This document shows positions 1 to 64,000 of a stretch of DNA of 64,000 bases, piece by piece (the stretch's first letter is position 1; the number at the start of each line of letters is the position of its first letter). The stretch covers positions 224,001 to 288,000 of the forward strand of contig CAVVYZ010000002.1 in the NCBI GenBank assembly GCA_963752595.1, written 5' to 3'. Origin of the DNA: an uncultured delta proteobacterium. Its GTDB lineage: Bacteria; Desulfobacterota; Desulfomonilia; UBA1062. The notes under the pieces were generated by a model. That model saw only the letters and a program-made list of their open reading frames with translations. It made no database searches and was not told the DNA's origin. The translations under genes and the position numbers were made by a program.

Positions 1-98
1 ATGATCTCTCCATTGCTGCTGAGGACGCACACATACATTTTCTTTGTGTGCAGATCGATTCCGCAGTAATATTTGTGCTGTTTGGTGTAGAATCTCAT
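1..98 (-). CDS. IS110-family (DEDD) transposase, N-terminal part, runs off the window
   Basis: Reverse complement of 98..1 reads MRFYTKQHKYYCGIDLHTKKMYVCVLSSNGEI (YCGIDLH = first catalytic Asp motif of IS110 RuvC-like domain); SD GGAGGAGG at 110..103; not in the ORF track because truncated. Confidence 0.85.
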   Translation of the reverse strand, partial: MRFYTKQHKYYCGIDLHTKKMYVCVLSSNGEI

Positions 99-177
99 TT
101 GGCCTCCTCCTTTGGTTGGTTTTTTGTTGTTGGCGCTTCAAATATACCACCCATTCGAGGAGGCCTTACATAGTATC
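1..177 (-). mobile_element. End of an IS110/IS1111-type element inserted in an attC site
   Basis: Transposase start plus ~80 bp non-coding end; ...CATAGTATC abuts AATGGCATGCAGCGG (attC left arm) where RYYYAAC should be; exact boundary uncertain by a few bp. Confidence 0.7.
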
Positions 178-224
178 AATGGCATGCAGCGGACGCGCTG
201 CCGCGCGCCGCTGATGCCTAGCGT
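178..224 (+). other. attC site 1 (interrupted; right core completed at 2855-2859)
   Basis: AATGGCATGCAGCGGACGCGCTGCCGCGCGCCGCTGATGCCTAGCGT: GGCAT(G)CAGCGG/CCGCTGATGCC stem with one extra base; removing 225-2854 restores GTTATGC. Confidence 0.85.
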
Positions 225-875
225 GTGTGCCGGGCATGGCACAGAGCTAGCGAGGTGAAAGTCCTCGCGCCAGGTATAAACGGAGCCGAAGGCTAGGAGA
301 AGGGCAAGGGCGTCATCGCGAGGTGGGGTCTGGAGGAAGTCCAATCCAAAAGCTGCGGGGCGACGAACAGGAACCGGATATGAGGTGTGACGTACCCGGG
401 ACGAGTCGGCACGTGACGACGAAGTCCTCCATCCGTGAGTTGTGTACGTTTTATAAATCCGGCGCTTATGCGCGAGAAAGCTCTGTGTCTTACCCCGGGA
501 GATCTGTATGGTGTCCTTCACAGGTATGGCTGAAATATTGTGGCACCGCCTTAGAAACCAGGCGGCAAACAGAGAAAACAGATCTCAGCCTGAAGCCGGA
601 AGGACTAGAGTTCTTGAGAGGGAGCTCTGACCGCCATGCAGAAGTCAGCAGAGGGCATAGTAGGTGGAAGTATCACTGAAGGCCCGAACGGTTGAGAGGG
701 ATAGTGATCTGATAGGGGAGCGCTCATTAAGCCGGCACATAGTGTGGCCGCTTGCTAGAGATGGCAAGCAATTGAGAACTGGTCATGTCAGATGAAACGC
801 CCGGCTGCCTCGTTGTAGGCAGAGTAATCAGCCGAACCGCCGTGTACGTGACCCGTACGCACGGTGGTGTGGGAG

Positions 876-2821
876 TTGCGCCTTGAAGCGCATGGAATAC
901 AGTGACCTGGGATGGCCACCCTGGTAAAGCCTAGCCAGCAGCCAGGTACCGAGTCTTGCGTGGGGTGCGGTAACAATCTTCACGAAGCGTAGACAGGAAG
1001 GTGGCAGGCCGGAACCGAAAGATGAAGAGGAAAATTAGCCCCGAAATCGAACGTGTGCGGAGCAGTCGACCCTGTCTCTCAATGGGGAAGACGGAAATGT
1101 CATATTCGTTAGAAGGGCGAGAATATGAGATTGCTTCCGGGGTTCGTACCTACGGCATGTCATCAAGGGATTCCATGTGAACAAGGGAGATCCGGCGAGC
1201 TCAGGCGGAGCCTGTAGGAGCAAACAAGCCATCAAAGCGAGGATGCTCCGATGGTTCGTCGGAAGTCGGACTGGCTGATAGTACTTTGAGGCAGGGAGAG
1301 CCTACCACATGGGGAAGCGGCTAGCAGGATTTGAGCTCTTCTAAGGGAACATGAGCTCCATACAAAGGGAGGATACGAGCCTTCATGCAAAGGAGGGAGT
1401 AACTCAGTCATGGGAACGGGATTAGAAGGGATAGCAACGAAAGCTCGGAGTGAAACAAAGCTCAAGTTCACGTCACTATGCCATCATGTGACGCGGGAAC
1501 TGATCTGGGAGGGCCTGTGCAACATACCTTACCAGTCAGCGCCGGGAGCGGATGGCATCAGCGTGGAAGAGGCGAAGAGGACATTCAATGAATGGATAGA
1601 TGAGATGCACACGTCCATTCACCGGAAAGCATACCATGCACCACCAGTAAGGCGAGTATGGATACCTAAGCCGGGGAAAGCTGCCAAGCGACCGATAGGA
1701 GTCCCTTGCATAGCCGACAGAGCACTTCAGAGGAGTGTATCAGTGATTCTGTCGAGCATTTATGAGCAGGACTTTCTGCCGTGTTCGTTTGGAGGCCGAC
1801 CGAAGCTGAGCGCCCATCATGCCCTAGCAACATTCAACGAGATTGTAGTGGGCAAGAAGGTGGAATGGGTATTTGAAGCGGATCTAAAGAACTTCTTCGG
1901 CAGTTTGGACCATGGATGGATAGAACGCTTTGTGGAGCACCGAGTCGGAGACCCGAGGATAATGAGCTTGGTTAAGCGATGGCTAAAGGCAGGTGTTCTG
2001 GAAAATGGAGAGGTTAAACCGGTAGATGTGGGGACTCCTCAAGGGGGATCCATCAGTGTGCTGTTAAGTAATCTATATCTCCACTACGCTTTGGATCTAT
2101 GGTTCGAAAGGATTATAAAGCCAAATTTAAAAGGAGAAGCTTACTTGATAAGGTACATAGACGACTTTGTGGTATGCTTCCAATATCGCTCGGATGCAAT
2201 CTTCTTTCAGGATGCGCTGGTAAAGAGACTTGAGAAATTCAGCTTGGAACTAGAGCCTGAAAAGACCCGTTTGGTGGAATTTGGGCGCTTTGCTTCGGAG
2301 AATTCAGAAAAGCGTGGAAAGAGACTGGAGACGGTTTTCTTTCTAGGATTTACCCACTACTGCTCTCGCAACAAGAAGGGCAATTTCATGGTGGGGCGCA
2401 AGACTGAGAAGGCTCGATTCCGACGGAGCATATGCAAATTGCAAACACTGATGCAGGAGATCAGGCATCATTCCCTGAGAGGATCAAGTCCTGAAAATCA
2501 ACCAAGTACTTACGAGGCCACTATGCTTACTATGGTAGTAGGAGGGAACTTTAAATCGTTGTACATGATTTATCATTACGCCGAAAGATACTGGCATAAG
2601 ATGCTTAGTAGTCGGAGCCAAAAGAGCTACATTGCCTGGGAAAGATTCAAATTCCTCAAGCAGGTGTTTCCGTTACAGCGGCCAAAGCTTTCCGTCACTT
2701 ATAGGAGGATGAAAGCGTTCGCTGTGCTGTGAATCAAATTCTGAAGAGCGTAGTGCGGGAAATCTGCACGCTACGTTCTGTGGGGGTTGGGGCTGCCAAT
2801 TGGCAGCTCCTTCTACCCGGC
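876..2821 (+). mobile_element. RT-encoding group II intron (IIB-like) nested in the outer intron (twintron)
   Basis: Starts TTGCG; Id3 stem-loop GTCGACCCTGT-CTCTCA-ATGGGGAAGAC; DV GAAGAGCGTAGTGCGGGAAATCTGCACGCTACGTTCTG at 2743-2780; DVI ending CTACCCGGC; removal restores outer DVI GGGAG|GAGGGGTGTCGTGAGGCGCCCCCCTATCCCGAT. Confidence 0.88.
1410..2732 (+). CDS. ltrA: Group II intron reverse transcriptase/maturase, no endonuclease domain
   Basis: APGADG, RRVWIPKPGK..RPIGVP, GTPQGG, RYIDDF, FLGF motifs; domain X garbled at ~2475-2545 by three compensating +1 indels (read-through QVLKINQVLRGHYAYYG). Confidence 0.95.
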   Translation: MGTGLEGIATKARSETKLKFTSLCHHVTRELIWEGLCNIPYQSAPGADGISVEEAKRTFNEWIDEMHTSIHRKAYHAPPVRRVWIPKPGKAAKRPIGVPCIADRALQRSVSVILSSIYEQDFLPCSFGGRPKLSAHHALATFNEIVVGKKVEWVFEADLKNFFGSLDHGWIERFVEHRVGDPRIMSLVKRWLKAGVLENGEVKPVDVGTPQGGSISVLLSNLYLHYALDLWFERIIKPNLKGEAYLIRYIDDFVVCFQYRSDAIFFQDALVKRLEKFSLELEPEKTRLVEFGRFASENSEKRGKRLETVFFLGFTHYCSRNKKGNFMVGRKTEKARFRRSICKLQTLMQEIRHHSLRGSSPENQPSTYEATMLTMVVGGNFKSLYMIYHYAERYWHKMLSSRSQKSYIAWERFKFLKQVFPLQRPKLSVTYRRMKAFAVL

Positions 2822-2877
2822 GAGGGGTGTCGTGAGGCGCCCCCCTATCCCGATTATGCATAGGAACTGGTTCAAAT

Positions 2878-3590
2878 ATGAGTGAACTCACTGACCATCA
2901 GCAGCAATACGTACAATTTCTTCGTGCGGATATTGAGTCAATAAAAAGGGAGATCGCACGTAGGGCGAATCTTCAGAGGGTTGCGCTTGCTACTTATATT
3001 GTTGTTATTGCATTTGTAGGAAAGGGTGTATCATTGCAAGAAATAACAGGCTCCATTGCTTGTCGGCTTTTGGGTAATTGGGTCATTATGCGTTTCAGTA
3101 CTATACTCGTGAAGGTCTAGAGATAGGCAGGCTTGCTTCTATTGTTCGAGAAAGGATAGCACCAATTGCCAGTAAGATATTGGATGTCCACCAGAGAGAT
3201 CTCTTCCCTTCAGAAACAAATAATGCATATCAAGAAAAAGACAGAATATACCATTCTCTATGATCATTGTTTCAATGGATATTATTTCTTTTTTTCTCCC
3301 AGCTGGCAATAAACTTTGTTATTAACTATACTGAGGATTGGTCCAGGCGTACAAAAAGTTCTGGATTTTTGCACAAGAGGTCTATTTACATGTAGAGTAA
3401 TCTCAGTGGCAATGCATGGTCGAGACTGATGGAGAATGGAGAAGGATTGGCAACTCATTAATTCCTCGTTGGGTTTGCGTTTTAATCGGTGTTTTAATAA
3501 TAGTTGTTGGCTTGAAAATGTTTTGTACGTTAAAACTTACCTTATAATCAAGTATTATTGAGCGTTTTCTCATTAAATGAATAAACTACC
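2878..3590 (+). CDS. Gene cassette: hypothetical membrane protein, frameshifted (ORFs 2878-3120, 3078-3263 and continuation); end approximate
   Basis: AT-rich ORF pieces starting ~20 bp after attC1 core and followed by attC2; hydrophobic segments. Confidence 0.5.
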
Positions 3591-3620
3591 CGCGGCATGT
3601 ATTTTATCAGAGCAAACAAA

Positions 3621-3677
3621 ATCCAACCAGCCACTCCAGCCGACGGCCTATAGCCGCGGCTGACCGGCACGTTGAGG
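3621..3677 (+). other. attC site 2
   Basis: ATCCAAC-CAGCCACTCCAGCCGACGGCCTATAGCCGCGGCTGACCGGCAC-GTTGAGG: AAC/GTT cores and CAGCCG/CGGCTG stem. Confidence 0.8.
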
Positions 3678-3714
3678 CCATTGATTCATATCATTGCAAA
3701 AAATAGGAGGCATT

Positions 3715-4170
3715 ATGAATAAGTTACCTACCGAACAGACAACATCTCGACAGCTAATACGCCTTGGCATACTTCTGTTTTTTCTAGGGCTTCTCTCCGG
3801 CCTGGTCGTGCCAATGCTGTCCAACCCTCGCATGGGTCTTTCAAGCCATCTCGAAGGTGTGATGAATGGCTCCTTTCTGGTCATTCTGGGCCTGATATGG
3901 TCCAAGCTTCGATTGTCTCGAATGACCATGATAACCACGTTCCGGCTGGCCATCTATGGTGCCTATGTCAATTGGGCCACCACCTTAGCCGGGGCGGCAT
4001 GGGGGGCCGGTAATTCCATGATGCCTATCGCAGGCATGGGCCATAGGGGTTCGCCCCTCCAAGAGGGGATCATCAACTTTGGCCTGGTGTCATTCGCCAT
4101 TGCCATTCTCCTCACGTGCGTCATTGTCTTGTGGGGTCTCCGAGGTGCAGACGAGCCCAAGTCTACGTGA
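3715..4170 (+). CDS. Four-helix membrane protein, styrene-oxide isomerase (StyC)-like
   Basis: NPRMGLSSHLEGVMNG motif with conserved His; 4 hydrophobic helices; SD AGGAGG. Confidence 0.55.
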   Translation: MNKLPTEQTTSRQLIRLGILLFFLGLLSGLVVPMLSNPRMGLSSHLEGVMNGSFLVILGLIWSKLRLSRMTMITTFRLAIYGAYVNWATTLAGAAWGAGNSMMPIAGMGHRGSPLQEGIINFGLVSFAIAILLTCVIVLWGLRGADEPKST

Positions 4171-4213
4171 CCCCCCGAACCAATGAACCCGGCGGAATCA
4201 AAGGAGTTGCCCT

Positions 4214-4831
4214 ATGAAACGTTGTGAATGGGCTAATAGGAGCGAGTTGGAACAGTCTTATCACGATAAGGAATGGGGCACAGCAATCCATGACGACAGA
4301 AGCCTGTTCGAGTTTCTGGTGTTGGAAGGCGCGCAAGCCGGGCTGAGCTGGTCCACTATCCTTAAAAAGCGGGAAGGTTACAGAAAAGCATTCGACAATT
4401 TCGATGCCGGGAAAATCTCCCGATACTCCGAGCATGACGTCTCCATATTGCTGGCTAATCCGGAGATCATAAGAAACAGGCTCAAAATCAACGCGACCAT
4501 CACTAACGCCAGAGCGTTCTTGCAGGTGCAGGAACAATTCGGAAGCTTTGACCGTTACGTCTGGCAATTCGTTAACGGCAGAACTATCCAGAATTCATGG
4601 GAGAGGATTACTGATATTCCTTCCAGCACTCCTGAGTCCGGAGCCTTGAGCAAAGATCTGCAGAAAAGAGGGTTCAAGTTCGTTGGGACAACAATCTGTT
4701 ACGCATTCATGCAGGCCGTCGGCATGGTAAACGATCATGTCGCAGGTTGTTTCAGATACGAAGAACTCAAAAATAAGGACGAGCATAACCGGGCGGCGCA
4801 CCGAATCGCCGGGAAACCCGGCTCCCGGTGA
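4214..4831 (+). CDS. tag: DNA-3-methyladenine glycosylase I
   Basis: RCEWA, YHDKEWG, LEGAQAGLSW, IIRNRLKI, GFKFVG, MQAVGMVNDH. Confidence 0.96.
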   Translation: MKRCEWANRSELEQSYHDKEWGTAIHDDRSLFEFLVLEGAQAGLSWSTILKKREGYRKAFDNFDAGKISRYSEHDVSILLANPEIIRNRLKINATITNARAFLQVQEQFGSFDRYVWQFVNGRTIQNSWERITDIPSSTPESGALSKDLQKRGFKFVGTTICYAFMQAVGMVNDHVAGCFRYEELKNKDEHNRAAHRIAGKPGSR

Positions 4832-4845
4832 CCTTTGTGTCGGCG
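4783..4845 (+). other. Degenerate attC site 3
   Basis: GCATAAC...GCACCGAATCGCCGGGAAACCCGGCTCCCGGTGACC...GTCGGCG; right core GTT mutated to GTC; overlaps the tag 3' end. Confidence 0.65.
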
Positions 4846-4861
4846 ATTTTGGATATCTGAC

Positions 4862-5491
4862 ATGGAAAAATATCGAATTTACTGCTCCGGCCCACTGTTC
4901 TGCGCAGAAGAAATCGGCGGCATGAGTGCAATTGCCAAAGTGCTGGAAGATGCAGGCTTTCAAACATTCTTACCGCATCGTGACGGGATGGAAGCGTATG
5001 TCTTGCGTTTCTCAAACTCATCTTTTCCATCAACCGTTTCAGGGATACGCACACGCATTGATTACGCTATATTCTCCCTGGATGCATACGAGTTGATCGA
5101 AAGATGCAGCGCTGTAGTATGCAACCTGAACGGTCGTGTTCCCGACGAAGGAATGATTGTTGAAGCAACCCTTGCATATGCAGCCGGTAAGCCCCTCGTT
5201 TTTTTCAAAGATGATCTCAGGGCTCCTTTCGGCGGATATGACAATTCAATGCTGACGAGTCTGGTGCGCGGAAAAATTGTCAAAAGACTGAAGGAATTGC
5301 CTTCTGCACTCGAATATGAATTATCTCGGAAAACAGATTCAATACCCCTGTCGAACGGTTTAGAAAAAGCAATTTCATATGGGAAACGTATTTCATCGGT
5401 ATTGGAAAGCCTGCCGGAAAAGATGTTTAAAAAAAGGTGGTCGGACGAAATCCTCAGCCAGGTTATAGAAGAGGCACTCAAGGAGAAATGA
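4862..5491 (+). CDS. Nucleoside 2-deoxyribosyltransferase / Rcl-like N-glycosidase family protein
   Basis: IYCSGPLF, FLPHRDG, PDEGMIVEATLAYAAGKP pattern. Confidence 0.8.
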   Translation: MEKYRIYCSGPLFCAEEIGGMSAIAKVLEDAGFQTFLPHRDGMEAYVLRFSNSSFPSTVSGIRTRIDYAIFSLDAYELIERCSAVVCNLNGRVPDEGMIVEATLAYAAGKPLVFFKDDLRAPFGGYDNSMLTSLVRGKIVKRLKELPSALEYELSRKTDSIPLSNGLEKAISYGKRISSVLESLPEKMFKKRWSDEILSQVIEEALKEK

Positions 5492-5509
5492 TCTTCGCTG
5501 GCCCCTCTC

Positions 5510-5554
5510 ATCCACCGGAAGGCTTTCAGCCGCCGGTGATCTCAGTCGTTGACC
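5510..5554 (+). other. attC remnant 4 (left core lost)
   Basis: TCCACCGGAAGGCTTTCAGCCGCCGGTGATCTCAGTC-GTTGACC: CACCGG/CCGGTG stem and GTT core. Confidence 0.6.
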
Positions 5555-5560
5555 TTTTGA

Positions 5561-6184
5561 ATGGTCTTGATCTCAAGTGATGATAGGTATATTTCAGCAG
5601 GTGGAAAAGCATCAGAAAAAGGATCCCGAACAGTGTATGCACAATTCATGAAACTCATCGAGCTCAACGCCGAAGACATCACACAGAATCTTTTACAGGA
5701 ATTCCGGAAAAAGGGGGAGTTCCTGAATTATCGTGAGATCTCCGAGGACATTTTCCTGGAACGCATCTCCCAGGTGATTCGCAACGTGTACATGAGGCTT
5801 GGGAGCTGGCTCGATAAAAACAAACAGAAAAACACCTTGTTTGCCTATTATTCAAACCTTGGCGCCGAGAGATTCCGGGAAGGCATCCCGCTGGATGAGG
5901 TCATACAGCTCTTCATGACGATAAAGATGGAGATCTGGCACATGTTCAGGGAGCAGGTTGTGCCGGGCAGCGAGATAGACCTGAAAAGGCTCATGGAAAT
6001 AGATTTTTATGTGAATCTCTTTTTTGACCGCATTGTGACTGCCATCGTCAAGGGTTACCAGAACGAGCTCGTGAAGGCTTGCGAGAGATCGGGCGTCAGG
6101 ATGCAGGAAAGCATGACCTCTGGAAAGGATGACAAGCCCTCCATCGACACCGCCGGTTATATCGACAGATACATAAAGCCATAG
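5561..6184 (+). CDS. Hypothetical protein, RsbRD-N/globin-like helical domain
   Basis: LGAERFREGIPLDEV...FFDRIVTAIVKGY pattern; start uncertain. Confidence 0.5.
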   Translation: MVLISSDDRYISAGGKASEKGSRTVYAQFMKLIELNAEDITQNLLQEFRKKGEFLNYREISEDIFLERISQVIRNVYMRLGSWLDKNKQKNTLFAYYSNLGAERFREGIPLDEVIQLFMTIKMEIWHMFREQVVPGSEIDLKRLMEIDFYVNLFFDRIVTAIVKGYQNELVKACERSGVRMQESMTSGKDDKPSIDTAGYIDRYIKP

Positions 6185-6216
6185 CGCGCCCTTTCTATGC
6201 TTCATCGACAGGAGAA

Positions 6217-6693
6217 TTGATAATGCAGGAGACAGAACTGCGGTACGCTGGATTCTGGATTCGAACATGCGCAGCTCTGATCGACACCATACTGATAATG
6301 GTGATCATCTTACCCTTGCTCATATCTATCTACGGATGGGGCTACTTTGATGCAGACCAGACAGGGTTTCTCGCTGGTCCCGCTGATTTTATCATCTCGT
6401 GGGTCCTGCCGGCGATCGCTGTTGTAGTGTTCTGGATCGCCAAGCAGGCCACGCCGGGCAAGATGATCGTCTCCGTGAGAATAGTTGACGCGGCATCGGG
6501 GAATGCTCCAAGCTCCGGGCAATTGGTAGGACGCTATTTCGCTTACTTCGTTTCCTGTTTTCCTCTTGGCCTGGGTATCCTGTGGGTGGCTTTTGATAGG
6601 AGAAAACAAGGCTGGCATGACAAGCTCGCCGGGACAGTAGTTGTGCGGCAGGCGCGGCGTGGTCCCGAGCCCGTGAGCTTTGGGCAAGCCTGA
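6217..6693 (+). CDS. RDD family membrane protein
   Basis: YAGFWIR..AALID, ATPGKM, RKQGWHDKLAGTVV. Confidence 0.92.
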   Translation: MIMQETELRYAGFWIRTCAALIDTILIMVIILPLLISIYGWGYFDADQTGFLAGPADFIISWVLPAIAVVVFWIAKQATPGKMIVSVRIVDAASGNAPSSGQLVGRYFAYFVSCFPLGLGILWVAFDRRKQGWHDKLAGTVVVRQARRGPEPVSFGQA

Positions 6694-6730
6694 TCGCTGC
6701 AGCTGATAGTTTACCAAGCAGAAATACTAA

Positions 6731-6774
6731 TTCACCCGGGTAATATTGACAATCCTGATTTACCCGGGTATTTA
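6731..6774 (+). promoter_or_regulatory. Tandem palindromic ACCCGGGT boxes flanking a TTGACA -35 upstream of the DUF2239 gene
   Basis: TTCACCCGGGTAAT (6731-6744), TTGACA (6746-6751), TTTACCCGGGTATT (6759-6772). Confidence 0.7.
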
Positions 6775-6804
6775 TAGTCCTTTCACCATTAAGGAGGAAT
6801 TCGA

Positions 6805-7437
6805 GTGATAGACGAGCAGAATATTACACGGTGTACCGCGTTCGAAGGCTCCCGCTGCATTGCTTCAGGAAACCTTGTGGAGGTCGCCGGGAAGGTAAAA
6901 GAGATCATCGATCGGGGGGAGCAGGCATCGGTCCTGATCTTTGACGATTTTACCAGCGAGCTTGTCGAGGTGGATTTTCGCGGCACGATGGAAGATGTCA
7001 TGAAGAGATTGGAGAAGCCGCTTGCGAGCGACGAAGCAGCTGCAGCACCGCTGAATACAGGCCAAAGCTCACCGCGCGGGCCGGGGCGACCCAGGCTGGG
7101 CGTTGTCTCCCGGGAAGTGACCTTGCTGCCGCGGCATTGGGACTGGCTCAACAGTCAACCAGGGGGTGCCTCTGTAGCTCTCCGCAAGCTTGTCGAAGAA
7201 GCGAAGCGTGTGAACGGCGACCGGGATAAGGTGCGCCAGTCGCAAGAGGCGGCGTACAGGTTCATGTCCGCCATGGCCGGTAACCTGCCGGGATTCGAGG
7301 AGGCAACGAGGGCTTTGTTCGCAGGAGATCCTGAACGTTTCAATGATTCAGTGGTTTCATGGCCTGCGGATATCCGGGATCATGCGCGAAATCTTTCAGA
7401 CTCTGCATTCCAGAATCGGGTGCACGGGAGTGCCTGA
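6805..7437 (+). CDS. DUF2239 family protein
   Basis: RGPGRPRLGVVSREVTLLPRHWDWLNSQPGGASVALRKLVE, AGNLPGFEEA. Confidence 0.92.
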   Translation: MIDEQNITRCTAFEGSRCIASGNLVEVAGKVKEIIDRGEQASVLIFDDFTSELVEVDFRGTMEDVMKRLEKPLASDEAAAAPLNTGQSSPRGPGRPRLGVVSREVTLLPRHWDWLNSQPGGASVALRKLVEEAKRVNGDRDKVRQSQEAAYRFMSAMAGNLPGFEEATRALFAGDPERFNDSVVSWPADIRDHARNLSDSAFQNRVHGSA

Positions 7438-7476
7438 TACAGCCGTCGATATGGTCGGTCTGTATGAGAGAACCGG

Positions 7477-8069
7477 ATGGAAACCCTTGAAGAGAAGATA
7501 GCCCGCGTGCTGAAAGAGGAAGTGGCAGTTGTGCCGTACGATCCCCGCTGGCCGGAGATGTTTGAACAGGAGCGGCTTCATCTGCTGTCCTGCCTGCCCG
7601 CCGACCTGGTCACGAGAATCGAGCATTTCGGCAGCACCGCTGTTCCCGGCCTCCCGGCCAAACCCATTGTGGACATTCTGGTCGAGGTGGCGAGCCTTGA
7701 CGGGACGAGGCAGAGAATTGCGCCCATTCTTGAAGCGCAAGGGTATGACTACTTCTGGAGGCCATCAGGGGAGATGATACGCCGCCGTTCTATGCCTGGT
7801 TTATCAAGCGTGACGAGTATGGAAACAGAACGCATCACATCCACATGGTTGAGCCCTGGTTCGAGCACTGGGACAGACTTCTCTTTCGGGACTACCTCAT
7901 CGAGCATCCAGCCGTTGCCCGGGAATACGGCAATCTCAAAATCAGGCTCGCTGGTGCGCACCAAAATGACCGCGTGGCCTACACGAAAGCTAAGAGTGAC
8001 TTTATCAGCCGGGTTACCGGGAAGGCTGAATTCTGCGATCAAAGGGTTTCCGGAAGGAGACGGCATTGA
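7477..8069 (+). CDS. GrpB/UPF0157 nucleotidyltransferase-fold protein (frameshift ~7765)
   Basis: VVPYDPRW, IEHFGSTAVPGLPAKPIVDI; second frame HHIHMVE..LLFRDYL..EYGNLK..YTKAK. Confidence 0.85.
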
Positions 8070-8119
8070 GATTCCGCTGGATGTTGCAGACCCGGACTCG
8101 TGCTCTGCGTTTCAACTTT

Positions 8120-8329
8120 CCGCTGATCGTGCCTTGCCGCCGAGCTATCCGTTCGGATGGGCATCTCGGCGGCTTTCAGGGTGGTCTTGAAATGAAGCGG
8201 GTTTTACTCGAAAAGGAGGGGATCCGGTTCGACGGTTCGGGGAGGGTAGTCTGTGCGCAGTTTCATTATGAGGGGATAATGTCGGACAAAGGCATACCGG
8301 ATGAATTCATCCAGCCTGACCATCGATGA
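8120..8329 (+). pseudogene. C-terminal fragment of an MGMT/Ogt-like alkyltransferase
   Basis: PLIVPCRRAIRSDGHLGGFQGGLEMKRVLLEKEG resembles the PCHRV...LGG..K..LL..EG C-terminus; N-terminus absent, PCHR changed to PCRR. Confidence 0.7.
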
Positions 8330-8409
8330 ATGCATACGCGTCATATCAGGCAGCCGATGGCTCCACGCTGTTTCCCATAATCCATAGAATATAAAAACAA
8401 GGAGAATTC

Positions 8410-9015
8410 ATGAGCGGTCATAAAACCGTAACTGCTATCATTGGAAGCTACCGCAAAGGCGGTGTCATCGATACGGCAGTGGATGAGATCCTCGCCTCGG
8501 CACGGAAAGAAGGCGCCGAGGTCCATAAGATATATCTGATCGAGAAGCATATCGAGTTCTGCACGAATTGCCGGAAGTGTACCCAGCAGGAAGGATCCAA
8601 GCGCGGAGAATGCTGCATTGCAGATGAAATGAGCGGCATCCTGGATACAATCGAACGGTCGGATGCCATTGTGCTCGCTTCGCCCATGAACTTCGGCACC
8701 GTAACGGCGGTCATGAAAAGGTTCATTGAACGGCTGGCCTGCTATGCCTACTGGCCGTGGGGGATGCATGCACCCAAGGTCCGGCATGCACAGCAGAACA
8801 AACGCGCCGTCGTGGTCGCTTCCTCGGCGGCCCCTTCCATTATCTCCCGCCTGCTGACAAAGATCGTGAGCCTGCTGAAGACCGCCGCCGGCGTGCTTGG
8901 GGCAAAGACGATCGGCGTGCTTTTCATAGGCCTTGCCGCTCAGCACCCGGAACAGAAGTTATCTGAACGGACAAGGAAAAAGGCACGCAGGCTGGGAAAG
9001 AAGCTGGTTGCTTAA
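8410..9015 (+). CDS. Flavodoxin family / iron-sulfur flavoprotein-like FMN reductase
   Basis: GSYRKGG, CTNCRKC..C, ASPMNFG..MKRFIER. Confidence 0.85.
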   Translation: MSGHKTVTAIIGSYRKGGVIDTAVDEILASARKEGAEVHKIYLIEKHIEFCTNCRKCTQQEGSKRGECCIADEMSGILDTIERSDAIVLASPMNFGTVTAVMKRFIERLACYAYWPWGMHAPKVRHAQQNKRAVVVASSAAPSIISRLLTKIVSLLKTAAGVLGAKTIGVLFIGLAAQHPEQKLSERTRKKARRLGKKLVA

Positions 9016-9018
9016 CCA

Positions 9019-9513
9019 ATGAAGCGCCCCTTAAAAACAAGGCAGTCAAGGCAGGTGCCCGCCTTGTCAAACCGCCTCGCTTCCCGCCGGTTGTTTTTGT
9101 ACTTTATGTTTATCCTCTTGTCCTTAGAGGCATGCAGTATGACCCGGAGATCCCGGATCTATCTCGATTCGTCGTACACGACTTCCGATGGAATGGTCAT
9201 CTCGAACTTCTCGACTGATGAGGTGGATGCATACATCCGGTCATTCGTACTTCAGAAGGGGTATGAGATCAGCTTTGCAGACAGTTCTCAATCCTGGATC
9301 CAGCAGGAACTTCCGGATGATTCCTCGCTGATCTGGCTTGCCGAAAAACCGGATGAGCCGGCGATCCTCTTCCTGGCAGCGGAAAGGAGATTGATCGTAA
9401 GCTTCGTTCGGAAGGGGCCGCTCCCCTCATCCAGGCTCAAAGATTACGTAAATGTCCTGTACAGGATTCTGGCCGCCAAGTTCGGCGATCAGAATGTTCA
9501 TATGTCGCAATAA
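9019..9513 (+). CDS. Hypothetical protein, possible lipoprotein
   Basis: Hydrophobic stretch ending LEAC; no recognised family. Confidence 0.45.
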   Translation: MKRPLKTRQSRQVPALSNRLASRRLFLYFMFILLSLEACSMTRRSRIYLDSSYTTSDGMVISNFSTDEVDAYIRSFVLQKGYEISFADSSQSWIQQELPDDSSLIWLAEKPDEPAILFLAAERRLIVSFVRKGPLPSSRLKDYVNVLYRILAAKFGDQNVHMSQ

Positions 9514-9895
9514 ACCTCTTCAGGCCTTTTTTGTATCTGCGGAAATAATTCCATACCCACTAAAAAAATAAGAAAAATGCGTAATGTATGTTATTACAAT
9601 ATGATAACATAAAAAATGTGTATTATGCCGAACCCTCCTTTCAAGGGTTGCATGGAGCGAATGAGTATCGTTCCTTCGGTACTCTCGATGAACGTTTGCG
9701 CTCACCGCCACTCGACGGGCTTTACCCGCTCGATCAAAATATCCGGCCGGTTCGTATCTCACAGGTTTCCTTGCATACTTCGCATCCGGTACACAGAGAG
9801 GATAGTGGAAACGGCTCAGGCAAAAAGGCTGCAAAGGGCATACTTGGCGTAAGAATTTTTTATGATCGTGTTTTAAAGGATAAAAGGAGGACTCG

Positions 9896-10834
9896 ATGAG
9901 AAGAATCAGTACGGTTGTTTCTATTGCTTTGATGCTGGTGTTCTGCTCCGGTGCTATTCACTGCCTTCATGCCCTGGATATAGGGGTGGCATGGGTCGGT
10001 AAATCCGGCATGGCAGAAAATGTCATGAAGGGATTCGAAGATGGGATAAAAGGGATGAACATAAACCTCGAGTACCAGAAGGACCTCCCTTCCAATGAAG
10101 CCCTTGCCAAGGTAATTGAAAGATTCACAAAGGAAAAGGGCGGGATTCTGGTGCTGCGTTCTCCCTGCGCGGAATGGTTAGTAAAAAACCCGCCTGCCGT
10201 TCCGACATTCATTGCAGCATGCAATAACCCCTCGCAGCTTGGGGTGATAAAGAATCTGAAGTCTCCTGAAGGAAAGATTACCGGGGTGACCTATTATATC
10301 CCTGCAAAGATCAACATGGATATCTTCAGGGCTATCCTTCCGCAGATGAAGACGGTATACCTCCTCATGGAAAAAGGGCATCCTTCAGCCGAAATTGAGG
10401 AACAGGAGACAAAAGTTGAGTGCGCCAAGCTTGGAGTTACCTATAACGGAAAGATGTGCACCTCGATCGATGAAGTAACTGCGGCAGTTAAACAGAATTC
10501 AGGGAAAGTATCCTGCTTCATCATAGGATCACAGGCCATGATCATGGATAATGCAGCACGGATCGTCAATGCTGCCGGGAAAACGCCGGTTTTTTCGTAT
10601 TCTGAAAAACCCATCAAGAGCGGAGCCCTGGGCGGGTATGTTGCCGACGACAAGAAGCTCGGCAGGATTCTTGCCGGGCAGGTGGTCGATGTGCTGGTAA
10701 AACATAAGGCCGTCAAGGACACACCGGTCAGGTTCGATCCCGAACCGGTCTTTTACCTGAACGGGCTTACGTATAAAAAACTCGGCCTGGAGATCCCTCC
10801 GAATGTGCTCGGTTCTGCAAAGATAATACAGTAA
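9896..10834 (+). CDS. ABC_sub_bind-type periplasmic substrate-binding protein
   Basis: Signal peptide; NNPSQLG..PEGKITGVT, GALGGY..LGR pattern. Confidence 0.8.
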   Translation: MRRISTVVSIALMLVFCSGAIHCLHALDIGVAWVGKSGMAENVMKGFEDGIKGMNINLEYQKDLPSNEALAKVIERFTKEKGGILVLRSPCAEWLVKNPPAVPTFIAACNNPSQLGVIKNLKSPEGKITGVTYYIPAKINMDIFRAILPQMKTVYLLMEKGHPSAEIEEQETKVECAKLGVTYNGKMCTSIDEVTAAVKQNSGKVSCFIIGSQAMIMDNAARIVNAAGKTPVFSYSEKPIKSGALGGYVADDKKLGRILAGQVVDVLVKHKAVKDTPVRFDPEPVFYLNGLTYKKLGLEIPPNVLGSAKIIQ

Positions 10835-10904
10835 TATTCAATTGAGGGGGAAGGGGGGAACTCATCTTAAATAATTGACATAAATAAGGATTGTCCGCAA
10901 CAGC

Positions 10905-10944
10905 GCAGCCGGCCGGGTCTTTATCCGGGCCGGCTGCTGTTTTT
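10905..10944 (+). terminator. Putative intrinsic terminator
   Basis: GCAGCCGGCC...GGCCGGCTGC followed by TGTTTTT. Confidence 0.6.
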
Positions 10945-11216
10945 ATAGGCGCAGAATGCAGATCGGGAAGGGGACCGGGGATCGGCATTTTAGAAATGCG
11001 CCGCTCTCATTATTATAAGCTTCTACCAATTGCTGCGGCGGTTCCCGGCAATTCCTGCTGGAAGATCCTCGCAAGATTTCTTTCGGAATATGAGGCCGTG
11101 CCAGGGTTCCTGATGCAGCAGGGCGGCCGGGCACGGAATAGATATCGAACCCATGAGATAGTGAAAAATGGCAGGCTTGACCCTCTTCAGATTCGGAATG
11201 TGAGAGCCCACAACAT

Positions 11217-12236
11217 ATGAGAAGAAATGCCGTCCTATTCATCTGCATCCTGCTCCTTGTCCTCGGGATATCATGCCCCAGCTCCGCTCAGGAAAAGACA
11301 TACAGGATAGAGGTTCTCCAGGTAACCGACGTGATTTCCTTCCAGATGGCATATGACGGTTTTCTCAAAGAGCTGGAGAAAAACGGCATAGTCCTGGGAA
11401 AGAATCTTAACGTCAAGCGCACCATTATTGATTTCGATATCCGGCATCCTTCTCTCTGGAAGAAAATGAAGGCCCTCGTCAGGATCAGGAGCGAGGCATC
11501 GCGGATTGCGGGAGAAAAGCCCGACCTCGTGCTCACCGTGGGAACGCCTGTCACCAGATACGCGAAGGATAAGCTCATCAAGGCCGGGATACCGGTGGTG
11601 TTCACGGCGGCGGCCTTTCCGATTGAAGCGGGGTGCAGGTCCATGACAGAGGCAGGGCCGGGGTTTACCGGTGCCACATCGTTCATGGACATGAGCGAAG
11701 CAGTCAGGATCGTACGGCTTGCGTTTCCCGCCATCAAAAGGGTGGGCATCGTTCACAGCGACGACAGCGGCATTGTATCCCACCTGGAGGAGGCGGAGAA
11801 GGAGGGAAAGGCACACGGATTTACCATCCTCACCGAACAGGCCGACATAGAGGATCCTATTACCCCACATCTGCAGGACCTCCAGGCAAAGGGGGTCGAG
11901 GCCTTCGCCGTACCCCCCGACCCTTACTACATCGTAAGGAACTATGAGGTTGCAGGCGAACTGGGAAGCTTTTCCAAAAATACCCATATCCCGATTCTGA
12001 GCCTGGTCATTGTCAGGTTCCCCGGCGCCCTCCTGTACGTGGGCACGGATTTCGAGCTCATCGGCGGCTTTTCCGGCAGACAGGCCGTGAAAATCCTCAA
12101 ACATGGAGTAAAGCCCGAAAGCCTCCCTGTCTTACGGCAGCAGGATCTCACGGTACTGGTAGACATGAAGCTCGCTCATGCCTACGGCCTCAAGCTCTCC
12201 CCGGAAATCCTCCGGATAGCCCGCCCCATCGAATAA
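11217..12236 (+). CDS. ABC_sub_bind-type substrate-binding protein (paralog of 13809-14825)
   Basis: Signal peptide; KPDLVLTVGTP, IPVVF, GFTGA, VKILKHGVKPESLPV. Confidence 0.85.
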   Translation: MRRNAVLFICILLLVLGISCPSSAQEKTYRIEVLQVTDVISFQMAYDGFLKELEKNGIVLGKNLNVKRTIIDFDIRHPSLWKKMKALVRIRSEASRIAGEKPDLVLTVGTPVTRYAKDKLIKAGIPVVFTAAAFPIEAGCRSMTEAGPGFTGATSFMDMSEAVRIVRLAFPAIKRVGIVHSDDSGIVSHLEEAEKEGKAHGFTILTEQADIEDPITPHLQDLQAKGVEAFAVPPDPYYIVRNYEVAGELGSFSKNTHIPILSLVIVRFPGALLYVGTDFELIGGFSGRQAVKILKHGVKPESLPVLRQQDLTVLVDMKLAHAYGLKLSPEILRIARPIE

Positions 12237-12362
12237 CCCTTTTAAGTACCATCAGCCTTCACGCTCGTGACCCGGTAAAGACCCATTCCGGGTGGAACTT
12301 CTCCTGCCGGCCATTGAGAAGCAAGAGGGATCAGTGCATCAGATTACTAAGGAGGATTAGGA

Positions 12363-13757
12363 ATGCAAGGAAGAAGATTCATGGCAGCTCTCCTGCTCAC
12401 AGGTGCCTTTTTCATGAGCAGCCCGGCTGAAGCTGACAGGATTCAGCCGAAGGAAGCGCGCGAGATTGCCGGAGAGGCATATATTGCCCTGTATCCGCTG
12501 GTCATGAATTACCGGATCATGTACCTTCAGGCAATCGATGGGAAGTCGGGTTCTTATACCGGCGGCTTCGGCACGTGGATCCATCGGGGCCTCGCTTCGC
12601 CCGGGGGCAAAGAAATCCCGATGCCGAATGTCGATACGCATTGTTCCTCTGCCTGGGTGGACTTAAGGGCCGAGCCGTGGGTGCTGACCATGCCCGCCAT
12701 AGACGAAGGACGCTACTGCACCAGCCAGTGGGAAGACCTGTGGGGGTATGTGCTCGACAACCCCGGAACGATCAAAGACGGAAACAAAGGCGGCACCTAC
12801 CTGCTCGTGCCGCCCGGCTGGAAGGGCGAGCTTCCCGAAGGCGTGAAGCGGGCGATCAGGGGAGAATCGGTATTCCTTGGTACCCTCACGAGGACCGAGC
12901 TCTTCAGTCAGCCTGACCTGCCCGAAGTACAGAAGATCCAGCTGGGCTATATCCTCAAGCCGCTCAGCGCATTCCTCCAAACGCCCAAGCCCGCGCCTGC
13001 TCCGGCCATTCAATGGCCTGCCTGGAACGATGGGTGCGTCACTACCCTTTCATTCTTCTCGTATGCAAATTTCCTGCTTCAGTTTACCCTTCCGAATCCC
13101 CAGGACAAAGCGCTTTTCGGACGGATGGCAGCAATCGGCATAGCCCCGGGGAAGCCGTGGAAACCCGAGGACATGAACCCGGCTGTCCGCAAGGCGATCC
13201 AGGCAGGTATCGACGACGCCCGCAAGGACCTCATGGAAAAAGCATTTCAGGTGTCCGCCTTCAACAGGCTGTTCGTGGGCAGCAGGCACTTGGACACCAC
13301 CTATATGGACCGGGCCCTGGGCGTATTCCTGCACCCTTTCGGGAATGTTCCGAATCAGGCGACCTATGTCATGGTGTCAAGGGACAGTCAGGGGGAAATC
13401 ATCGATGGGAGCAAGTTCAATTATACCATGACCTTCCGTGCAGGCAGCGCACCGCCCAGCAGGTTTTTCTGGTCGATCACGGTATACGGCATGCCGGACA
13501 AGTCCCTGGTGCCCAACCCCTTCGAACGGTATTCCATCGGCACCCACAGCCTGAAGGTGATCAAGGAACATGACGGCTCGTTCACGTTGTATCTGCAGAA
13601 AGATTCGCCCGGAAAAGACAAGGAGCTCAACTGGCTCCCCACTCTCCAGGGAAGGTTCGTTGCCGTGTTGAGGTCATACGGGCCGGAGCAGAGCGTGATC
13701 AACCATACATGGAAGCTGCCTCCGCTCAAGCGGGCGGAGCATATTGTCCATGAATGA
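12363..13757 (+). CDS. DUF1254/DUF1214 exported protein
   Basis: PNVDT..SSAWVDLRAEPWVL, YLLVPPGWKG, FFWSITVY, NWLP, LRSYGP. Confidence 0.9.
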   Translation: MQGRRFMAALLLTGAFFMSSPAEADRIQPKEAREIAGEAYIALYPLVMNYRIMYLQAIDGKSGSYTGGFGTWIHRGLASPGGKEIPMPNVDTHCSSAWVDLRAEPWVLTMPAIDEGRYCTSQWEDLWGYVLDNPGTIKDGNKGGTYLLVPPGWKGELPEGVKRAIRGESVFLGTLTRTELFSQPDLPEVQKIQLGYILKPLSAFLQTPKPAPAPAIQWPAWNDGCVTTLSFFSYANFLLQFTLPNPQDKALFGRMAAIGIAPGKPWKPEDMNPAVRKAIQAGIDDARKDLMEKAFQVSAFNRLFVGSRHLDTTYMDRALGVFLHPFGNVPNQATYVMVSRDSQGEIIDGSKFNYTMTFRAGSAPPSRFFWSITVYGMPDKSLVPNPFERYSIGTHSLKVIKEHDGSFTLYLQKDSPGKDKELNWLPTLQGRFVAVLRSYGPEQSVINHTWKLPPLKRAEHIVHE

Positions 13758-13808
13758 ATTATCAGACAGGAATGGAGAAGAGGCGAGGGCAGTGAAAGCG
13801 ATCCGTAC

Positions 13809-14825
13809 ATGAGAAGAATAACCCATATCCTCTGCATCGCTATCATAATGTCCGGGTTATCCTTGCCCCGCTCGGCCCATGGCAAAACGTACCGGGTGGA
13901 AGTGCTCCAGATTACCTCCCTGGATATGCTTCAGAAGCTCTATGAAGGCTTTATCAAGGAACTGAAAAAAAACGGCATCGTCAGCGGTAAAAATCTGGTG
14001 ATCAAGCGCACGATTATCGATTTCAATATTGAAAAAGCAAACTTGAGGAAAGAGATCGCCGCCTACTTGAGGATCAGGAAAGAAGCCTCGCGCATAGCGG
14101 GCGAGAAGCCCGACCTGGCGCTTACGATGGGGACCCCGGCCACGAGGTTTTCAAAGGACAAGATCATTGCTGCAGGTGTCCCATTGGTATTTTCCGCACT
14201 GGCCTTTCCAGCCGACGTGGGCAGCAGGTCCTGGACCGAGGCAGGCCCCGGCTTCACCGGCTCCATTACATATATGAGCATGAGAAATGCGCTTCTGGTT
14301 ATCAAAAAAGCCTTCCCCGGAATCAGGAGCATCGGCATCGTATACAGTTTTGATTCAAACAGTGTCGACCATGTGGATGAGGCAGGCAGGGCCGGCCGTT
14401 CCCTGGGATTGAGGATCATAGCGAAGCAGGTGGATATCAAGCAGCGGATCGTGCCGGTCTTGAGGGAGCTTCAGAAACAGGGGGTAGACGCCTTTGCCGT
14501 ACCTCCCGACCCGTACTATGCGATACGGAACTACGACGCCGCTCATGAGTTGATCGCATTCTCTGAAGCATCGAGGATCCCGGTGATCAGTTTTGTCATC
14601 GATAGATTCTCAGGAGCTGTCTTGAATATCGGGGTTGATTTCGAGATCATAGGCAGGCTGTGCGGCCTGCAGGCAGTGAGGATCATGAAAGAAGGTGCGA
14701 AGCCCGGCAGTCTGCCCATCCTGCGGCAGGAGAATCTGACCGTGTTTTTTGACCGGGAGCGTATAAAGGCCTTAGGCCTCCCCATGCCTCCCGGTATTCC
14801 TCATATTGAAAAACCAGTCGAATAG
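13809..14825 (+). CDS. ABC_sub_bind-type substrate-binding protein
   Basis: Shares KTYR.EVLQ.T, KRTIIDF, EAGPGFTG, AFAVPPDPYY with 11217-12236. Confidence 0.85.
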   Translation: MRRITHILCIAIIMSGLSLPRSAHGKTYRVEVLQITSLDMLQKLYEGFIKELKKNGIVSGKNLVIKRTIIDFNIEKANLRKEIAAYLRIRKEASRIAGEKPDLALTMGTPATRFSKDKIIAAGVPLVFSALAFPADVGSRSWTEAGPGFTGSITYMSMRNALLVIKKAFPGIRSIGIVYSFDSNSVDHVDEAGRAGRSLGLRIIAKQVDIKQRIVPVLRELQKQGVDAFAVPPDPYYAIRNYDAAHELIAFSEASRIPVISFVIDRFSGAVLNIGVDFEIIGRLCGLQAVRIMKEGAKPGSLPILRQENLTVFFDRERIKALGLPMPPGIPHIEKPVE

Positions 14826-14837
14826 CAGGTTTCCCAT

Positions 14838-14883
14838 CCCCCTCTCCCTTACCTTCTCCCCCGTTTCCGATGGAGAGGGGAGA
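14838..14883. repeat. REP-like intergenic palindrome
   Basis: CCCCCTCTCCCTTACCTTCTCCCCCGTTTCCGATGGAGAGGGG; related inverted copy at 18879-18931. Confidence 0.45.
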
Positions 14884-15064
14884 TGATGAGCCTCCTGTTT
14901 CCCGATACTTGACAGGTAGTGCGGGAAGTGTTGAATATGATCCGGATTAACGTATAATAAGAGCAAACTGTAGGAATGGCTTAATATTGGATAGCTATGT
15001 TCCTTTTGGTAACCCAAAAGCAGTCCTACGAGCAATTCAATACTATATTCCGTGAGGAGGGAAA

Positions 15065-16749
15065 ATGAGCCAGGTATATTCGGTCAGCCCTGATGGAAAA
15101 CGGTATCCGCTTCCGAGGGAAGAAGATTATGGAAAGGAATTCGAACGGTTGAAGGCGATTGCAGAGGAACAGCGGAGCCTCGGCAAGGAGATCGTCGTGG
15201 TCATGGGACTCGGCTTCGTCGGTGCTGTAATGGCGGCAGTCGTGGCCGACAGCACGGACAGAAAAACGGGGGAGGCCAAGAAATTCGTCATCGGGATGCA
15301 GAGGCCCAGCACCAGGAGCTTCTGGAAGATCCCCATGTTCAATACCGGGGTATCGCCGGTCAAAGCCGAAGACCCGGAGGTGGACATCCTGATCCGGCGG
15401 TGCGTGATGGAGAGGAAAAATCTCATTGCAACCTACACCTACGATGCCTTGAGCCTTGCCGATGTGGTCGTTGTCGATGTGCAGTGCGACTTCCTCAAGC
15501 AGGACCTCGGGAACTGCACGACCGGCCGGGCGGAGATCGCAGCCCTGGAAGAGTCCATGAAGGTCATCGGGGAGAAGATCGAGCCCCATTGCCTGGTCCT
15601 CATCGAAACGACCGTGCCGCCCGGAACCACCGAATATATTGCCTACCCGACGTTGAAAAAGGCCTTCGTTTCGCGCAGCATCAGCAGCGAGCCGCTCCTT
15701 GCCCACAGCTACGAACGGGTCATGCCCGGGAGGGAGTATGTTAAATCCATACGCGACTTCTGGCGCGTCTGCAGCGGCATCAACGAGGAGAGCAAGCGGA
15801 AGGTGGAGCGTTTCCTCTCGGAAGTCTCAATGTCGAGAAATTCCCGCTGACGGTCCTGGACAAGCCCATCGAGAGCGAGACCGCCAAGATCGTGGAAAAC
15901 AGCTACCGCGCAACGATCCTGGCCTTCCTCGACGAATGGAGCAACTTCTGCGAGAAGAACGGCGTGGACCTCATCAAGGTGATCAATGCCATCAAGGTGA
16001 GGCCGACCCACAGCAACATGATCTTCCCCGGCCCCGGGATCGGCGGCTACTGCCTGCCCAAGGACGGGGGCCTGGGCGTCTGGGCGTACCGGCACCTCAT
16101 GGGGTTCGAGGACGACAATTTCAGGATCACGCCCGAAGCCATCAATATCAATGATACCAGGGCGCTCCATGCCGTGCACCTCATCCGGGACGCATTGCGG
16201 AACATGGGCAAGATCGTGGCTGCCTCCGTCGTGACCGTGCTCGGCGCCTCCTACCGCGAGGACGTGGGCGACACCCGGTACAGCGGTTCCGAGCTCATGA
16301 TCAGGAAGATCGCCGAGATGGGGGGCGATATCAGGGTTCACGACCCCTATGTGGAGCACTGGTGGGAGTTCGAGTCCCAGGAAACGTATCCGTCGGTGGG
16401 GGCAAGCTGGGCGCGGTTCTTCAGGAACCAGGAAGGCTTGAAGGACTTAAGGGTCGAGAAGGATCTTGCCGGAACCCTTGTCGGCTCGGATGCGGTGGTC
16501 CTGGCAGTCAGGCATAAGGAGTACCTCGACCTCGACCCCGACGATTTCATTGAGATGATCGGCTCGCCTGCTGCAATCATAGACTGCTTCGGGATATTGG
16601 ACGACCATAAGATCAGAAGGTTCTTCGAGCTCGGCTGTGAGGTGAAGGGCCTGGGCCGCGGGCATATCCAGAGGATCAAGGAAGAGGTGAGATCCCGGGA
16701 TATGGCTGATCCCGGCCAGGACAAGCCGGTATTTACCGTGATAAACTGA
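15065..16749 (+). CDS. UDP-glucose/GDP-mannose dehydrogenase family nucleotide-sugar dehydrogenase (frameshift ~15830)
   Basis: GLGFVG, ETTVPPGTT, ERVMPG, ENSYR, GPGIGGYCLPKD, YREDVGDTR. Confidence 0.9.
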
Positions 16750-17016
16750 TCGAAGAACGGACACAGGCCTTCCTATCCTCGAGCGCAAATTCCGGCCCAT
16801 CATCCCGGGAGGCAAAGGCGGATGGGGTGCACAGGGTGAGCCGGATCTTGAGTACATCCACTCCCTGGCCGGTTAGACTGAAAGAGCGCCGGGAAGATAA
16901 GGGCATGCCCATTCGGCAGGGTGCATGGACATGAGCCCGAAAGGAAAAGTATCTCTGCGGATTGACTTGACCGCCGGCGTCCTTCGTAATATACCATAGT
17001 TGAAATATGGAGGTGC

Positions 17017-17706
17017 TTGGTCGTTATGAATGGCGATATGTCCGTTTACCTGATTCCGACGCCCACCATGGATTGGGATAACAGCGCGGTTTTCGAATTT
17101 GCCCATGCCTGTTCCGGAGCAAAGACAGAACCCAGGGAGCAGGCAATAAGCCTGTTTTATGCCGTCCGTGACAGCATCCGGTACGATCCATACAGCATCG
17201 ATGTAACCTTAGAGGGCTTAAGCGCGAGCACTACGCTTAAGCAAGGGAAGGGCTGGTGCGTTGCCAAGGCGATCCTCCTCGCAGCCTGCTGCAGGGCTTT
17301 GAAGATACCGGCTCGGCTCGGCTTCGCTGATGTGAGGAATCACCTGTCGACAGAGCGCCTGCTGAAGTCGCTCAAGACAGATATCTTTTTCTGGCACGGC
17401 TATACCTCGATCTATCTTGACGGGGCCTGGCTCAAGGCAACGCCTGCCTTCAATGTCGGGCTTTGTGAGCGTTTCGGGATAAAACCGCTTGATTTCGACG
17501 GGAAATCCGATTCAATAATCCACCCGTACGATCTTCAGGGGAACAGACACATGGAGTACCTGAACTACCGCGGTGAATTTCCGGATGTCCCCATTGACGA
17601 GATGGTAGAGACGTTCTTCAAGGAATATCCCGGTGCCCTCTCCTGGAGCAGGCCGGACTTCGACCAGGAAGTAGAGCAGGAGATGAAAAACCGCTCGAAA
17701 ACATAA
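17017..17706 (+). CDS. Transglutaminase-like domain protein
   Basis: VRDSIRYDPY, GWCVAKA, WHGY, WLKATPAFN. Confidence 0.88.
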   Translation: MVVMNGDMSVYLIPTPTMDWDNSAVFEFAHACSGAKTEPREQAISLFYAVRDSIRYDPYSIDVTLEGLSASTTLKQGKGWCVAKAILLAACCRALKIPARLGFADVRNHLSTERLLKSLKTDIFFWHGYTSIYLDGAWLKATPAFNVGLCERFGIKPLDFDGKSDSIIHPYDLQGNRHMEYLNYRGEFPDVPIDEMVETFFKEYPGALSWSRPDFDQEVEQEMKNRSKT

Positions 17707-17969
17707 GGCCGACCGGTCCACGTTTCCTGCTATAATACCTGTTTTACACATATTTGCATAACTGCCGGGTTTTATCTCTTTTTTTCTGTCATGAGACTTA
17801 GGTTGTTCCCCCGCCTTCCTGTTTATCCGGGATCCCTAACCTCCCGCAGTCCCGCATGAGAGTTGAGAGTTACAGGATAATGCCACATTATTTTAACTAT
17901 GCTGAGTCGCTTAAAAAATACATTCGTTCAGCTTACTCATATTCTCAGTCGGAAAGGAGGATGTATCCG

Positions 17970-18845
17970 ATGGAAGAAAGAATAAACATTATACCCGAAG
18001 TAAGATCGGTGAGCCATGTCTCCTGGGGAAGCATCTTTGCGGGTACAGTTATCGCTCTGGTAGTGCAGTTCACTCTTATCATGCTGGGGTTTGCCATAGG
18101 ATTCGGAACCCTTGCAGCAGTCGAAGGCAATGCTCTTGGCGGTGTCGGGGTCGGCGCTGCCGTCTGGTGGATACTGAGCAGCATCATCGCCCTGTTTATC
18201 GGGGGGTGGATTTCCAGCAGGCTGGCAGGCATGCAGCGAGTTTTTGACGGCCTGCTGCATGGCCTAGTCACCTGGAGCCTCGTAACCCTTATCAGCGTGT
18301 ACCTTCTCACCAGCGGAATCGGTGCTGTCCTCGGCGGTGCTTTCGGGGTGGTAAAGGGTGCGCTGACCCTCTCTGCACAGGGAGCCGCTTCGGTGCTGCC
18401 CCAGATTGTCGGGCAGGTTACCGGGGGGCAGGGTGGTATGTCGAATGCTCTCGAGCAGGAAATAAGGCAGGCCCTGGGACAAGGAGGTGCAGGAAGTGAG
18501 GCAAAGAGACAGAATGTCATCAACGAAGTCCGGAACGACGCACAGAAAATGCTCCAGGGCAGTTATACACCTGCAGACCGCCAGAGGCTCGTCGGTACAA
18601 TCGTGAGCAACAGCAATATGAAGCGGCCTCAGGCTGAGGAGCTTGTCATGAGGATCGAGAGTACCGTGCAGCAGGTACCGAACCAGATTCAGCAGGCTCA
18701 GAATACGGCAAAGCAGGTTGCGGAGAGCGCCTCCAGGGTATTGAGTGCTGCTGCTGTCGCGTCATTCATCATGCTTATCTTCACCGCTGCTGCAGCAGGA
18801 TTTGGCGGATGGATGGGGAGAGTAAGGGGAATAGTAGAAGTCTAG
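17970..18845 (+). CDS. Conserved hypothetical membrane protein
   Basis: VSWGSIFAG, GLLHGLVTW; TM helices around a Gln-rich helical region; SD AAGGAGG. Confidence 0.7.
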   Translation: MEERINIIPEVRSVSHVSWGSIFAGTVIALVVQFTLIMLGFAIGFGTLAAVEGNALGGVGVGAAVWWILSSIIALFIGGWISSRLAGMQRVFDGLLHGLVTWSLVTLISVYLLTSGIGAVLGGAFGVVKGALTLSAQGAASVLPQIVGQVTGGQGGMSNALEQEIRQALGQGGAGSEAKRQNVINEVRNDAQKMLQGSYTPADRQRLVGTIVSNSNMKRPQAEELVMRIESTVQQVPNQIQQAQNTAKQVAESASRVLSAAAVASFIMLIFTAAAAGFGGWMGRVRGIVEV

Positions 18846-18878
18846 AGTCTTGTAAACTTTGTATATGGGACAGTAATG

Positions 18879-18931
18879 CCCCCCCTCCCTCTTCGCCGTT
18901 TCCGGGGGAGAGGACAAGGGAGAGGGGGCAT
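18879..18931. repeat. REP-like intergenic palindrome
   Basis: CCCTCTTCGCCGTTTCCGGGGGAGAGGACAAGGGGAGAGGGGG; reverse complement resembles 14838-14883. Confidence 0.45.
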
Positions 18932-19020
18932 CCTCCCCTATGAATTCAATGTTGGCGAACCGCCGGCATGTCCTGCAGATTGTCTGTAAAAAAGCAACGT
19001 GTCATGCCCTTAAGCTTGAG

Positions 19021-19362
19021 CTATTCAAACAGCTGCTCGAGGTCGTTATTCCCCTGGATGTAACCGGCGTTTTTCTGCCCGGAAAATTGCTTGGAAAACG
19101 GTGCGAATGACGTTTTAGGCAATGCTGCCGACGGTTTGCCCGCGTATACCCATATAAACTTGTTCGTGCCTTGTTCGCCGGTCAGTTGCCAAACATCGCC
19201 CGTGTCGCAGTTGATTATCCAGGTGGAAGCGCCTGTGGTTATCTGATAGTGACCGGGGAGGCTCTCCGGTGCGTTCCGGTCCTGTGCCGCTATCAGTATG
19301 GCGACCAAACCGAGTAAAAGACCGATCATCAGGCTTTTCCAATCAATCTTTTGTTCAGCCAT
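19021..19362 (-). CDS. Hypothetical small membrane-anchored protein
   Basis: MAEQKIDWKSLMIGLLLG; GHYQIT..WIINCDTGDVW; SD GGAGG. Confidence 0.6.
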   Translation of the reverse strand: MAEQKIDWKSLMIGLLLGLVAILIAAQDRNAPESLPGHYQITTGASTWIINCDTGDVWQLTGEQGTNKFIWVYAGKPSAALPKTSFAPFSKQFSGQKNAGYIQGNNDLEQLFE

Positions 19363-19547
19363 TTTACCTCCTCTCGTGCAATGAATACCCTTTACGATGC
19401 TGATAATAATATGAAGAATTCCAATCAACAGGATAGGTTTAAAAATCGGAACGTTGCAGATCCCATTATTATATGTTTTTATGAACTTTTGATAATGATG
19501 CATGATTCTGATGATTACGTGGTAGTTTTCATGAAAGAGGTGCGAGA

Positions 19548-19961
19548 ATGACTGATATTGCTGAGAAGATCGTACGTGACCCCTATGCCCGGTTCCTGGG
19601 AATCTCGGTTGATAAGATAGAGGAGGGCTATGCCTGCTGTTCGGTGACGATTACCGGGGATATGCTCAATTTCCTCGGTATGGTCCATGGAGGACTTATC
19701 TTCAGCCTGGCCGACGTCGCCTTCTCTGCCGCCTCGAACAGGGACCATTCCCCCTCATTCGCCCTTGATGTGAGCGGATCGTTCCTCAAGACGGCAAAGA
19801 TAGGGGATAAGATCACGGCAGAAGCCGAGCTCATCCACACCACGAGAAGGACCGGATTATACAGAATGAGCGTACGCAGCGGCAAAGACCTGATCGCAAC
19901 ATTCAACGGCACGGTTTTCAGGAAAGTCGAAAGCTGGAAGCTTTTAGGGGGCGGTGTATGA
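19548..19961 (+). CDS. PaaI-family hotdog thioesterase
   Basis: DPYARFLG, MLNFLGMVHGGLIFSLADVAFSAASN. Confidence 0.92.
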   Translation: MTDIAEKIVRDPYARFLGISVDKIEEGYACCSVTITGDMLNFLGMVHGGLIFSLADVAFSAASNRDHSPSFALDVSGSFLKTAKIGDKITAEAELIHTTRRTGLYRMSVRSGKDLIATFNGTVFRKVESWKLLGGGV

Positions 19962-20569
19962 ATAAATATGAGCAGGCAGCGCTACTGGCAGTCGGTATGG
20001 CGGCTCTGGTTGTTTCCGGGATAGGTCCCTATGACAGGGCTACCTGGATAATGGAGGTTTTTCCCATTTTCATCGGGGTTCCGATTCTCATCGGCGTCTA
20101 TCCCCGCTTCCGGTTCACTCCTCTTGCCTACCGTCTCATATTCATCCACGCCCTGATCCTGATGATCGGAGGCCACTATACCTATGCCCGTGTGCCCATA
20201 GGATTCTGGGTGCAGGATCTCTTCGATCTGGGCCGCAATCACTACGACCGTCTGGGTCATCTTGCCCAGGGATTCATCCCCGCCATTCTGGTGCGAGAGG
20301 TCCTTATCAGAACGTCTCCCCTGAAACCGGGAAAGTGGCTGTTCTTTCTCGTGACCTCGGTCTGCCTTGCCGTCAGTGCCTGCTATGAATTCATTGAATG
20401 GTGGGCTGCATTGATCGGCGGCGAGAGCGCACAGGATTTTCTCGGTACACAGGGAGATGTCTGGGACACGCAATGGGATATGTTCCTGGCCTTCATCGGC
20501 GCCATGCTCGCTCAGATCCTGCTTTCCCGCATGCATGACAGGCAGCTGAGAGATTTTGATCATCAATAA
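19958..20569 (+). CDS. DUF2238 membrane protein
   Basis: GGHYTYARVP, RNHYDRLGH, YEFIEWW, FLGTQGDVWDTQWDM. Confidence 0.92.
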   Translation: MNKYEQAALLAVGMAALVVSGIGPYDRATWIMEVFPIFIGVPILIGVYPRFRFTPLAYRLIFIHALILMIGGHYTYARVPIGFWVQDLFDLGRNHYDRLGHLAQGFIPAILVREVLIRTSPLKPGKWLFFLVTSVCLAVSACYEFIEWWAALIGGESAQDFLGTQGDVWDTQWDMFLAFIGAMLAQILLSRMHDRQLRDFDHQ

Positions 20570-20662
20570 ATGATAGCCGGCCCTTTCTTACCCCTCTTCG
20601 ATTTCGCCCCGAGGGATGCTTCGGTGAGGTTGCGGGGACGCGTACCCTGTGTCCCTGAATAT

Positions 20663-21202
20663 TTATGCGCCGCCCTGGGATGAGATAAATCCCCGGGGAG
20701 TAGAGCCCGTATCGGACGGGGTCCCGGCAATCTGCGCGAGGAATGCCCCGTTGAGCTCTTCTATGTGATCGCCGACATTGGTGAAATAGTTAAAGTGTAC
20801 CTGCTCCTCATCGATGATCGTCTCAAAAAGCTTCATGCTGGTGCTGTCATTGTTTTCCCGGCAAATCTCCCGCAGCTCGTTGTAGACGTCGATGGTATTC
20901 CCCTCTAGCTGGGCGTCGAAAGGAAAGATCGCATCTATTTTCTGATTCTTCACAACCTTGTCCGAAGGGTTGACAGTCGGCTCACCGTCGAGCTCTTTGA
21001 TCCTCTCGGCAAACATCTCTGCATGGCGCATCTCGTCAATGGCGATAAGCTTCACCTTTGCGGCGAGATCGCCGTAATCCATGTCGGCAAGGTCATAATG
21101 CTGGATCATGTATTGATAAATGGCGCGCAGTTCCATGGACCTGCCTTTGTTGAGCGCATCGATCACCTTTTTCTTCCTATCATCTTTGAGCTTCTGAGCC
21201 AT
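20663..21202 (-). CDS. bfr: Bacterioferritin/ferritin-like diiron protein
   Basis: ELRAIYQY, DEMRHAE, DEEQVH ferroxidase motifs. Confidence 0.8.
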   Translation of the reverse strand: MAQKLKDDRKKKVIDALNKGRSMELRAIYQYMIQHYDLADMDYGDLAAKVKLIAIDEMRHAEMFAERIKELDGEPTVNPSDKVVKNQKIDAIFPFDAQLEGNTIDVYNELREICRENNDSTSMKLFETIIDEEQVHFNYFTNVGDHIEELNGAFLAQIAGTPSDTGSTPRGFISSQGGA

Positions 21203-21305
21203 ACATACCTCCCCTCTTAAGCCTATAATAATAAGTAAGCCCGGCAGAGAAGCTCACAAGCCCTGATGACGATCATCATAAACGTGGCTCGCAGGGTACT
21301 TTGAT

Positions 21306-22448
21306 TTAATAACGCAGGTGGACGAGATCGATTATTGTGACCTCGGGCCTGGTGAGGAACCGGATGGGTGGACCCCAGGTGCCGGTTCCCTGGCTGACGT
21401 ACAGGTGGGAGCCCTTCGAAAGATCGTGCCGGCCGGTCACGCGGGAGAAAAAGATCCGGACGAGAAGCTTGAACGGGAAGATCTGCCCGTTGTGGGTGTG
21501 GCCGGAAAGCTGAAGGTCGTACAGGCCCAGGGCATTTTCAGCGACATACGGCTGGTGCTTGAGCAGGAGGATGAAAGTGTCTCTCGGAAGCCCGGAAAGA
21601 AGCTCTGTTTCCTGCGGTGTCGGCTTCAGGCCGAAATGTTTTCCTGTCGGGTCGTCTATGCCGGCGATCGTGATGAGGTTTGGAATAGTCGCAACCTCTC
21701 CCCTGAGCAGGGTGAAACCCGCCCTTCTCGTGATCTCCAGGGAATGCGGGAGCCCTGCGTAGAATTCGTGGTTCCCGGTGACGGCAAATTTACCATACCG
21801 GGGTCGAATCTCTGCGAATGCGTCTGCCGGATTCGCCAGGCTGTCGATCTGCCCGTCCACGAGATCACCCGTGGAGATGAGGATGTCCGGGTCAGCCTCC
21901 CTGATCACCTGAAGAATCCTTTCCACCCTCTCTTGCCGGACGATGAGGCCGAGGTGGACGTCGGATATCTGCGCGATCCGCAAGCGACCAAGGGAAGCCG
22001 GGATCTTGGATGTCCGGATGACAATCTCATGAGGCCTGATGCGCAAGGCCTCGAAATATCCGTATGCCGAGAAAACAAGGGCGAGAATCAGCGGGGCAAG
22101 GAAAGCCTCCCGTGCAGAGGGCATGAAACATGCAGGATTCCAGCGGAATATCATACCGGCCCCGGAGAGGGACAAGCGGTACAGATCGGTCAGGATTGAT
22201 ACGCTGAAGAAGAGAAAGAACACCCCCATCCAGGTGTAGCCAAGGTAGGAGAGCAACCGTGCCGGTGTATCATACCCATGCCGTTCCAGGATACGGATCA
22301 GGATGGGAGCCACGATCATGGCTGTCATGAACAGAGCGAGGAGTGCCCCTGTGAAGGCCCCGAAGGGAAAGGCCGCCTTTATTCTGAAGAAGGCATAGAC
22401 ATGAGCGGCACTGTAGATGCCGAGGATAATGAGCAGAAACAAGGACAT
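21306..22448 (-). CDS. Membrane-anchored metallophosphoesterase (YkuE-like)
   Basis: SDVHLG, TGDLVD, GNHE, HQP, SGHTHNGQ. Confidence 0.92.
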   Translation of the reverse strand: MSLFLLIILGIYSAAHVYAFFRIKAAFPFGAFTGALLALFMTAMIVAPILIRILERHGYDTPARLLSYLGYTWMGVFFLFFSVSILTDLYRLSLSGAGMIFRWNPACFMPSAREAFLAPLILALVFSAYGYFEALRIRPHEIVIRTSKIPASLGRLRIAQISDVHLGLIVRQERVERILQVIREADPDILISTGDLVDGQIDSLANPADAFAEIRPRYGKFAVTGNHEFYAGLPHSLEITRRAGFTLLRGEVATIPNLITIAGIDDPTGKHFGLKPTPQETELLSGLPRDTFILLLKHQPYVAENALGLYDLQLSGHTHNGQIFPFKLLVRIFFSRVTGRHDLSKGSHLYVSQGTGTWGPPIRFLTRPEVTIIDLVHLRY

Positions 22449-22710
22449 GGTGGTCTCCCTTAAGATTCTTTTTCCTCACACCATTCAATAATACCCTACA
22501 TGGCCGGCTAGGGGAACCCTTTCCGGGGGGAAGGCCGCCGCCCGCAGGCCCCTGATGATGGGAATCCGCAGATCACTCGTGCCTGGCATGGACAGCCCCC
22601 GAGCATGGCGAAAATCTGAAAGACCTTGCTCCATATGGATAAAATTGCTGGCATTGTTATTATAGGAATTAGATAAATCTAATCCGTCCGGAATGTGAAA
22701 AGGGATTCAT

Positions 22711-23469
22711 ATGGCTCCGTTGTGGGTACAGGCAGGTTTCTGGGGATTTGCAGCCGGTTCCGCACTGCTCATCGGGGTGGCGGTTGTGTATCTCTTCAAT
22801 CTGCCGCAGCGTGCTATTGCATCTGTGATGTCATTCGGCAGCGGGGTGCTCATTTCGGCCCTGTCGTTTGAACTGATGGAAAATTCATTCCGGCTGGGCG
22901 GGCTTGATTCGGTAGCCGTCGGCTTTATTACCGGTGCAACCGCGTATACCGTTGCCAACTTTTATCTCTCCTACAAAGGTGCAAAGCACCGCAAGCGCTC
23001 AGGAGATCAGCAGTTATCCGAGAAAGAAGAATGGGGAAGCGGCACTGCCATCGCCATCGGCTCGCTGCTCGATAATATCCCGGAATCTCTTGTCATAGGG
23101 TTGAGCATGCTCGGCGGCGGCAAGGTAAGCTTTGCCCTGGTGACGGCCGTCTTCATCTCCAATTTCCCTGAAGGGCTCTCCAGTGCAGCAGGTATGAAAA
23201 AGGCAGGGAGGTCGGCGAATTACATTTTTCTTGTATGGGGATTTATCGCCTTGTCCACAGGCATCGCATCTCTTGCGGGCTACTGGTATTTTCAGGATGC
23301 CTCGCCCGAGTTGGTTGCAGCAGTCACTTCCATGGCTGCAGGAACGATGCTTGTGATGATAGCAGACACCATGATTCCTGAAGCATTCAGCGAGAGTTAT
23401 GAATTTGCAGGGTTTATTACCGGTATCGGCTTTCTGATATCCTATGCATTGAGAAAATCCGGGTGGTGA
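22711..23469 (+). CDS. ZIP family metal transporter
   Basis: FGSGVLISA, LDNIPES, ISNFPEGLSS, DTMIPEAF. Confidence 0.9.
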   Translation: MAPLWVQAGFWGFAAGSALLIGVAVVYLFNLPQRAIASVMSFGSGVLISALSFELMENSFRLGGLDSVAVGFITGATAYTVANFYLSYKGAKHRKRSGDQQLSEKEEWGSGTAIAIGSLLDNIPESLVIGLSMLGGGKVSFALVTAVFISNFPEGLSSAAGMKKAGRSANYIFLVWGFIALSTGIASLAGYWYFQDASPELVAAVTSMAAGTMLVMIADTMIPEAFSESYEFAGFITGIGFLISYALRKSGW

Positions 23470-23601
23470 TGAAGAAACCTGTGGCGATTGAAAGGTACGT
23501 CGGCGTTATTTCCGATACCCATGGGCCGATCAGGGCAAAGACGTATCCGGAAATAATCGAAATAGCGGTATAAGACAAAGGAAGAGGGGACATACCTTTT
23601 T

Positions 23602-24276
23602 ATGACACATCCTATGGGCCTGCAATTAGGATGGTATGGGAAGAGGGCACTCCTCTTTGTTGAATGCATTGTCCTTTTTTTCATCATTCCTGCAGCACTC
23701 TATTTCCACAGGCATTGGTTTGCTTGGCGGATAACCCCCATCGTCCTCGTGATTGCAGCAGGGTGCTTTCTCTATCTGATCGCCGACAAAAGCTTCGATA
23801 AGAGGAAATTGTGGAATACCCGAAATATTTCAGAACATATCGGGAAGATCATCCTGACCTTCGTTGTCCCTGCCGTCATGGTCGGCATGTTTACCTATTT
23901 CTTTCAGAAGGTCCATTTTTTATACTTCGTGTCTGCCGAACCTTGGCTGTGGTTGGTATTTATCCTGATTTACCCCTTGCTTGCCGTATATCCGCAGGAG
24001 ATCGTATTCAGGGCTTTCTTCTTTCACAGGTACAAAAGCCTGTTTACGGACAGGGTAACCATGATCCTCTTCAGCGGGATAAGCTTCGGAATCGCCCACC
24101 TCTTTTATGCCAACTGGTTTGCCCCCGTTCTGTCCACATTCGGCGGGATGCTCTTCGCCTATCGGTATGCAAAGGCGGATTCACTCGTAGCTGCCGCCAT
24201 AGAACATGGGCTCTGGGGAAATTTCCTTTTCACCGTCGGATTGGGATGGTATTTTTACAGCGGTTCGATCCCCTGA
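23602..24276 (+). CDS. CPBP (CAAX/Abi) intramembrane metalloprotease family
   Basis: PQEIVFRAFF, FGIAH, EHGLWGN. Confidence 0.85.
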   Translation: MTHPMGLQLGWYGKRALLFVECIVLFFIIPAALYFHRHWFAWRITPIVLVIAAGCFLYLIADKSFDKRKLWNTRNISEHIGKIILTFVVPAVMVGMFTYFFQKVHFLYFVSAEPWLWLVFILIYPLLAVYPQEIVFRAFFFHRYKSLFTDRVTMILFSGISFGIAHLFYANWFAPVLSTFGGMLFAYRYAKADSLVAAAIEHGLWGNFLFTVGLGWYFYSGSIP

Positions 24277-24552
24277 TACGACATCTATAATTGCCTTATG
24301 ATAATTGCCGGTTAAAAAATAATGTGAACGCCGGCGCTTGCAATGAAAAGCTGGGAAATGAGGATGCAAGCCTGATTAGAGCAGATCGGCATTGTATTTT
24401 CGCCTTGGTGTGATAATGGAGATTTTGCCGCGCCATTGTGCATGGAAAATGCATTTACATCACGATCGGCACTATTGCGAACATATGAGGAAGAGAGATA
24501 CAGGAAACATCCTAAAAAAAGATGCCGTCTTAATCGGCTGGAGATAGAAAAA

Positions 24553-24741
24553 ATGAAAAGAATCTGTGCTTGGTGTGGAAGGGACATGGGACTGGTGGAT
24601 ACTGCCCTCTACCCGGAATCAACAGTTACCCACGGCATCTGCCCGAGTTGCGCCCGTAAATACTTTCATGAACCGAAGAGATCGTTGCGCAATTTCTTCA
24701 TGCGGCTCATGGTGCCCATCTTCCATCTCGTAAAGACGTGA
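24553..24741 (+). CDS. Small zinc-ribbon protein
   Basis: MKRICAWCGRDMG...THGICPSC; SD GGAG. Confidence 0.65.
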   Translation: MKRICAWCGRDMGLVDTALYPESTVTHGICPSCARKYFHEPKRSLRNFFMRLMVPIFHLVKT

Positions 24742-25114
24742 TGAAGCACTGATACCATTTTTGTACGCGGCATGTACAAAAATGAATGCAGAATTGATCG
24801 TTGGCGAGAAAAGCGGTTTTTAGTTTTCATGCACTTAAAGATTGCATCACGGGAAATGATATCAAAGAAGACCTCTTAAGGGTTCGTAAGGTTTTTCAGT
24901 ATTACCTCCGGTTGCCTTTTTTACGTATCATTGATCCGTGCGCCTTTTTTCCCAAAAAAGCAGGTCCGGAAATGACGGCCACCTTCATCCCTAAAAGGGC
25001 GTGCTTCCCTTGTGCAGCGATTCGTGCTCACTTGATTTACCACATGAATACTTTTATACCATTCTATACCGGAGCTCCGCGTAAGGCTTACTTTTTACAA
25101 GAAGGGGGAAGCCC

Positions 25115-25860
25115 ATGGAAAACGGTGCTGCAAAGATCGTAAAGGTCGAGAAGGAAAATCAGGAAATAACATCACTTTACATCGAAGAGTTTGATGAATC
25201 TTTCCGTAAGCGCCGGGCAGGCAGCTTCCTTACGCTGAAGATCATGCAGAATGGGGAATGGAGCAAGCCGCATCCGTTTACGATATCGTGCGCCCCGGAA
25301 GATCAGCAGCTCCGGGTGACCATGAAAAAGCTGGGTGCCTTCACGACTGCTGCGCACGAGCTCAAACCGGGGGACGAGGTCATCTGCACCGGTCCGTATG
25401 GCCTGTTCTGCAAGGACATCGATTCCCGGATCCTATCATCATGATCGCCGGCGGTGTGGGAATCACACCTTTCTTGAGCGTCCTGAGGCATTTCAGAAAC
25501 ATCAAGTCCGGCAGCCGGGTGCTCCTCATCTGGTCCAATAAAACGATCGAAGATGCCTTTGCGCTGGACGAACTGAAACAGATGACCCGTGAGATTCCCT
25601 TGAAGGTCGTGCATAACCTGAGTAGGGTAGAAGAAGGTACGGATATAGCAGGGTATGCGGAAGATGATTATCCTGAAGCCTTCTATGAGTCGGGCAGATG
25701 CACGAGGGACCTGATCAGGAAATACCTGCCCCCGAACAGCACAGCCATGTACCTCTGCGGGCCGCCCCCGATGCAGGATTTCGTCATCGGAGAGCTGGAG
25801 TCCTTAGGTGTGGACCCCAAGAGTGTGAAAAAAGAGAGTTTCACCTGGAAGACCTCATAG
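25115..25860 (+). CDS. Ferredoxin-NADP reductase family FAD/NAD(P) oxidoreductase (frameshift ~25430)
   Basis: HPFTIS, GPYG, IAGGVGITPF, YLCGPPPM, KESF. Confidence 0.88.
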
Positions 25861-26009
25861 GCGGGTTCTGATGGCTGAGGCAAACGTACTCCAGGCGCTG
25901 ATCATTACCACGGGGGCAGGGCTCTCCACTGCCATCGGCCGTGCCTTGGGGCTTTTCTCAAAAGAGCCGTCAGCCCGGTTCCTGTCCTTTTCGCTCGGAT
26001 TCTCGGTGA

Positions 26010-26762
26010 TCACCCTTTCAGGATGATCCCCACCGGGCAGTGATCCGACCCGCGGATGTGCTTGAAGATGAAGGCATCCTGAAGCGCACTTTTCAGGGAT
26101 GCGGATATCCAGAAATAGTCGATCCGCCACCCGATGTCCTTCGTGCGTGCATCGAAACGGTACGACCACCAGGTATAGTTGCCCGGTTCCTTGTTGAATT
26201 CCCTGAAGGTATCGATGAAACCGCTTTCCACGCACCTGTCCAGCGCGGTGCGCTCCTCGATGGTGAACCCGGGATTGCGCATGTTCGATTTGGGGTTCTT
26301 CAGGTCGATCTCCTTATGGGCCGCGTTGAGATCACCGCAGAAGATCACCGGCTTCTGCCTGTCCAGCTTCTTTAAAAATGCGAGAAAATCCGCATCCCAC
26401 TTCATGCGGTAATCGAGTCTCGCGAGCTCATGCTGGGCGTTGGGCGCATAGACGTTCACGAGAAAGAACCCGTCGAATTCGAGGGTAACGATCCTTCCCT
26501 CGCGGTCATGCTCGGGGATTCCTATTCCGTAGGAGACCGAGACAGGCTCGATCCTGGAGAAGACGGCCGTGCCGGAATACCCCCTCTTGTCTGCGCAGTT
26601 CCAGTACTGCAGGTATCCGGGCAGGTCGATCTTTATCTGGTCAAGCCCTATCTTGGTTTCCTGAAGGCAGAGGATATCCGGGTCCATTTCTGCCATAGAG
26701 GTAAGAAAGCCGTTCTTGATTGCAGCCCTGATGCCGTTGACATTCCACGATACAAGCTTCAC
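26010..26762 (-). CDS. xth: Exodeoxyribonuclease III (AP endonuclease)
   Basis: SWNVNGIRA, CLQETK, GDLNAAH, GWRIDY, GSDHCP. Confidence 0.96.
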   Translation of the reverse strand: MKLVSWNVNGIRAAIKNGFLTSMAEMDPDILCLQETKIGLDQIKIDLPGYLQYWNCADKRGYSGTAVFSRIEPVSVSYGIGIPEHDREGRIVTLEFDGFFLVNVYAPNAQHELARLDYRMKWDADFLAFLKKLDRQKPVIFCGDLNAAHKEIDLKNPKSNMRNPGFTIEERTALDRCVESGFIDTFREFNKEPGNYTWWSYRFDARTKDIGWRIDYFWISASLKSALQDAFIFKHIRGSDHCPVGIILKG

Positions 26763-26979
26763 CCCGTCACTCCTCCTGCACATGTGCGTAAAACAAAGCT
26801 CTGTCACGCCTGCCGCGTCAGGCGGTCAGGTTTTGCCTTTATATACCAAAGCTTTTTTTCTTTCTATTCCGGATTACAAAGGCCAATGTCCCATAACGTG
26901 CATTGATTCTTTTTACACCATTGATCTCGATGATACTTTGGGTATTATGGAGATATCTCTCCTGGATGATGAGGAAGCT

Positions 26980-28134
26980 ATGGCTGAAGTATCGCTCTTG
27001 AGGTGCGAGGGATATTCTCCCGGAGAACTCAAGGAAAGGATTATCGAGGGCCTTAAGGGATGCCGTTTCCCTCTGAAATCTTTTCAGAGCGCACGCGTTG
27101 TGCTGAAGCCTAATCTCCTGTCAGCTGCCGATCCTGAAAGCGGGGTAGTGACCCATCCCGGCTTTTTCCGGGCAGCTGCAGAGATCGTCCTCGACTACGG
27201 GGGAAGGCCGGTGCTGGCGGAGTCCCCTGCCGTGGCGTCCCTGCACAATGCCTTGCGGGCCACCACGTATGACGCGATCATGCGGCACCTCGGGATCGAG
27301 GCGGCGGATCCGTCAAAGGTCCATAGGATCTCGTATCCTGAGGCAAAGAGATTCAAGAGCTTTGAGATTGCTCAAGCTTTCTTCGAAGCGGACATTATCG
27401 TCAACCTGCCGAAGTTCAAGACCCACGGGTTAACCTATGTGACGGCGAGTGTAAAAAACCTCTTCGGCGCTGTGCCCGGGATGAGGAAATCGCAGATGCA
27501 CATGAAGCTTCCGGAAAGGGGAGAGTTCTGCGAGGCAATCCTCGACCTCTATGGCGCCTTCCTCAGAGGCTTTCATCCGGAGAAGCCGCTTGTTCATATC
27601 ATGGATGCAGTTACCGCCCTTGAAGGAGACGGACCGGGAACCGGCGGGAGGCCGAGGAAGATGAATGCGGTCATCGTAGGGATCGACGGTCTGGCCGTGG
27701 ACTGGGTGGCGACCTCCGTGAGCGGACTCGATCCCCGCCTTTCTCCCATCCTTACCCTGGGATTCCGGAGAGGCCTTGGTGTGTCTTCGGAAAAGGAGAT
27801 CACCGTTATCGGCCGTGAGATCAAGGATATGCTCATCCAGGGTTTTGTCCCTGCATCAGGCCCCGGGATGACCGGCCTCCTTCGCGTGTCTCTGATAAAG
27901 TCACTGCTGAACAAGCTTTTTATCGGAAGGCCTGTTCCGATCGAGGATCGCTGCAGCCTATGCTACCAGTGCATGAAAATCTGCCCCGTGCAGGCGATCG
28001 ACAAGGCACTTCCCGGTCAGAGCAGGCCGTATATCGACTACGATCGGTGCATCAGGTGTTTCTGCTGCATGGAAGCGTGTCCTGAAGACGGAATATCGGC
28101 ACGGAAGGGAATGCTTCAACGGTTGATGAGGTGA
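26980..28134 (+). CDS. DUF362 protein with C-terminal 2x[4Fe-4S] domain
   Basis: LKPNLL, VTHP, NLPKFKTH, VKNLFG; CSLCYQCMKICP and CIRCFCCMEACP. Confidence 0.9.
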   Translation: MAEVSLLRCEGYSPGELKERIIEGLKGCRFPLKSFQSARVVLKPNLLSAADPESGVVTHPGFFRAAAEIVLDYGGRPVLAESPAVASLHNALRATTYDAIMRHLGIEAADPSKVHRISYPEAKRFKSFEIAQAFFEADIIVNLPKFKTHGLTYVTASVKNLFGAVPGMRKSQMHMKLPERGEFCEAILDLYGAFLRGFHPEKPLVHIMDAVTALEGDGPGTGGRPRKMNAVIVGIDGLAVDWVATSVSGLDPRLSPILTLGFRRGLGVSSEKEITVIGREIKDMLIQGFVPASGPGMTGLLRVSLIKSLLNKLFIGRPVPIEDRCSLCYQCMKICPVQAIDKALPGQSRPYIDYDRCIRCFCCMEACPEDGISARKGMLQRLMR

Positions 28135-28284
28135 AGGGGCGCTTTCATGACTCCATAAGACAGCATGCATGTCAAAGGATATCGGGTCAGGGGGCAAAAA
28201 AGCAAAGGAAACCCTGGAAAATGCAACGAATCTATTGTAATCTTTTACAAGATCCCTTACACCCATCAAAGGGAGGTGGTTTCT

Positions 28285-28566
28285 ATGAAGTCCCGACATG
28301 AACTGCAGAAGGTTTTTGCCGATATCAGGGATTATCAAGAAATGATATCCTTTTTTGAAGAAATATTCACGCCCAAAGAGATCAATGACCTTGAACTCAG
28401 ATGGGAACTCCTGAAGGAACTGCATGCCGGACATACCCAGAGGAAGATCGCGGCAAAGCACAATATAAGCCTTTGCAAGATAACGAGAGGCTCAAAAATA
28501 TTAAAAAAGCCGGGCTCCATCACGAAGAGGCTGCTCGATGCCTCCTACGGGCCAAAGAAAGAATGA
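28285..28566 (+). CDS. TrpR/YerC-YecD-like repressor
   Basis: FTPKEINDLELRW, TQRKIA..SLCKITRGSK. Confidence 0.85.
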   Translation: MKSRHELQKVFADIRDYQEMISFFEEIFTPKEINDLELRWELLKELHAGHTQRKIAAKHNISLCKITRGSKILKKPGSITKRLLDASYGPKKE

Positions 28567-28635
28567 TGCCCCGGGCAGCCGAAGGCACCGTATCAACCCG
28601 GCCGTGGTGATCCTTATGATCGGGGAGGGGAACCC

Positions 28636-29373
28636 ATGGAAGAAACGATCGGCGAGAAGTTCCAGAGAGATACCAAGTATGACCGAAAGCGGATGCCCAG
28701 AGGGTCTGTGGACCTGGATGGGAAGCCTCCCATGTACAAGGAATACCCAGAGGCGAGAAAGATCGCTCTGAACGCCGTGGAGAGATGCGGCGACATGAGC
28801 CTCCATGAGGCCCTTCTCCGCAGGAAGAGTCAGAGGCGCTTTATAGATGCGCCGATCTCCCTGGATATGCTTTCCTGTGTCTTATGGTCATCGAGCGGCA
28901 TCCAGCGGAAGGAAATGGGTTTTGAATTCCGCACGGCCCCTTCTGCAGGTGCCCTTTATCCCATCGAGACCTACATCATCGCCAATCGGGTTGCAGGGAT
29001 TGAAAATGGTGTGTACCACTACCAGGTGAAGCATCACCTCATGGAAGAATTGCAGCTGGGCGATTTCGGCGGGAGAATCGAGCATGCAGCCCTCGGCCAG
29101 CAGATGTGCGCAGGCGCTGCGGCTGTAATCGTATACACTGCCCTGTTCGAACGATCGGTCTGGAAATACAAGCAGAGAGGGTTTCGTTACATCTATCTCG
29201 ATGCCGGGCACATGGCGCAGAACCTGGCGCTTGCCTCGACCAGCATCGGCCTCGGGTGCTGCCACATCGGTTCCATGTTCGACAACGAGGTGAATGAGAT
29301 CATCGGGGCGGACGGCATACGTGAAAGCGTCCTGTACATGAGCGTGATCGGCCAGACCGGAATGGATGTCTGA
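28636..29373 (+). CDS. SagB/ThcOx-type nitroreductase family protein
   Basis: RRKSQRRF, RTAPSAGALYPIE, YLDAGHMAQN. Confidence 0.9.
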   Translation: MEETIGEKFQRDTKYDRKRMPRGSVDLDGKPPMYKEYPEARKIALNAVERCGDMSLHEALLRRKSQRRFIDAPISLDMLSCVLWSSSGIQRKEMGFEFRTAPSAGALYPIETYIIANRVAGIENGVYHYQVKHHLMEELQLGDFGGRIEHAALGQQMCAGAAAVIVYTALFERSVWKYKQRGFRYIYLDAGHMAQNLALASTSIGLGCCHIGSMFDNEVNEIIGADGIRESVLYMSVIGQTGMDV

Positions 29374-29713
29374 TTCTTTTAAAAAATCAGCCTCGGGTTC
29401 CTTTCAAGTGAGGGTCTATGGGGAGATACTCAGCTTGATTTGTGAACCCAAGGCTTAAGGGTTAAAATAGGAACCAGAGAAGGGAAGTCAAGGGCACCGG
29501 CATCAGATTTTTGATCCTCTCCGGCAAAAGACTCTGGTTTCATACCTCGGACACCTTTTTGCTCATAATCCGTACGATTCACGATTAATAATTATTTCCC
29601 GGTAAATTTCCGATATGTCCGGGATGCATCAATCTGTTTCACGGAGGTTTTGTGTTCGTGCTCTACACAAAAACGGAAAAGGATCACTGTTCTGATATTT
29701 GAGGAGGAGGGGA

Positions 29714-31075
29714 ATGAACAAGAAGCCGACGTATGATGAGCTGCTGGCAAGGCTTAAGGAGCTCGAGACAAAGGTCTTACACGATACGGAGCGGTTCGCC
29801 GAAATATGCAAGAATATCTCGGAGATTATCTTTGAGCACGATCTGGAAGGCACCTTTTCCGATATCAATCCCCATTACCTGGGCCGGCTCGGATATTCCC
29901 GGGAGGATATGATCGGGAAAAACACCAGGAACATGATGCCTCAGCGTTACCGGAAACAGTTTGACGATTATCTCCAGCGGGTGATTTCACATGGAAAAGA
30001 TGAAGGACTCATGCAGGTCATGGCAAAAGACGGGAGCGTACATATCATCGAGTACAAGAACGCCCTGAAAGATGACGGCAAGGGGAACAAGTCCGTGCTC
30101 GGCATTGCACGTGACGTTACCGAGCAGCTGGAGACCGAACAGTCGCTCATCGAGAGCGATACCCGGTTCAGGCTAATCATCGATTCGATCGAAGACGGAT
30201 ATTTTGAAGTCGATCTCGGAGGTAATTTTACCTTTTTCAATCATCGTGTCCACGAACACCTGGGATATACCCAAGGAGAGCTGATGGGGAAGAATTACAA
30301 GTTGCTGATGGATGAGAAGAACGCGGAATACGTCTTTAACTCCTTTCATAATATTTTCATATCAGGAGAGTCGATCCAGTCCATGGAATGGGAGCTCATG
30401 AAAAAAGACGGGACCTTTATCTATGTGGATACATCCGTCTCCCTACGGAAAAACCGGAAGGGCGATCCAATCGGTTTTCAGGGCATTATCCGCGATGTCA
30501 CGGAACGGAAGCGAACCGAGCAGGAACTGGCCTATATGGCGTACCATGATCCTCTCACCGGCCTCTATAACAGGAAGGCTTTCATGGAGAAGCTCGTCGA
30601 CACGCTCCGGGAAGCAAAGCGCTATGAAAACAGGAGAGGGATTCTGTACCTTGATCTGGACTCATTCAAGAAGGCTAACGATGTTTACGGCCACGAGATC
30701 GGCGACAAGATTCTCATCGAGGTCGCTTCCCGGCTGAAGGACGCCTTAAGGGGCAGCGACTACATCAGCAGGCTGGGCGGCGATGAGTTCACCGTCATCC
30801 TCACCAATTCCCAGGATCTCCATGCGGAACGCGTTGCCGAGAGGATCGTCCAGTATGTCTCGGAACCGTACAAGATTGGGGGAATTTTCATTGATTTTAT
30901 CTCGGCGAGTGTAGGCATCAGCATCTTTCCCGATGACGGTTACGATGCGCAGCTGCTCCTGAAGCATGCGGATTCCGCCATGTACAAGGCCAAGGAGCAG
31001 AAGGGCTGTTTCATGCGCTACAGCAACGTTATCCCTTATCCGGCGGGCCAGGCAAGGGCCAAGAAGAATTCCTGA
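29714..31075 (+). CDS. PAS-PAS diguanylate cyclase
   Basis: Two PAS domains; HDPLTGLYNR, DLDSFK..ND..GH, RGSD I-site, RLGGDEF. Confidence 0.95.
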   Translation: MNKKPTYDELLARLKELETKVLHDTERFAEICKNISEIIFEHDLEGTFSDINPHYLGRLGYSREDMIGKNTRNMMPQRYRKQFDDYLQRVISHGKDEGLMQVMAKDGSVHIIEYKNALKDDGKGNKSVLGIARDVTEQLETEQSLIESDTRFRLIIDSIEDGYFEVDLGGNFTFFNHRVHEHLGYTQGELMGKNYKLLMDEKNAEYVFNSFHNIFISGESIQSMEWELMKKDGTFIYVDTSVSLRKNRKGDPIGFQGIIRDVTERKRTEQELAYMAYHDPLTGLYNRKAFMEKLVDTLREAKRYENRRGILYLDLDSFKKANDVYGHEIGDKILIEVASRLKDALRGSDYISRLGGDEFTVILTNSQDLHAERVAERIVQYVSEPYKIGGIFIDFISASVGISIFPDDGYDAQLLLKHADSAMYKAKEQKGCFMRYSNVIPYPAGQARAKKNS

Positions 31076-31232
31076 TCCTGCCCCCTGGCGGCCTGCAAGG
31101 GTGTGGTACGTTTTCCTCGGATGCCTTGCCGGCTGTTCCACAAATTCCGGCCGAATGATCCGGACTCACGAATAAACATCAAGTTACGTAAAAGCCCCCT
31201 GCCGGGCAGGGAGCTTCACATCTTATATCTTC

Positions 31233-33209
31233 CTAAACCTCGATGGCGTCGCCTTCCATGAGTTCTTCCACGGTAATGGCCTCGGCCATGATATTGCCGA
31301 TGGTCTTCGAGAAAAACGACGGGTCTTCGACTTTGCCGCCTTCGGAGACGACCGCCAGGTCGAAGAGGAGCCGTGCATAGTCCTTCAGGAGGGGGTCCTT
31401 GCTGTTCTTCTCGTAGATGAATTTGATGTTCGCGAGGCAGGGTGGTCCATGTTGATTTCCAGGACCCTCTTTGCGGGCTCTGGCTTCTGGCCGGTGGCCT
31501 TGAGGATCTTTTCCATGTAGGCGCTCATGTCGTACGCATCGCCGGACAGGCAGGCCATGGAATTCTTCAGGTGCGTCGAGGGCTTTACATCCTTGACCTT
31601 GTCCTTCAAGCTCGTCCTTGATGAATTCGAAGAAGTCCTGTACTCGTCTTTCTTCTTGTCGTCGATTTTCTCGATGTTCGAGATCGCCCTTCTCGGCGCT
31701 CTTGAAGATTCTTTTTATCGAATTCGGCGCAAGATCCCGGACAACCCACTCGTCGATGGGGTCGGTCATGAGGAGCACCTCGATATCCTTTTCCTTGAGC
31801 CGTTCCAGGTGCGGGCTGTTCTTCAGGGTCGTGGTGTTTTCTCCCGTGATGTAGTAAATCTCTTCCTGGTCCGGCTTCATGCGGTCCGACATAATCGCTT
31901 GAGGGAAATCAGGTTGCCGTCGGATTTCGTGGTCTGATACCGGAGCAGCTTCGCGATCCTGTCGCGGTTTTCGTAGTCCGTCGGAGATGCCGATTTTGAG
32001 GATGGGGCCGAATTCCTTGTAGAACTGCTCGTATTTTTCCTTTTCCAGACCTTCGAGGAGCTCGAGAATCTTCTTGACGAGGTTCTTCCGGATATTCCTG
32101 ACCAGGGCGTCCTGCTGGAGGATCTCGCGGCTGACGTTGAGGTTCAGGTCCGGGGCGTCGACGACGCCCTTGATGAAGCTCAGATACTGGGGCATCAGTT
32201 CCTTGCAGTCCTCCATGATGAAGACGCGCTTGCTGTAGAGCTGGATCCCGTGCTTTCTGTTCCTGGATGGAGAGGTCGAACGGGAGCTTGGACGGGGATG
32301 TACAGAAGGGCGTTGTATTCCGTCGTGCCTTCGAGCTTCAGGTGGAGGTGCGCGAGCGGCGGGTTCCAGTCGTGGCTGATGTGCTTGTAGAATTCGTTGT
32401 ATTCCTCCTCGGTGACTCCTGATTTGTTCCTGGCCCAGATGGCCTTCATGGAGTTGAGCGTTTCTTCCTGGATGACCTTTCTGGTCGTGTAGCCGATCGG
32501 TTTGCCGTCCTTATCCTTATGAGCTCATCGTCCGGGATGGGCTCCTGTTTTTTCGACATCCATGACGACGGGATAGTCCACGAAGTCGGAGTGTCTCTTT
32601 ACGATCCCTCGGATGGTCCATTCTTCGGTGAAGTCCTGCTCGTCCTTCCCCTGCCTTTTTCAGATGGAGGATGATGGTCGTGCCCCGCGATGCCTTTTCG
32701 GTTTCCTCGATGGTATAGGACCCGTCGCCGGTGGATTCCCACCTGACGGCCTGTCTCCTGCCCGGCGGCTTTGGTGATGAGGGTGACCTTGTCGGCGACG
32801 ATGAAGGAGCTGTAGAACCCGACGCCGAACTGGCCGATGAGCTCCGGCGTCAGAAGCTCTCTTTCTTCTTCGCCCCGTCGATTGCCTCCAGAAAAGCTTC
32901 GGTGCCGCTCTGGGCGATGGTGCCGATGTTCTCCACGACCTCGTCATAGGTCATGCCGATGCCGTTGTCCTCGATCTTGAGGGTCCGCTTCTCTTTGTCC
33001 GGGATGATCTTGATCTTGAATTCCGTGTCGCCGCCCAGGATGTCGGAATCGGTCTGGGACTTGAACCTGATCTTGTCGATGGCGTCCGAGGCATTGGAGA
33101 TGAGCTCCCGCAGGAAGATCTCCGGATGGGAATACAGGGAGTTGATGATGAGGTTGAGAAGTCTCTGTACTTCGGTCTTGAACTGACGGGTTTCCTTCTT
33201 ATGCTCCAT
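31233..33209 (-). CDS. htpG: Hsp90 chaperone HtpG (several frameshifts)
   Basis: [53 protein letters not shown] across frames. Confidence 0.95.
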
Positions 33210-33261
33210 AGCACCTCCGTTTTGTCTGGTATCTCAAATACGTGCCGGATATCACTGGATT

Positions 33262-33290
33262 ATATAGGAACCCGGGGCTCATAATTCAAG
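33262..33290 (-). promoter_or_regulatory. Putative sigma32 (RpoH) promoter of htpG
   Basis: Minus strand CTTGAA-N16-CCTATAT ~50 bp upstream of the htpG start. Confidence 0.65.
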
Positions 33291-33433
33291 GCCCGGCTCC
33301 AGAGGAATATCATCTTAAGATATCCCATTTCACTTCCGGCACGCTCATTCCGCGGTTCAATTAGCATATGCTTTTGTCCAGTTCAATACCTCCCATTGGT
33401 GAAAAGGGCAAACCGATTATACCATCCACACAC

Positions 33434-33462
33434 TTGAACTTTCCGGCAGATTGAGTTATGGT
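33434..33462 (+). promoter_or_regulatory. Putative sigma70 promoter of the acyl-CoA dehydrogenase-etf operon
   Basis: TTGAAC-N17-TATGGT. Confidence 0.4.
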
Positions 33463-33516
33463 GCAGCCCCGGGCCGTACTGTATGAGCCACCAAAGAGGA
33501 AGGAGTTTAGGGGTCA

Positions 33517-34665
33517 TTGGTATTCAATGCATGCATGAAGCATAAACTGGTTCGCAAGAGCGTGCGGGAGTTCGCAGAGGCCGAGCTCGGGCCCATTGCC
33601 CATGAGATCGACCGCGAGGCCCGGTTTCCCGTAGAGGTTGTCGAGAAGATGCGCTCTTTGAATTTTTTCGGGCTTCAGGTCCCGAAAAAGTATGGCGGAG
33701 CCGAGGCTGACAGCATCAGCTACGCCATTACGGTGGAGGAGATCTCGCGGGTGAGCGGCGCCATGGGCCTGTGTATCACGGTCCACAACAGCGTGGGCAT
33801 CTATCCCATCCTCAAATACGGCACGGAAGAGCAGAAACAGCGCTTCATCCCCAAGCTCGCGAGCGGTGAGCATATCGGTGCATTCTGCATCACCGAGGCC
33901 AATGCAGGCTCGGATGCAGGCGGCGTTGAGACGAACGCGGTCCGCGACGGCGACGAGTACGTGATCAACGGCACCAAGATTTTCGTAACCAACGGCGGGG
34001 TATGCTCCACGCCTCTGATCTTTGCCGTTACAAACCCGGAAAATCCCGGCAGGAGTGCAAGCCTGTTCATCGTGGAGAAGGGCATCCCCGGCTTTACCGT
34101 GGGCGAGATCGAAGACCTGTGCGGGATGCGTGCAAATCCTGTTTCCTCACTGTTTTTCGAAGACTGCCGGGTTCCGAAGGAGAACCTGCTCGGGAGAGAG
34201 GGCGACGGCCTCAAGATCGGGTTCAAAGCGCTGGATACGGGCCGGATCGGGATCGGGGCCCAGGCCGTGGGCATTGCCCAGGCGGCTCTGGAGGCATCCG
34301 TCAAGTATTCCAAGGAGCGCCAGCAGTTCAGGAAGCCCATCGCTTCGTTTCAGTCCATCCAGAACATGCTGGCAGACATGGCCACCGAGATCGATGCGGC
34401 ACGCCTCCTGGTCTACCGGGCCTGCGCATCCAAGGACGCAGGCCGGGATTTCGGCAAGGAAGCCGCCATGGCAAAGCTCTATGCCAGCGGCGTTGCCTCC
34501 CGAGTGACCGGGAACGCGATGCAGATTCACGGAGGGTACGGATACAGCAGGGAATATGACGTGGAGCGGTTTTTCAGGGACGCGAAAGTAACCGAGATCT
34601 ATGAAGGAACGAGCGAGGTCCAGCGCATGGTGATCTCGAGGGCGATCCTGACGGAGCCCATATGA
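33517..34665 (+). CDS. Acyl-CoA (butyryl-CoA-type) dehydrogenase
   Basis: FCITEANAGSDA, NGTKIFVTNG, RQQFRKPI, QIHGGYGY, EIYEGTSEVQR. Confidence 0.93.
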   Translation: MVFNACMKHKLVRKSVREFAEAELGPIAHEIDREARFPVEVVEKMRSLNFFGLQVPKKYGGAEADSISYAITVEEISRVSGAMGLCITVHNSVGIYPILKYGTEEQKQRFIPKLASGEHIGAFCITEANAGSDAGGVETNAVRDGDEYVINGTKIFVTNGGVCSTPLIFAVTNPENPGRSASLFIVEKGIPGFTVGEIEDLCGMRANPVSSLFFEDCRVPKENLLGREGDGLKIGFKALDTGRIGIGAQAVGIAQAALEASVKYSKERQQFRKPIASFQSIQNMLADMATEIDAARLLVYRACASKDAGRDFGKEAAMAKLYASGVASRVTGNAMQIHGGYGYSREYDVERFFRDAKVTEIYEGTSEVQRMVISRAILTEPI

Positions 34666-35507
34666 GAGCAGGGAATGCGACAGACATGCTGAAGATGATC
34701 GTCTGCTTAAAGCAGGTGCCGATGGTGAGCGAGCTCCCGTGGGACCCGAAGACCGGGACTCTCACCCGGGATGCTGCGGAGGGCATGATGAACCCGGCGT
34801 GCAAGTCCGCCATGGAGGCAGCACTGCGCCTCAAGGAAACCCATGACGGCCACATCACGGCGATTACCATGGGCCCTCCCATGGCCATGGAGGTTCTCCA
34901 CGAGGCCATCGCCATGGGAGCGGACCGCTGCCTCATGCTCTCCGATCCCCGCATGGCCGGCGCCGATACGCTGGTGACGTCCTTTACTCTGGCCCGGGCC
35001 ATCGAGATATTCTGCGCCGACTATGATCTCATTCTCTGCGGGTGCCACACCTCGGACAGCGAGACCGCCCAGGTCGGACCGCAGATCGCAGAGGAGCTCG
35101 ACATCCCCTCGGCAGCATATGTGGAAGACCTCTCCGTGAGGGGCAAGACCATGAGGATACAGAGGATCTCGGACCACTTTCTCGAAACCCTGGAGATGGA
35201 TCTCCCCGGGCTCATCACGGTCACGACCGGGCATTTCACGCCCCGGTACATCCCCATCGGAGGGCTGCAGGATGCCTTCAACGAGCCCAATATCCTGACC
35301 GTAGGCGCCCATGACTTAAGCCTGGACGAAGATACCATCGGCCTCAAAGGCTCGCCCACGAAGATCCTGGAGGTCTTCTCGTCCACGGCGGGAAAGAAGA
35401 ACGTGGTCCTCACCGGCGCGCCCAAGAAGATCGTGGAAGAGCTGTTCAGACGGTTCGACGACACCATCGGCAGCGTGATCAGAAAAGACCTGAAGGCGGT
35501 GAAGTAG
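34662..35507 (+). CDS. etfB: Electron transfer flavoprotein beta subunit
   Basis: VCLKQVP, TMGPP, AMGAD, GADTLVT, TAQVGPQIAE. Confidence 0.93.
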   Translation: MRAGNATDMLKMIVCLKQVPMVSELPWDPKTGTLTRDAAEGMMNPACKSAMEAALRLKETHDGHITAITMGPPMAMEVLHEAIAMGADRCLMLSDPRMAGADTLVTSFTLARAIEIFCADYDLILCGCHTSDSETAQVGPQIAEELDIPSAAYVEDLSVRGKTMRIQRISDHFLETLEMDLPGLITVTTGHFTPRYIPIGGLQDAFNEPNILTVGAHDLSLDEDTIGLKGSPTKILEVFSSTAGKKNVVLTGAPKKIVEELFRRFDDTIGSVIRKDLKAVK

Positions 35508-35510
35508 GCC

Positions 35511-36512
35511 ATGGCGAGTAAGAAGCGCAGCATATGGGTGTTCGGCGACTACCGGAACTATTTTCAGAACCGGGTGACCCTGCAGCTGATCTCCCGGGCG
35601 AACGATCTGGCGAAGATCATCGGGGCAGAGGTCTGCGTCACGGTGTTCGGCCATGAGACGGATGAGTGGGTGGGAGAATACGTTGCTCACGGGGCCATGA
35701 AGGTGTACGTGTGCGATCACCCGGACCTGAAATTCTACAGCAACGACGTGTACATCACCCTGATGGAGCGTCTCGTGCGGCAGTACGGGCCGGAGATTCT
35801 CCTCGTGGGTGCGACCACCTTCGGCAGGGAGTTTGCACCACGCCTGGCAAAGCGTCTGAAGACCGGGCTCACTGCCGACTGCATCGGCCTCGACATCAAT
35901 GAAGACGGGATTCTCGTCCAGACCGCGCCTGCATTCGGCGGCAACCTCCTCAGCAGGATCATCACCCCGGAGAAACGGCCCCAGATGGCAACGGTGCGTC
36001 CGGGGACGTTTCAGGAGATTCCCCATAACTACCAGGCAACCGGAGAGATCGTTTCTGTGCCCCTGCCCAAGGATCTTCCCAAAGACAGGATACGCCTGAT
36101 CAGCTCGGAACGGCAGCCTTTACGCGAGCAGAAGCTCGAGGATGCGGCTGTTGTGGTGTGCGGCGGTCGGGGCATGGGGAGCAGGAAAAAGTTCAAGAAC
36201 CTTTATGAGCTTGCCAGGGTTCTGGGAGGGGAGGTCGGCGCCACCCGGCCTGTGGTCTATTCCAAGTGGGCGGAGGAAGACACCCTCGTGGGACAGGCGG
36301 ACAAGCACATCAAGCCCAAGGTGCTCTTCTCGCTCGGCATCAGCGGCGCGATCCAGCATACGGCGGGGATCAAGGACGCAGGGTTCATCATTGCCGTGAA
36401 CAAGAACCCCAACGCCGTCATGATGAAGATGGCCGATGTGGCGATCGTGGCAGATGCCGGCCAGGTCTGCACGGCCCTGATCAGGGAGCTCAAGAAGCGC
36501 ATCCGTTCCTGA
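35511..36512 (+). CDS. etfA: Electron transfer flavoprotein alpha subunit
   Basis: GLTADC, PQMATVRPG, GGRG, GATRP, GISGAIQH. Confidence 0.93.
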   Translation: MASKKRSIWVFGDYRNYFQNRVTLQLISRANDLAKIIGAEVCVTVFGHETDEWVGEYVAHGAMKVYVCDHPDLKFYSNDVYITLMERLVRQYGPEILLVGATTFGREFAPRLAKRLKTGLTADCIGLDINEDGILVQTAPAFGGNLLSRIITPEKRPQMATVRPGTFQEIPHNYQATGEIVSVPLPKDLPKDRIRLISSERQPLREQKLEDAAVVVCGGRGMGSRKKFKNLYELARVLGGEVGATRPVVYSKWAEEDTLVGQADKHIKPKVLFSLGISGAIQHTAGIKDAGFIIAVNKNPNAVMMKMADVAIVADAGQVCTALIRELKKRIRS

Positions 36513-36529
36513 TGCCCGCTTTCTTTACG

Positions 36530-37141
36530 CTAAGAAAAAAGCCTGGATGCCGTCGTTGCAACGAGCCTGCCCTGGTATCTCGCTCCTTCGAGCTCTGCTT
36601 CAGACGGCCACCTTTCCCCTTTAGGCCCTGTGATCGTGGATGCGCCGTACGGGGAGCACCCCATTATCTGATCCATGCCGGTCTGCCCTTTGAAGGAATA
36701 CGGAAGACCTACGACGATCATCCCTAAATGGAGCAGGGTTATATGAACGGTAAGGATGGTCGATTCCTGGCCGCCATGCTGCGTCCCTGAGCTGGTAAAT
36801 ACGCTTCCCACCTTTCCCACCAAGGCATCACCGGCCCAAAGCGATCCTGTTGCATCGAGGAACTGGCGCATCTGGCCGATCATATTCCCGTAGCGCGTAG
36901 GGGTTCCGAATATGAAGGCATGATAATCAGCCAGGTTTTCCACCTTTGCTTCCGGGATGTGGGCAAACTTCTTCTGTGCCTCTATCGCACCCTGCCTGGC
37001 AAGGATTTCCTGGGACAGAGTTTCCGGGACGCGGAGTATATCCACCCGGGCTCCGCTCACTTCCCTTGCACCTTCCGCTGCTGCCTCCGCCATGCGGTAG
37101 ATGTGCCCATAGGTCGAATAGAACAGGACAAGCACCTTCAT
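36530..37141 (-). CDS. wrbA: NAD(P)H:quinone oxidoreductase WrbA
   Basis: [32 protein letters not shown]. Confidence 0.95.
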
Positions 37142-37371
37142 ATCTCCTATCTCCTTCTTTTTTTGTCCGGGGTTGGTTATGGTGGTATGATAATTTTTTT
37201 CCATCATTTCTTGTAGGACATAGTACGGACGGAACAGTCATAATCAAGGCATATCAGATGGGTATGGAAGGAAGAATGCAAGCAGTGGCGGTCCGGGCAG
37301 CTGTTTATCAGACGGCTGAGATCGATGGCGGAGAGAATTAAGGGGACGTTTTTCCCAGACAGGCGGGCTGC

Positions 37372-38262
37372 ATGATTCAGATAGATGAACGCTGGAATGA
37401 TCTGAGCTCGGAGCTCAAAAGGTGCAAGGCTGGAAAGCTCGTCTATGCTGTCGGAGCAAGTGATCGCGGCAAAACGACATTCTGCGGGTATCTTGCGGAT
37501 GCCTTGAGCAAGGGCGGCCTGACCGCATATATTGACTGCGATCCCGGGCAATCTTTCATCGGCCCGCCGACAACGATCGGGCTGCAGGCAGTGGGATCGG
37601 AAGTTCCTGAAGACTGTTTCCCCCTCCTGTATTTTACCGGAGCGCTTTCTCCAGAAGGCCACCTGCTCCAGAATCTGACCGGAATAAAGAAGCTTGCCCA
37701 AAAGGCAGCTACCTTGGGATTTCAATCTATCATCCTCGACTCTTCGGGTTTTATATCGGGGAGCATCGCACAGGAATTTCAATTCCAGGTCATCGATCTC
37801 CTTCAGCCGGGATACCTCGTTGCCTTTCAATACGAGGAAGAGCTGGAAGGCCTTCTCAGGAACTTTGCCGGATATCCCGGGATGAATATAATCAGAATGC
37901 CGGTTTCAGCAGCAGTGCAGGCACGCAGCATGCGGGAACGATATCAATACCGGACAGAAAGGTTCAAGGAATATTTCAAAGGAAGCCGTCTCCATGAGCT
38001 CCTTCTGTCCGAGACAGGACAGCATGGGATGATTCCGGATTATACCCGGCCGGACACTTTTGACAACCTCCTTGTCGGCCTGTGCGATCCGGAGAACCTC
38101 ACCCTGGCAGTCGGCATTGTCAGGGCATATAACGGGGAGGACGCAATACTGACCGTATGCGCACCATTATCGGATATCTCTGCGGTGAGAACGATCCGGT
38201 TCGGCTCCGTGTATCTGAATACCAGGGATTTCAAGACAAGCTCAGCACCCTTTCGGCAATAA
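37372..38262 (+). CDS. Clp1/Grc3-family polynucleotide 5'-hydroxyl kinase
   Basis: P-loop GASDRGKTT, DCDPGQ..IGPP, ILDSSG, R..YR..RF..YF lid-like motif. Confidence 0.82.
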   Translation: MIQIDERWNDLSSELKRCKAGKLVYAVGASDRGKTTFCGYLADALSKGGLTAYIDCDPGQSFIGPPTTIGLQAVGSEVPEDCFPLLYFTGALSPEGHLLQNLTGIKKLAQKAATLGFQSIILDSSGFISGSIAQEFQFQVIDLLQPGYLVAFQYEEELEGLLRNFAGYPGMNIIRMPVSAAVQARSMRERYQYRTERFKEYFKGSRLHELLLSETGQHGMIPDYTRPDTFDNLLVGLCDPENLTLAVGIVRAYNGEDAILTVCAPLSDISAVRTIRFGSVYLNTRDFKTSSAPFRQ

Positions 38263-38427
38263 ATTTCTCAAGAAAACAGGACCATGAACATGCTATGTAC
38301 GTTACAGGCTGGAAATCCTGAAAAAACTGTGCTAGAGGAAAACACCTTTATTTTTAAGCTATGCATGCATAGAGACACTTAAAGATGAGCAGGAATTTGA
38401 TTAAGATCCAGAGTGAAAGGAGAGCAT

Positions 38428-38805
38428 ATGGCATCGAAGCTTCGGAGTGCAAGAGAGACCCAGAAGGCAGTATGGCAGGACAAGCTTGCGGGGCGAATGA
38501 ATGAGTTGAAAGGTATGGGGGTAGATGGCAAAAATATCGAGAAGGATCCCATCATCAGAAAATTAAAGGCCAAGGTTCGTGAAGCAACCTTCAGGCTTAC
38601 CGCCATAGTGGGCAGAGAGAAGAAACTCGAAGATATGGCCAGAACCAGGGAAGAAAAGAAAGCCGCGCCTCCGAAGGAAAAGGGGAAGAAGGCTGCCGCT
38701 CCGGTAGAGGAGAAGAAGTCCAAGAAGAAGGAAAAGAAGAAAGAAGGATCTGAACAGGCACCAAAGAAAGAATCGAAGAAAAAGGCTGAGGCAACGGCTT
38801 CGTAG
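38428..38805 (+). CDS. Lys-rich hypothetical protein
   Basis: Helical N-terminus plus KKAAPPKEKGKKAAAP...KKKEKKKE tail; SD AAGGAG. Confidence 0.7.
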   Translation: MASKLRSARETQKAVWQDKLAGRMNELKGMGVDGKNIEKDPIIRKLKAKVREATFRLTAIVGREKKLEDMARTREEKKAAPPKEKGKKAAAPVEEKKSKKKEKKKEGSEQAPKKESKKKAEATAS

Positions 38806-38885
38806 GAAAAACCGGCAGAACTCGGCGACATCGTTATCCAAGGGGAGAGTAATCTCAGCCCTTTTAAGGAACAGATACAACGATC

Positions 38886-38913
38886 CCCCCGCTCCGCACA
38901 AGGGAGCGAGGGG
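38886..38913 (+). terminator. Hairpin downstream of the Lys-rich gene
   Basis: CCCCCGCTCC-GCACAAG-GGAGCGAGGGG; no clear U-tract. Confidence 0.4.
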
Positions 38914-39308
38914 CGCCTTGCATTAAATGTATCAGCTGCAATCTGACCTTACAAATAAAGAATATAGACTACAATAAGGCCTGACAGTAGACCCTTTCCC
39001 TATTCGCTGAAAGCAAAGATATCGTGCCAAGATATGGACTTTCACGTTGTATGCTCCAGAGTATAGATTATATCAGGAGATTATAGGTCTTCAAACTCGT
39101 CGATACCATCATTAGATCGCAGATATTCAGGGTCTGGATAGAGCTTCATATTTTATAGATTGTCTTCCAGCATTGCCGGTTATGATCTTTTTTAATGCTC
39201 TTTGTGCTGAGCTTTGTATCATGACATGAAAAATCCAGGGATTTGTGATTACAACCCCGGTATGATATGAATGTATTCTGAACTGAATGAAATGAAGGAG
39301 CATGGGGG

Positions 39309-41426
39309 ATGGCAGTCCAAACGCACAACCAAATGGCTAATTTCATCTGGAGTATCTGCAATCTCCTCCGCGGCCCGTATAAACGCAACGAATACCGGAA
39401 AGTGATCCTCCCTTTAACCGTTCTCCGGCGCTTCGATTGCATCCTATCTCCCACAAAACAGGCTGTTCTGAACGAATTCAGCCGGCTCAAGGGCAAGTCG
39501 GAGAACATCATTCAGGCCCGCTTGCGCGAGATCACGGGAGTGCCCTTCTACAACCTCTCCCGGCTCACCTTCGAGCGCCTTCTGGACGATCCGAACCAGC
39601 TCGCCCCGAACCTGAACAGCTACATCAACGCCTTCTCGCCCAATGTCCGCCGGATATTCGAGCGGTTCGATTTCGGCGTCCAGATACACAGGATGAATGA
39701 AAAGAACCTCCTGTTCGAGGTCATCAAGAAATTCGCGTCTCCCGATATCGATCTCTCCCCGGTCAGGATCGACAATATGCAGATGGGCTACATCTTTGAA
39801 GAGCTGATCCGGATCGGTGCCGAACAGTCCAACGAGGAGGCCGGAGAGCACTTCACCCCGCGCGAGGTCATCAGGCTCATGGTGAATCTCCTGCTTCAGC
39901 CCCTCCGAAGACATGGCCATGCTGAGCAAAAGCCATGTGGTCGTGAAGATCTACGACCCGGCCTGCGGGACGGGCGGCATGCTTTCCGTCTCCGAAAGCC
40001 ATATCAAAACGCTCAATGCCACCGCACAGCCCCACCTGTTCGGACAGGACTGGAACGACGAGGCATGGGCGGTCTGCCGCTCGGACATGCTGATCAAGGG
40101 CGAGGAAGCGGACAATATCAAGCAGGACTGTTCGTTTGAAAGAGACGGCTTCCAAGACGGAGAGATTCGACTATATGCTCGCCAATCCTCCCTTCGGCGT
40201 GGAATGGAAGCAGCAGGCCAGGGCCATCATCTCACGAGCATGAAAAGCTGGGGTACGACGGCCGTTTCGGAGCCGGGCTCCCGCGCATCAACGACGGGTC
40301 GCTCCTTTTTCTGCAGCACATGATTTCCAAGATGCGGCGCCCCGAAGAAGGCGGCAGCCGCATCGCCATCGTCTTCAACGGCTCGCCGCTCTTTACCGGC
40401 GACGCGGGAAGCGGGGAGTCCAACATCCGCCGCTGGATCATCGAGAACGACTGGCTGGAGGCGATCATCGCTATGCCCGACCAGCTTTTCTACAATACGG
40501 GCATCTCCACCTATATCTGGGTCCTGACCAACCGGAAGGAGAAACGCCGGAAAGGGAAGATCCAACTCATCGATGCCCGCGAGTTATCCGTCAAGATGCG
40601 CAAGAGCCTCGGGAACAAGCGCAACCAGATCGGCGACGGCGAAGAAGGCCGGCCGGACCAGATCGCCGACATCAGCCGGATCTACGGGCATTTCACCCAC
40701 GATGAGACCTACACGTTGACCACAAACGGAACGCACAAGACGGTCATTGTCTCCAAGATCTTCGACAACAGCGATTTCGGCTACCATAAAATCACGGTGG
40801 AAAGGCCCCTGCGCCTGAACTTCCAGGCAAGCGCCGGGCGGATCGCCCGCCTGGAGGATGTCAGGGCCTTCCGGAAAATCGCCGAAAGCGACAAGAAGAA
40901 CGAAGCCGTCCGCATCCAGGAGATCGAGGCTGGCAGAGAGCGGCAGGATGCCGTCAGGAAGCTGCTTGCCGACCTGGGTGCAGCAACGGGAGAGAGGCTG
41001 TTCAAGGATCGTCCCGAGTTCCTGAAGGCATTGAAACCCCTTGAACATCAATCGGGCATCCGCCTTTCATCCGCCGAATTGAAGGCGGTCCTGGAAGCAT
41101 TGAGTGAGCGCGATGAAACCGCCGGGATCTGCCGGGACGCCAGGGGGAACCCGGAGGCGGACAGCAGCCTCCGCGACACGGAAAACGTCCCGCTGAAGGA
41201 AAACATCGAGGCATACTTCCAGCGGGAGGTCCTGCCGCACGTGCCGGATGCCTGGATCGATCATGATAAGACCAAGGTCGGCTACGAGATCCCCCTCAAC
41301 CGCCACTTCTACCAATACGAGCCGCCGCGGCCCCTGGAAACGATCGAGGCCGAGATAAAAACGCTGGAAGGTGAGATCCTGGGCATGCTGGCCGAGGTCA
41401 CCGGCAGCGCCGGAGGCAGGTCATGA
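39309..41426 (+). CDS. hsdM: Type I R-M methyltransferase subunit (frameshifts ~39900-40240)
   Basis: ANFIWSI..LLRG, GEHFTPREVI, YDPACGTGGML, MLANPPFG (alternate frame ~40180), FYNTGI, GYEIPLNRHFY. Confidence 0.95.
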
Positions 41427-41459
41427 CAGGATGCTCATCAGGCCCGCCGTACAAAGGGG

Positions 41460-41488
41460 TTGACTTCCTGCCTGAAGATGACGATAAT
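41460..41488 (+). promoter_or_regulatory. Internal sigma70 promoter
   Basis: TTGACT-N17-GATAAT between hsdM and the Abi gene. Confidence 0.75.
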
Positions 41489-41494
41489 ATCTGT

Positions 41495-41553
41495 AGCAAA
41501 CCTGCCGCGCCTCTGCTTTCGGGCATGCGAAATCCGGTGGGTTTTTCTTTTTT
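41495..41553 (+). ncRNA. Structured leader RNA / candidate abiF-type RNA antitoxin or attenuator
   Basis: Outer stem AAACCTGCCG (41498-41507)/CGGTGGGTTT (41535-41544), inner TGCT-TTCG-GGCA hairpin, then a U-rich tract. Confidence 0.6.
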
Positions 41554-41564
41554 CCGGGGCTGTC

Positions 41565-42464
41565 GTGCACTACTCTAAGCCCCCCCTCACCTTCGAGGCC
41601 CAGGCCGAGCTGCTCCTTTCCCGGGGCCTTCAGGCGGATAAAGACGTCCTGATATCCCGCCTGCACAGCGTCAATTATTACCGGCTGAGCGCCTATCTGT
41701 ACCCGTTCAGACAGCCTTCGAATGATGCGTTCAGGGGAAACACGACCCTCGATCTTGTCTGGTGCCATTACACCTTCGACCGCCAGCTGCGGATTCTGGT
41801 CATGGATGCCGTTGAGCGGGTGGAGGTCGCAGTCAGGACCCAGCTTGTATATCATTTTGCACAGGCGCATGGCGCGTTCGGCTATCAGGACCAGAGCTTT
41901 TTCCCAAAGCTGGGCACTGACCGGTACAAGCGCTGGCTCGATGAAATGAAGGACGAGATAGATCGCAGCCGGGAAACGTTCATCAATCACTTCCAGACAA
42001 AATACGGCGACTGCCATGACATGCCTCCCCTCTGGATGCTCTGCGAGGTCATGAGCTTCGGCAGAATGCTGACACTTTTCAACGGCGTTGACGACAGCAT
42101 CCGCCGCCTGATTGCCCGCGAATACGGGACAGAAGACAGAATCCTTCAGTCCTGGCTAGGCGCGCTGAACGTGATCAGAAACATCTGCGCCCATCACGGC
42201 CGCCTCTGGAACCGGGAGCTGGGCTTCAAGCCGTTCATCCCGAAAAGACAGAAATACCCCCAGTGGCATGATCCTTTCGAAGTGCCCAACAACCGGATCT
42301 TTTGCATACTCACCATCCTCAGATATCTCCTTGCGAGAGTGGCCCCCACGAGCCAATGGGATTGCCGGTTTCGAGACCTGCTCGGCCGCTACCCGGAGAT
42401 ACCGCTCAGGGCAATGGGGTTCCCGAATAATTGGGAAACCCATGCGATCTGGAGGAGGGCATGA
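41565..42464 (+). CDS. Abi_2 (AbiD/AbiF) family HEPN ribonuclease
   Basis: KPPLTFEAQ..L.SRGL, VNYYRLSAY, Y.FDRQLR, PLWMLCEVMSFG, HEPN motif RNICAHH. Confidence 0.92.
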   Translation: MHYSKPPLTFEAQAELLLSRGLQADKDVLISRLHSVNYYRLSAYLYPFRQPSNDAFRGNTTLDLVWCHYTFDRQLRILVMDAVERVEVAVRTQLVYHFAQAHGAFGYQDQSFFPKLGTDRYKRWLDEMKDEIDRSRETFINHFQTKYGDCHDMPPLWMLCEVMSFGRMLTLFNGVDDSIRRLIAREYGTEDRILQSWLGALNVIRNICAHHGRLWNRELGFKPFIPKRQKYPQWHDPFEVPNNRIFCILTILRYLLARVAPTSQWDCRFRDLLGRYPEIPLRAMGFPNNWETHAIWRRA

Positions 42465-43779
42465 AAACGTATCGAGCGTATCCGAAATACAAATCTTCCG
42501 GGGTGGAATGGCTCGGCGAGGTGCCGGAGCATTGGGAGGTGAAGAGACATAGATTTGCTTTCACATTTGTTAGTGGAGGCATATCCCTCAACGGAAGAAT
42601 TAGATTATAGGGCGAGGTAACATTCCTTGGGTTTCATCGAAGGACATGAAGACGATTTTATCTTGAAGATACCGAAGATCATATTACCGAAGAAGCAATA
42701 AAGCAGAGTGCAACAGATCTCATTCCCAAGAATAATATATTGGTTGTAATGCGATCCGGAATTTTACGACATTCTATACCTGCTTGTGTAACTAGGCGGG
42801 ATATGACTATTAACCAGGATATCAAAGCTTTTATTCCGGTAGTTCCAATACTCCCATGCTTTCTATGCACGATTTATTGAAGGTAATCAAAGTCAGCTCT
42901 TAACGGAATGGCGAAAAGAAGGAGCAACTGTTGAAAGCCTTGATATGGAACTGATTAATAATTTTGATGTCATCCTCCCATCCTCTCCCGAACAGCAAGC
43001 CATAGCCGCATTCCTCGACTGCGAGACGGGGAGGATTGATGCGCTGGTGGAGAAGAAGGAACGCCTCATCGAACTATTGCGGGAAAAGCGCTCGGCCCTC
43101 ATCTCTCAAGCCGTCACCAAGGGGCTTGATCCATCGGTGAAACTAAAACCTTCCTGGGTGGAATGGCTCGGCGATGTGCCGGAACATTGGGAAGTGAAAA
43201 AAGGGAAATATATAGGTTCCTTACAGAAGCACCCCAAGTGTTACAGAGGAAGAGCAAAATGAAGATGAAGGAACTTTATTTTATATAAAAGTTGAAGACT
43301 TAAATACACTTGAGAACCATGTGTATTTTTCCAAGTCAGCAATTTATTGTATTAAAAATAAAACACCCTTTGTGAATAATGCGTTGATTTTTCCTAAAAG
43401 GGGTGCGGCAATATTTACAAATAAAGTCTCCATCTTAATGAATAGAGCTTTGCTTGACCCTAATATGATGGGCTGGCAAATAAAAAGCTCCCTCGAAATT
43501 AAGTTCTATTACTATGCACTGATTGCCCGCCGCTTAGATGATTTAGCTGATACATCAACAGTTCCTCAAATAAATAATAAACACATATATCCTGAAAATT
43601 TCCCTCTCCCCCCTCTCCCAGAGCAACAAGCCATCGCCGCTTTCCTCGACCGCGAAACAGCCAAGATCGACACCCTCATCGCCAAGGTGGAAACAGCCAT
43701 TGCAAAGTTGAAGGAGTACCGCATCGCCCTCATCAGCGCGGCGGTCACGGGTAAGATCGACATCCGGGAGGCCGCATGA
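42461..43779 (+). CDS. hsdS: Type I R-M specificity subunit (frameshifted)
   Basis: [21 protein letters not shown] repeated as [13 protein letters not shown]; [10 protein letters not shown] twice; [12 protein letters not shown]; two AT-rich TRDs. Confidence 0.93.
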
Positions 43780-46700
43780 AGGCAACCACGGAAAAGGCTT
43801 TTGAAGCCTATATCGAGGAAACCCTGAACAGAAATGGTTGGGAGGAGTGCTCCAACCTGCTCTGGGACAAGAAGCGGGCGCTTTTCCCGGACGTGGTAGT
43901 CCGGTTTATCAAGGATACCCAGGTCGGCCTCTGGACGCAGATGGACAAGCTCCATGGGAGCGAGCTGGGGCAGAAGCTCATCGAGGCCCTGGTCAAGGAA
44001 CGCGCCGCCAAGGGGACCGTCCATATCCTCCGCCACGGCTTCAAGTTCTACGGCAAGACCTTCCGCATGGGGTTATTTCAAGCCTGCCCACGGTCTCAAT
44101 CAGGAAACGCTTGCGCTGTTCCGGAAAAACCTCCTGACCGTCACCCGCCAGGTCCCCTGCCATCCGGCGGACAGCAGCACCATGGACATCGTCCTTGCCA
44201 TGAACGGCCTGCCCGTCGCGACCATGGAGATCAAGAACCCTGTGACCGGGCAGAGCTGGCAGGACGCCGTCCGCCAGTATAAAATACGACCGTGATCCGC
44301 GGGCTCCCCTGTTTCAGTTCCGAACCGGGGCGATCGTCCATTTTGCCGTGGATCCCAACGAAGTGCACATGGCGACCCGCCTGAATGGGGAAAGGACCTT
44401 CTTCCTGCCCTTCAACCGCGGCAGCCATCCCGGCGAGATCCAGTGCGGCAAAGGCAACCCGCAGCACCCGTCCGGGCATCGCACCGGCTATTTCTGGGAA
44501 GAAGTCCTCGGCGAGGAAAGCTTCATCGACATCATCGGGCAGCTTTGTCTTCCTTGAAACCATCGAAGAGACCGTGGACGACGGCAGGGGCGGCCGGATG
44601 AAGGCTGTCAGGGAAACCATGATCTTCCCCCGCTACCACCAGCTCGATGCCGTCCGCAAGCTTGTCGGCACTGCCCGAGGGGAAGGGGGCGGGTATAATT
44701 ATCTCATCCAGCATTCCGCAGGGAGTGGGAAGACGAACAGCATCTCCTGGCTCTCGCACCGCCTTTCCAGCCTCCATACCGAGGCGGACGAGAAGGTGTT
44801 CGACTGCGTCATCGTCATCACGGACCGGCGCGTGCTGGACCGGCAGCTTCAGGACGCCATCTATCAGATCGAGCATGCCCAGGGCGTGGTGAAGGCAATC
44901 GACGAGGATTCCACCCAGCTTGCCGAGGCCCTGGTGGACGGGACCAAGATCGTGATCACCACCCTGCAGAAATTTCCCTTCATCCTCCGCGGCCTGCTCC
45001 GCATTGCCGGGGCCGAGGACCCGGACAATCCCGACGCCGCTTCCGTCGAACGAGGCCAAGGAGTGGGAAGAGAAGATCGCTTCGCGCAGGTATGCCGTGA
45101 TCGTCGACGAGGCCCATTCCAGCCAGACCGGGGAAACCGCGCGGGAGCTTAAGACGAATCCTGGGCGCAGGCACGGAAAACAACGGCGAGGAAGGGGAGT
45201 TCGACTGGGAAGACGGGCTGAACCAGCGTCATGGAATCACGCGGGCAGGCAGAAAAACCTGAGCTTCTTCGCCTTTACCGCGACACCCAAGGGAAAGACC
45301 ATGGAGCTGTTCGGCCGGGCCGGCGCCAGTCCGGCAAGCCGGAGGCCTTCCATACCTATTCCATGAGGCAGGCGATCCAGGAGGGGTTCATCCTCGATGT
45401 GCTGCAGCGCTACACCACCTACAAGACCTATTACAATCTCCTGAAGGAAACCGAGGAAGACCCGTCCATGCCCAAGAAGAAGGCGATCAAGAAGCTGACG
45501 AAGTTCCTGTATCTGCATCCCTACAGCATCGAACAGAAGACGGAGATCATCGTCGAGCATTTCCGGCAGCATGTGAGGAACAAGCTCCGGGGGCGGGCCA
45601 AGGCCATGGTCGTGACCGGCTCGCGCCTGCATGCCGTTCGCTACATGCTCGCCTTCCAGAAGTATATCGCCGAGCACGGGTATATCGGATATCCGGCCCC
45701 TCGTCGCCTTCAGCGGTACGGTGAAAGACCCTGAAACCGGGATCGAATACACCGAGCCGGGAATGAACATCGACGTGGTTACGGGAAAGAACATCTCGGA
45801 AGGCCGGCTTCCGGATAAATTCGACACCTCGGACTACCAGGTGCTGCTGGTGGCCAACAAATATCAGACCGGTTTCGATCAGCCCCTTTTGTGCGCCATG
45901 TACGTGGACAAGCGCCTGGACGGCGTCCAGGCAGTGCAGACCCTTTCGCGGCTGAACCGGACGTATGCGCGGGAAAGAACCTCCTTTCGTTCTGGACTTT
46001 GTCAACGATGCGGAGGGCATTTTCAAGGCATTCAAGCCGTACTATGACGCGACCACCCTGCAGGAGGCCTCCGACCCCAACCACCTGGAAGTCCTGAAAC
46101 ACGAACTGTCGGCCATGCAAGTGTATCATTGGTCGGAAGTGGAGGCCTTCGCCCGGATCTTCTATGTGCCCGAGTACATGCAGAACCCGTCGGATCATGC
46201 CAGGATGCACAAACATATCCAGCCTGCCATGGACCGGTACAAGGCCCTCGATGAGGAAAAAAAGGGCGTCTTCCATGATAAGCTGACGGCGTATGTCCGC
46301 TTCTACGCCTTTGTCAGCCAGATCATCCCGTATTCCGATGCAGAGCTGGAGATGCTGTACAGCTTCGGGCGCTTCCTGCTTCCCAATCTTGGAGACGACG
46401 ATACGGGGATTGCTTCGCATCCTGAAAGACAGGTCATGCTGGAATATTACCGGATCGAGCAGGTCATGTCCGGGGCCATTGTCATGGAAAAAGGCGCGCC
46501 CTACGGGGTAAAAAGCCCGACTGCGGTCGGCACCGGCAAGGCAAAGGATGAAGACAAACCGCTCTCCGAGATCATCAAGACACTGAATGACCGTTTCGGG
46601 ACCGACTTCACAGAGGAAGACCGCCTGTTCTTCGAACAGATCAAGGAAAAGGCCAGCAAAGACGAGCGGGTGATTCAAACCGCCAGAGCAAACACCCTCG

Positions 46701-46876
46701 ACAAATTCGAGCTCGGCATCCGAAAGATCATCGAGTCCCTGATGATGCAGAGAATGGCGGAAAACGACGAGATCGTCACCCGCTACATGGATGACGCGGA
46801 TTTCCAGAAAACCGTTTTCCCCTTGCTGGCGAAAGAAATATACCAGGGTGTGTTATCGGCAGCAGGTGACCTATGA
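43776..46876 (+). CDS. hsdR: Type I R-M restriction subunit (frameshifted)
   Basis: NGLPVATMEIKN, FPRYHQL, QHSAGSGKT, DEAHSSQ, FTATPK, KYQTGFDQP, VQTLSRLNR. Confidence 0.95.
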
Positions 46877-47369
46877 CGCGACATCCTTTACCGGTATAGG
46901 CCATCCTTTTTTTGAGTTAATGAAAACCTAGCTGAGTTTTCGTCCTGTATAATTCCACTTTTTATTAAAACGTATGTGAGGGTTCTTCTCAAAGAAAGTG
47001 AACATCTCTCTTGCGGTCATCAAAGATCGCGCTGTTTTAAAGGTAGTAAACGGAGATCTTTACTCACTGATCAGAGAGACAGACCATAAATATCTATAAG
47101 ATCACCGTACTCCCGAAAGACTTCCTAAAGTTGAGCAATCTGCAAGATAGTATCGTAGCTATATAAACTGTACTGTTAGATCAGATCTCAACTTATTATA
47201 CACATTACGGCATGGAATGTTATTTCCGCATGGTTTATCCGGCCTCGTCCCGGCGCAGCTCCTGTAATTCTTTTTATCTTGAATAAAATCAGAAATGATC
47301 CGCTGCTGATCAATGACGGCGGGATAACGCTCCGGCCTTTCCCTTTGAAGGTCCGGGCCTCCCGCCGCT

Positions 47370-47918
47370 TCATCCGGTAAAGCGCTTACCCTGGGGGCTA
47401 CTGAATTCACAGCCGCAATAGCCCTGTCTGTAGAGGTTGTATGCCTTGCTGAGCTCGATACTGCGAGAGTAGCCGTTTTGCTTTTTGAAATCAAAAGGCT
47501 TGAAAGCCGGGAACGCCTTCCCCACCTCGAAGATCTGTTGGGAAGATTTATAGCGGCTCACGGTCAGAGTTGTGGCGAAAGCCGGGAATTCCAGAATATC
47601 TGCTGCCCGGGCAGTCCTTGCAAGGCTGAACTCGAAGCATTTCATGCATCTCTTGCCATGTTCGGGCTCATCTTCGAATCCACGGATGTGGCGGAGCCAT
47701 GCTTCGTGGTCGTATCCGTCCTCCTCGATTTCCAGATTCAGGATCCCTGCCAGCCTTACGGCATTTTCGAGCCGCTTCAGATACTCATCTTTGGGGTAGA
47801 TATTCGAATTGCTGAAAAACAAGACAGTCTCACAGCCTGAAGCGATCAACCGTTCCGTACACGTGGTTGCGCACGGGCCACAGCAGGTATGGAGCAAAAT
47901 CCTTTTTAAAGTGTTCAT
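47370..47918 (-). CDS. queH: Epoxyqueuosine reductase QueH
   Basis: LLHTCCGPC, NSNIYP..EY.KR, RCMKCF, YRQGYCGC. Confidence 0.92.
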   Translation of the reverse strand: MNTLKRILLHTCCGPCATTCTERLIASGCETVLFFSNSNIYPKDEYLKRLENAVRLAGILNLEIEEDGYDHEAWLRHIRGFEDEPEHGKRCMKCFEFSLARTARAADILEFPAFATTLTVSRYKSSQQIFEVGKAFPAFKPFDFKKQNGYSRSIELSKAYNLYRQGYCGCEFSSPQGKRFTG

Positions 47919-48042
47919 AGAATTTCTTTTGTAGCGTAAACATTGAGGCCTTACAAGCCCATGCCTTGACGATGATATTTGAAAGTACTGCGTTGATACT
48001 GTTATAATAAGTTATAAAGATGCTTTTCAAAAGGGACAGGCA

Positions 48043-48477
48043 ATGACGGTGAAAAGAAAAAAGATCATGCTTATCGTGGATGACAAGAGGGTGATCAGGT
48101 CATTCTTACGGGCAATCGTCGAGAGCAATTTCGATGAATATGATCTGGAAATACTCACCGCGCCGTCAAGCGATACGGCGCTGCAGATCATCGACAAGAA
48201 AAAAGGAAACATCGATCTCATCTCCACGAACATCCACCGGCCCGGTATGGACGGATATGTATTCGTGAATTTCGTCAAGTTCAAGTATCCCCAGATCAAG
48301 ATCCTTATCTGCTCCGGGAGCGCCAAAACAACGGACCTCAAGGAGATGTTCGACAGCAGGCTGGTTGACTCCTACATCAGAAAACCCATCAAAGAAAAGG
48401 ATTATTCGGAAAAGATCAGAAACTTATTCGAATCACAGAACCTCGTCCGGCTGAACTTCCCGGAACATACCCGCTGA
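48043..48477 (+). CDS. Single-domain receiver protein (phosphoacceptor appears Asp->Asn)
   Basis: IVDD, DLISTNIHRPGMDG, CSG, YIRKP. Confidence 0.8.
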   Translation: MTVKRKKIMLIVDDKRVIRSFLRAIVESNFDEYDLEILTAPSSDTALQIIDKKKGNIDLISTNIHRPGMDGYVFVNFVKFKYPQIKILICSGSAKTTDLKEMFDSRLVDSYIRKPIKEKDYSEKIRNLFESQNLVRLNFPEHTR

Positions 48478-48538
48478 CCCGTTCTTCACCGCCGCATTCC
48501 TGCATGATGATCTTCGCGCAAAGCCGGGAACTGCAAAG

Positions 48539-51331
48539 TCAGGTCAGTGCTTCCGTAATGTGCTTGAGCGCTCCTGCAATATCTCTCCCGTCGACATGGA
48601 GACGGATAACCTTCCTGCCTTTTGCCTTCAATGCATTCCAATCGCCCAGGGCCTGGGCGTCTTTCAGGGTGCCGAAGGTAATCGAGGAGCCTCTGGATCC
48701 GGGCTTGTCCGGGATTGCGAGATCCTCAGGATTCGTGCAGGTGATCTGGATAAAGAGACCTTTTCCGGCATCTCCTTTGTGAAGCTGGCCGGTTGAGTGA
48801 AGATAGCGGGGCCCATAGCCGCACATCGTGGCGACCCGGTAGGAGTCCCTGATTTTCATGCGGATAGCGAAGAGGCCGTCAGTTATCCGGGACGAGGGCG
48901 GAAGGTAGGCCTGGATGGCCACGTAGGAGCCGGGCCCGATGAGACCGAGAAAACCCTTCAATGCCTCTTCCAAACTGCCCGCCTTGATATCTCCCAGGAC
49001 GCTGACGCCTTTTCCCTGCCATACAGGTGCGGTTTCCGGCAGTGTTCCGGTCTTCCTGAATGCATCGACCGCCTCACGGGCGCGCACTTTGGCAGCCTCA
49101 ACATCGGGCTGGTCGAAGGGATTGATCGCGAGGATCGTCCCGGCGACGGCCGTGGCCATTTCCCAGAGGAAAAACTGCCCGCCGAGATCATACACATCGT
49201 GAAGATTGATTCCTACCACCGGGTGTCCGGCCTTCTCGAGATCTTTTATGGCGTCGTCATATGTCTCGTCCTCATCCAGCCTCATGTGAACGAAGAGCCT
49301 GTCGTCTCCGTACTGGCCGGGAAAGCCCGGATGCTCGTGCACGATGGGGACGATGCCTTTGCCGGCTTTGCCCGTACTTTCTGCAATGAGCTGCTCAACC
49401 CAGTCGCCGAAGGCCCCAAGGCCCTGGGATATGATAAAGGTGGCCTTATCGCGGCCGGCGCAGGCGAGTTCTCCCAGGATGGCGCCGAGCTTACCGCCAT
49501 GGTTGTTTCCGTCGACCGGGCAGTTGCCGGCTGCGCAGTTCTCGGTCATGACGAGCGCCCTGTCCAGGAGTGTTTTTATATCGACTCCGATGAGCGCGGC
49601 AGGCACGAGACCGAAATGGGAAAGCGCGGAATACCTGCCTCCGATGTCGGGGTTGTTCAGGAACACCGTTCTGAACCGGCGGCTCTTTGCAAGGTCAACC
49701 AGGGATGAGCCGGGGTCGGTAATGGCAATGAAATGCTCCCCGGCCTTTTCTCTCCCCAGGGTTTGTTCGAGAACGGTATAGAAATACGTGAACGCAGAAA
49801 GCGTCTCAACGGTCGAACCCGATTTCGTGGATACGATGAAGAGGCTTTTCGCAGGGTCGAGCCCTTTGCACAGTTCTGCCAGGGCAGCAGGGTCGGTGGT
49901 GTCCACGATGGAAAGGGCGAGCCGGCCGGTGCTTATCCCGAAGATATCGCGCATCACCTCCGGGGCCAGGGAAGACCCGCCCATGCCCAGGAGGTAGGCA
50001 TGGGTATACCCCTCGGAACGTACCAGCCCGGCAAACTGTTCGATCTCGTCTGCATGATCGAGCATCATGCCCGCGATTTCCAGCCAGCCGAGCCTGTTCG
50101 TGATCTCTTTCGGACTGTCCGACCACACGGTGTGGTCATGATTCCAGATCCTCGGGATGATGCCGTCCGCTTTTATCCTTTCCAGGCGGGAGTCGACGGC
50201 CTGCCCGAATCTGCCCAGGCGGGGGTTCAACAGGTGCTTTCCCGCAATGAGCTCTCTCCGCTTTGCCCTGATGCTGTCCATCAGCGAATGGAAAGACCCG
50301 GCGAAGAGGTCCACCCCGTCTTTCTGGAGCTTTGCCGTGAGTGCATCAATGTCTATGCCCTCCCGGGAGAGCCTTTCTATCAGAGCCTTTGCTTCATCCA
50401 TGCCCTGTTCGATCTTGTCTTCCACCTGTCCGTGATCCAGGAATGCCTGCAGCGTCGCAGGGGGGACGGTGTTGACGGTATGAGGCCCGATGAGTTCATC
50501 GAGATAGAGCGTGTCGGGATACTTGGGGTTCTTCGTGCCGGTGCTGGCCCATAAAAGCCTCTGGGGCATTGCGCCCTTCTCTTTGAGGTGCTGCCAGGCT
50601 CGGGAGCCGGATATTTCCTTGAATATCCCGTAGGCCACCTTGGCATTGGCGATAGCTGTCCTGCCCGTGAGTTCTCCGAGACCGAGCCTTTCGAGCTCAG
50701 GATCAAGGGCGGTATCGACCCTGCTCACGAAGAACGATGCCACAGAAGCTGTCTTGCTGATATCTTTGCCGGAAGCAAGGAGCTTTTCCAGGCCGGCAAG
50801 ATATGCCAGGGCTGTTTCCCTATAGCGCTTGACGCAGAAGAGCAGGGTTACATTGACATTGATGCCTTCGCCGATGAGGACTTCGGTCGCGGTCACTCCC
50901 TCCGGCGTTGCCGGGACCTTGATCATGATGTTGGGGCGGTTGAGTGTTGAATAGAGCCTCCCGGCCTCATCGATGGTCTTACTCGCGTCATAGGCGAGCG
51001 ACGGGCTTACCTCGATGCTTACATATCCGTCCAGGCCGCCTGTTTTGTCGTACACGGGCCTGAAAAGGTCGGCGGTATGGGATATGTCCCACAGGGCAAG
51101 GTTTTCGTAGATCCCTTCGATGGAAGTGCCTTTCTTCACCAGGGCTTTGATGTCTTCGTCATAATCCGAGCTGCCTGCAATGGCCTTCTCGAAGATCGTA
51201 GGGTTGGAGGTTACGCCGAGCACTCCCTGATCGATGAGAGACTGCATCTCGCCCGACACGATGAGAGATCTCCGTATATAATCAAACCATATCGCCTGCC
51301 CGATCCCGGCCAATGTATGAAGCTTCGCCAT
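48539..51331 (-). CDS. tal-pgi: Bifunctional transaldolase / phosphoglucose isomerase
   Basis: GVTSNPTIF, MIKVPAT, SFFVSRVD, WASTGTK; then GMGGSSL, IGGRYSALS, EQLIAESTGK, PFDQPDVE. Confidence 0.95.
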   Translation of the reverse strand: MAKLHTLAGIGQAIWFDYIRRSLIVSGEMQSLIDQGVLGVTSNPTIFEKAIAGSSDYDEDIKALVKKGTSIEGIYENLALWDISHTADLFRPVYDKTGGLDGYVSIEVSPSLAYDASKTIDEAGRLYSTLNRPNIMIKVPATPEGVTATEVLIGEGINVNVTLLFCVKRYRETALAYLAGLEKLLASGKDISKTASVASFFVSRVDTALDPELERLGLGELTGRTAIANAKVAYGIFKEISGSRAWQHLKEKGAMPQRLLWASTGTKNPKYPDTLYLDELIGPHTVNTVPPATLQAFLDHGQVEDKIEQGMDEAKALIERLSREGIDIDALTAKLQKDGVDLFAGSFHSLMDSIRAKRRELIAGKHLLNPRLGRFGQAVDSRLERIKADGIIPRIWNHDHTVWSDSPKEITNRLGWLEIAGMMLDHADEIEQFAGLVRSEGYTHAYLLGMGGSSLAPEVMRDIFGISTGRLALSIVDTTDPAALAELCKGLDPAKSLFIVSTKSGSTVETLSAFTYFYTVLEQTLGREKAGEHFIAITDPGSSLVDLAKSRRFRTVFLNNPDIGGRYSALSHFGLVPAALIGVDIKTLLDRALVMTENCAAGNCPVDGNNHGGKLGAILGELACAGRDKATFIISQGLGAFGDWVEQLIAESTGKAGKGIVPIVHEHPGFPGQYGDDRLFVHMRLDEDETYDDAIKDLEKAGHPVVGINLHDVYDLGGQFFLWEMATAVAGTILAINPFDQPDVEAAKVRAREAVDAFRKTGTLPETAPVWQGKGVSVLGDIKAGSLEEALKGFLGLIGPGSYVAIQAYLPPSSRITDGLFAIRMKIRDSYRVATMCGYGPRYLHSTGQLHKGDAGKGLFIQITCTNPEDLAIPDKPGSRGSSITFGTLKDAQALGDWNALKAKGRKVIRLHVDGRDIAGALKHITEALT

Positions 51332-51517
51332 GTGAACACCTCTTTGCATATTAATTTTCAATGGTTCCCTACCTTACAGGATTCTTCGGTGAATTCTCAA
51401 GTACCTTTCTGCATGAATTCTCGTGAAGGAACCATTCTCTTCAAGAGCCTCAGTACAAACGCATCAATAGCCTTTCTTCTTCACCCGGCTAGGGTATGAG
51501 GAGAAATGTACTATGGC

Positions 51518-52525
51518 TTAAGGCGGAGTACCCATGGCTTCGAACCCTGCAGCTGCAGCGCCGATCAGGCCTGCCCTCGGGTTGAGGATCACATGGACAG
51601 GCATGGGATGAAGGACCTTGGAAAGACGTCCCTTGCGGAGGAAGGATTCCATGAAACGGCCCTTTTTCAGGGTATGGAGGATCCTTGGAGGGATGCCTCC
51701 GCCTATGTATACCCCGCCTGTCGCAAGGATTTTCAGGGCCAGGTTTCCGGCTTCGGCCCCAAGTATGGAGACGAACATCTCGAGGGTCCCTTTGCAGATG
51801 TCGCAGGATGCATTCGCATCCAGGGCGTTATTGATGATGAGAGCTGTCGGGTCTTTCCCTGCCGAGAGCTCGTCCGAAAACCATTCGGGCTCCGGGTAGT
51901 ATTTCTTATCCTTCAGGAAGGCATAGAGATTCGGGATGCCCGAGCCCGAGCATACCAGCTCATAGCTGACGTGATCGAATCTATTCAGGAGATACTTCAG
52001 CAGCTCGATTTCTTTTTCATCGGAGGGACCGAACTCCGTATGGCCGCCTTCGGATGCATGGGGAACGTAGTGCGAACCGTCCCAGGTGAGATATGTCTCT
52101 CCCAATCCGGTGCCGGGGGCAATGACCGCCTTCGGCCCCGTTTGAGCAGGGGTTCCTTCATTGAGCATGGAGAGGTCTGATTCGTCGAGGAGAGGGATGC
52201 CGTATCCCATTGCCTCCAGGTCGTTCAGGAGGTGCACATAGGTGAATTCCAGCATGGACGCAAGCCGTGATTCCTCGATCACCCACGGAAGGTTCGTTAT
52301 GGCCGCCTTTCCCTCCACGACAGGGCCTGCCAGACCGAACACGGCATATGCTGTCTTCTTGATGCCGTACTCGTTAAAGAACGTATGGATCACGTCTTCA
52401 AGGGTACTATAGGCACCGCTTGCATAAGTAGCTTCGGCAACGGGCTCCTTCAGGCTGCCTTCAGACCTGAAGAGAGCAAGCGTGGTCTTGGTTCCCCCGA
52501 TATCACCTGCGATCAGTTCCATCAC
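51518..52525 (-). CDS. glk: Glucokinase
   Basis: GDIGGTKT, TNLPW, LNDLEA, APGTGLG, SEGGH, GGGIPP. Confidence 0.95.
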   Translation of the reverse strand: MMELIAGDIGGTKTTLALFRSEGSLKEPVAEATYASGAYSTLEDVIHTFFNEYGIKKTAYAVFGLAGPVVEGKAAITNLPWVIEESRLASMLEFTYVHLLNDLEAMGYGIPLLDESDLSMLNEGTPAQTGPKAVIAPGTGLGETYLTWDGSHYVPHASEGGHTEFGPSDEKEIELLKYLLNRFDHVSYELVCSGSGIPNLYAFLKDKKYYPEPEWFSDELSAGKDPTALIINNALDANASCDICKGTLEMFVSILGAEAGNLALKILATGGVYIGGGIPPRILHTLKKGRFMESFLRKGRLSKVLHPMPVHVILNPRAGLIGAAAAGFEAMGTPP

Positions 52526-52819
52526 TCACCTCAATTTCGATTCTACATATATTATTCGCAATAACGGTATATTTACAAGCATAAGAACTCATCGGCCGGA
52601 GCATATAATTTTCCGAAGAGAAAATGAAAAGGTTTTCTCATTTCGGGAAAAAAACTCCACAATGTGAAGAATAATGAGCTTTCATTCTGCTGCTGACGAT
52701 GATAAGTTCTTTATATATAAATAGATTTTATGTTGTATGATATTTGCATAGAAAGAAGCCTTATCCATTTGTAATGGGCCGTTAGGCCGGCTATCCCATG
52801 AGGGGGTTTACTGAACAGT

Positions 52820-55646
52820 ATGAAGAGTAGATGGAGAAAGAGATATTTTAAAAAAAGGTTCCTTTCCGAAAATGGCCGACGCCGTTTTGCGGTCATTATT
52901 GCGTCCATTGCCCTGATTCTGTCTGCCGTTTCCTGTTCGGAGACTCCTCAACCGCAAACCGGAACCCTGCCCATTCAACAGGCCGGGAAATCAGTCCCCC
53001 TTGAAGCAGGGATCCTATCACCCACCGGCCGGGTAATGATATACAATGGCCGCTCCGTCCATTTCAAAGGGATGGTCGGCGGAGGCAAGAAACCGTATGC
53101 AACCCGCTGGGATTTCGGCGGAACAGCTGAATCCGTGCTTGCAGAGGATGCCGGGCTGATAACGTTCAGTACCCCGGGTATCAATGAGGTCTCCTTCGAG
53201 GTCAGTGATGCACAGGGTGACGAGATAAAGAAATCGGTTATCGTAGAGGTGATCGAGGATACCAAGCCTGTCTGCCGTATTGATTCTCCTTCTCCCGGGA
53301 TCTCGATAAAGGAAGGCGGATCAGTGATTTTCAAGGCATCCGTCACCGGGGGCAACGAGCCGTTGGCGCTCCTGTGGAATTTCGGCAAGGGGATCCCCGC
53401 CTCTGCAGTAAAGGACCCCGGCCCCATTATCTATCCGGTTGCCGGCTCTTATCAGGCGGCATTGACGGTGCGCGATGAGAACGGGGATATCGGTGAAGCT
53501 GTCGTAAAGGTGGAGGTGACGAAGGATATCCCGAAGGCGATGATTACCTCACCCGAGAAAGAACCCGTTGTCTATGAAGGAAAGGCGGTGCGTTTCTCCG
53601 GCTCCTTCTCCGGAGGGAACCAGCCTTTTACGTTCCACTGGGATTTCGGCGGGGCAGGGGTATCCGCTCTAAAAGAACCCGGGGAGGTGATATTCCCGAA
53701 ACCTGGGGTATACAAGGTCATTTTCACGGTACGTGATGCCCAGGGAGATCAGGACTCTGCTTTCACAACCGTGAGAACGGTCGATGATACGAAGCCTCTC
53801 GCAAAGATTCTCACCCCTTCCTCGGACCTTACGGTATTTGAAGGAGCGCCGGTTGATTTCCACGCAAAGGTCACCGGCGGAGATGAGCCGCTTAAAACCT
53901 GGTGGGATTTTCAGCAAGGGGCACCCGCTACCTCTGAGCTTCAGCCCCGGCAGATAAAATTCGCCAAAGCGGGCATGTATCGCGCAACCTTCCATGCTGC
54001 AGATTCCACAGGAGATGCGAGCGAGGATTCCGTAAGGATCACGGTCGTCAGGAATACCGTTCCCAAGGCCGCCATCCTCGATCCCCCTTCCAATGTGGTT
54101 ATCACCGAGAAAGGCAAGGTTTTTTTCAGAGGCTCCGTGAGCGAAGGGAATGAGCCGTTCACTTACAGCTGGCAGTTCGGTGCAACCGCTAAGGAATGGA
54201 GAGGCAAGGACCCGGGCGAGATTTCCTTTGATGCCATAGGCGACTACCGGATCCGCTTCACGGTGCAGGACGCCGATGGAGACACGGACAGTGCAACCAT
54301 GCTTGTGAGCGTGGTGAAGGATGCCAAGCCTGCAGCGAGCATAGACCTGCCGCTCCAGGACAAAGAGATATTCGAAAGCGAGTCGCTTAAATTCCAGGGC
54401 TCTGTCAAGGACGGCAATCTCCCGATCAGGTTCAAATGGGATTTCCACGGCGGAGCAAAGAATTCCGACAAAGAGGACCCGGGAGAGGTGGAATTCAAGA
54501 AGGCGGGGGTTTACGCTGTTACCTTTACGGTGAAGGATAAAGACGGGGATACGGATACCGTCACAAGGACCATAACCGTTCAGAAATCAACCTGGACGTA
54601 CGCCTCGGGAGGCTGGTCCAATTCGGCAGCCATAAGGACGGACGGGACGCTCTGGGCGTGGGGCCTGAACTCGTACGGCCAGCTGGGAAGCGGCCTTGCC
54701 CGCAGTTCGAGTTATCCTGTCCCGATCGGGGACAACAGGGACTGGGCAAAGATCGTAGTCGGAGGCGGATATACCCTTGCCCTCAAGACGGACAGGACGC
54801 TGTGGGCATGGGGTGCAAACGGGAAAGGCCAGTTGGGAAACGGAAGCTTGAGGCATGCGCTGTCCCCGGTCCTGATTGCGGCCACGAGCAGGTGGAAGGA
54901 AATCACTGCAGGGACATCGCATTCCGTGGCAATCAGGGAAGACGGCAGCCTGTGGGCCTGGGGAAGAAATGTTGAAGGGCAGCTGGGAGACGGGATCAGA
55001 ACTTCCAGCGCCGTCCCGGTACGGGTGGGAAACGATTCCGACTGGAAACTCGCTCGCAGCAGGGGAATCTCACACCCTGGCCGTCAAGGAAGACGGCAGC
55101 CTGTGGGCCTGGGGCTCGAATGAGCTCGGCCAGCTCGGAGACGGTTCCCGGGCCGACAGCCCGATACCGAAAAACATCGCACCCGGTGACAGATGGTCTG
55201 CAATTGCTGCCGGGAAACTGCACAGCATTGCAATTCGAAGCGACGGCAGCCTGTGGGCCTGGGGTGCGAATATGTACGGCCAGCTCGGGGACGGCACCAA
55301 GGTCTTCAAGCTTTCGCCGGTCCGGGTGGGCAAGGATACGGAATGGAAGATCATCACTGCAGGCGAATATCACAATGTTGCACTCAAGAAGGATTCAACT
55401 CTCTGGACCTGGGGATGGAATGCCTTCGGCCAGCTGGGGCTGGGGAACACAAAAGACTGTTCCAGGCCGGTGAAGGTCTGTCCGGATTCCGACTGGCAGT
55501 GCGTGGATGCAGGAGACCATCACAGCCTTGCAGTGAAAAGGAACGGAAGCCTCTGGACATGGGGGTATAACGGCTACAGCCAGCTCGGCAATAACGGGTC
55601 GGAGGACTTGACCGCCCCGGTTTTCATAAGGCCCGGACGAAAGTAA
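52820..55646 (+). CDS. Lipoprotein with 6 PKD-like domains and a 7-blade RCC1/BLIP-II-like propeller (frameshift ~55055)
   Basis: Lipobox-like LSAVSC; six W[DNQ]F[GQH] modules; seven DG[ST]LW[AT]WG.N..GQLG-type repeats over two frames. Confidence 0.88.
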
Positions 55647-55757
55647 CCTTTGGGTTTCTCATTGAAGCGTCTCTGGGCCGTGCTCGGCATGCAAGATGCC
55701 GGTCTTTCGCGGCCGAAAGACGCTTCCGATAACCCCAAAGGGTCAGCAGCCTATAGG

Positions 55758-56608
<851 letters not shown>

Positions 56609-56640
56609 ATAGAGCTCCTTTTCGTAAGTAAATGAACTGC

Positions 56641-57829
56641 TTATATCTTATCCCGCCTGACCACGAGAGCCACTGCTTCGCCGCCGCCGAGGCACAGGGA
56701 TGCCAGCCCGATCTTCTTGTCTGTCCTGATCAGCTGGTAGAGCAGGGTGGTAAGAACCCTCGCGCCGCTTGCTCCGATGGGATGGCCTATGGCGATGCTC
56801 CCGCCGTTTACGTTGACCTTCTCCGGATCGAGTCCGAGTTCCTTGATGACCGAGACAGTGGAACCTGCAAAGGCCTCGTTGATCTCGAAGAAATCCACGT
56901 CCCCGATCCCGATGCCTTCTTTCTTCAAGACCTTGGGGATCGCCAGGATCGGCGCAACGAGGACGTATTTCATGTCCAGGCCTGCGCTCGCCTGGGCGCC
57001 CACGGTCGCCAGGATCGGGCAGCCGAGAGCTCACGTGCTTTCTCTCTGGACATGAGCGTCACTGCTGATGCGCCGTCCGCAATGACGGATGCATTCGCCG
57101 GCTGTGGTGCTGCCGCCTTTCTTGAAGGCCGGTGCCAGCTTGGAGAGGATTTCAAAGCTCGTTTCCCTTGGGTTTTCATCGACAGCGAAGATCTTGGGGT
57201 CGCCTTTTCGCTGAGGCACCTGTGACCGGTACGATCTCATCCTTGAACAACCCTTCCCTGATGGAGCGCAATGCCCGTTCGTAGCTCATCAGGGCGTATC
57301 TGTCCTGGTCTTCCCTGCTGACGCCGTACTTCTCGACACACAGCTCGTTGGACATACCCATATGGAAATCATTGACGATATCCCACAGGCCGTCATGCAC
57401 CATATGATCCTGGATCGAGCCGGGGCCCATGCGATAGCCGAACCGGGCTTTATCAAGATAATACGGTGCAGCGCTCATGTTTTCCATGCCGCCGGCCACG
57501 ATTACATCCGCATCACCTGTCTGGATGGCCTGGGCAGCGAGCATGACTGATTTCAGGGCGGAGCCGCATACCTTGTTTACGGTGAAGCACTCCACTTCCC
57601 AAGGCAGTCCGGCCAGGACAGCTGCCTGTTTGGCAGGGTTCTGGCCCCGTCCGCAGGGCAGGACCATGCCCATGATGACCTCATCGACGACTTCTTTTTT
57701 GATGCCCGAGCGAAGGATTGCCTCTTCTATGGCAATTGCCCCGAGTTTGTTCCCATCGATACTTGCAAGGCTGCCGTTGAAGCCCCCGATCGGGGTCCGT
57801 ACGGCGCTGGTGATTACGACTTCCCTCAT
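56641..57829 (-). CDS. thl: Acetyl-CoA acetyltransferase (thiolase; frameshifted)
   Basis: [39 protein letters not shown]. Confidence 0.93.
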
Positions 57830-58016
57830 TGTTTCCTCCTTATTCCATCACTGGATTGCTTTTGCTGCATGGTCTTTTCAAGATTAAAACGATGCAGGAA
57901 GCATCCGAGTCTGCGACATTTGTTGGTAAATCATACAGCCGGAAAAATCAAGATGAAAGGCTCTTGTCTTTTCCTTCAATAGATTGCATATGGAAAATAC
58001 TAAAGGGGAGGACTCT

Positions 58017-58313
58017 ATGGCATCCGACATAAAGGATATCACCATTCAGTATGAAGAAGACGATGTAGTCCTGGTCAAGGAACTGGAAAAGGAGGTCCTT
58101 TCCAAAGGGGCGTGGACAACGATAATCTTCCGGTATCGGCAGTGGGACGCGAAGACTGAGGCGTATGGGCCTGACCGCTACTCCATCCGCAGGTACCGCA
58201 AGGTCAATAATGAATACAAACAGCAGTCGAAGTTCACCATCTCGAGTGTTCAGCAGGCTCAGAAGATCATCGAGACACTCCAGAAGTGGGTCGGGTCAGT
58301 GGAAAGCGACTAG
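58017..58313 (+). CDS. Small hypothetical protein
   Basis: Clean ORF with SD GGAGG; KELEKEVLSKGAWTTIIFRY..YSIRRYRK. Confidence 0.7.
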   Translation: MASDIKDITIQYEEDDVVLVKELEKEVLSKGAWTTIIFRYRQWDAKTEAYGPDRYSIRRYRKVNNEYKQQSKFTISSVQQAQKIIETLQKWVGSVESD

Positions 58314-58389
58314 ATTGCGGGGTTCACCCAGCGCCTCTCCTTCTCCCCGGAAGCAAGGCAGAGGGGGCGCGGGAATTTCCCATCAGGAT

Positions 58390-59376
58390 CTATTGTTGAA
58401 GATACCCCGGAATTCGCTCCGGGCAGTAGGGCTTGAGTGCTCTGCTCGCCTTGACGTTCCCTTTGTCGTCTACGGCGATCCAATCGATCCCTTTCTTTTC
58501 GAGAACAGGGCCGAGCACATCCGGTCCTTTGATGAACAGGGCGGTCGCCCAGGCATCGGCCAGAACGCAGCTTTCTGCGACGACCGTTGCGCTGATCCAT
58601 CCCCGTGCAGGCATGCCGCTCGCCGCGTCCAGGATGTGGCAGTACCGCTTCGAGTCCCGGATGAAAAACCTTTCATAATCCCCTGAAGTGGCAATGGCCT
58701 TGTTCTGCAGCGGGATCACGGCAAAGACCCCTTCGGATCTCGGGTTTTTGATGCCGACCTTCCACGTCCGTCCGCCGAAGACCATGATGTCGCCGCCGGC
58801 GTTGACGAGTCCGGTGTCTATGCCTGATGCCTTCATCACCTTACATGCTCTGTCTGCCGCATACCCCTTGGTGATGCCGCCGAGGTCGATCATCGTACTT
58901 TCGGGTACCTCGATGGTCAGGCCGTCATCGAGCAGGCGGATCTTTTCATCCGAGGGAGATCTCTTCCATGCATCGAATTCGGCAGGCGCGGGCAGCCGGT
59001 AGGGATGGAGCCCGGTGAATCCCCATGCATCGAGCATGGGCCTCAAGGTTATGGAAAACGCTCCGGAGGAGGCATCGTGGATATCCCGGGAGAGCCTGAT
59101 GAGGGCAGAGGCCTCCCTGTCTTTGAGGGTGCGGTCTCTGTTGAGCCCATCGACAAGGGAGTTCTGGTACCCGAGGCGTGCATCGATGCGCCTGAGCTCG
59201 GTGGCGGCCTTTTTCACCGCGTCGTCGGTCTTGGTTTGCGTGCCCTTGGCCGTGAGCTCGACAAGGGTGTCCATAATGAAGATCCTGGTGGAATGGAGCT
59301 CATTTGACCTGCTGTGCCAGAGCGAAATCGCAAGGCCTGCGAGGAGAAGAACGATGATTGGGACTGTTTTTTTCAA
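58390..59376 (-). CDS. apbE: FAD:protein FMN transferase
   Basis: MDT, IDLGGITKGYAAD, NAGGD, ATSGDYER, HILD, ADAWATA. Confidence 0.93.
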   Translation of the reverse strand: MKKTVPIIVLLLAGLAISLWHSRSNELHSTRIFIMDTLVELTAKGTQTKTDDAVKKAATELRRIDARLGYQNSLVDGLNRDRTLKDREASALIRLSRDIHDASSGAFSITLRPMLDAWGFTGLHPYRLPAPAEFDAWKRSPSDEKIRLLDDGLTIEVPESTMIDLGGITKGYAADRACKVMKASGIDTGLVNAGGDIMVFGGRTWKVGIKNPRSEGVFAVIPLQNKAIATSGDYERFFIRDSKRYCHILDAASGMPARGWISATVVAESCVLADAWATALFIKGPDVLGPVLEKKGIDWIAVDDKGNVKASRALKPYCPERIPGYLQQ

Positions 59377-59379
59377 TGG

Positions 59380-59408
59380 AAAAACGAAGGGGCGGCCGTG
59401 GCCGCCCC
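59380..59408 (-). terminator. Intrinsic terminator after eno
   Basis: Minus strand GGGGCGGCC-AC-GGCCGCCCC-TTCGTTTTT. Confidence 0.7.
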
Positions 59409-59416
59409 GGTATATG

Positions 59417-60708
59417 CTATTTCTTTATGCTGTACAATACGTTCCGGCCTCTGAACACCGCGCTTGTACCGAGCTCTTCCTCGATCCGCATGAGCTGGTT
59501 GTATTTTCCCAGACGCTCGCCGCGTGAAGTGGACCCGGTCTTGATCTGGCCGGTGTTGCAGGCTACTGCCACATCGGCGAGCCATGCATCGTCCGTCTCG
59601 CCGGAACGGTGGGAAAAGACAGCGGTAAAGCCTGCGCGGCGCGCCATCTCGATGTGTCTGGACGGTCTCGGTCAGGGTGCCGATCTGGTTTACCTTGATG
59701 AGTACGGAGTTCGATGCCTGCTCTTTGATCCCCCTCTTCGAGGAACTTCGTATTGGTTACGTAGAGATCGTCGCCCACGATCTGGATCTTGTTGCCCAGC
59801 TTCTTCATCATGAGCTGCCAGCCGGCCCAGTCGTTCTCGTCGAGCCCGTCTTCGATGGATACGATGGGGAAGCGTTTGAGCAGACCTTCGTAGAAATCGA
59901 TCATCTCTGCAGTGGTCCGTTCGGGATCCTTTTCGGAGGCGAGGATATACTTGCCGTCCTTGAAGAACGAGCTCGCCGCCGAGTCGATGGCGATGGCGAT
60001 GTCTTCTCCGGGCTTGTATCCGGCCTTCTCGATGGCCTGGACGATGAGCTCGAACGGCTCGACATTGGATTTGAGGTTCGGTGCGAATCCGCCCTCATCG
60101 CCTACGCCCGTTGCATAGCCTTTCTTGATGAGGATTTCCCGCAGGGAATGGAAGGTCTCTGCGGCGTAGCGCAGCGACTCACGGAAATCAGGGGCGCCCA
60201 GCGGCATGATCATGAATTCCTGGAGGTCGACGTTATTGTCGGCGTGCTTCCCGCCGTTTATGACGTTGAGCATCGGGACCGGGATCTCCCGGGCAAAGGT
60301 CCCGCCGATATAGCGGTACAGGGGCATTCCCATAAAGATGGAAGCTGCGCGAGCAACGGCCATGGACACGCCCGTGGTGGCATTCGCCCCGAGATTGGAC
60401 TTGGTCTCTGTGCCGTCGATCTCCAGCATCATACCGTCGATCCCCACCTGGTCGAGGGCATCCATTCCCACCAGTACCGGCGCGATCTTGGTATTTACAT
60501 TATCGACAGCCTTGAGTACGCCCTTTCCCTTATACCGCTTGGGATCGCCGTCCCTCAGTTCGATGGCTTCGTGCTCACCGGTCGAGGCTCCCGAGGGTAC
60601 GGATGCCCTTCCCATATCGCCGGTGGAGAGGTAAATGTCGACTTCTACTGTCGGGTTTCCCCGTGAATCCAGAATCTCCCTTGCAATGATATCAAGAATC
60701 TCACTCAT
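59417..60708 (-). CDS. eno: Enolase (frameshifts near the 3' end)
   Basis: [48 protein letters not shown]. Confidence 0.97.
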
Positions 60709-60751
60709 CTAGCACCTTCCTCCTTCATCGTTTCTTTTCTGTTTTTGATGG

Positions 60752-61378
60752 TTATAGCCCTATTACGACACATGGAATGCCGCGGCTACCGAATATATTG
60801 GCAAGCTCTTGCGCGGGCTCCAGAGAGCCGAATGAACCGATTCTTACCCGGTAGAAGTACCTGCCATGGGCGGAAGCACCTTCGACGCTCGGATTATGTC
60901 CTAACCTCTGGAGCTTTTCCGCCAATGTCACGGCATTTTGCCTTTCTGTAAATGCTCCGAATTGCACGGTGTATCGCTCAGTAAATGCGCGGGGAGTTTG
61001 TACCACTTCGATGCGTACCTTGGCAAGACCTTCTTTCACCAATCCCAGTTGGTCGGCTGCCCCATACGAGAGGTCGATGATGCGGTCCCCCACGAAAGGT
61101 CCCCTGTCATTGATAGGAATAACGATCCGGCGGCCGTTTTCAAGATTAGTCACGCGTACCCGGCTCCCGAGGGGCAGGGTCCTGTGGGCTGCGCTCAGGC
61201 CGTACATGTTGTAAGGTTCACCCGTGGCAGTGGGTTTCCCATGAAAGTCCTGCCCGTACCATGAGGCAGTCCCTGTCTGCTCCCAGGCACCCTCACGGGG
61301 CCGCAGATGGGAACATCCTCCGGCAATGAGGAGAGAAGCCATCAGAATACACGCGAAAAGATGAAGGTAAGATCCCAT
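60752..61378 (-). CDS. rlpA: Septal ring lytic transglycosylase RlpA with SPOR domain
   Basis: GTASWYG..FHGKPTATGE, AAHRTLP, INDRGPF, IIDLS; SPOR VQFGAF. Confidence 0.93.
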   Translation of the reverse strand: MGSYLHLFACILMASLLIAGGCSHLRPREGAWEQTGTASWYGQDFHGKPTATGEPYNMYGLSAAHRTLPLGSRVRVTNLENGRRIVIPINDRGPFVGDRIIDLSYGAADQLGLVKEGLAKVRIEVVQTPRAFTERYTVQFGAFTERQNAVTLAEKLQRLGHNPSVEGASAHGRYFYRVRIGSFGSLEPAQELANIFGSRGIPCVVIGL

Positions 61379-61453
61379 GCCCCTCTCCCCCGTAAATACG
61401 CATCAAATCCTTATGTCATTAGGAAAACGTGTACGCGGCCCGGTTACAGGAGC

Positions 61454-63934
61454 CTAGTCCTCAAGGAATGCCTCAAGGTCCCTGATGAGATTCTGAAGCG
61501 CCTTCTCGTCGACCAGCTTGTTCCTGTCGTCGATCAGCTTCTTTGCCCGGAAGGTATCGAGCGCGCCTTTGTAAACCGGCAGGCACAGAGCTTCATACCG
61601 GTGTATCTCACCTTTTTTATAGATCCGTGAAGCATACCTGTTGATTGCTTTCAGAGGGTCTTTCTTTCCGAGGTCTTTGGTTTTCAGGACAAACTTTGCC
61701 ACGCACAGGTACGACTCGATGTAATTTTCAAGGAGCCCGTCGAACATGAGTGCGACATTTTTCTTCTCCGGATTGATCGTGTAGACTGATTTTTTCTGGA
61801 GGATAATTTCCTTTTCTGTCATGAACCGGATAGCCTTCTTGAAACTCTCCATATCCAGGATGAATTCGCTTTCAAGCAGGTCTGCAAGGCTCTTCACCTG
61901 CCCATTGAAGCTCTTTTCGTCAAGGCCGTCCGGGTATTTGATGATGACGCTGCATATGAGCGATGCGGGCACAAAGAAGTTGAGGATGGTATTCTTGTAA
62001 TATTCAAGATGTATCCTTTTTTCGCCCACGGTGTTCAGGAGAGATGCGTCATTTTCGCTGTCCGGCTCGTCGATGGAGACGAGGTGTTTTGTCTTGAGCA
62101 GGGAATACGCCTCGTCAAAGGCCTTCTGCTCGTCAGCGAGCGAGGAGGCCATATCGCACCCGAGGTACGAGAGGTAATCCCGGAAGATATGAAACCCTTC
62201 CCGGAGCACATGCTCTTCGATAGCCGAATCAAAGCTCGTGAGCACGCAGGAGAGGATCGAGAACGGGGTGGCAACGGTCTGCTGGTAAATGGAGGAGATG
62301 ATCTCCTGGGCGACCGTATCATAGAGCTCTTCCTTCTGGTCGCTGTCCATGCTGGAATACAATGACTTTCCCTTCATGAAGTCATTCATGGAGATGGGCC
62401 TGGCAAAACGCACATAAACCTTGCCGTAGCGGTTTTTCAGAACATTGCCTGCCTTGATGAGCTGCCACAGGCTTTCCTTCTCCTTTGGAGCACCTTTCAT
62501 TTCTTGGATGTAGGAGCTTTCCTCCACGACGGTATCATACCCCACATAGACCGGGACAAAGATGACATCGCGGGTCACTCCCGATTCCCACCCCTGAATA
62601 ATCATGGACAGCAGGCCCTTTTTCGGAAGCATCAGCTTGCCTGACCTGCTCCGTGTCCCCTCTATGAAGAATTCCAGGGGGATCCTTTCCTGGAGAATGG
62701 TCCTTACATAGGCCGCAAAGGTATGGGCATAGAGAGGGTTGTCCTTGAATGAACGCTTCATGAAAAAAGCACCACCCTTCCTGAAAATCGTACCCAGAGG
62801 GAAGAACGAGAGATTGATTCCGGCGGCAATCACCGGGACGCTCATCCAGTTCTGGAAGAGGGTATAGGAAAGGATAAGGTAATCGAAATGGCTCTTATGG
62901 CAGGGGACATACACGATGGAGCCGTTGCGTGCCATTTCCTTCACTGCCTGAATGCCCGGTTCGGCCACATCGAGGCCGTCATATATATTATTGAAAACCC
63001 ATGTCAGGGACTTGTTCAGGAAATTGATGGTTGCAGGGCTCAAGTCCGATGCAATCTGGTCAAGGTGTTTGTATGTCGTGCCTTCCAGTTTTTCGAGGCT
63101 CATCCCGGTTTCGGCTGAGTTGGACCTCAAGTATGACTGGAGGAGGGGGTCTCTGATCGTCTTCTTGATGATGAACCCCCTGTCACGGATGGGCGCGCCG
63201 GAGATATTCCTGCCCAGGACGGCGAGCTTCTGCTGCAGATCATTTTTGATATCGGTCGAAATCTCCTCGAAGAATTTCGACCCTCCCACGCATTGCCTGA
63301 TGATCTCTTTGAGGTTAATGGGTTCGCCGTGCTCCAGGAATCCATGCTCCTCGGCCCTGATCAGCGTCATGACCTTGCGTATACCCCTGACGGAGGCCTT
63401 TTCCTCTTTTGTCGCATCTTTGAGTTTCAAGGGCATCCGGTTATAGACGATCCTCTGGGGGAGGAGATAAATGGGCCGGTCCGTATCACGCTGTATCTTC
63501 AGGAGCTCGAGTATGGGGTCAAGCATCCGACCGCCGTTTATGAGATCCAAAGACAGCAGCGATGCACTCTTTTCATCTTCCATGAACTGCCGGTAGAAGT
63601 CGTTTTCAAATGGAGATGACGGACCGGCGATAAGCGCCTTCAGCATGCTTATGGTTCTCCCTACCGGCTGCAGGAGGGTGAATTTCCTGCCGAAGACCAC
63701 CCTTGGAACCGGGAGCCCTTCCCGCGGGAAGCGGTTGTTCATAAGCATGCCGTCGATGGTGCTCTCCATGCTGTGTACGAATACGATATGCCCTTTCTGG
63801 GAAAGGCTCGAGACGGATTCCTTATACAGCTCCGGAATGGTAATCTGGTTGAAAAGCCGTCGAAGGACCGGGCCTAAGAGAAAACCGTAATCGCCCTCGA
63901 AAAGATATGCGTAACCTTTCTTTCTATGACTCAT
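61454..63934 (-). CDS. plsB: Glycerol-3-phosphate acyltransferase PlsB-like
   Basis: PCHKSHFDY, IAAGINL, GAFFMKR, FFIEGTRSRSGK. Confidence 0.88.
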   Translation of the reverse strand: MSHRKKGYAYLFEGDYGFLLGPVLRRLFNQITIPELYKESVSSLSQKGHIVFVHSMESTIDGMLMNNRFPREGLPVPRVVFGRKFTLLQPVGRTISMLKALIAGPSSPFENDFYRQFMEDEKSASLLSLDLINGGRMLDPILELLKIQRDTDRPIYLLPQRIVYNRMPLKLKDATKEEKASVRGIRKVMTLIRAEEHGFLEHGEPINLKEIIRQCVGGSKFFEEISTDIKNDLQQKLAVLGRNISGAPIRDRGFIIKKTIRDPLLQSYLRSNSAETGMSLEKLEGTTYKHLDQIASDLSPATINFLNKSLTWVFNNIYDGLDVAEPGIQAVKEMARNGSIVYVPCHKSHFDYLILSYTLFQNWMSVPVIAAGINLSFFPLGTIFRKGGAFFMKRSFKDNPLYAHTFAAYVRTILQERIPLEFFIEGTRSRSGKLMLPKKGLLSMIIQGWESGVTRDVIFVPVYVGYDTVVEESSYIQEMKGAPKEKESLWQLIKAGNVLKNRYGKVYVRFARPISMNDFMKGKSLYSSMDSDQKEELYDTVAQEIISSIYQQTVATPFSILSCVLTSFDSAIEEHVLREGFHIFRDYLSYLGCDMASSLADEQKAFDEAYSLLKTKHLVSIDEPDSENDASLLNTVGEKRIHLEYYKNTILNFFVPASLICSVIIKYPDGLDEKSFNGQVKSLADLLESEFILDMESFKKAIRFMTEKEIILQKKSVYTINPEKKNVALMFDGLLENYIESYLCVAKFVLKTKDLGKKDPLKAINRYASRIYKKGEIHRYEALCLPVYKGALDTFRAKKLIDDRNKLVDEKALQNLIRDLEAFLED

Positions 63935-64000
63935 AATTTTTCGGGATTATAGACCAAGCATCCGGCCTTGGGAAGATCATTTTCGCGTGAAGCGATTAAC

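What the first reader, a model, noticed from the sequence alone, without database searches (positions are those of the whole stretch)
178..2859. One attC site colonised by three stacked mobile elements (IS110, ORF-less IIC intron, nested RT intron)
Seen: the attC left core is displaced by an IS110 end, its right core GT|T is split by a IIC intron, and that intron is split by a second intron. Removing the two introns rebuilds the outer DVI and then GTTATGC precisely. Inference: at DNA level the site is dead for IntI, so the downstream cassette is locked in place. At RNA level both introns are sense to the cassettes, so ordered splicing (inner, then outer) could restore the transcript and gate downstream cassette expression.
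Basis: partly seen in the sequence, partly recalled or inferred. Interest (0 to 1): 0.85.

Follow-up and report, generated by a model that had tools for sequence, protein, structure and literature searches.

The report
Intron parasite inside attC intron
One integron recombination site carries three separate mobile elements, and the innermost, a mobile intron whose relatives in many bacterial phyla sit at the same spot in the branch-point hairpin of other introns, likely lives as a parasite of introns rather than as part of a gene-control switch.

Summary
The anatomy is exactly as described. An IS1111-type element splits the attC after R'' (window end 177). An ORF-less IIC intron (225-875 + 2822-2854) splits the core GT|T on the cassette strand. 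An RT intron (876-2821) splits that intron's domain VI. Each layer occurs without the others: IS alone at two attC sites of this genome, the outer intron without IS at another, uninterrupted outer relatives elsewhere. With 3 IS and 2 intron hits among 28 attC sites, an overlap has P about 0.2.

The striking part is the inner intron. It belongs to a clade spanning at least seven phyla that lands 8 nt after domain V of other group II introns (36 of 47 sites by a strict test; 0.45% at random). Its EBS1/EBS2 covary with that target. The attC-intron-plus-inner-intron pair recurs in other metagenome contigs, without the IS. I found this landing site in none of the papers I could read, but key surveys were not held. 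The scan noted it before on other DNA.

The gating idea has no support: the site is intergenic, neighbouring genes are broken, and no RNA run was available.

The parts
1..177 (-). Left end and start of the transposase gene (ATG at 98) of an IS1111-type (IS110 superfamily) element; the element continues upstream of the window to G000:C2:222480. Subterminal inverted repeat at 157-170, 7-nt terminal extension at 171-177.
   Evidence: Pfam DEDD_Tnp_IS110 and Transposase_20 on the 88%-identical intact copy in C20; this copy's transposase is frameshifted
178..224 (+). Remaining attC: spacer 178-182, L'' 183-190, L' 210-216, spacer 217-222, first two bases (GT) of R'. The top strand still forms a hairpin ending 6 nt before the intron.
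   Evidence: folds; attC profile hit E 2e-10 (this site was one of the seeds)
225..875 (+). Outer ORF-less group IIC intron, domains I-V and the first 5 nt of domain VI. EBS1 ACGT at 411-414, domain V at about 837-867.
   Evidence: Rfam RF02001 115 bits, RF01998 58.4 bits; RF00029 30.9 bits, below gathering; fold z -4.85; EBS1
876..2821 (+). Inner group II intron (1946 nt, TTGCG...GGC). EBS2 at 1048-1052, EBS1 at 1076-1081, domains V-VI at 2744-2821.
1410..2732 (+). RT/maturase ORF of the inner intron, 440 aa, no endonuclease domain detected. Three extra bases near 2479, 2512 and 2538 scramble about 19 residues of the thumb region while keeping the frame (assembly error or recent lesion).
2822..2854 (+). 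Rest of domain VI and 3' end of the outer intron
2855..2859 (+). Rest of the attC R' box (TATGC), start of the next cassette
2878..3677 (+). Downstream cassette: broken ORF (80 aa from ATG 2878, no Pfam match) and its attC at 3621-3677

Best explanation
The site holds three selfish elements that likely arrived independently, each by its own targeting rule, and the innermost one likely homes by RNA-DNA pairing into the domain V-VI end of other group II introns. (1) Shown: the IS1111-type element sits directly after R'' at all three complete copies in this genome; guidance by its non-coding RNA is inferred from the literature. (2) Shown: the IIC intron family has EBS1 ACG(U) and sits after ...CGT| of attC cores on the cassette strand; inferred: it uses the top-strand hairpin as its stem-loop, lost its ORF, and needed an RT in trans. 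(3) Shown: the inner intron's clade sits 8 nt after domain V, 5 nt into the basal stem of domain VI, in hosts of several intron types including itself, and its EBS1 (CUCUCA) and EBS2 (CGAAC) covary with the target. [quoted passage not shown] The inner must have come after the outer; the order of IS and outer cannot be told. The stack is decaying cargo in a degraded integron, not a switch.
For: Each layer alone: IS at two C20 attC sites without intron; outer intron 5' part at a C16 attC with intact R''; uninterrupted ORF-less outer relatives of 613, 590 and 448 nt. Overlap by chance P = 0.21 given 3 IS and 2 intron hits among 28 attC-like sites. Inner target: 36 of 47 located 5' ends (window + 46 loci from 31 genomes) pass a strict domain V test, against 105 of 23,500 random positions and 96 of 10,458 IBS1-like positions; 30 of 39 with both ends show a domain VI end downstream. 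Watson-Crick pairs EBS1 177 of 222 (permutation mean 141, sd 4.4) and EBS2 130 of 185 (116, sd 3.2), 0 of 5000 permutations reaching either, with clear compensatory cases. Inner copies within one genome are 98-100% identical while their hosts are often unrelated or 70-90% alike. RT clade SH-aLRT 99, stem 0.6, at least seven phyla (quick tree). Outer EBS1: 6 of 6 introns after CGT have ACG, 5 of 5 terminator-type do not. The two-intron stack in an attC recurs without IS in L173 and L194.
Against: Four of 47 sites are not in introns (L012, L035, L045, L049) and seven more fail the strict test (damaged, truncated or mismatched domain V; judged by eye). In the window EBS2 pairs at only 2 of 5 positions, as in other IIC hosts (L020 2, L041 1), so the pairing rule alone does not explain these sites. 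Rows are related, so the permutation test overstates. Ends were not located for 33 of the 79 loci (short contigs, or distant RTs of 43-49% identity), so the target of the outgroup is not established. No homing or splicing was observed. Some identical host-plus-inner pairs occur at several sites (L016/L017; L146/L171/L180), which joint movement would also give.
Confidence: 0.78

Rival explanations
1. The inner intron finds its site mainly through the domain V hairpin (in single-stranded DNA or in the host intron's RNA) plus EBS1, as IIC introns do with terminators; EBS2 is secondary.
For: IIC hosts give only 1-2 of 5 EBS2 pairs, yet the IIC junction is common: 107 stretches in metagenomes, 52 of 56 unique junctions among the 80 analysed confirmed as this intron's 5' end (the pattern demanded the junction, so this shows recurrence only). 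Non-intron site L049 has a hairpin at the same distance and 1 of 5 EBS2 pairs. EBS2 is dispensable for splicing of class E/F introns in vitro (PMC3753933, passages).
Against: L012 and L035 have no domain V hairpin and pair at 4-5 of 5 EBS2 positions; EBS2 covaries with the target (GAAC/GTTC against GAUC/GATC); L170 has an EBS2 shifted towards the IIC sequence.
Confidence: 0.15
2. The twintron moves as one unit: the ORF-less outer intron splices with the inner still inside domain VI and is copied by the inner RT.
For: Same host plus inner at different sites: L016/L017 (host 100% identical over 600 nt) and an ORF-less 611-nt IIC host after three different terminators (L146, L171, L180). No class C RT found in this assembly. 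Host splicing without removal of an inner intron is reported for plant mitochondrial twintrons (PMC7049729, passages).
Against: Identical inner copies sit in unrelated hosts; uninterrupted ORF-less outer relatives exist, one in two identical copies (G061); ORF-deleted inner copies sit in ORF-less hosts (L170, L173); short-read contigs across repeats are often chimeric (L146 against L193). For T. elongatus twintrons separate mobility was favoured (PMC2882425, passages).
Confidence: 0.08
3. The stack is a kept regulatory device: it fixes the downstream cassette in place and ordered splicing gates its expression.
For: Both introns are sense to the cassettes; sequential twintron splicing in a bacterium is documented (PMC4649490, passages); inner EBS1 pairs at 6 of 6 positions.
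Against: Intergenic site; broken intI, upstream cassette, transposase and downstream ORF; a 1.7-kb antisense IS lies between any array promoter and the introns; three-layer stack seen once, its layers seen apart; promoter-like sites at chance level (5 against 4.6).
Confidence: 0.05
4. The arrangement at this locus is an assembly chimera.
For: Frameshifts cluster in this region; no listed contig bridges all junctions; genome contamination 6.8%.
Against: The inner intron is single-copy in the assembly; both flanks belong to the same intron family and rebuild domain VI and GTT to the base; run X1 holds exact outer domain IV sequence (674-861) and a contig over the 5' junction; the same two-layer stack occurs in L173 and L194.
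Confidence: 0.04

Closest known systems
Nested introns of Methanosarcina acetivorans (Dai and Zimmerly 2003; known here through the review PMC4424553, passages) and TeI3-in-TeI4 twintrons of Thermosynechococcus elongatus (PMC2882425, passages)
   Same: An intron homes site-specifically into another group II intron; inner copies near-identical, hosts diverged; intergenic; gives a lasting homing site.
   Different: [quoted passage not shown] Here the target is the ribozyme's domain V-VI end, shared by unrelated hosts, opposite the branch point, and the habit marks a clade across at least seven phyla.
Top-strand group IIC intron of Enterobacter cloacae (Rodriguez-Martinez, Nordmann, Poirel 2012; paper not held; seen through one passage of PMC7923331, and recall)
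   Same: IIC intron in the attC top strand, same sense as cassettes. The outer intron is 80% identical over 54% of its length to a plasmid intron at the aadA2-qacEdelta1 junction, at the same GT|T position.
   Different: The window copy has no ORF, has a 108-nt longer domain II, and is itself invaded. That the plasmid intron is the one described in 2012 is my inference.
Group IIC-attC introns (S.ma.I2 type; PMC7923331 passages; PMC3001079 search listing only)
   Same: IIC ribozyme that targets attC sites.
   Different: They insert in the bottom strand at R'' (TTGT/T), opposite to the cassettes; the outer intron here does not.
IS1111-attC group (ISKpn4, ISPst6; PMC11187229 passages; Tetu and Holmes 2008 not held)
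   Same: DEDD transposase, subterminal repeats with 7+3 extensions, long downstream non-coding region, fixed position at one end of attC.
   Different: Relationship to the named elements was not tested; this copy's transposase is frameshifted.
Trichodesmium twintron Tr.e.I7/I8 (PMC4649490, passages)
   Same: Two unrelated group II introns nested; inner-then-outer splicing.
   Different: It interrupts a protein gene, the inner sits in domain I, and splicing was shown in vivo; here the site is intergenic and splicing is untested.

Membership tests
IS1111 family / IS1111-attC group | DEDD (IS110-type) transposase | tested here: met
   PF01548 and PF02371 on the intact C20 copy, 88% identical in DNA to the window copy, which is frameshifted
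IS1111 family / IS1111-attC group | Subterminal inverted repeats of about 11-13 bp with 7-nt left and 3-nt right extensions | tested here: met
   13 of 14 matches, extensions 7 and 3; criterion from PMC11187229
IS1111 family / IS1111-attC group | Long non-coding region downstream of the transposase gene | tested here: met
   587 nt downstream against 78 upstream in the C20 copy
IS1111 family / IS1111-attC group | Fixed insertion point at one end of attC | tested here: met
   3 of 3 complete copies follow the R'' AAC; the fourth copy (C1) lacks both tips and is not in an attC
IS1111 family / IS1111-attC group | Phylogenetic grouping with ISKpn4/ISPst6/ISPa21; RNA-guided targeting | not tested
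   no reference sequences fetched
Group IIC intron (outer) | GUGYG...AY ends, short domain V with CGC triad | tested here: met
   CGC criterion from PMC7923331
Group IIC intron (outer) | Short EBS1-IBS1 and a stem-loop just upstream of the site | tested here: met
   EBS1 ACGT pairs 4 of 4 with GCGT; top-strand hairpin -20.0 kcal/mol. Absence of EBS2 not tested.
Group IIC intron (outer) | Class C intron-encoded protein | not testable with these tools
   no ORF in this copy; RT-bearing relatives L119 and L135 exist but were not placed against named class C references
IIC-attC introns (S.ma.I2 type) | Insertion in attC bottom strand at R'', TTGT/T, opposite to cassettes | tested here: not met
   top strand, R' core, GCGT/T, same sense as cassettes
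Top-strand attC-core IIC lineage (E. cloacae type) | Insertion at GT|T of the core, sense to cassettes, sequence related to the class 1 integron intron | tested here: met
   identity of the plasmid intron with the published one is inferred
Top-strand attC-core IIC lineage (E. cloacae type) | Own RT/maturase ORF | tested here: not met
   684 nt, no RT remnant: a non-autonomous derivative
Mobile En-minus group II intron with EBS1/EBS2 (inner) | RT/maturase in domain IV, no endonuclease domain, EBS1 and EBS2 | tested here: met
   PF00078 only; TIGR04416 272 bits, under its cut-off of 300; EBS covariation
Mobile En-minus group II intron with EBS1/EBS2 (inner) | Consensus ends GUGYG...AY | tested here: not met
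   UUGCG...GGC here; relatives mostly UUGCG...GGC/GGU/GGA: a clade trait
Bacterial class E | RT groups with named class E proteins | not tested
   resemblance is recalled only; the tree held no named class E reference
Twintron | One intron precisely nested in another; removal restores the host | tested here: met
Twintron | Sequential splicing in vivo | not testable with these tools
   no RNA holder listed

The most novel reading that the evidence does not exclude
The inner clade is a universal hyperparasite of group II introns that aims at a motif hosts cannot mutate away, and in ORF-less hosts such as this attC intron it turns helper: the outer intron splices with the inner still looped out of domain VI and the composite is copied into new attC sites by the inner RT.
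Probability: 0.08. Interest if true: 0.88.

Novelty: new variant of a known kind. Interest (0 to 1): 0.62.

Why it matters
A retroelement that targets the conserved catalytic end of its own class of ribozymes has a target in almost any genome that holds group II introns. It would act as a natural brake on them, since an invaded host cannot branch until the parasite leaves. It explains why many intron pairs are missed: two pipelines state that they drop or miss nested introns (PMC4028801; PMC8919778). It gives a ready test of whether inner-first splicing is obligatory when the insertion lies beside the branch point. For integrons, the locus shows attC sites as sinks on which unrelated parasites pile up and fuse cassettes. 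The three-layer stack itself is a striking specimen, not a new system.

Tried and rejected
Expression: no RNA holder listed; this says nothing either way. Reads: only Logan contigs of runs X1-X6, none spanning the stretch; small shares not used for habitat. Viral contigs: 0 matches to the junction pattern. RT for the outer intron in this genome: the only other RT (C7:55040-55816) lies directly before a cas1-like gene (name from recall of the sequence, no family search), so not taken as a maturase. RT remnant in the outer domain IV: none. Promoters and terminators: chance level. Self-avoidance by the +1 base: targets have G (31) or C (8) at +1, never T or A; the window's subclade has T at its own equivalent site, and self-nesting was seen only in copies with C (L048, L050, L063). 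I had no unbiased set of uninvaded hosts, so this stays a lead. The careful tree did not finish; the quick tree was used, with 13 duplicates and 11 broken or short rows left out. Literature: nine searches, six of them aimed at nested introns or this site, showed no description of a domain V-VI homing site. Simon 2008, Rodriguez-Martinez 2012 and Tetu 2008 were not held; Michel 2007, Toro 2002 and the intron database entries were not seen; no supplements were read. Any of these may already mention it.

Full report
1. What is there. The window is G000:C2:224001-288000 of an unnamed 4.1-Mb genome, 84% complete, 6.8% contaminated. Upstream of the window lie an internally deleted intI (only profile positions 1-55 and 124-149 of 315 match) and a frameshifted first cassette. 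Then comes the attC in question. Its R'' box is followed by a 1698-nt IS on the minus strand that ends at window 177. Positions 178-224 hold the rest of the site up to GT. An intron starts at 225, a second at 876, the second ends at 2821, the first at 2854, and TATGC completes R'. Rebuilt in a script, the attC is a canonical 59-mer and the outer intron is 684 nt. Rfam finds two domain I-IV models on the outer part and one plus domain V-VI on the inner.

2. The IS. It meets the IS1111 criteria given in PMC11187229 (passages): 13 of 14 matching subterminal repeat, 7+3 extensions, long downstream non-coding region, IS110-type Pfam domains. Two intact 88%-identical copies sit at the same point of two attC sites in the C20 array, with no intron; a fourth copy on C1 lacks its tips. 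IS1111 elements that target one end of attC are known (same paper). This layer is ordinary.

3. The outer intron. A search of 301 genomes of the phylum matched 67. Among the 29 loci from other genomes, 13 showed the 5' end: 11 follow ...CGT, most after an attC-like hairpin (judged by eye), and 2 follow terminators. EBS1 is ACG in 6 of 6 introns after CGT and different in 5 of 5 terminator-type introns where my pattern could read it. The best plasmid match (80% over 54% of the query) is an RT intron at the aadA2-qacEdelta1 junction at the same GT|T. PMC7923331 (passages) states that IIC-attC introns use the bottom strand and that one E. cloacae IIC intron uses the top strand; the original paper was not held. 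So the outer is a non-autonomous member of a rarely described but known kind. A 95%-identical 5' part sits in a C16 attC with intact R''; it breaks off before domain V, so it says nothing on the inner intron. No class C RT was found in the assembly.

4. The inner intron. Its RT has relatives in many genomes (579 stretches, best 80 kept as 79 loci). I located the 5' end in 46 loci from 31 genomes; 33 loci were left out (contig ends, no profile hit, or RTs of 43-49% identity). With the window, 36 of 47 sites follow a domain V hairpin with catalytic triad, nearly all ending 8 nt before the site, against 0.45% of random positions and 0.9% of IBS1-like positions. Of the 11 misses, 7 are damaged, truncated or mismatched domain V by eye and 4 are not introns. 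In 30 of 39 cases with both ends a domain VI end follows. Hosts include IIC introns (L020, L041), other types with different domain V-VI sequences, and the intron itself (L048, L050, L063). Two rhizobial plasmid loci show the same site. The loop CUCUCA (1076-1081) and the bulge CGAAC (1048-1052) covary with target positions -1 to -6 and -8 to -12: for example CGCUC with GAGCG, UCCCC with GGGGA, GAUC with GATC, and in the non-intron site L035 both change together. Over 37 unique combinations, Watson-Crick pairs are 177 of 222 and 130 of 185, above all 5000 permutations; relatedness inflates this. Within genomes, inner copies are 98-100% identical while hosts often differ, the argument that PMC2882425 (passages) used for separate insertion. 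The RTs form one clade with a long stem across at least seven phyla (quick tree). The window's RT has three extra bases that a near-identical intact protein (P0001) and contigs of runs X1 and X4 lack; with frameshifts in the neighbouring genes this points to local assembly error or decay, which I cannot tell apart.

5. Does the stack recur? A junction pattern (IIC domain V end + inner 5' end) hit 107 metagenome stretches; of the 80 analysed, 56 were unique and 52 were confirmed. L173 is a full replicate: attC, ORF-less outer 85% identical to ours over its 5' part, ORF-deleted inner, rest of domain VI. L194 is another, with a full-length inner. L174, L156/L197 and L170/L178 are partial cases. 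L173, L194 and L174 have an intact R'' and no IS. In G000, 3 of 28 attC-like sites carry the IS and 2 carry the outer intron; one overlap has P = 0.21. The three-layer stack needs no cooperation.

6. How it most likely works. Three target-specific parasites met on one site. The IS takes the R'' end and leaves the L''-L' hairpin; the IIC intron uses that hairpin and ACG-CGT pairing; the inner intron reads the end of domain V. Inner after outer is forced; IS against outer is open. In DNA the attC is dead (inferred), which fuses two cassettes rather than fixing one, since the next attC and an intact intI remain. In RNA the inner would have to leave first (inferred). Nothing points to regulation: no frame is restored, the flanking genes are broken, an antisense IS lies upstream, and promoter-like sites are at chance level. 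Against my reading: EBS2 pairs poorly in IIC hosts, including here, so structure or relaxed specificity plays a part; identical host-plus-inner pairs at several sites leave joint movement open; no read spans the whole locus.

7. Known or new. Twintrons and introns that home into introns are known (PMC4424553, PMC2882425, PMC4649490, PMC7049729; passages). A 2025 introduction listing specialised lineages names terminator-targeting IIC and start/stop-codon IIB1 introns only (PMC12584367, section 3). Passages of PMC5894124, PMC3753933, PMC7306698, PMC3552965, PMC3245105, PMC4028801 and PMC8919778 do not mention this target; PMC7306698 notes that other group II introns are the commonest neighbours of group II introns. 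The searches and the papers I could not see are listed under Tried and rejected. Earlier notes of this scan report the same landing site on other DNA and top-strand ORF-less attC introns; I had reached both readings before looking, and they are not independent proof. No look-alike of this inner sequence was indexed.

8. Verdict. Real feature; new variant of a known kind. The IS and outer layers are known types. The inner clade's target is the valuable part and is well supported by comparison, untested at the bench. Interest 0.62.

Noticed in passing
G000:C16:14331 downwards (L246, minus strand): The second copy of the outer intron breaks off in the domain III region and continues with about 300 nt that look like the 5' end of another group II intron (GTGCG start, hairpins); Rfam gave no hit for it. 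May be a second intron-targeting lineage, as in note e1-9754989.
   Followed up: partly
window 519-626: Optional 108-nt module in domain II of the outer intron: present in L119, L156, L170, absent in the C16 copy, L090, L135. A similar sequence follows domain V in some distant introns (L074, L076, L080).
   Followed up: no
L124, L125, L129: Outer-family introns shrunk to about 50-190 nt with both ends kept, still in attC cores: miniature remnants.
   Followed up: no
L159, L170, L173, L174, L191: ORF-deleted forms (654-725 nt) of the inner intron, at the same domain VI site.
   Followed up: partly
L013:4663-4664; L048, L050, L063: Head-to-tail tandem of the inner intron (L013) and self-nesting with repeated domain VI pieces, up to three layers.
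   Followed up: no
L042, L044, L045, L051: Inner introns 1.2-3 kb longer than usual between 5' end and RT, so themselves carrying insertions.
   Followed up: no
G000:C7:54000-55860: RT gene directly upstream of a cas1-like gene (name from recall).
   Followed up: no
G000:C17:30172-30284: Short 5' fragment of a terminator-type IIC intron after a T-rich hairpin.
   Followed up: no
window 3621-5520 and 7477-8190: Further cassette-like genes (methyladenine glycosylase, nucleoside deoxyribosyltransferase) with degenerate attC-like sites near 4784-4850 (by eye) and 5509; the GrpB-family gene appears split by a frameshift.
   Followed up: no
G000 contigs C2, C5, C13, C16, C20, C26: 28 attC-like sites on six contigs but one intact intI (C20:132916-133845).
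   Followed up: partly

What the first reader, a model, noticed from the sequence alone, without database searches (positions are those of the whole stretch)
225..875. ORF-less group IIC intron retargeted to the top strand of attC
Known: described IIC-attC introns insert into the attC bottom strand after TTGT, opposite to cassette orientation, and usually encode their own RT. Seen: this one is co-oriented with the cassettes, inserted after the hairpin at GCGT|T. Its predicted EBS1 loop (GTCG-GCACGTGA-CGAC, ACGT at 411-414) pairs with the 5' exon GCGT (one G-U). Domain IV (~690-830) has no ORF and domain II looks extended. Inference: a non-autonomous IIC lineage reading the RCGT|T of right core sites, mobilised in trans or self-splicing.
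Basis: partly seen in the sequence, partly recalled or inferred. Interest (0 to 1): 0.75.

Follow-up and report, generated by a model that had tools for sequence, protein, structure and literature searches.

The report
Nested ORF-less intron in integron site
A group II intron with no protein gene sits in an integron recombination site, pointing the same way as the cassette genes and with a second intron lodged inside it; protein-coding relatives already known from plasmids use the same target, and this copy likely spread by borrowing their enzyme.

Summary
A class IIC intron starts at 225 on the attC top strand (GCGT|T); EBS1 is ACGT at 411-414; domain IV has no ORF; domain II is extended. It is the outer intron of a twintron: an RT-bearing intron (876-2821) sits between domains V and VI, and domain VI follows at 2822-2854 (684 nt in all). 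An IS1111-like element splits the other end of the same attC. 'Retargeted' is not supported: top-strand targeting belongs to a widespread lineage with RT-bearing members (100 of 105 junctions end in CGT; plasmid class 1 integrons; same-genus genomes), has a 2012 precedent, and this scan found it before on other DNA. What I did not find described: the 143-nt ORF-less domain IV is shared, with covarying stems, by copies at 14 distinct 5' junctions, which points to a long-lived non-autonomous form; and the domain II insert is a ~75-nt structured module that also occurs in domain VI of other introns. No cognate RT was found in this 84%-complete genome; mobility in trans is inferred, not shown.

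The parts
1..178 (-). Right end of a 1,699-bp IS110/IS1111-family element inserted just after the R'' box of the same attC (element spans G000 C2:222480-224178; R'' ACCTAAC lies at C2:222473-222479, outside the window)
   Evidence: two 88% copies on C20 sit at the same point of other attC sites; PF01548, PF02371
179..224 (+). attC hairpin (L'' to L') and the first two bases (GT) of R'; IBS1 = GCGT 221-224
225..875 (+). Outer class IIC intron, domains I-V and the first bases of domain VI
405..420 (+). DId3 hairpin with EBS1 (ACGT 411-414)
   Evidence: loop conserved in relatives
523..597 (+). ~75-nt structured module inserted in domain II; also in domain VI of other group II introns; no Rfam family
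689..831 (+). ORF-less domain IV, 143 nt, of a shared 141-145-nt type
836..868 (+). Domain V with CGC triad (838-840) and AC bulge (857-858)
   Evidence: sequence, folds; triad and bulge assignment from recalled IIC consensus
876..2821 (+). Inner group II intron (TTGCG...CCCGGC) inserted at the DV/DVI junction of the outer intron; predicted EBS1 CTCTCA 1076-1081 pairs with TGGGAG 870-875
   Evidence: junction also spanned by a contig of public run X1 (855-1005, 1 difference)
1410..2732 (+). RT/maturase ORF of the inner intron, 440 aa; only 31% identical to the outer family's RT
2822..2854 (+). Rest of domain VI and 3' end (…CCCGAT) of the outer intron
   Evidence: matches the 3' ends of uninterrupted relatives L308, L268 (30/33 and 31/33)
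2855..2859 (+). Rest of R' (TATGC); first base T = IBS3
   Evidence: 3' exon starts with T in 48 of 48 complete relatives

Best explanation
This is an ORF-less class IIC intron inserted at GT|T of an attC right core on the top strand and interrupted by a second, RT-bearing intron; it was likely copied there by the reverse transcriptase of a related full-length intron acting in trans, and it is predicted to be inactive now unless the inner intron splices out first. Steps: (1, shown by comparison) the lineage's EBS1 loop GCACGTGA matches targets ending in CGT|T behind an attC hairpin. (2, inferred from IIC biology) the RNA-RT particle reads the top-strand hairpin as other IIC introns read terminators or the bottom strand, and reverse-splices at GT|T. 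(3, shown) ORF loss recurred many times; one 141-145-nt ORF-less domain IV is old and structurally conserved. (4, inferred) that domain keeps the protein-binding surface, so ORF-less copies are spliced and moved by relatives' RTs. (5, inferred) copies recombine, so this one is a mosaic: DI, DIII, DV, DVI like same-genus RT introns, DII and DIV like other branches. (6, shown as structure, order inferred) an intron of a lineage that often lands after domain V then inserted into it, and an IS1111-like element split the other end of the attC, which would leave the site unusable for the integrase.
For: Target: 100 of 105 family starts follow CGT; 48 of 48 3' exons begin with T; attC geometry 46 of 72 vs 17 of 2000 genome controls and 11 of 1440 shuffles. 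Second copy in this genome, 95% identical over 290 nt, at another attC (ACGT|) in a cassette array. RT-bearing relatives in the same genus: DI 259/276, DV 44/44 identical to G305's intron, which has an intact RT; tree groups them 100/100. ORF-less domain IV: best matches are 8 ORF-less copies (z 7.4-10.8) against at most 5.2 among 18 RT-bearing ones; 19 of 44 predicted pairs show two-sided changes, 0 of 500 shuffles as high, slid controls at most 5; this type occurs at 14 distinct 5' and 10 distinct 3' junctions. Two 613-nt ORF-less copies 611/613 identical at different attC sites in G061. G242 holds one RT copy and three ORF-less ones. Trans-mobilisation of ORF-less introns is shown in Thermosynechococcus (PMC2882425, passages). 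Inner lineage follows a domain V in 6 of 10 junctions read by eye, once in this same ORF-less family in G253.
Against: No cognate RT found in G000 (84% complete), nor any match in G061 (98%) or G365 (95%) with the G305 RT as query. ORF-less status is not clustered on the DI-DIII tree (14 changes, 208 of 500 shuffles as low), and some ORF-less copies are plain recent deletions (L268, L196, L254). Several shared-type copies are decayed (G242 C62, C179; G365). Three metagenome copies share one 3' exon with different 5' exons, so some junctions may be assembly chimeras or products of recombination. Seven of the ten rows in the covariation test are close kin, so most signal comes from three divergent rows, and the structure was predicted from the same alignment. 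A looser identity count did not separate domain IV types (84-94 of 143 for all, including a copy with no DIV). No near-identical copy of this exact ORF-less element was found. No splicing or mobility data.
Confidence: 0.68

Rival explanations
1. Dead-end relic. A full-length intron inserted here, lost its ORF afterwards, and ORF-less copies multiply only by recombination between copies or by cassette movement, never by new retrohoming.
For: ORF loss is polyphyletic; clear recent deletion junctions exist; many fragments and 50-450-nt remnants occur at attC sites; the C16 copy is truncated; no cognate RT in this assembly; the window copy looks mosaic.
Against: The window's domain IV is not a deletion product of its nearest RT relatives (it aligns poorly to G305/G308) but matches a fixed-length, covarying ORF-less type at about 61-64% identity; G061 has two 99.7% identical ORF-less copies with different exons on both sides.
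Confidence: 0.22
2. Host-kept, protein-independent ribozyme. The intron is retained because it self-splices from the cassette transcript or locks cassettes in place by blocking attC, and needs no RT.
For: Co-orientation puts it on the transcribed strand; catalytic motifs of DV look intact; genomes with ORF-less copies and no RT found; C.te.I1 is a precedent for an RT-independent bacterial intron (PMC4424553, passages).
Against: It is intergenic, so splicing is not needed for a protein; this copy is broken by an inner intron and its attC is already split by an IS; decayed copies are common; new DNA copies need an RT.
Confidence: 0.06
3. The inner intron's RT serves both introns, so the twintron moves or splices as one unit.
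For: It is the only intron-borne RT found in the assembly; the same pairing of families occurs in G253; in Thermosynechococcus one RT acts on both members of a twintron (PMC2882425).
Against: The inner RT is only 31% identical to the outer family's RT, whereas the Thermosynechococcus introns are close kin; the inner lineage lands in many unrelated introns and in non-intron sites; its ORF differs by three gaps from a related contig and may be damaged or mis-assembled.
Confidence: 0.04

Closest known systems
Group IIC intron on the top strand of attC in Enterobacter cloacae (Rodriguez-Martinez, Nordmann, Poirel 2012; seen only as a passage and reference in PMC7923331; the name E.cl.GOC and its aadA1-qacEdelta1 site are recalled) and the RT-bearing introns in class 1 integrons of pR148 (NC_019380) and pPp47 (NZ_MG516912)
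   Same: Top strand, co-oriented with cassettes, inserted at CGT|TAG of R', same EBS1 loop GCACGTGA, about 80% identity in domain I, about 1,840 nt when full length.
   Different: The window copy has no ORF, has a domain II module and the shared ORF-less domain IV, and is interrupted by another intron. I could not read the 2012 paper, so identity of its intron with the plasmid introns is not tested.
Classical group IIC-attC introns (S.ma.I2 and kin; passages of PMC3001079 and PMC7923331)
   Same: Class IIC, use an attC hairpin, insert after GT of a GTT core on the targeted strand.
   Different: They insert in the bottom strand at R'' (TTGT/T), opposite to the cassettes, and encode an RT. I obtained no S.ma.I2 sequence, so their phylogenetic distance was not tested.
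ORF-less TeI3 introns and TeI3/TeI4 twintrons of Thermosynechococcus elongatus (PMC2882425, passages)
   Same: ORF-less copies with a remodelled, covarying domain IV; mobilised by relatives' RTs; twintrons formed by targeting a conserved site of another intron.
   Different: Class IIB there; one deletion event in one genome; the ORF-less intron is the inner one. Here IIC, many deletions across many genomes, and the ORF-less intron is the outer one.
Nested introns of Methanosarcina acetivorans (as reviewed in PMC4424553, passages)
   Same: Introns homing into other group II introns in intergenic DNA.
   Different: Here the landing site is the DV/DVI junction and the host is an attC-targeting IIC intron.
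IS1111-attC group (ISPa21, ISPst6, ISKpn4; passages of PMC3001079 and PMC11187229)
   Same: The upstream IS has a DEDD transposase on the antisense strand, subterminal inverted repeats, and sits at the 5' end of attC at three sites in this genome.
   Different: Phylogenetic membership was not tested; the transposase ORF is frameshifted in this assembly.

Membership tests
Group II intron | Six-domain ribozyme with GUGYG 5' end, domain V, and domain VI ending AY | tested here: met
   Rfam D1D4-3 and D1D4-1 above gathering score; DV sub-threshold match because DVI is displaced; DVI at 2822-2854 matches relatives
Group II intron | Splices and reverse-splices | not testable with these tools
   Only contigs of relatives were available in RNA runs
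Class IIC | CGC catalytic triad and short domain V | tested here: met
   CGC at 838-840, DV 33 nt; criterion recalled
Class IIC | Short EBS1-IBS1 with an upstream DNA hairpin in place of IBS2 | tested here: met
Class IIC | Class C RT | tested here: inconclusive
   The copy has no RT. The G305 relative's RT is 58% identical to that of a terminator-following intron with the same 5' architecture; no tree with named class C references was built
Classical IIC-attC | Inserted in an attC site | tested here: met
Classical IIC-attC | Bottom strand, R'', TTGT/T, opposite to cassettes | tested here: not met
   Top strand, R', GCGT|T
Classical IIC-attC | RT in the monophyletic IIC-attC clade | not tested
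   Reference record not in the collections
Top-strand attC IIC lineage (pR148/pPp47 type) | EBS1 loop GCACGTGA and CGT|T target in R' | tested here: met
Top-strand attC IIC lineage (pR148/pPp47 type) | Ribozyme groups with RT-bearing members | tested here: met
   100/100 with G305 and G308 introns; about 80% to plasmid introns
Non-autonomous (trans-mobilised) intron | No ORF | tested here: met
Non-autonomous (trans-mobilised) intron | Cognate RT in the same genome | tested here: not met
   None found in an 84%-complete assembly; present in same-genus genomes
Non-autonomous (trans-mobilised) intron | Near-identical ORF-less copies at distinct sites | tested here: inconclusive
   Met for relatives (G061 pair; 14 junctions); not shown for this exact element, whose C16 sister is truncated before domain IV
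Twintron | Complete intron nested in another with clean junctions | tested here: met

The most novel reading that the evidence does not exclude
A long-lived, SINE-like family of protein-free class IIC introns parasitises integron arrays across many genomes: a fixed ~143-nt domain IV, kept by structure rather than coding, recruits the RTs of full-length relatives, and a ~75-nt RNA module with many invariant unpaired bases moves between domain II of these introns and domain VI of unrelated intron classes as an undescribed functional RNA element.
Probability: 0.4. Interest if true: 0.6.

Novelty: new variant of a known kind. Interest (0 to 1): 0.37.

Why it matters
Reviews call bacterial ORF-less group II introns rare and nearly always tied to a cognate RT in the same genome (PMC4424553, passages). 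In this lineage 26 of 48 complete copies sampled are ORF-less (some are small remnants), and one ORF-less domain IV persists across genomes, so RT-based surveys likely undercount them. Because the intron changes the GTT core of R', it would also hide attC sites from annotation and may freeze cassettes. This one attC is hit by three elements, a compact example of integron sites as a niche for parasites. The shared domain IV gives a natural minimal RT-binding element to test. The target choice itself is not new.

Tried and rejected
1) That the RT at 1410-2732 belongs to the 225 intron: rejected; it lies in a separate intron with its own D1-D4 and DV-DVI and is 31% identical to the family RT. 2) That the C7 RT is a helper: rejected; it lies beside cas1/cas2-like genes and outside any intron match (gene identity read by eye). 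3) That R'' had decayed to ATC: rejected; the real R'' is upstream of the IS. 4) One origin of ORF loss: rejected (at least 10 changes forced by well-supported branches). 5) Rfam family for the domain II module: none; no plasmid match. 6) Expression or splicing: runs found hold only small shares and are contigs of relatives; joints from 875 to about 2822-2834 come from uninterrupted relatives or cannot be told from them, so they are no evidence of splicing or of habitat. 7) My strict attC finder missed the C2 sites, so occupancy of the C2 array was not counted; on C16 it found three intact attC sites besides the occupied one. 8) Plasmid hits H13, H16, H18 were checked as possible bottom-strand IIC-attC introns; they follow terminator-like hairpins instead. 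9) Papers not held: the 2012 E. cloacae paper, Simon et al. 2008, Leon and Roy 2009; they may describe ORF-less or top-strand cases that I could not see. Searches for a description of the module or of an ORF-less top-strand family found none; I saw listings and, for the papers cited, term-matched passages only, no supplements. 10) The G367 relative of the inner intron has lost its ORF, so it could not be used to check the inner RT.

Full report
Observation. The sequence shows a group II 5' end (GTGTG) at 225 directly after GCGT, and Rfam places group II D1-D4 models at 312-488 and 605-684. The hairpin GTCG-GCACGTGA-CGAC is at 405-420 with ACGT at 411-414. Domain V lies at 836-868 with a CGC triad, the recalled mark of class IIC. 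No + strand ORF of 60 aa lies in domain IV. The upstream hairpin folds well as DNA (z -3.4).

Anatomy beyond the finding. The intron stops after GGGAG at 875 because a second intron begins at 876 (TTGCG), with its own D1-D4 match at 910-1150, an RT ORF at 1410-2732 and DV-DVI at 2744-2821. The outer intron resumes at 2822 and ends at 2854; this piece matches the 3' end of uninterrupted relatives (30/33 and 31/33). At the other end of the attC, R'' is missing from the window because a 1,699-bp IS110/IS1111-family element is inserted right after ACCTAAC; two 88% identical copies sit at the same point of two other attC sites. An integrase remnant lies about 3.9 kb upstream on the opposite strand and an intact integron integrase is on contig C20.

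Target choice of the family. Of 231 intron-like starts, 105 have the GCACGTGA-like loop; the metagenome pattern fixed this loop by design but left the target free. Their 5' exons end in GCGT 44, ACGT 21, TCGT 18, CCGT 17 and other 5; all 48 complete copies are followed by T. Among 72 distinct 5' exons, 46 have AAC plus at least 6/7 L-box pairing at top-strand attC spacing, against 17 of 2000 genomic CGT|T sites and 11 of 1440 shuffles; 1 of 72 has a T run. Starts that lack this loop mostly follow hairpin-plus-T tracts (by eye). A second copy in this genome (C16, 95% over 290 nt) sits after ACGT in another attC. So top-strand attC targeting is a real family trait, with an effective motif NCGT|T.

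It is not a trait of ORF-less copies only, and it is known. 21 of the 48 complete copies have an RT, 26 are ORF-less under 1 kb and 1 is decayed. Two RT-bearing members sit co-oriented in class 1 integrons, after aadA1 in pR148 and after aac(6')-Ib4 in pPp47. PMC7923331 (passages) states that an unusual IIC intron in E. cloacae lies in the top strand of attC in cassette orientation, citing a 2012 paper that I could not open. The earlier scan notes report the same lineage, including ORF-less copies, in other genomes; my own counts agree with them.

Origin of the ORF-less state. On a tree of 44 DI-DIII sequences the label changes 14 times, no less than shuffles. The window copy groups at 100/100 with RT-bearing introns of two same-genus genomes; DI is 259/276 and DV 44/44 identical to G305's. 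Yet its domain IV is not a simple deletion of theirs, unlike L268, which is. It matches instead a 141-145-nt ORF-less domain IV found in G242, G365 and metagenomes: z 7.4-10.8 for 8 such copies against at most 5.2 for 18 RT-bearing ones, at 61-64% identity. In a 10-row alignment 19 of 44 predicted pairs change on both sides and stay paired; no shuffle of 500 reaches this and slid controls give at most 5. Caveats: seven rows are close kin, the structure came from the same alignment, and a looser identity count did not discriminate. This type is seen at 14 distinct 5' and 10 distinct 3' junctions, three of which share a 3' exon and may be chimeric. G061 has two ORF-less copies, 611/613 identical, with different exons on both sides. 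Fixed length, divergence and conserved pairing argue for selection on the RNA after ORF loss; discordance between domains suggests recombination among copies (inference).

Who supplies the RT. This genome yields only the inner RT and a CRISPR-linked RT. With the G305 RT as query, G242 has a 64% match, G253 and G203 only distant ones, and G061 and G365 none. All are incomplete assemblies and repeats often drop out, but the absence counts against ongoing mobility here. Trans-mobilisation has experimental precedent in Thermosynechococcus (PMC2882425, passages).

Domain II module. The extra ~75 nt (523-597) occur in domain II of 12 family-type introns, with or without RT, and in domain VI of 6 other group II introns, among 21 distinct matches (3 unplaced by the script). 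In 18 rows, 96.8% of cells pair and 6 of 19 pairs covary, and many unpaired bases are invariant. Rfam has no family for it. Its function is unknown; a tertiary or protein-binding module spread by recombination is my guess.

Inner intron. Its relatives follow a domain V of another intron in 6 of 10 junctions read by eye, and in G253 one sits at the same base of an ORF-less member of the outer family. Its predicted EBS1 (CTCTCA) pairs with TGGGAG; a Sinorhizobium relative has CCCCGT against GCGGGG. Earlier scan notes describe such intron-homing lineages. Insertion separates the branch-point domain from the catalytic core, so the outer intron could splice only after the inner one (general rule stated in PMC4424553).

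Verdict. Real, well-defined, and mostly of known kinds: a top-strand attC IIC intron, an ORF-less derivative, a twintron, and an attC-targeting IS. The parts I did not find in print (searches; three key papers unavailable) are the conserved ORF-less domain IV shared across genomes and the DII/DVI module. New variant of a known kind; interest 0.37.

Noticed in passing
G000 C16:14331-14090 (minus strand), locus L186: The second copy of the outer intron is interrupted inside domain III (after GAGGGCATAGT) by the 5' part of another GTGCG intron; relatives of that fragment occur in loci L034, L129, L225, L248 at 80-87% identity.
   Followed up: partly
L049, L050, L051, L054, L057 (genomes of one genus, g27): Miniature remnants of about 50-220 nt that keep the intron's 5' end and its DVI end at attC R' sites; several carry a short palindromic insert. 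Each has a different deletion; MITE-like spread not tested.
   Followed up: partly
window 2247-2757: A contig of run X1 differs from the inner RT gene by 22 letters and three gaps; upstream genes (NTPase-like cassette, transposase, integrase remnant) are also frameshifted, so the assembly may carry indel errors.
   Followed up: no
G000 C2:219763-220093 (about 3.9 kb upstream of the window): Truncated integron integrase on the minus strand; an intact one is at C20:132916-133845 near two IS-interrupted attC sites.
   Followed up: partly
window 3622-3678, 4783-4840, 5495-5555: Further attC-like hairpins downstream, some degenerate, between small cassette-like genes including a DNA-3-methyladenine glycosylase at 4214-4831 (read by eye).
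   Followed up: no
L040, L039, L139, L341, L343 domain III: Some family members carry a further long insert in domain III, resembling in places the domain II module.
   Followed up: no
G000 C7:55822-53500 (minus strand): An RT gene next to cas1- and cas2-like genes, a CRISPR-associated RT by context (identity by eye).
   Followed up: no
G000 C17:30282-30172: A short 5' fragment of another IIC-like intron after a terminator-like hairpin.
   Followed up: no
L325 (G367 C98): An 88% identical relative of the inner intron is itself ORF-less (about 690 nt) and sits in a non-intron site ending TTTTGTGAGAG.
   Followed up: partly

Follow-up and report, generated by a model that had tools for sequence, protein, structure and literature searches.

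A class E group II intron clade found at one fixed position in domain VI of other group II introns

The window, by which we mean the whole stretch of 64,000 nucleotides analysed here, begins with three nested elements: an integron attC site, an ORF-less class C group II intron seated at the GT/T of that site, and, within this host, a second group II intron (Table 1). The outer ribozyme is recognised in Rfam by D1D4-3 (312-488) and D1D4-1 (605-684), and its domain V (DV) carries a CGC catalytic triad, the signature of class C. The inner ribozyme is matched by D1D4-6 at 910-1150 (125.7 bits) and by RF00029 at 2744-2821 (45.1 bits). It is present once in the source genome (G000), where a second, partial copy of the host lies on contig C16; uninterrupted relatives of the host measure 448-613 nt. 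Removal of the inner intron restores the host exactly, and the arrangement is therefore that of a complete intron nested in a complete intron, a group II twintron.

Table 1. Coordinates of the nested elements and their functional parts in the window
Feature	Position	Strand	Basis or detail
Left part of integron attC site (top strand), 5' exon of host	168..224	+	one hairpin with 2855-2862
5' part of host, ORF-less class C (IIC) intron: domains I-V and basal 5' DVI strand	225..875	+	Rfam, CGC triad
Host domain V	837..867	+	9/9 basal pairs, CGC triad, ends 8 nt before insertion; weak RF00029 match 835-925
IBS2 position (-12 to -9, 3' strand of host DV)	864..867	+	register from 90 DV-targeted loci
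IBS1, basal 5' strand of host DVI (TGGGAG)	870..875	+	pairs with EBS1
Inner class E group II intron	876..2821	+	1946 nt; UUGCG...CCCGGC; Rfam matches, empty-versus-filled junctions
Probable EBS2 core (GAAC)	1049..1052	+	pairs with exon -9..-12 in DV-targeted loci
Id3 stem 1070-1073/1084-1087 with 10-nt loop	1070..1087	+	RNAalifold, 10 homologs
EBS1 (CUCUCA)	1076..1081	+	mutual-information scan: columns 1077, 1079 are best partners of exon -2, -4
J2/3 linker	1261..1263	+	gamma G1261 complementary to last intron base C2821
RT/maturase ORF in DIV, 440 aa, YIDD active site	1410..2732	+	RVT_1 E 8e-28
Three 1-nt insertions near 2484, 2507, 2536 (net +3)	2484..2537	+	thumb region, ~18 codons out of frame, ORF kept open
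Inner domain V (AGC triad)	2746..2778	+	RF00029
Inner domain VI, bulged A at 2815	up to 2821	+	RF00029 45.1 bits
3' part of host: remaining DVI, branch A at 2847, 3' end CCCGAT	2822..2854	+	
Right end of attC core, completes GT/TATGC	2855..2861	+	sequence

The setting of the host departs from the canonical IIC-attC placement on the bottom strand, opposite to the cassettes: host and relatives alike lie on the cassette strand at GT/T, the relatives being likewise preceded by attC-like hairpins ending in CGT. In this the host resembles the one top-strand IIC case, that of Enterobacter cloacae, cited in PMC7923331. The window host and eight of the examined loci (L205, L208, L210, L212, L216, L217, L219, L221) make up a class C family at CGT/T of top-strand attC sites, with at least three ORF-less members; such insertion looks like the property of a family in the phylum of the window, as against the single case in that source. 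The start of the window is itself a decayed integron or CALIN, with an intI fragment (a truncated integron integrase) about 4 kb upstream of the window (G000:C2 ~219850-220150, window -4155 to -3859), IS110 fragments directly upstream, a second attC-like site at ~3620-3676 and genes resembling cassettes: 3694-4170, 4214-4831, which encodes a methyladenine glycosylase, and 4835-5491, whose product is nucleoside deoxyribosyltransferase-like. Contig C20 carries an intact intI.

The inner element has the features of a mobile group II intron, namely a six-domain ribozyme, a DV triad and a bulged A in domain VI (DVI). Its termini are UUGCG...GC in place of GUGYG...AY, with gamma-gamma' complementarity retained; the clade described below begins with TTGCG in 102 of 123 cases and ends mostly with CCCGGT/C, and we regard these termini as a variant that is no bar to group II intron membership. 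A 5'-terminal hairpin of the inner intron as a mimic of DVI was considered and set aside; by eye, those bases have their partners on the 3' side of domain I. In the RT/maturase, Pfam gives RVT_1 only, with no HNH/endonuclease domain among the 440 residues, and comparison with a 94%-identical protein and with four close loci shows about 18 residues of the thumb region replaced. A run X1 contig shows three gaps over 2247-2757, a span that takes in the three thumb insertions; the insertions are either an assembly error or a real lesion; if they are real, this copy may be inactive, and the result at the level of the lineage is unaffected. Elsewhere in the window, the ORF at 7477-8190 matches the GrpB family over residues 16-104 only, about half of the profile, and then seems to run out of frame, possibly by another assembly indel.

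The insertion is precise and without target duplication. An uninterrupted host relative (L205) reads ...GTGGGAG/GAGGGG... across the junction, and the named intron Sr.me.I2 gives an equally exact comparison between an empty copy (L167) and a filled one (L161, S. meliloti). Identical empty junctions sought among the examined loci amounted to two hits only, both self-related; DNA contigs cover the stretch piecewise, none of them bridging the junction by 31 letters. The preliminary description of this DNA had placed the insertion at the DV/DVI junction, separating the host DV from its branch-point helix. It was right that the element lies inside the DV-DVI region of another intron and that DVI is interrupted, but the site is the 5' strand of DVI, 8 nt past the DV, and DV and the basal DVI strand remain joined. 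The insertion lies 1-2 bp above the bulged A at 2847, a register that comes from a crude DVI re-pairing script (35/71 versus 95/1420 shuffles) with several spurious picks, used for that register only.

Relatives were taken as the best 79 of 567 loci from GTDB genomes and the best 80 of 589 metagenome loci, making 160 with the window; because these are the best 80 of more than 560 matches per collection, distant members of the clade are under-sampled. Of the 160, 116 were usable, having a 5' end that could be recognised and a flank of 46 nt or more, and 44 truncated, disrupted or too-short loci were dropped. Within this set drawn from the best matches, a structural test (triad plus at least 7/9 basal pairs, DV ending 8-9 nt upstream of the insertion) finds a host DV at 103/116 loci, against a null of 0.9% per random position. 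The passes comprise 50/56 GTDB loci, 52/59 metagenome loci and the window, or 97/110 distinct 5' exons; the offset is 8 in 94 loci and 9 in 9, and the named DV-targeting loci span ten phyla. This is far from the one-off event, with close homologs showing varied EBS1 loops at unrelated sites, that the preliminary description had allowed for. DV-targeting homologs have RT identities of 58-79%, in a distribution that is bimodal (>=58% versus <=45%). With 2365 proteins at E<=1e-100 (8000 scored), the clade is therefore large; viral contigs gave one RT only, a distant one (37%). Unlike the clade, no class E outgroup entry targets DVI: a host DV was found before any candidate start in 0/32 entries of the class E range, which are those with a candidate start motif among 35 RT entries of 34-44% identity that had 500 nt or more of upstream sequence, their 5' ends being candidate motifs without individual curation (excluded were four entries whose flanks were shorter and one whose coordinates were faulty).

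Thirteen of the 116 loci failed the detector. By eye, L124 has a DV at offset 10 and is a false negative, L006 is a tandem copy, and several other failures are sequence mimics; L046, which passes, is probably a false positive. At L034, L036, L094, L101, L105 and L106 the EBS1 has been retargeted and the sites are not introns, so the specialisation on DVI is reversible. Members without a DV occur as tips dispersed over the tree, their EBS1 retargeted, a pattern suggestive of secondary departure. Several loci show more involved architectures. The clade is inserted in its own DVI at L045, L239, L249, L280 and L006, and some copies end in tandemly repeated DVI halves, apparently the scars of repeated self-insertion and recombination. 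Upstream of the RT in L017-L021, domain I is replaced or interrupted by tandem repeats of about 350 nt ending in a DV/DVI-like unit, and the 5' flanks of L065 and L125 carry a DVI 3' end followed by an IBS1-like hexamer, which suggests rearranged or multiply nested hosts.

In trees of 142 rows (FastTree) and 51 rows (a quick IQ-TREE), with references from named plasmids by way of tables in PMC3552965 and PMC4244168, the relatives form one clade with support 100 on a stem of 0.54-0.59 substitutions/site, and DV-targeters occur on all its main branches. Its class, which the preliminary description had left to an RT phylogeny, is E: the clade groups with S.ma.I1 and Sr.me.I4-like RTs (SH-aLRT 100 in the 51-row IQ-TREE, 96 in FastTree) and lies apart from g1, g2, g3 and D-type RTs, the groups against which it was compared. 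Membership in class D, g1, g2 or g3 was rejected, RT identity being only 29-31% and these RTs falling outside the clade's group in the tree. With the S.ma.I1 and Sr.me.I4-like class E introns the clade shares an RT/X without En; it differs in an RT just 35-44% identical to theirs, in its long stem and in termini that are mostly UUGCG...CCCGGY. Of the IIE RNA structure, with EBS1 and EBS2 both in DId, the loop-pairing analysis makes EBS1 clear and EBS2 probable. The RT of L164 is 99.1% identical to that of the pRmeGR4b intron, named as class E intron S.me I4 in PMC5894124; Sr.me.I4 was rejected as a clade member, the pRmeGR4b intron matching L164 and having 38% identity to the window RT. UHB.I2, with UUGCG..GU ends, was assigned to CL1 by its authors (PMC7923331). 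Introns of the S.ma.I1 type (L169, L168, L172) are found beside umuD on plasmids of enterobacteria, following a TA-rich motif; L169 holds two such copies in tandem.

The pairing that drew attention to this locus, CTCTCA at 1076-1081 with TGGGAG at 870-875 over six of six positions with one G-U, is confirmed; the conserved d3 loop around it is one of 10 nt (1074-1083). An all-column mutual-information scan picks column 1077 for exon -2 (MI 0.64) and 1079 for -4 (0.60), so EBS1 was identified without prior assumption. Counting both Watson-Crick and G-U pairs, 103, 100, 104, 97 and 94 of 105 non-redundant loci are paired at EBS1 positions 1 to 5 respectively, and only 63 at position 6; Watson-Crick EBS1-IBS1 pairs number 426/540 in 90 DV-targeted loci versus 355 +/- 7 after shuffling (maximum 388). 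Changes at EBS1 positions 2 and 4 recur on the RT tree, 11 times each. In a test of independent pairs, G at position 2 goes with C at -2 in the same direction in 7.4/8 (0 opposite, median p 0.016) and G at position 4 with C at -4 in 7.7/9 (0 opposite, p 0.008), the crossed control giving 0 same-direction pairs; EBS1 changes follow host changes on independent branches. TGAGAG, which had been proposed as the common start of DVI, is one variant of the target, but TGCGGG, TGAGGG and TGAGCG each occur more often in the set of 105. As to the second contact, 1049-1052 are Watson-Crick complementary to exon -9..-12, the 3' strand of the host DV, in 71, 77, 63 and 90 of 90 loci, and A/U at 1051 tracks T/A at exon -11; the independent-pair test for EBS2 covariation on the tree is non-significant (p 0.06). 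The EBS2 of the window matches IBS2 at only 2/4 positions because its class C host has a different DV end, and EBS2-IBS2 is described as dispensable for IIE splicing in PMC3753933.

Perhaps the register could arise by survivor bias, if an intron with a relaxed G/A-rich target inserted widely and the copies inside other introns persisted as harmless ones. Off-target copies with just the short motifs do occur (L003, L048, L223, L227), and the neighbours of group II introns are most often other introns, according to PMC7306698. A safe haven would fix no single-nucleotide register, however, sister class E introns show no insertion in DVI, and EBS1 is retuned per host, so we consider this explanation very unlikely.

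The hosts are of classes C, D-type, E, g1 and g3, ORF-less introns and the clade itself. Their RTs fall into at least five groups: D-type (a presumptive label that rests, for L162:5476-6741, on length and features of the type rather than on a named reference), S.ma.I1-like and other E, g3, g1, and a separate group with CGC triads (class C). The proposal that the lineage is specialised on the ribozyme core of unrelated introns is supported by this breadth together with the common register, the single clade and the EBS1 covariation. Within four genomes or records, the detector places 22/24 copies at a DV, and inspection by eye 21. On the Rhizobium T1470 plasmid, 8/10 copies sit in four different hosts, including 4/5 copies of one D-type host, and RF00029 independently matches the DNA immediately upstream of 8/10 copies; two off-target copies keep IBS-like motifs, and three DV-VI with non-matching IBS1 are unoccupied. 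Unoccupied matching hosts are found in G401 and G402, and homing is not saturating, because matching free hosts coexist with occupied ones (L253, L293, L299-L301).

These copies also bear on whether the inner intron spread mainly by hitchhiking, that is, whether a few ancient invasions were followed by co-splicing and co-retrohoming of the nested pair, the inner intron acting as a large DVI insertion. The insertion leaves the basal DVI helix and branch A able to form, and in G401 one ORF-less host occupies three outer sites with intact 5' ends, all filled, each filled copy having a private -2 C that the free copy lacks. Near-identical inner copies in unrelated hosts of one genome (L001/L002, L004/L007, the T1470 plasmid), in contrast, imply independent homing, and the number of host RT groups likewise argues against a few invasions; as the main route we regard hitchhiking as highly unlikely, and co-mobility may be a side route, hinted at in G401 only. 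The G401 observation is that all four filled copies of the ORF-less host (L235, L247, L251, L044) have C at exon -2, which disrupts pairing in the host DVI as well as with EBS1, where the free copy L293 has a matching A; a second G401 host (L043) shows the same C. Twintron co-mobility or exon co-conversion is possible. Systematic conversion of exon -2 was rejected as a general feature, being seen only in the two G401 hosts and L083.

The inner intron might, alternatively, be a mutualist retained because its RT/maturase supports ORF-less hosts. No RT lies within 2.3 kb upstream of many hosts, that of the window included, and G000 has no other RT close to that of the window (next best 27% identity). 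Yet many hosts encode an intact RT of their own, ORF-less host relatives without the insertion are common, and maturases are usually intron-specific; of all the explanations considered, this one strikes us as extremely unlikely.

We hold with considerable confidence, from the comparison of sequences, that a distinct class E clade occupies one fixed spot in the DVI of other introns and likely homes there by EBS1/EBS2 pairing; parasitism on other introns is the likely way of life of the lineage. The EBS1 and EBS2 loops would pair with the conserved end of the host DV and the start of DVI, recognition of the target being presumably sequence-based, and, on the model of RmInt1, for which En-minus homing at forks is described (PMC5894124), the intron would reverse splice at forks, into single-stranded DNA. 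Because IBS1 is the host's own basal DVI strand, host branching would be blocked, and it is plausible that the host is unable to splice before the inner intron leaves. The lineage would persist since its hosts renew the target. Going further, we lean somewhat towards seeing in this undescribed cross-phylum clade a generalist hyperparasite of group II introns, which reads the universally conserved DV-end/DVI-start, retunes EBS1 to switch host classes, gates host branching from its seat in the branch helix and may ride along with moving hosts.

Euglena twintrons have insertions in domains V/VI. Nested group II twintrons with inner-first splicing are described from Euglena, Trichodesmium and plant mitochondria (PMC4424553, PMC4649490, PMC7049729), and nested introns from Methanosarcina (PMC4424553). 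As those accounts present them, the Euglena, Trichodesmium and plant cases are individual events at varied sites (domain I in Trichodesmium), whereas the clade crosses phyla in one register. Closest in habit is the lineage homing into the RT genes of other introns at RYADD codons, with M.a.I5, UA.I3, P.l.I2 and B.th.I3 of B. thuringiensis israelensis (PMC2504315); as described there, it is like our clade in being En-minus, in having a conserved target inside other retroelements, in forming twintrons and in its IBS1/IBS2 specificity. Its target, however, is the protein-coding RT active site, which restricts it to RT-bearing hosts, whereas our clade lies in DVI, present in every intron class and in ORF-less introns; M.a.I5, moreover, appears under class D in the PMC4244168 table, our clade being class E. 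What is new is thus the landing site and the breadth of hosts, the intron-specialised life style having been published for RT YADD codons in PMC2504315. Other lineages, too, are defined by a recurring kind of conserved target, IIC after terminators or attC sites and IIB1 at start or stop codons in the descriptions of PMC12584367 and PMC7923331; these targets are host or integron signals, and that of the clade is the catalytic tail of another ribozyme. Our full-text literature searches found no bacterial lineage targeting DVI, and older intron papers or the Zimmerly database might hold an earlier mention. The pipelines described in PMC4028801 and PMC8919778 exclude or miss twintrons, which may explain why the clade was overlooked and why many introns are mis-annotated as 'fragmented'.

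The clade represents a third specialised targeting strategy in bacterial group II introns, and is alone among these in being directed at the ribozyme core, a part common to all intron classes, ORF-less introns included. Its targeting loops, together with the host sequences, form a natural and countable record of host switching between selfish elements. The long-standing idea that an inner intron survives by knocking out a domain its host needs can be tested directly with this clade, and intact copies are available in tractable rhizobia, alongside well-studied introns. In PMC4649490 it is stated as an assumption that an inner intron is maintained by insertion into parts essential for host splicing. 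If the hyperparasite reading is true, the clade would regulate the spread of introns in bacteria, a role so far unrecognised.

Follow-up and report, generated by a model that had tools for sequence, protein, structure and literature searches.

An open frame across the predicted antitoxin RNA of AbiF cassettes in restriction-modification operons

Results

Organization of the locus

The window, a stretch of 64 kb from an uncultured delta proteobacterium, holds a type I restriction-modification (R-M) operon in which a gene for an AbiF protein lies between hsdM and hsdS (Table 1). As a defence gene abiF is widespread, and Cas13 has been proposed to descend from AbiF. The original prediction, made from the letters of the window alone, had recognized an intact Abi_2 gene with an RNICAHH motif and a stop codon placed on the hsdS start, and this description was correct: the product matches PF07751 (Abi_2) with 191 bits against a cut-off of 25.6, RNICAHH is encoded at 42177-42197, and the abiF stop and the hsdS ATG overlap in the sequence ATGA. 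The protein also matches the PADLOC AbiD model (E 9e-73) and the solved PbAbiF (PDB 8VZ6; E 4e-53). Residues R205, N206, C208, A209 and H210 are invariant in all 15 aligned proteins, including AbiF of C. difficile, and the R-x4-H residues expected of a HEPN RNase are present, with R205 and H210 aligning to R202 and H207 of the C. difficile protein and to the PbAbiF motif. A longer reading of 334 residues from a TTG at 41460 was rejected, as it begins in the -35 box and homologues start at the GTG position. A wider search identified 3016 relatives among 4158 candidates.

Table 1. Features of the AbiF locus, in positions of the window
Feature	Position	Strand	Description and basis
Accessory island	38914..47369		Holds the whole operon; flank comparison with same-genus genomes
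hsdM	39309..41426	+	Type I methyltransferase; +1 insertions near 39900, 40156 and 40232; stop overlaps bridge ATG (ATGA)
Bridge frame	41423..41578	+	51 codons, from ATG on the hsdM stop to TAA 11 nt after the start of abiF; Pfam search negative
Predicted cassette promoter	41460..41488	+	Sigma-70-type, TTGACT-17-GATAAT; scan, position common to homologues
abiF-type structured RNA with U-tract	41494..41552	+	Predicted antitoxin and predicted intrinsic terminator; fold, covariation, model
abiF	41565..42464	+	299 aa, GTG start (ATG in homologues), TGA stop; Abi_2/AbiD-F HEPN RNase
HEPN motif R205-N-I-C-A-H210	42177..42194	+	Alignment of 15 proteins
hsdS	42461..43779	+	Begins on the abiF stop (ATGA); disrupted by insertions in the assembly; AT-rich recognition domains
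hsdR	43776..46876	+	Start overlaps hsdS stop; ten insertions in the assembly

When compared to their orthologues in genome G494, hsdM, hsdS and hsdR are frameshifted by 3, 4 and 10 insertions and carry no nonsense codon. Genome-wide, frameshifts affect 16 of 141 orthologues (0.13 per kb), and the local density in the three genes is approximately 20 times the genome mean; realignment of 14 frameshifted orthologues gave 16 insertions versus 7 deletions. Since all 17 events are insertions, nonsense codons are absent and the genome-wide bias is in the same direction, we consider assembly errors to be the probable cause, true pseudogenes, for which the high local density speaks, being less likely. 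Two 151-nt pieces from one DNA run are identical to abiF, and the breaks in hsdM, hsdS and hsdR lie outside those pieces. In a second locus with the same gene order, hsdM-abiF-hsdS-hsdR (L028), hsdS is intact and the hsdM and hsdR parts are open.

The island flanks adjoin in the same-genus genome G004, where the whole 8.4 kb are missing, and are close together in G005 and G007. A gene for a Clp1-type P-loop RNA kinase (37372-38262) near the island is likely a host gene, because four genomes of the genus have matching DNA on that flank.

A structured RNA of the abiF family precedes the gene

The predicted TTGACT-N17-GATAAT promoter is present upstream of abiF. The scan that located it is weak by itself, with 5 sites in 6 kb versus 3.3±1.9 in shuffled sequence; what supports the site is that promoter-like boxes are seen, by eye, at the equivalent place before the RNA in homologues. 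The RNA, which had been described as a species of about 55 nt, indeed folds with a 10-bp outer stem, an inner UUCG hairpin and a U-tract (-18.4 kcal/mol). Its folding energy was discarded as evidence, the z-score being only -1.3 and not significant, and the UUCG loop is not a family feature, as it is not conserved across homologous leaders.

In contrast, the covariation is strong. In 36 homologous leaders, the conserved core consists of a 7-bp outer stem, a 1-nt bulge, a 3-bp inner stem and a 3' bulge; 9 of the 10 named pairs show changes in both partners, and pairing is possible in 92% of the cells of the alignment versus 28-45% in slid controls. These values come from a plain MAFFT alignment, with the structure picked from the same sequences, which somewhat favours the result. 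By a structural descriptor, 80 of 105 distinct upstream regions of the first set carry the hairpin, as do 23 of 34 scorable regions of the second and 41 of 80 loci of the viral set (26 kept and 15 near-duplicates; 38 were without it).

A scan with the Rfam abiF model, RF03085, gave 16.5 bits (E 4.1) and thus no match at the gathering cut-off of 37. The model nevertheless aligns end to end with the window RNA, which has the same CCCGCC..GCCUCU...GC..AAAU..GGCGGG layout, indicating that Rfam misses the subgroup of the window. A model built from the leaders (R1) scores the window RNA, a training member, at 57 bits, and finds both motifs of the C. difficile antitoxin RCd22 (phage phiC2, outside training; 23 bits, E 0.003). 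Taken together, the covariation and the R1 match to a tested antitoxin place the window RNA, at the level of sequence comparison, in the abiF RNA family. R1 extends detection of this RNA well under the Rfam cut-off. Orphan copies were sought in genome G000, where only weak generic hairpins were found.

AbiF and its upstream RNA are described as a type III toxin-antitoxin pair in the accessible parts of a preprint (bioRxiv 10.1101/2025.04.15.648962) and of two reviews (PMC13064643, PMC12737573). The RNA-antitoxin module foreseen for the window is therefore already in print as a system, and is supported here by homology to 8VZ6 and to the RCd22 motifs; neutralization of AbiF by this RNA is likely. 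As in PbAbiF-AbiFr and C. difficile AbiF-RCd22, an Abi_2 protein of approximately 300 residues with an R-N-x-C-A-H motif is preceded by its own promoter, an upstream abiF-motif RNA and a terminator before the gene. RCd22, however, has two motifs and a separate terminator, whereas the window RNA is a single motif that itself ends in the U-tract; it also differs from both known RNAs in its longer inner hairpin and in its score below the Rfam cut-off.

The AbiF cassette as mobile cargo

The cassette is rare among kin, occurring in 1 of 60 relatives and in 12 of 400 genomes of the phylum; a search of 140 genomes yielded no new locus. In the orthologous operon of G494 (hsdM 76% identical) hsdM abuts hsdS with no abiF between them, which represents an empty site. 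AbiF copies of 79% identity occur outside R-M loci. L029, the sister of L028 on very short branches, lies outside R-M loci, as does L027. An R-M-type gene (hsdM, hsdS, mod or rhuM) is found upstream in 25 of 71 co-oriented AbiF loci: hsdM in 12, hsdS in 10, a type III mod in 2 and rhuM in 1. Judged from these comparisons, the AbiF module is mobile cargo inserted at the hsdM-hsdS junction. The suggestion that AbiF is embedded in the R-M operon thus stands with respect to its position, which is recurrent, but not with respect to functional wiring, since the empty site and the relatives outside R-M loci point to exchangeable cargo.

PrrC carries a separate sensor or NTPase domain and depends on its R-M host. 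It could be imagined that AbiF is a guard of the same kind that responds to inhibition of the type I enzyme by phage; its recurrent position in R-M operons is in line with this, as is the precedent of PrrC in the EcoprrI type IC operon, an RNase cargo of a type I R-M locus that is activated when EcoPrrI is inhibited (PMC12707154, in the part available). AbiF, however, contains a single Abi_2 domain in Pfam, with no sensor or ATPase/NTPase family found; it is likely held by RNA, and it travels without R-M genes, with close relatives outside R-M loci. The short branches that separate L028, inside an R-M operon, from L029, and the occurrence of a cassette within a ribonucleotide reductase operon, also speak against a guard, which we regard as very improbable. 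The abortive backup originally put forward, if it is taken to sense anti-restriction proteins, finds no support here, while a role as an addiction module is plausible.

An open frame bridges the cassette

The frame that starts on the hsdM stop codon crosses the promoter, the RNA hairpin and the U-tract, and terminates within the beginning of abiF. It had been missed by the original prediction, and starts 75 nt before the hairpin. By itself the window bridge is at chance level (p 0.53 in the shuffle test), and one further sense frame runs open at this place. Four bridge peptides were searched against Pfam, and none of the four gave a match.

Bridges were counted across loci with a rule that requires a start codon between -11 and +25 nt relative to the stop of the upstream gene and a frame open to 8 nt past the hairpin; it was fixed after bridges had been seen by eye in the window and five other loci (the six discovery loci). 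Loci were counted if they carried the leader and a co-oriented gene of at least 100 codons within 400 nt. Near-duplicates were dropped (14 from the first two sets, 15 from the third), the upstream stops of L252 and L262 were set by hand, and Pfam and PADLOC served to name the neighbours, which was done ahead of the scripted test for sets 2 and 3 and afterwards for set 1.

Of the 25 loci behind an R-M gene, 22 are bridged; shuffles of the spacer would give 7.25, and shuffles confined to the 60-nt promoter segment 10.6. With the six discovery loci removed, the held-out loci are bridged in 16 of 19 cases versus 5.5 and 8.5 expected (P 2e-10 and 3e-5). By comparison, bridges occur in 7 of the 46 other co-oriented loci versus 5.8 expected, four of these seven being followed by a tightly coupled gene. 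Where hsdM is the upstream gene, each of the 12 loci is bridged (approximately 3.9 expected by manual summation). Taken by itself, the third set is weak (5/6, P 0.05-0.11). The choice of class is minor: addition of L033 (rhuM fragment, broken abiF), L066 (res) and L266 (type ISP) to the R-M class gives 22 of 28. Bridges are absent in three R-M-class loci (L148, L169 and L257), and the C. difficile phiC2 cassette, located between holin and endolysin, has none (12 codons). Ordinary gaps of G000 are bridged in 51/189, 24/191 and 36/252 cases by size class (13-27%).

In 13 loci a start codon overlaps the upstream stop, and its frame is open in 12 of them; the count is 3/26 for other sense frames and 5/39 for antisense frames. 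In the last set the numbers are 4/4 versus 2/8 other frames. On a quick tree of 84 AbiF proteins from the first two sets, with the third excluded, the bridge label is scattered, needing 16 changes for 17 rows, at least 14 of which are forced. Across bridged loci the frame starts 39-368 nt before the hairpin, and in many of them 40-90 nt before it.

The open frame could also be a by-product of an ordinary cassette in a cargo hotspot, left by the start of an old hsdS or cargo gene and by remnant spacer, with the cassette promoter feeding hsdS and hsdR by leaky read-through. ATGA follows hsdM at the empty site as well, the bridges of L165 and L193 begin with apparent rhuM remnants of older cargo (by eye), and L202, which is not part of an R-M locus, has a bridge ATG and an end resembling that of hsdM; the chance-level value for the window itself fits such an origin, as does the C. 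difficile antitoxin RNA, which leaks into a long transcript without a bridge (10.1101/2025.04.15.648962, accessible part). Among 130 out-of-frame frames in non-R-M cassettes, 61 are open versus 40 expected, and this excess, together with L202, indicates that bridges may be partly inherited. At the highest non-R-M per-locus rate, 0.54, the P values for the excess of bridges weaken to 3e-4 overall and 6e-3 for held-out loci. On the other side, openness extends over the promoter segment, which is not gene-derived (22 bridged loci versus 10.6 expected when it alone is shuffled); the window and L028 keep the same frame though their promoter segments are only 22% alike; and the bridges of L028 and L173 (81 and 152 codons) span two promoter-RNA units. 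We hold a by-product to be rather unlikely.

Outside R-M loci, the abiF register stays open through the promoter and the RNA in 11 of 65 cases versus 19 expected, N-terminal extension of the protein being seemingly avoided.

Proposed role of the bridge

We lean slightly toward a reading in which a ribosome bridge carries the host operon through the antitoxin terminator of the AbiF cassette, as judged from the sequence comparisons above. Transcripts from the cassette promoter lack the start of the bridge and would mostly terminate at the U-tract, and the resulting RNA of 55-60 nt would bind and block AbiF, as for PbAbiF and C. difficile AbiF. For transcripts started at the hsdM promoter, the terminator would come 71 nt after the hsdM stop, far enough for it to be fully functional. 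By re-initiating on the ATG at the hsdM stop, ribosomes would open the hairpin as they translate the gap and would finish next to the abiF start; read-through would be partial, and ribosomes would be relayed to abiF and then to hsdS and hsdR via the ATGA overlaps. If transcription ceased or the island were lost, decay of the RNA would set the RNase free, which, by analogy to type III systems, may lead to abortive infection or addiction. It had been proposed that the attenuator sets hsdS and hsdR apart from hsdM; the comparative data suggest the opposite, in that the bridge frame would reconnect hsdM translation past the terminator.

A wider claim, which we hold tentatively and at slightly less than even chances, is that the 55-nt sequence has a dual use, as a terminating antitoxin when read from the cassette promoter and as a translated, unfolded linker on the host mRNA. 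This arrangement would have been selected in many independent insertions, would make hsdS and hsdR expression pass through toxin translation, and would hard-wire a type III pair to an R-M system without protein contact.

Published E. coli figures, from the part of PMC4824070 available, give an efficiency of approximately 0.9 for a terminator more than 30 nt past a stop codon, a fall to 40% of that efficiency for one inside an extended long frame, and a loss of only about 10% for one located 30 nt into a small second ORF. On these figures the problem posed by the terminator is real, and the size of the cure offered by the bridge is uncertain. The bridge may instead have been selected mainly against Rho polarity, for handing ribosomes on to abiF and hsdS, or for holding the RNA motif in unfolded form to prevent binding or cleavage of the operon mRNA by AbiF, and not against intrinsic termination. 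The weak repression of early terminators in that study would agree with this, as would the processing by AbiF of its own RNA (review PMC12737573, in part) and the position of the bridge ends, which lie between -4 and +17 nt relative to the start of abiF in 15 of 17 bridged loci (first listed frame), no locus being bridged solely in frame with abiF. End position was rejected as proof of a relay, since non-R-M loci are alike (37/61 within the same range) and it thus provides no independent evidence. Selection mainly of this kind seems to us distinctly improbable.

In attenuators of the pyrBI type, which are coupled to translation, a ribosome on a short frame over the terminator favours read-through. 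The bridge would resemble pyrBI, which is named in the part of PMC4824070 available, in that a short frame overlaps a terminator where a ribosome would favour read-through. It differs in that it starts at the stop of the upstream gene, upstream of an internal promoter, and encodes no conserved peptide, and in that the terminator doubles as a predicted antitoxin. When compared to known AbiF pairs, the window cassette differs by its position between hsdM and hsdS and by the bridge that crosses it, which is absent in phiC2.

The locus combines a known AbiF type III pair with a known cargo site; the new part is the statistically supported bridge. A frame over the AbiF antitoxin RNA is apparently undescribed: in the titles and abstract openings covered, we found no AbiF inside hsd operons and no frame across the RNA, the AbiF literature covered gave no account of how a mid-operon cassette with a terminator spares hsdS and hsdR, and in the available text of bioRxiv 10.1101/2025.04.15.648962 the terms 'open reading frame' and 'leader peptide' are absent. 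If true, the bridge predicts which AbiF insertions are tolerated, and cloning of AbiF cassettes without their upstream stop context would alter their control.

Other observations

The cassette in the ribonucleotide reductase operon (L225, 551-3555) is bridged and splits the operon, with the large subunit gene first and a TSCPD gene after it. Two different abiF genes lie in tandem near hsdS in L049 (4685-6921), each with its own RNA, and a second abiF-like gene without a detectable leader is found approximately 4 kb from the first in Prevotella-type prophages (L003, L037, and IMG/VR L271-L281 and L293). Extra abiF-type RNAs occur near the cognate one in L028 (834-890, 938-993), L029 (509-565), L157 (1124-1177), L173 (1067-1124), L081 (7786-7851) and L223 (557-621); they often belong to another sequence class and have their own promoter-like boxes, and such stacked RNAs are likely footprints of cassette replacement or spare antitoxins. 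In the orthologous operon that lacks abiF (L111, 7109-8575), a Schlafen AlbA_2-HATPase gene separates hsdS from hsdR, and in L181 (3-1052) an open frame after abiF shows a weak match to the Cas9 alpha-helical lobe.

Elsewhere in the window, 32850-33209 holds what is presumably the start of an HtpG-like gene, seen as a frame of 119 residues only and probably reflecting a further assembly frameshift. A tRNA-Gly(CCC) is called on the minus strand at 12803-12892, its 90 nt being long for glycine, and four Rfam matches mark group II intron domains on the plus strand at 312-2821.
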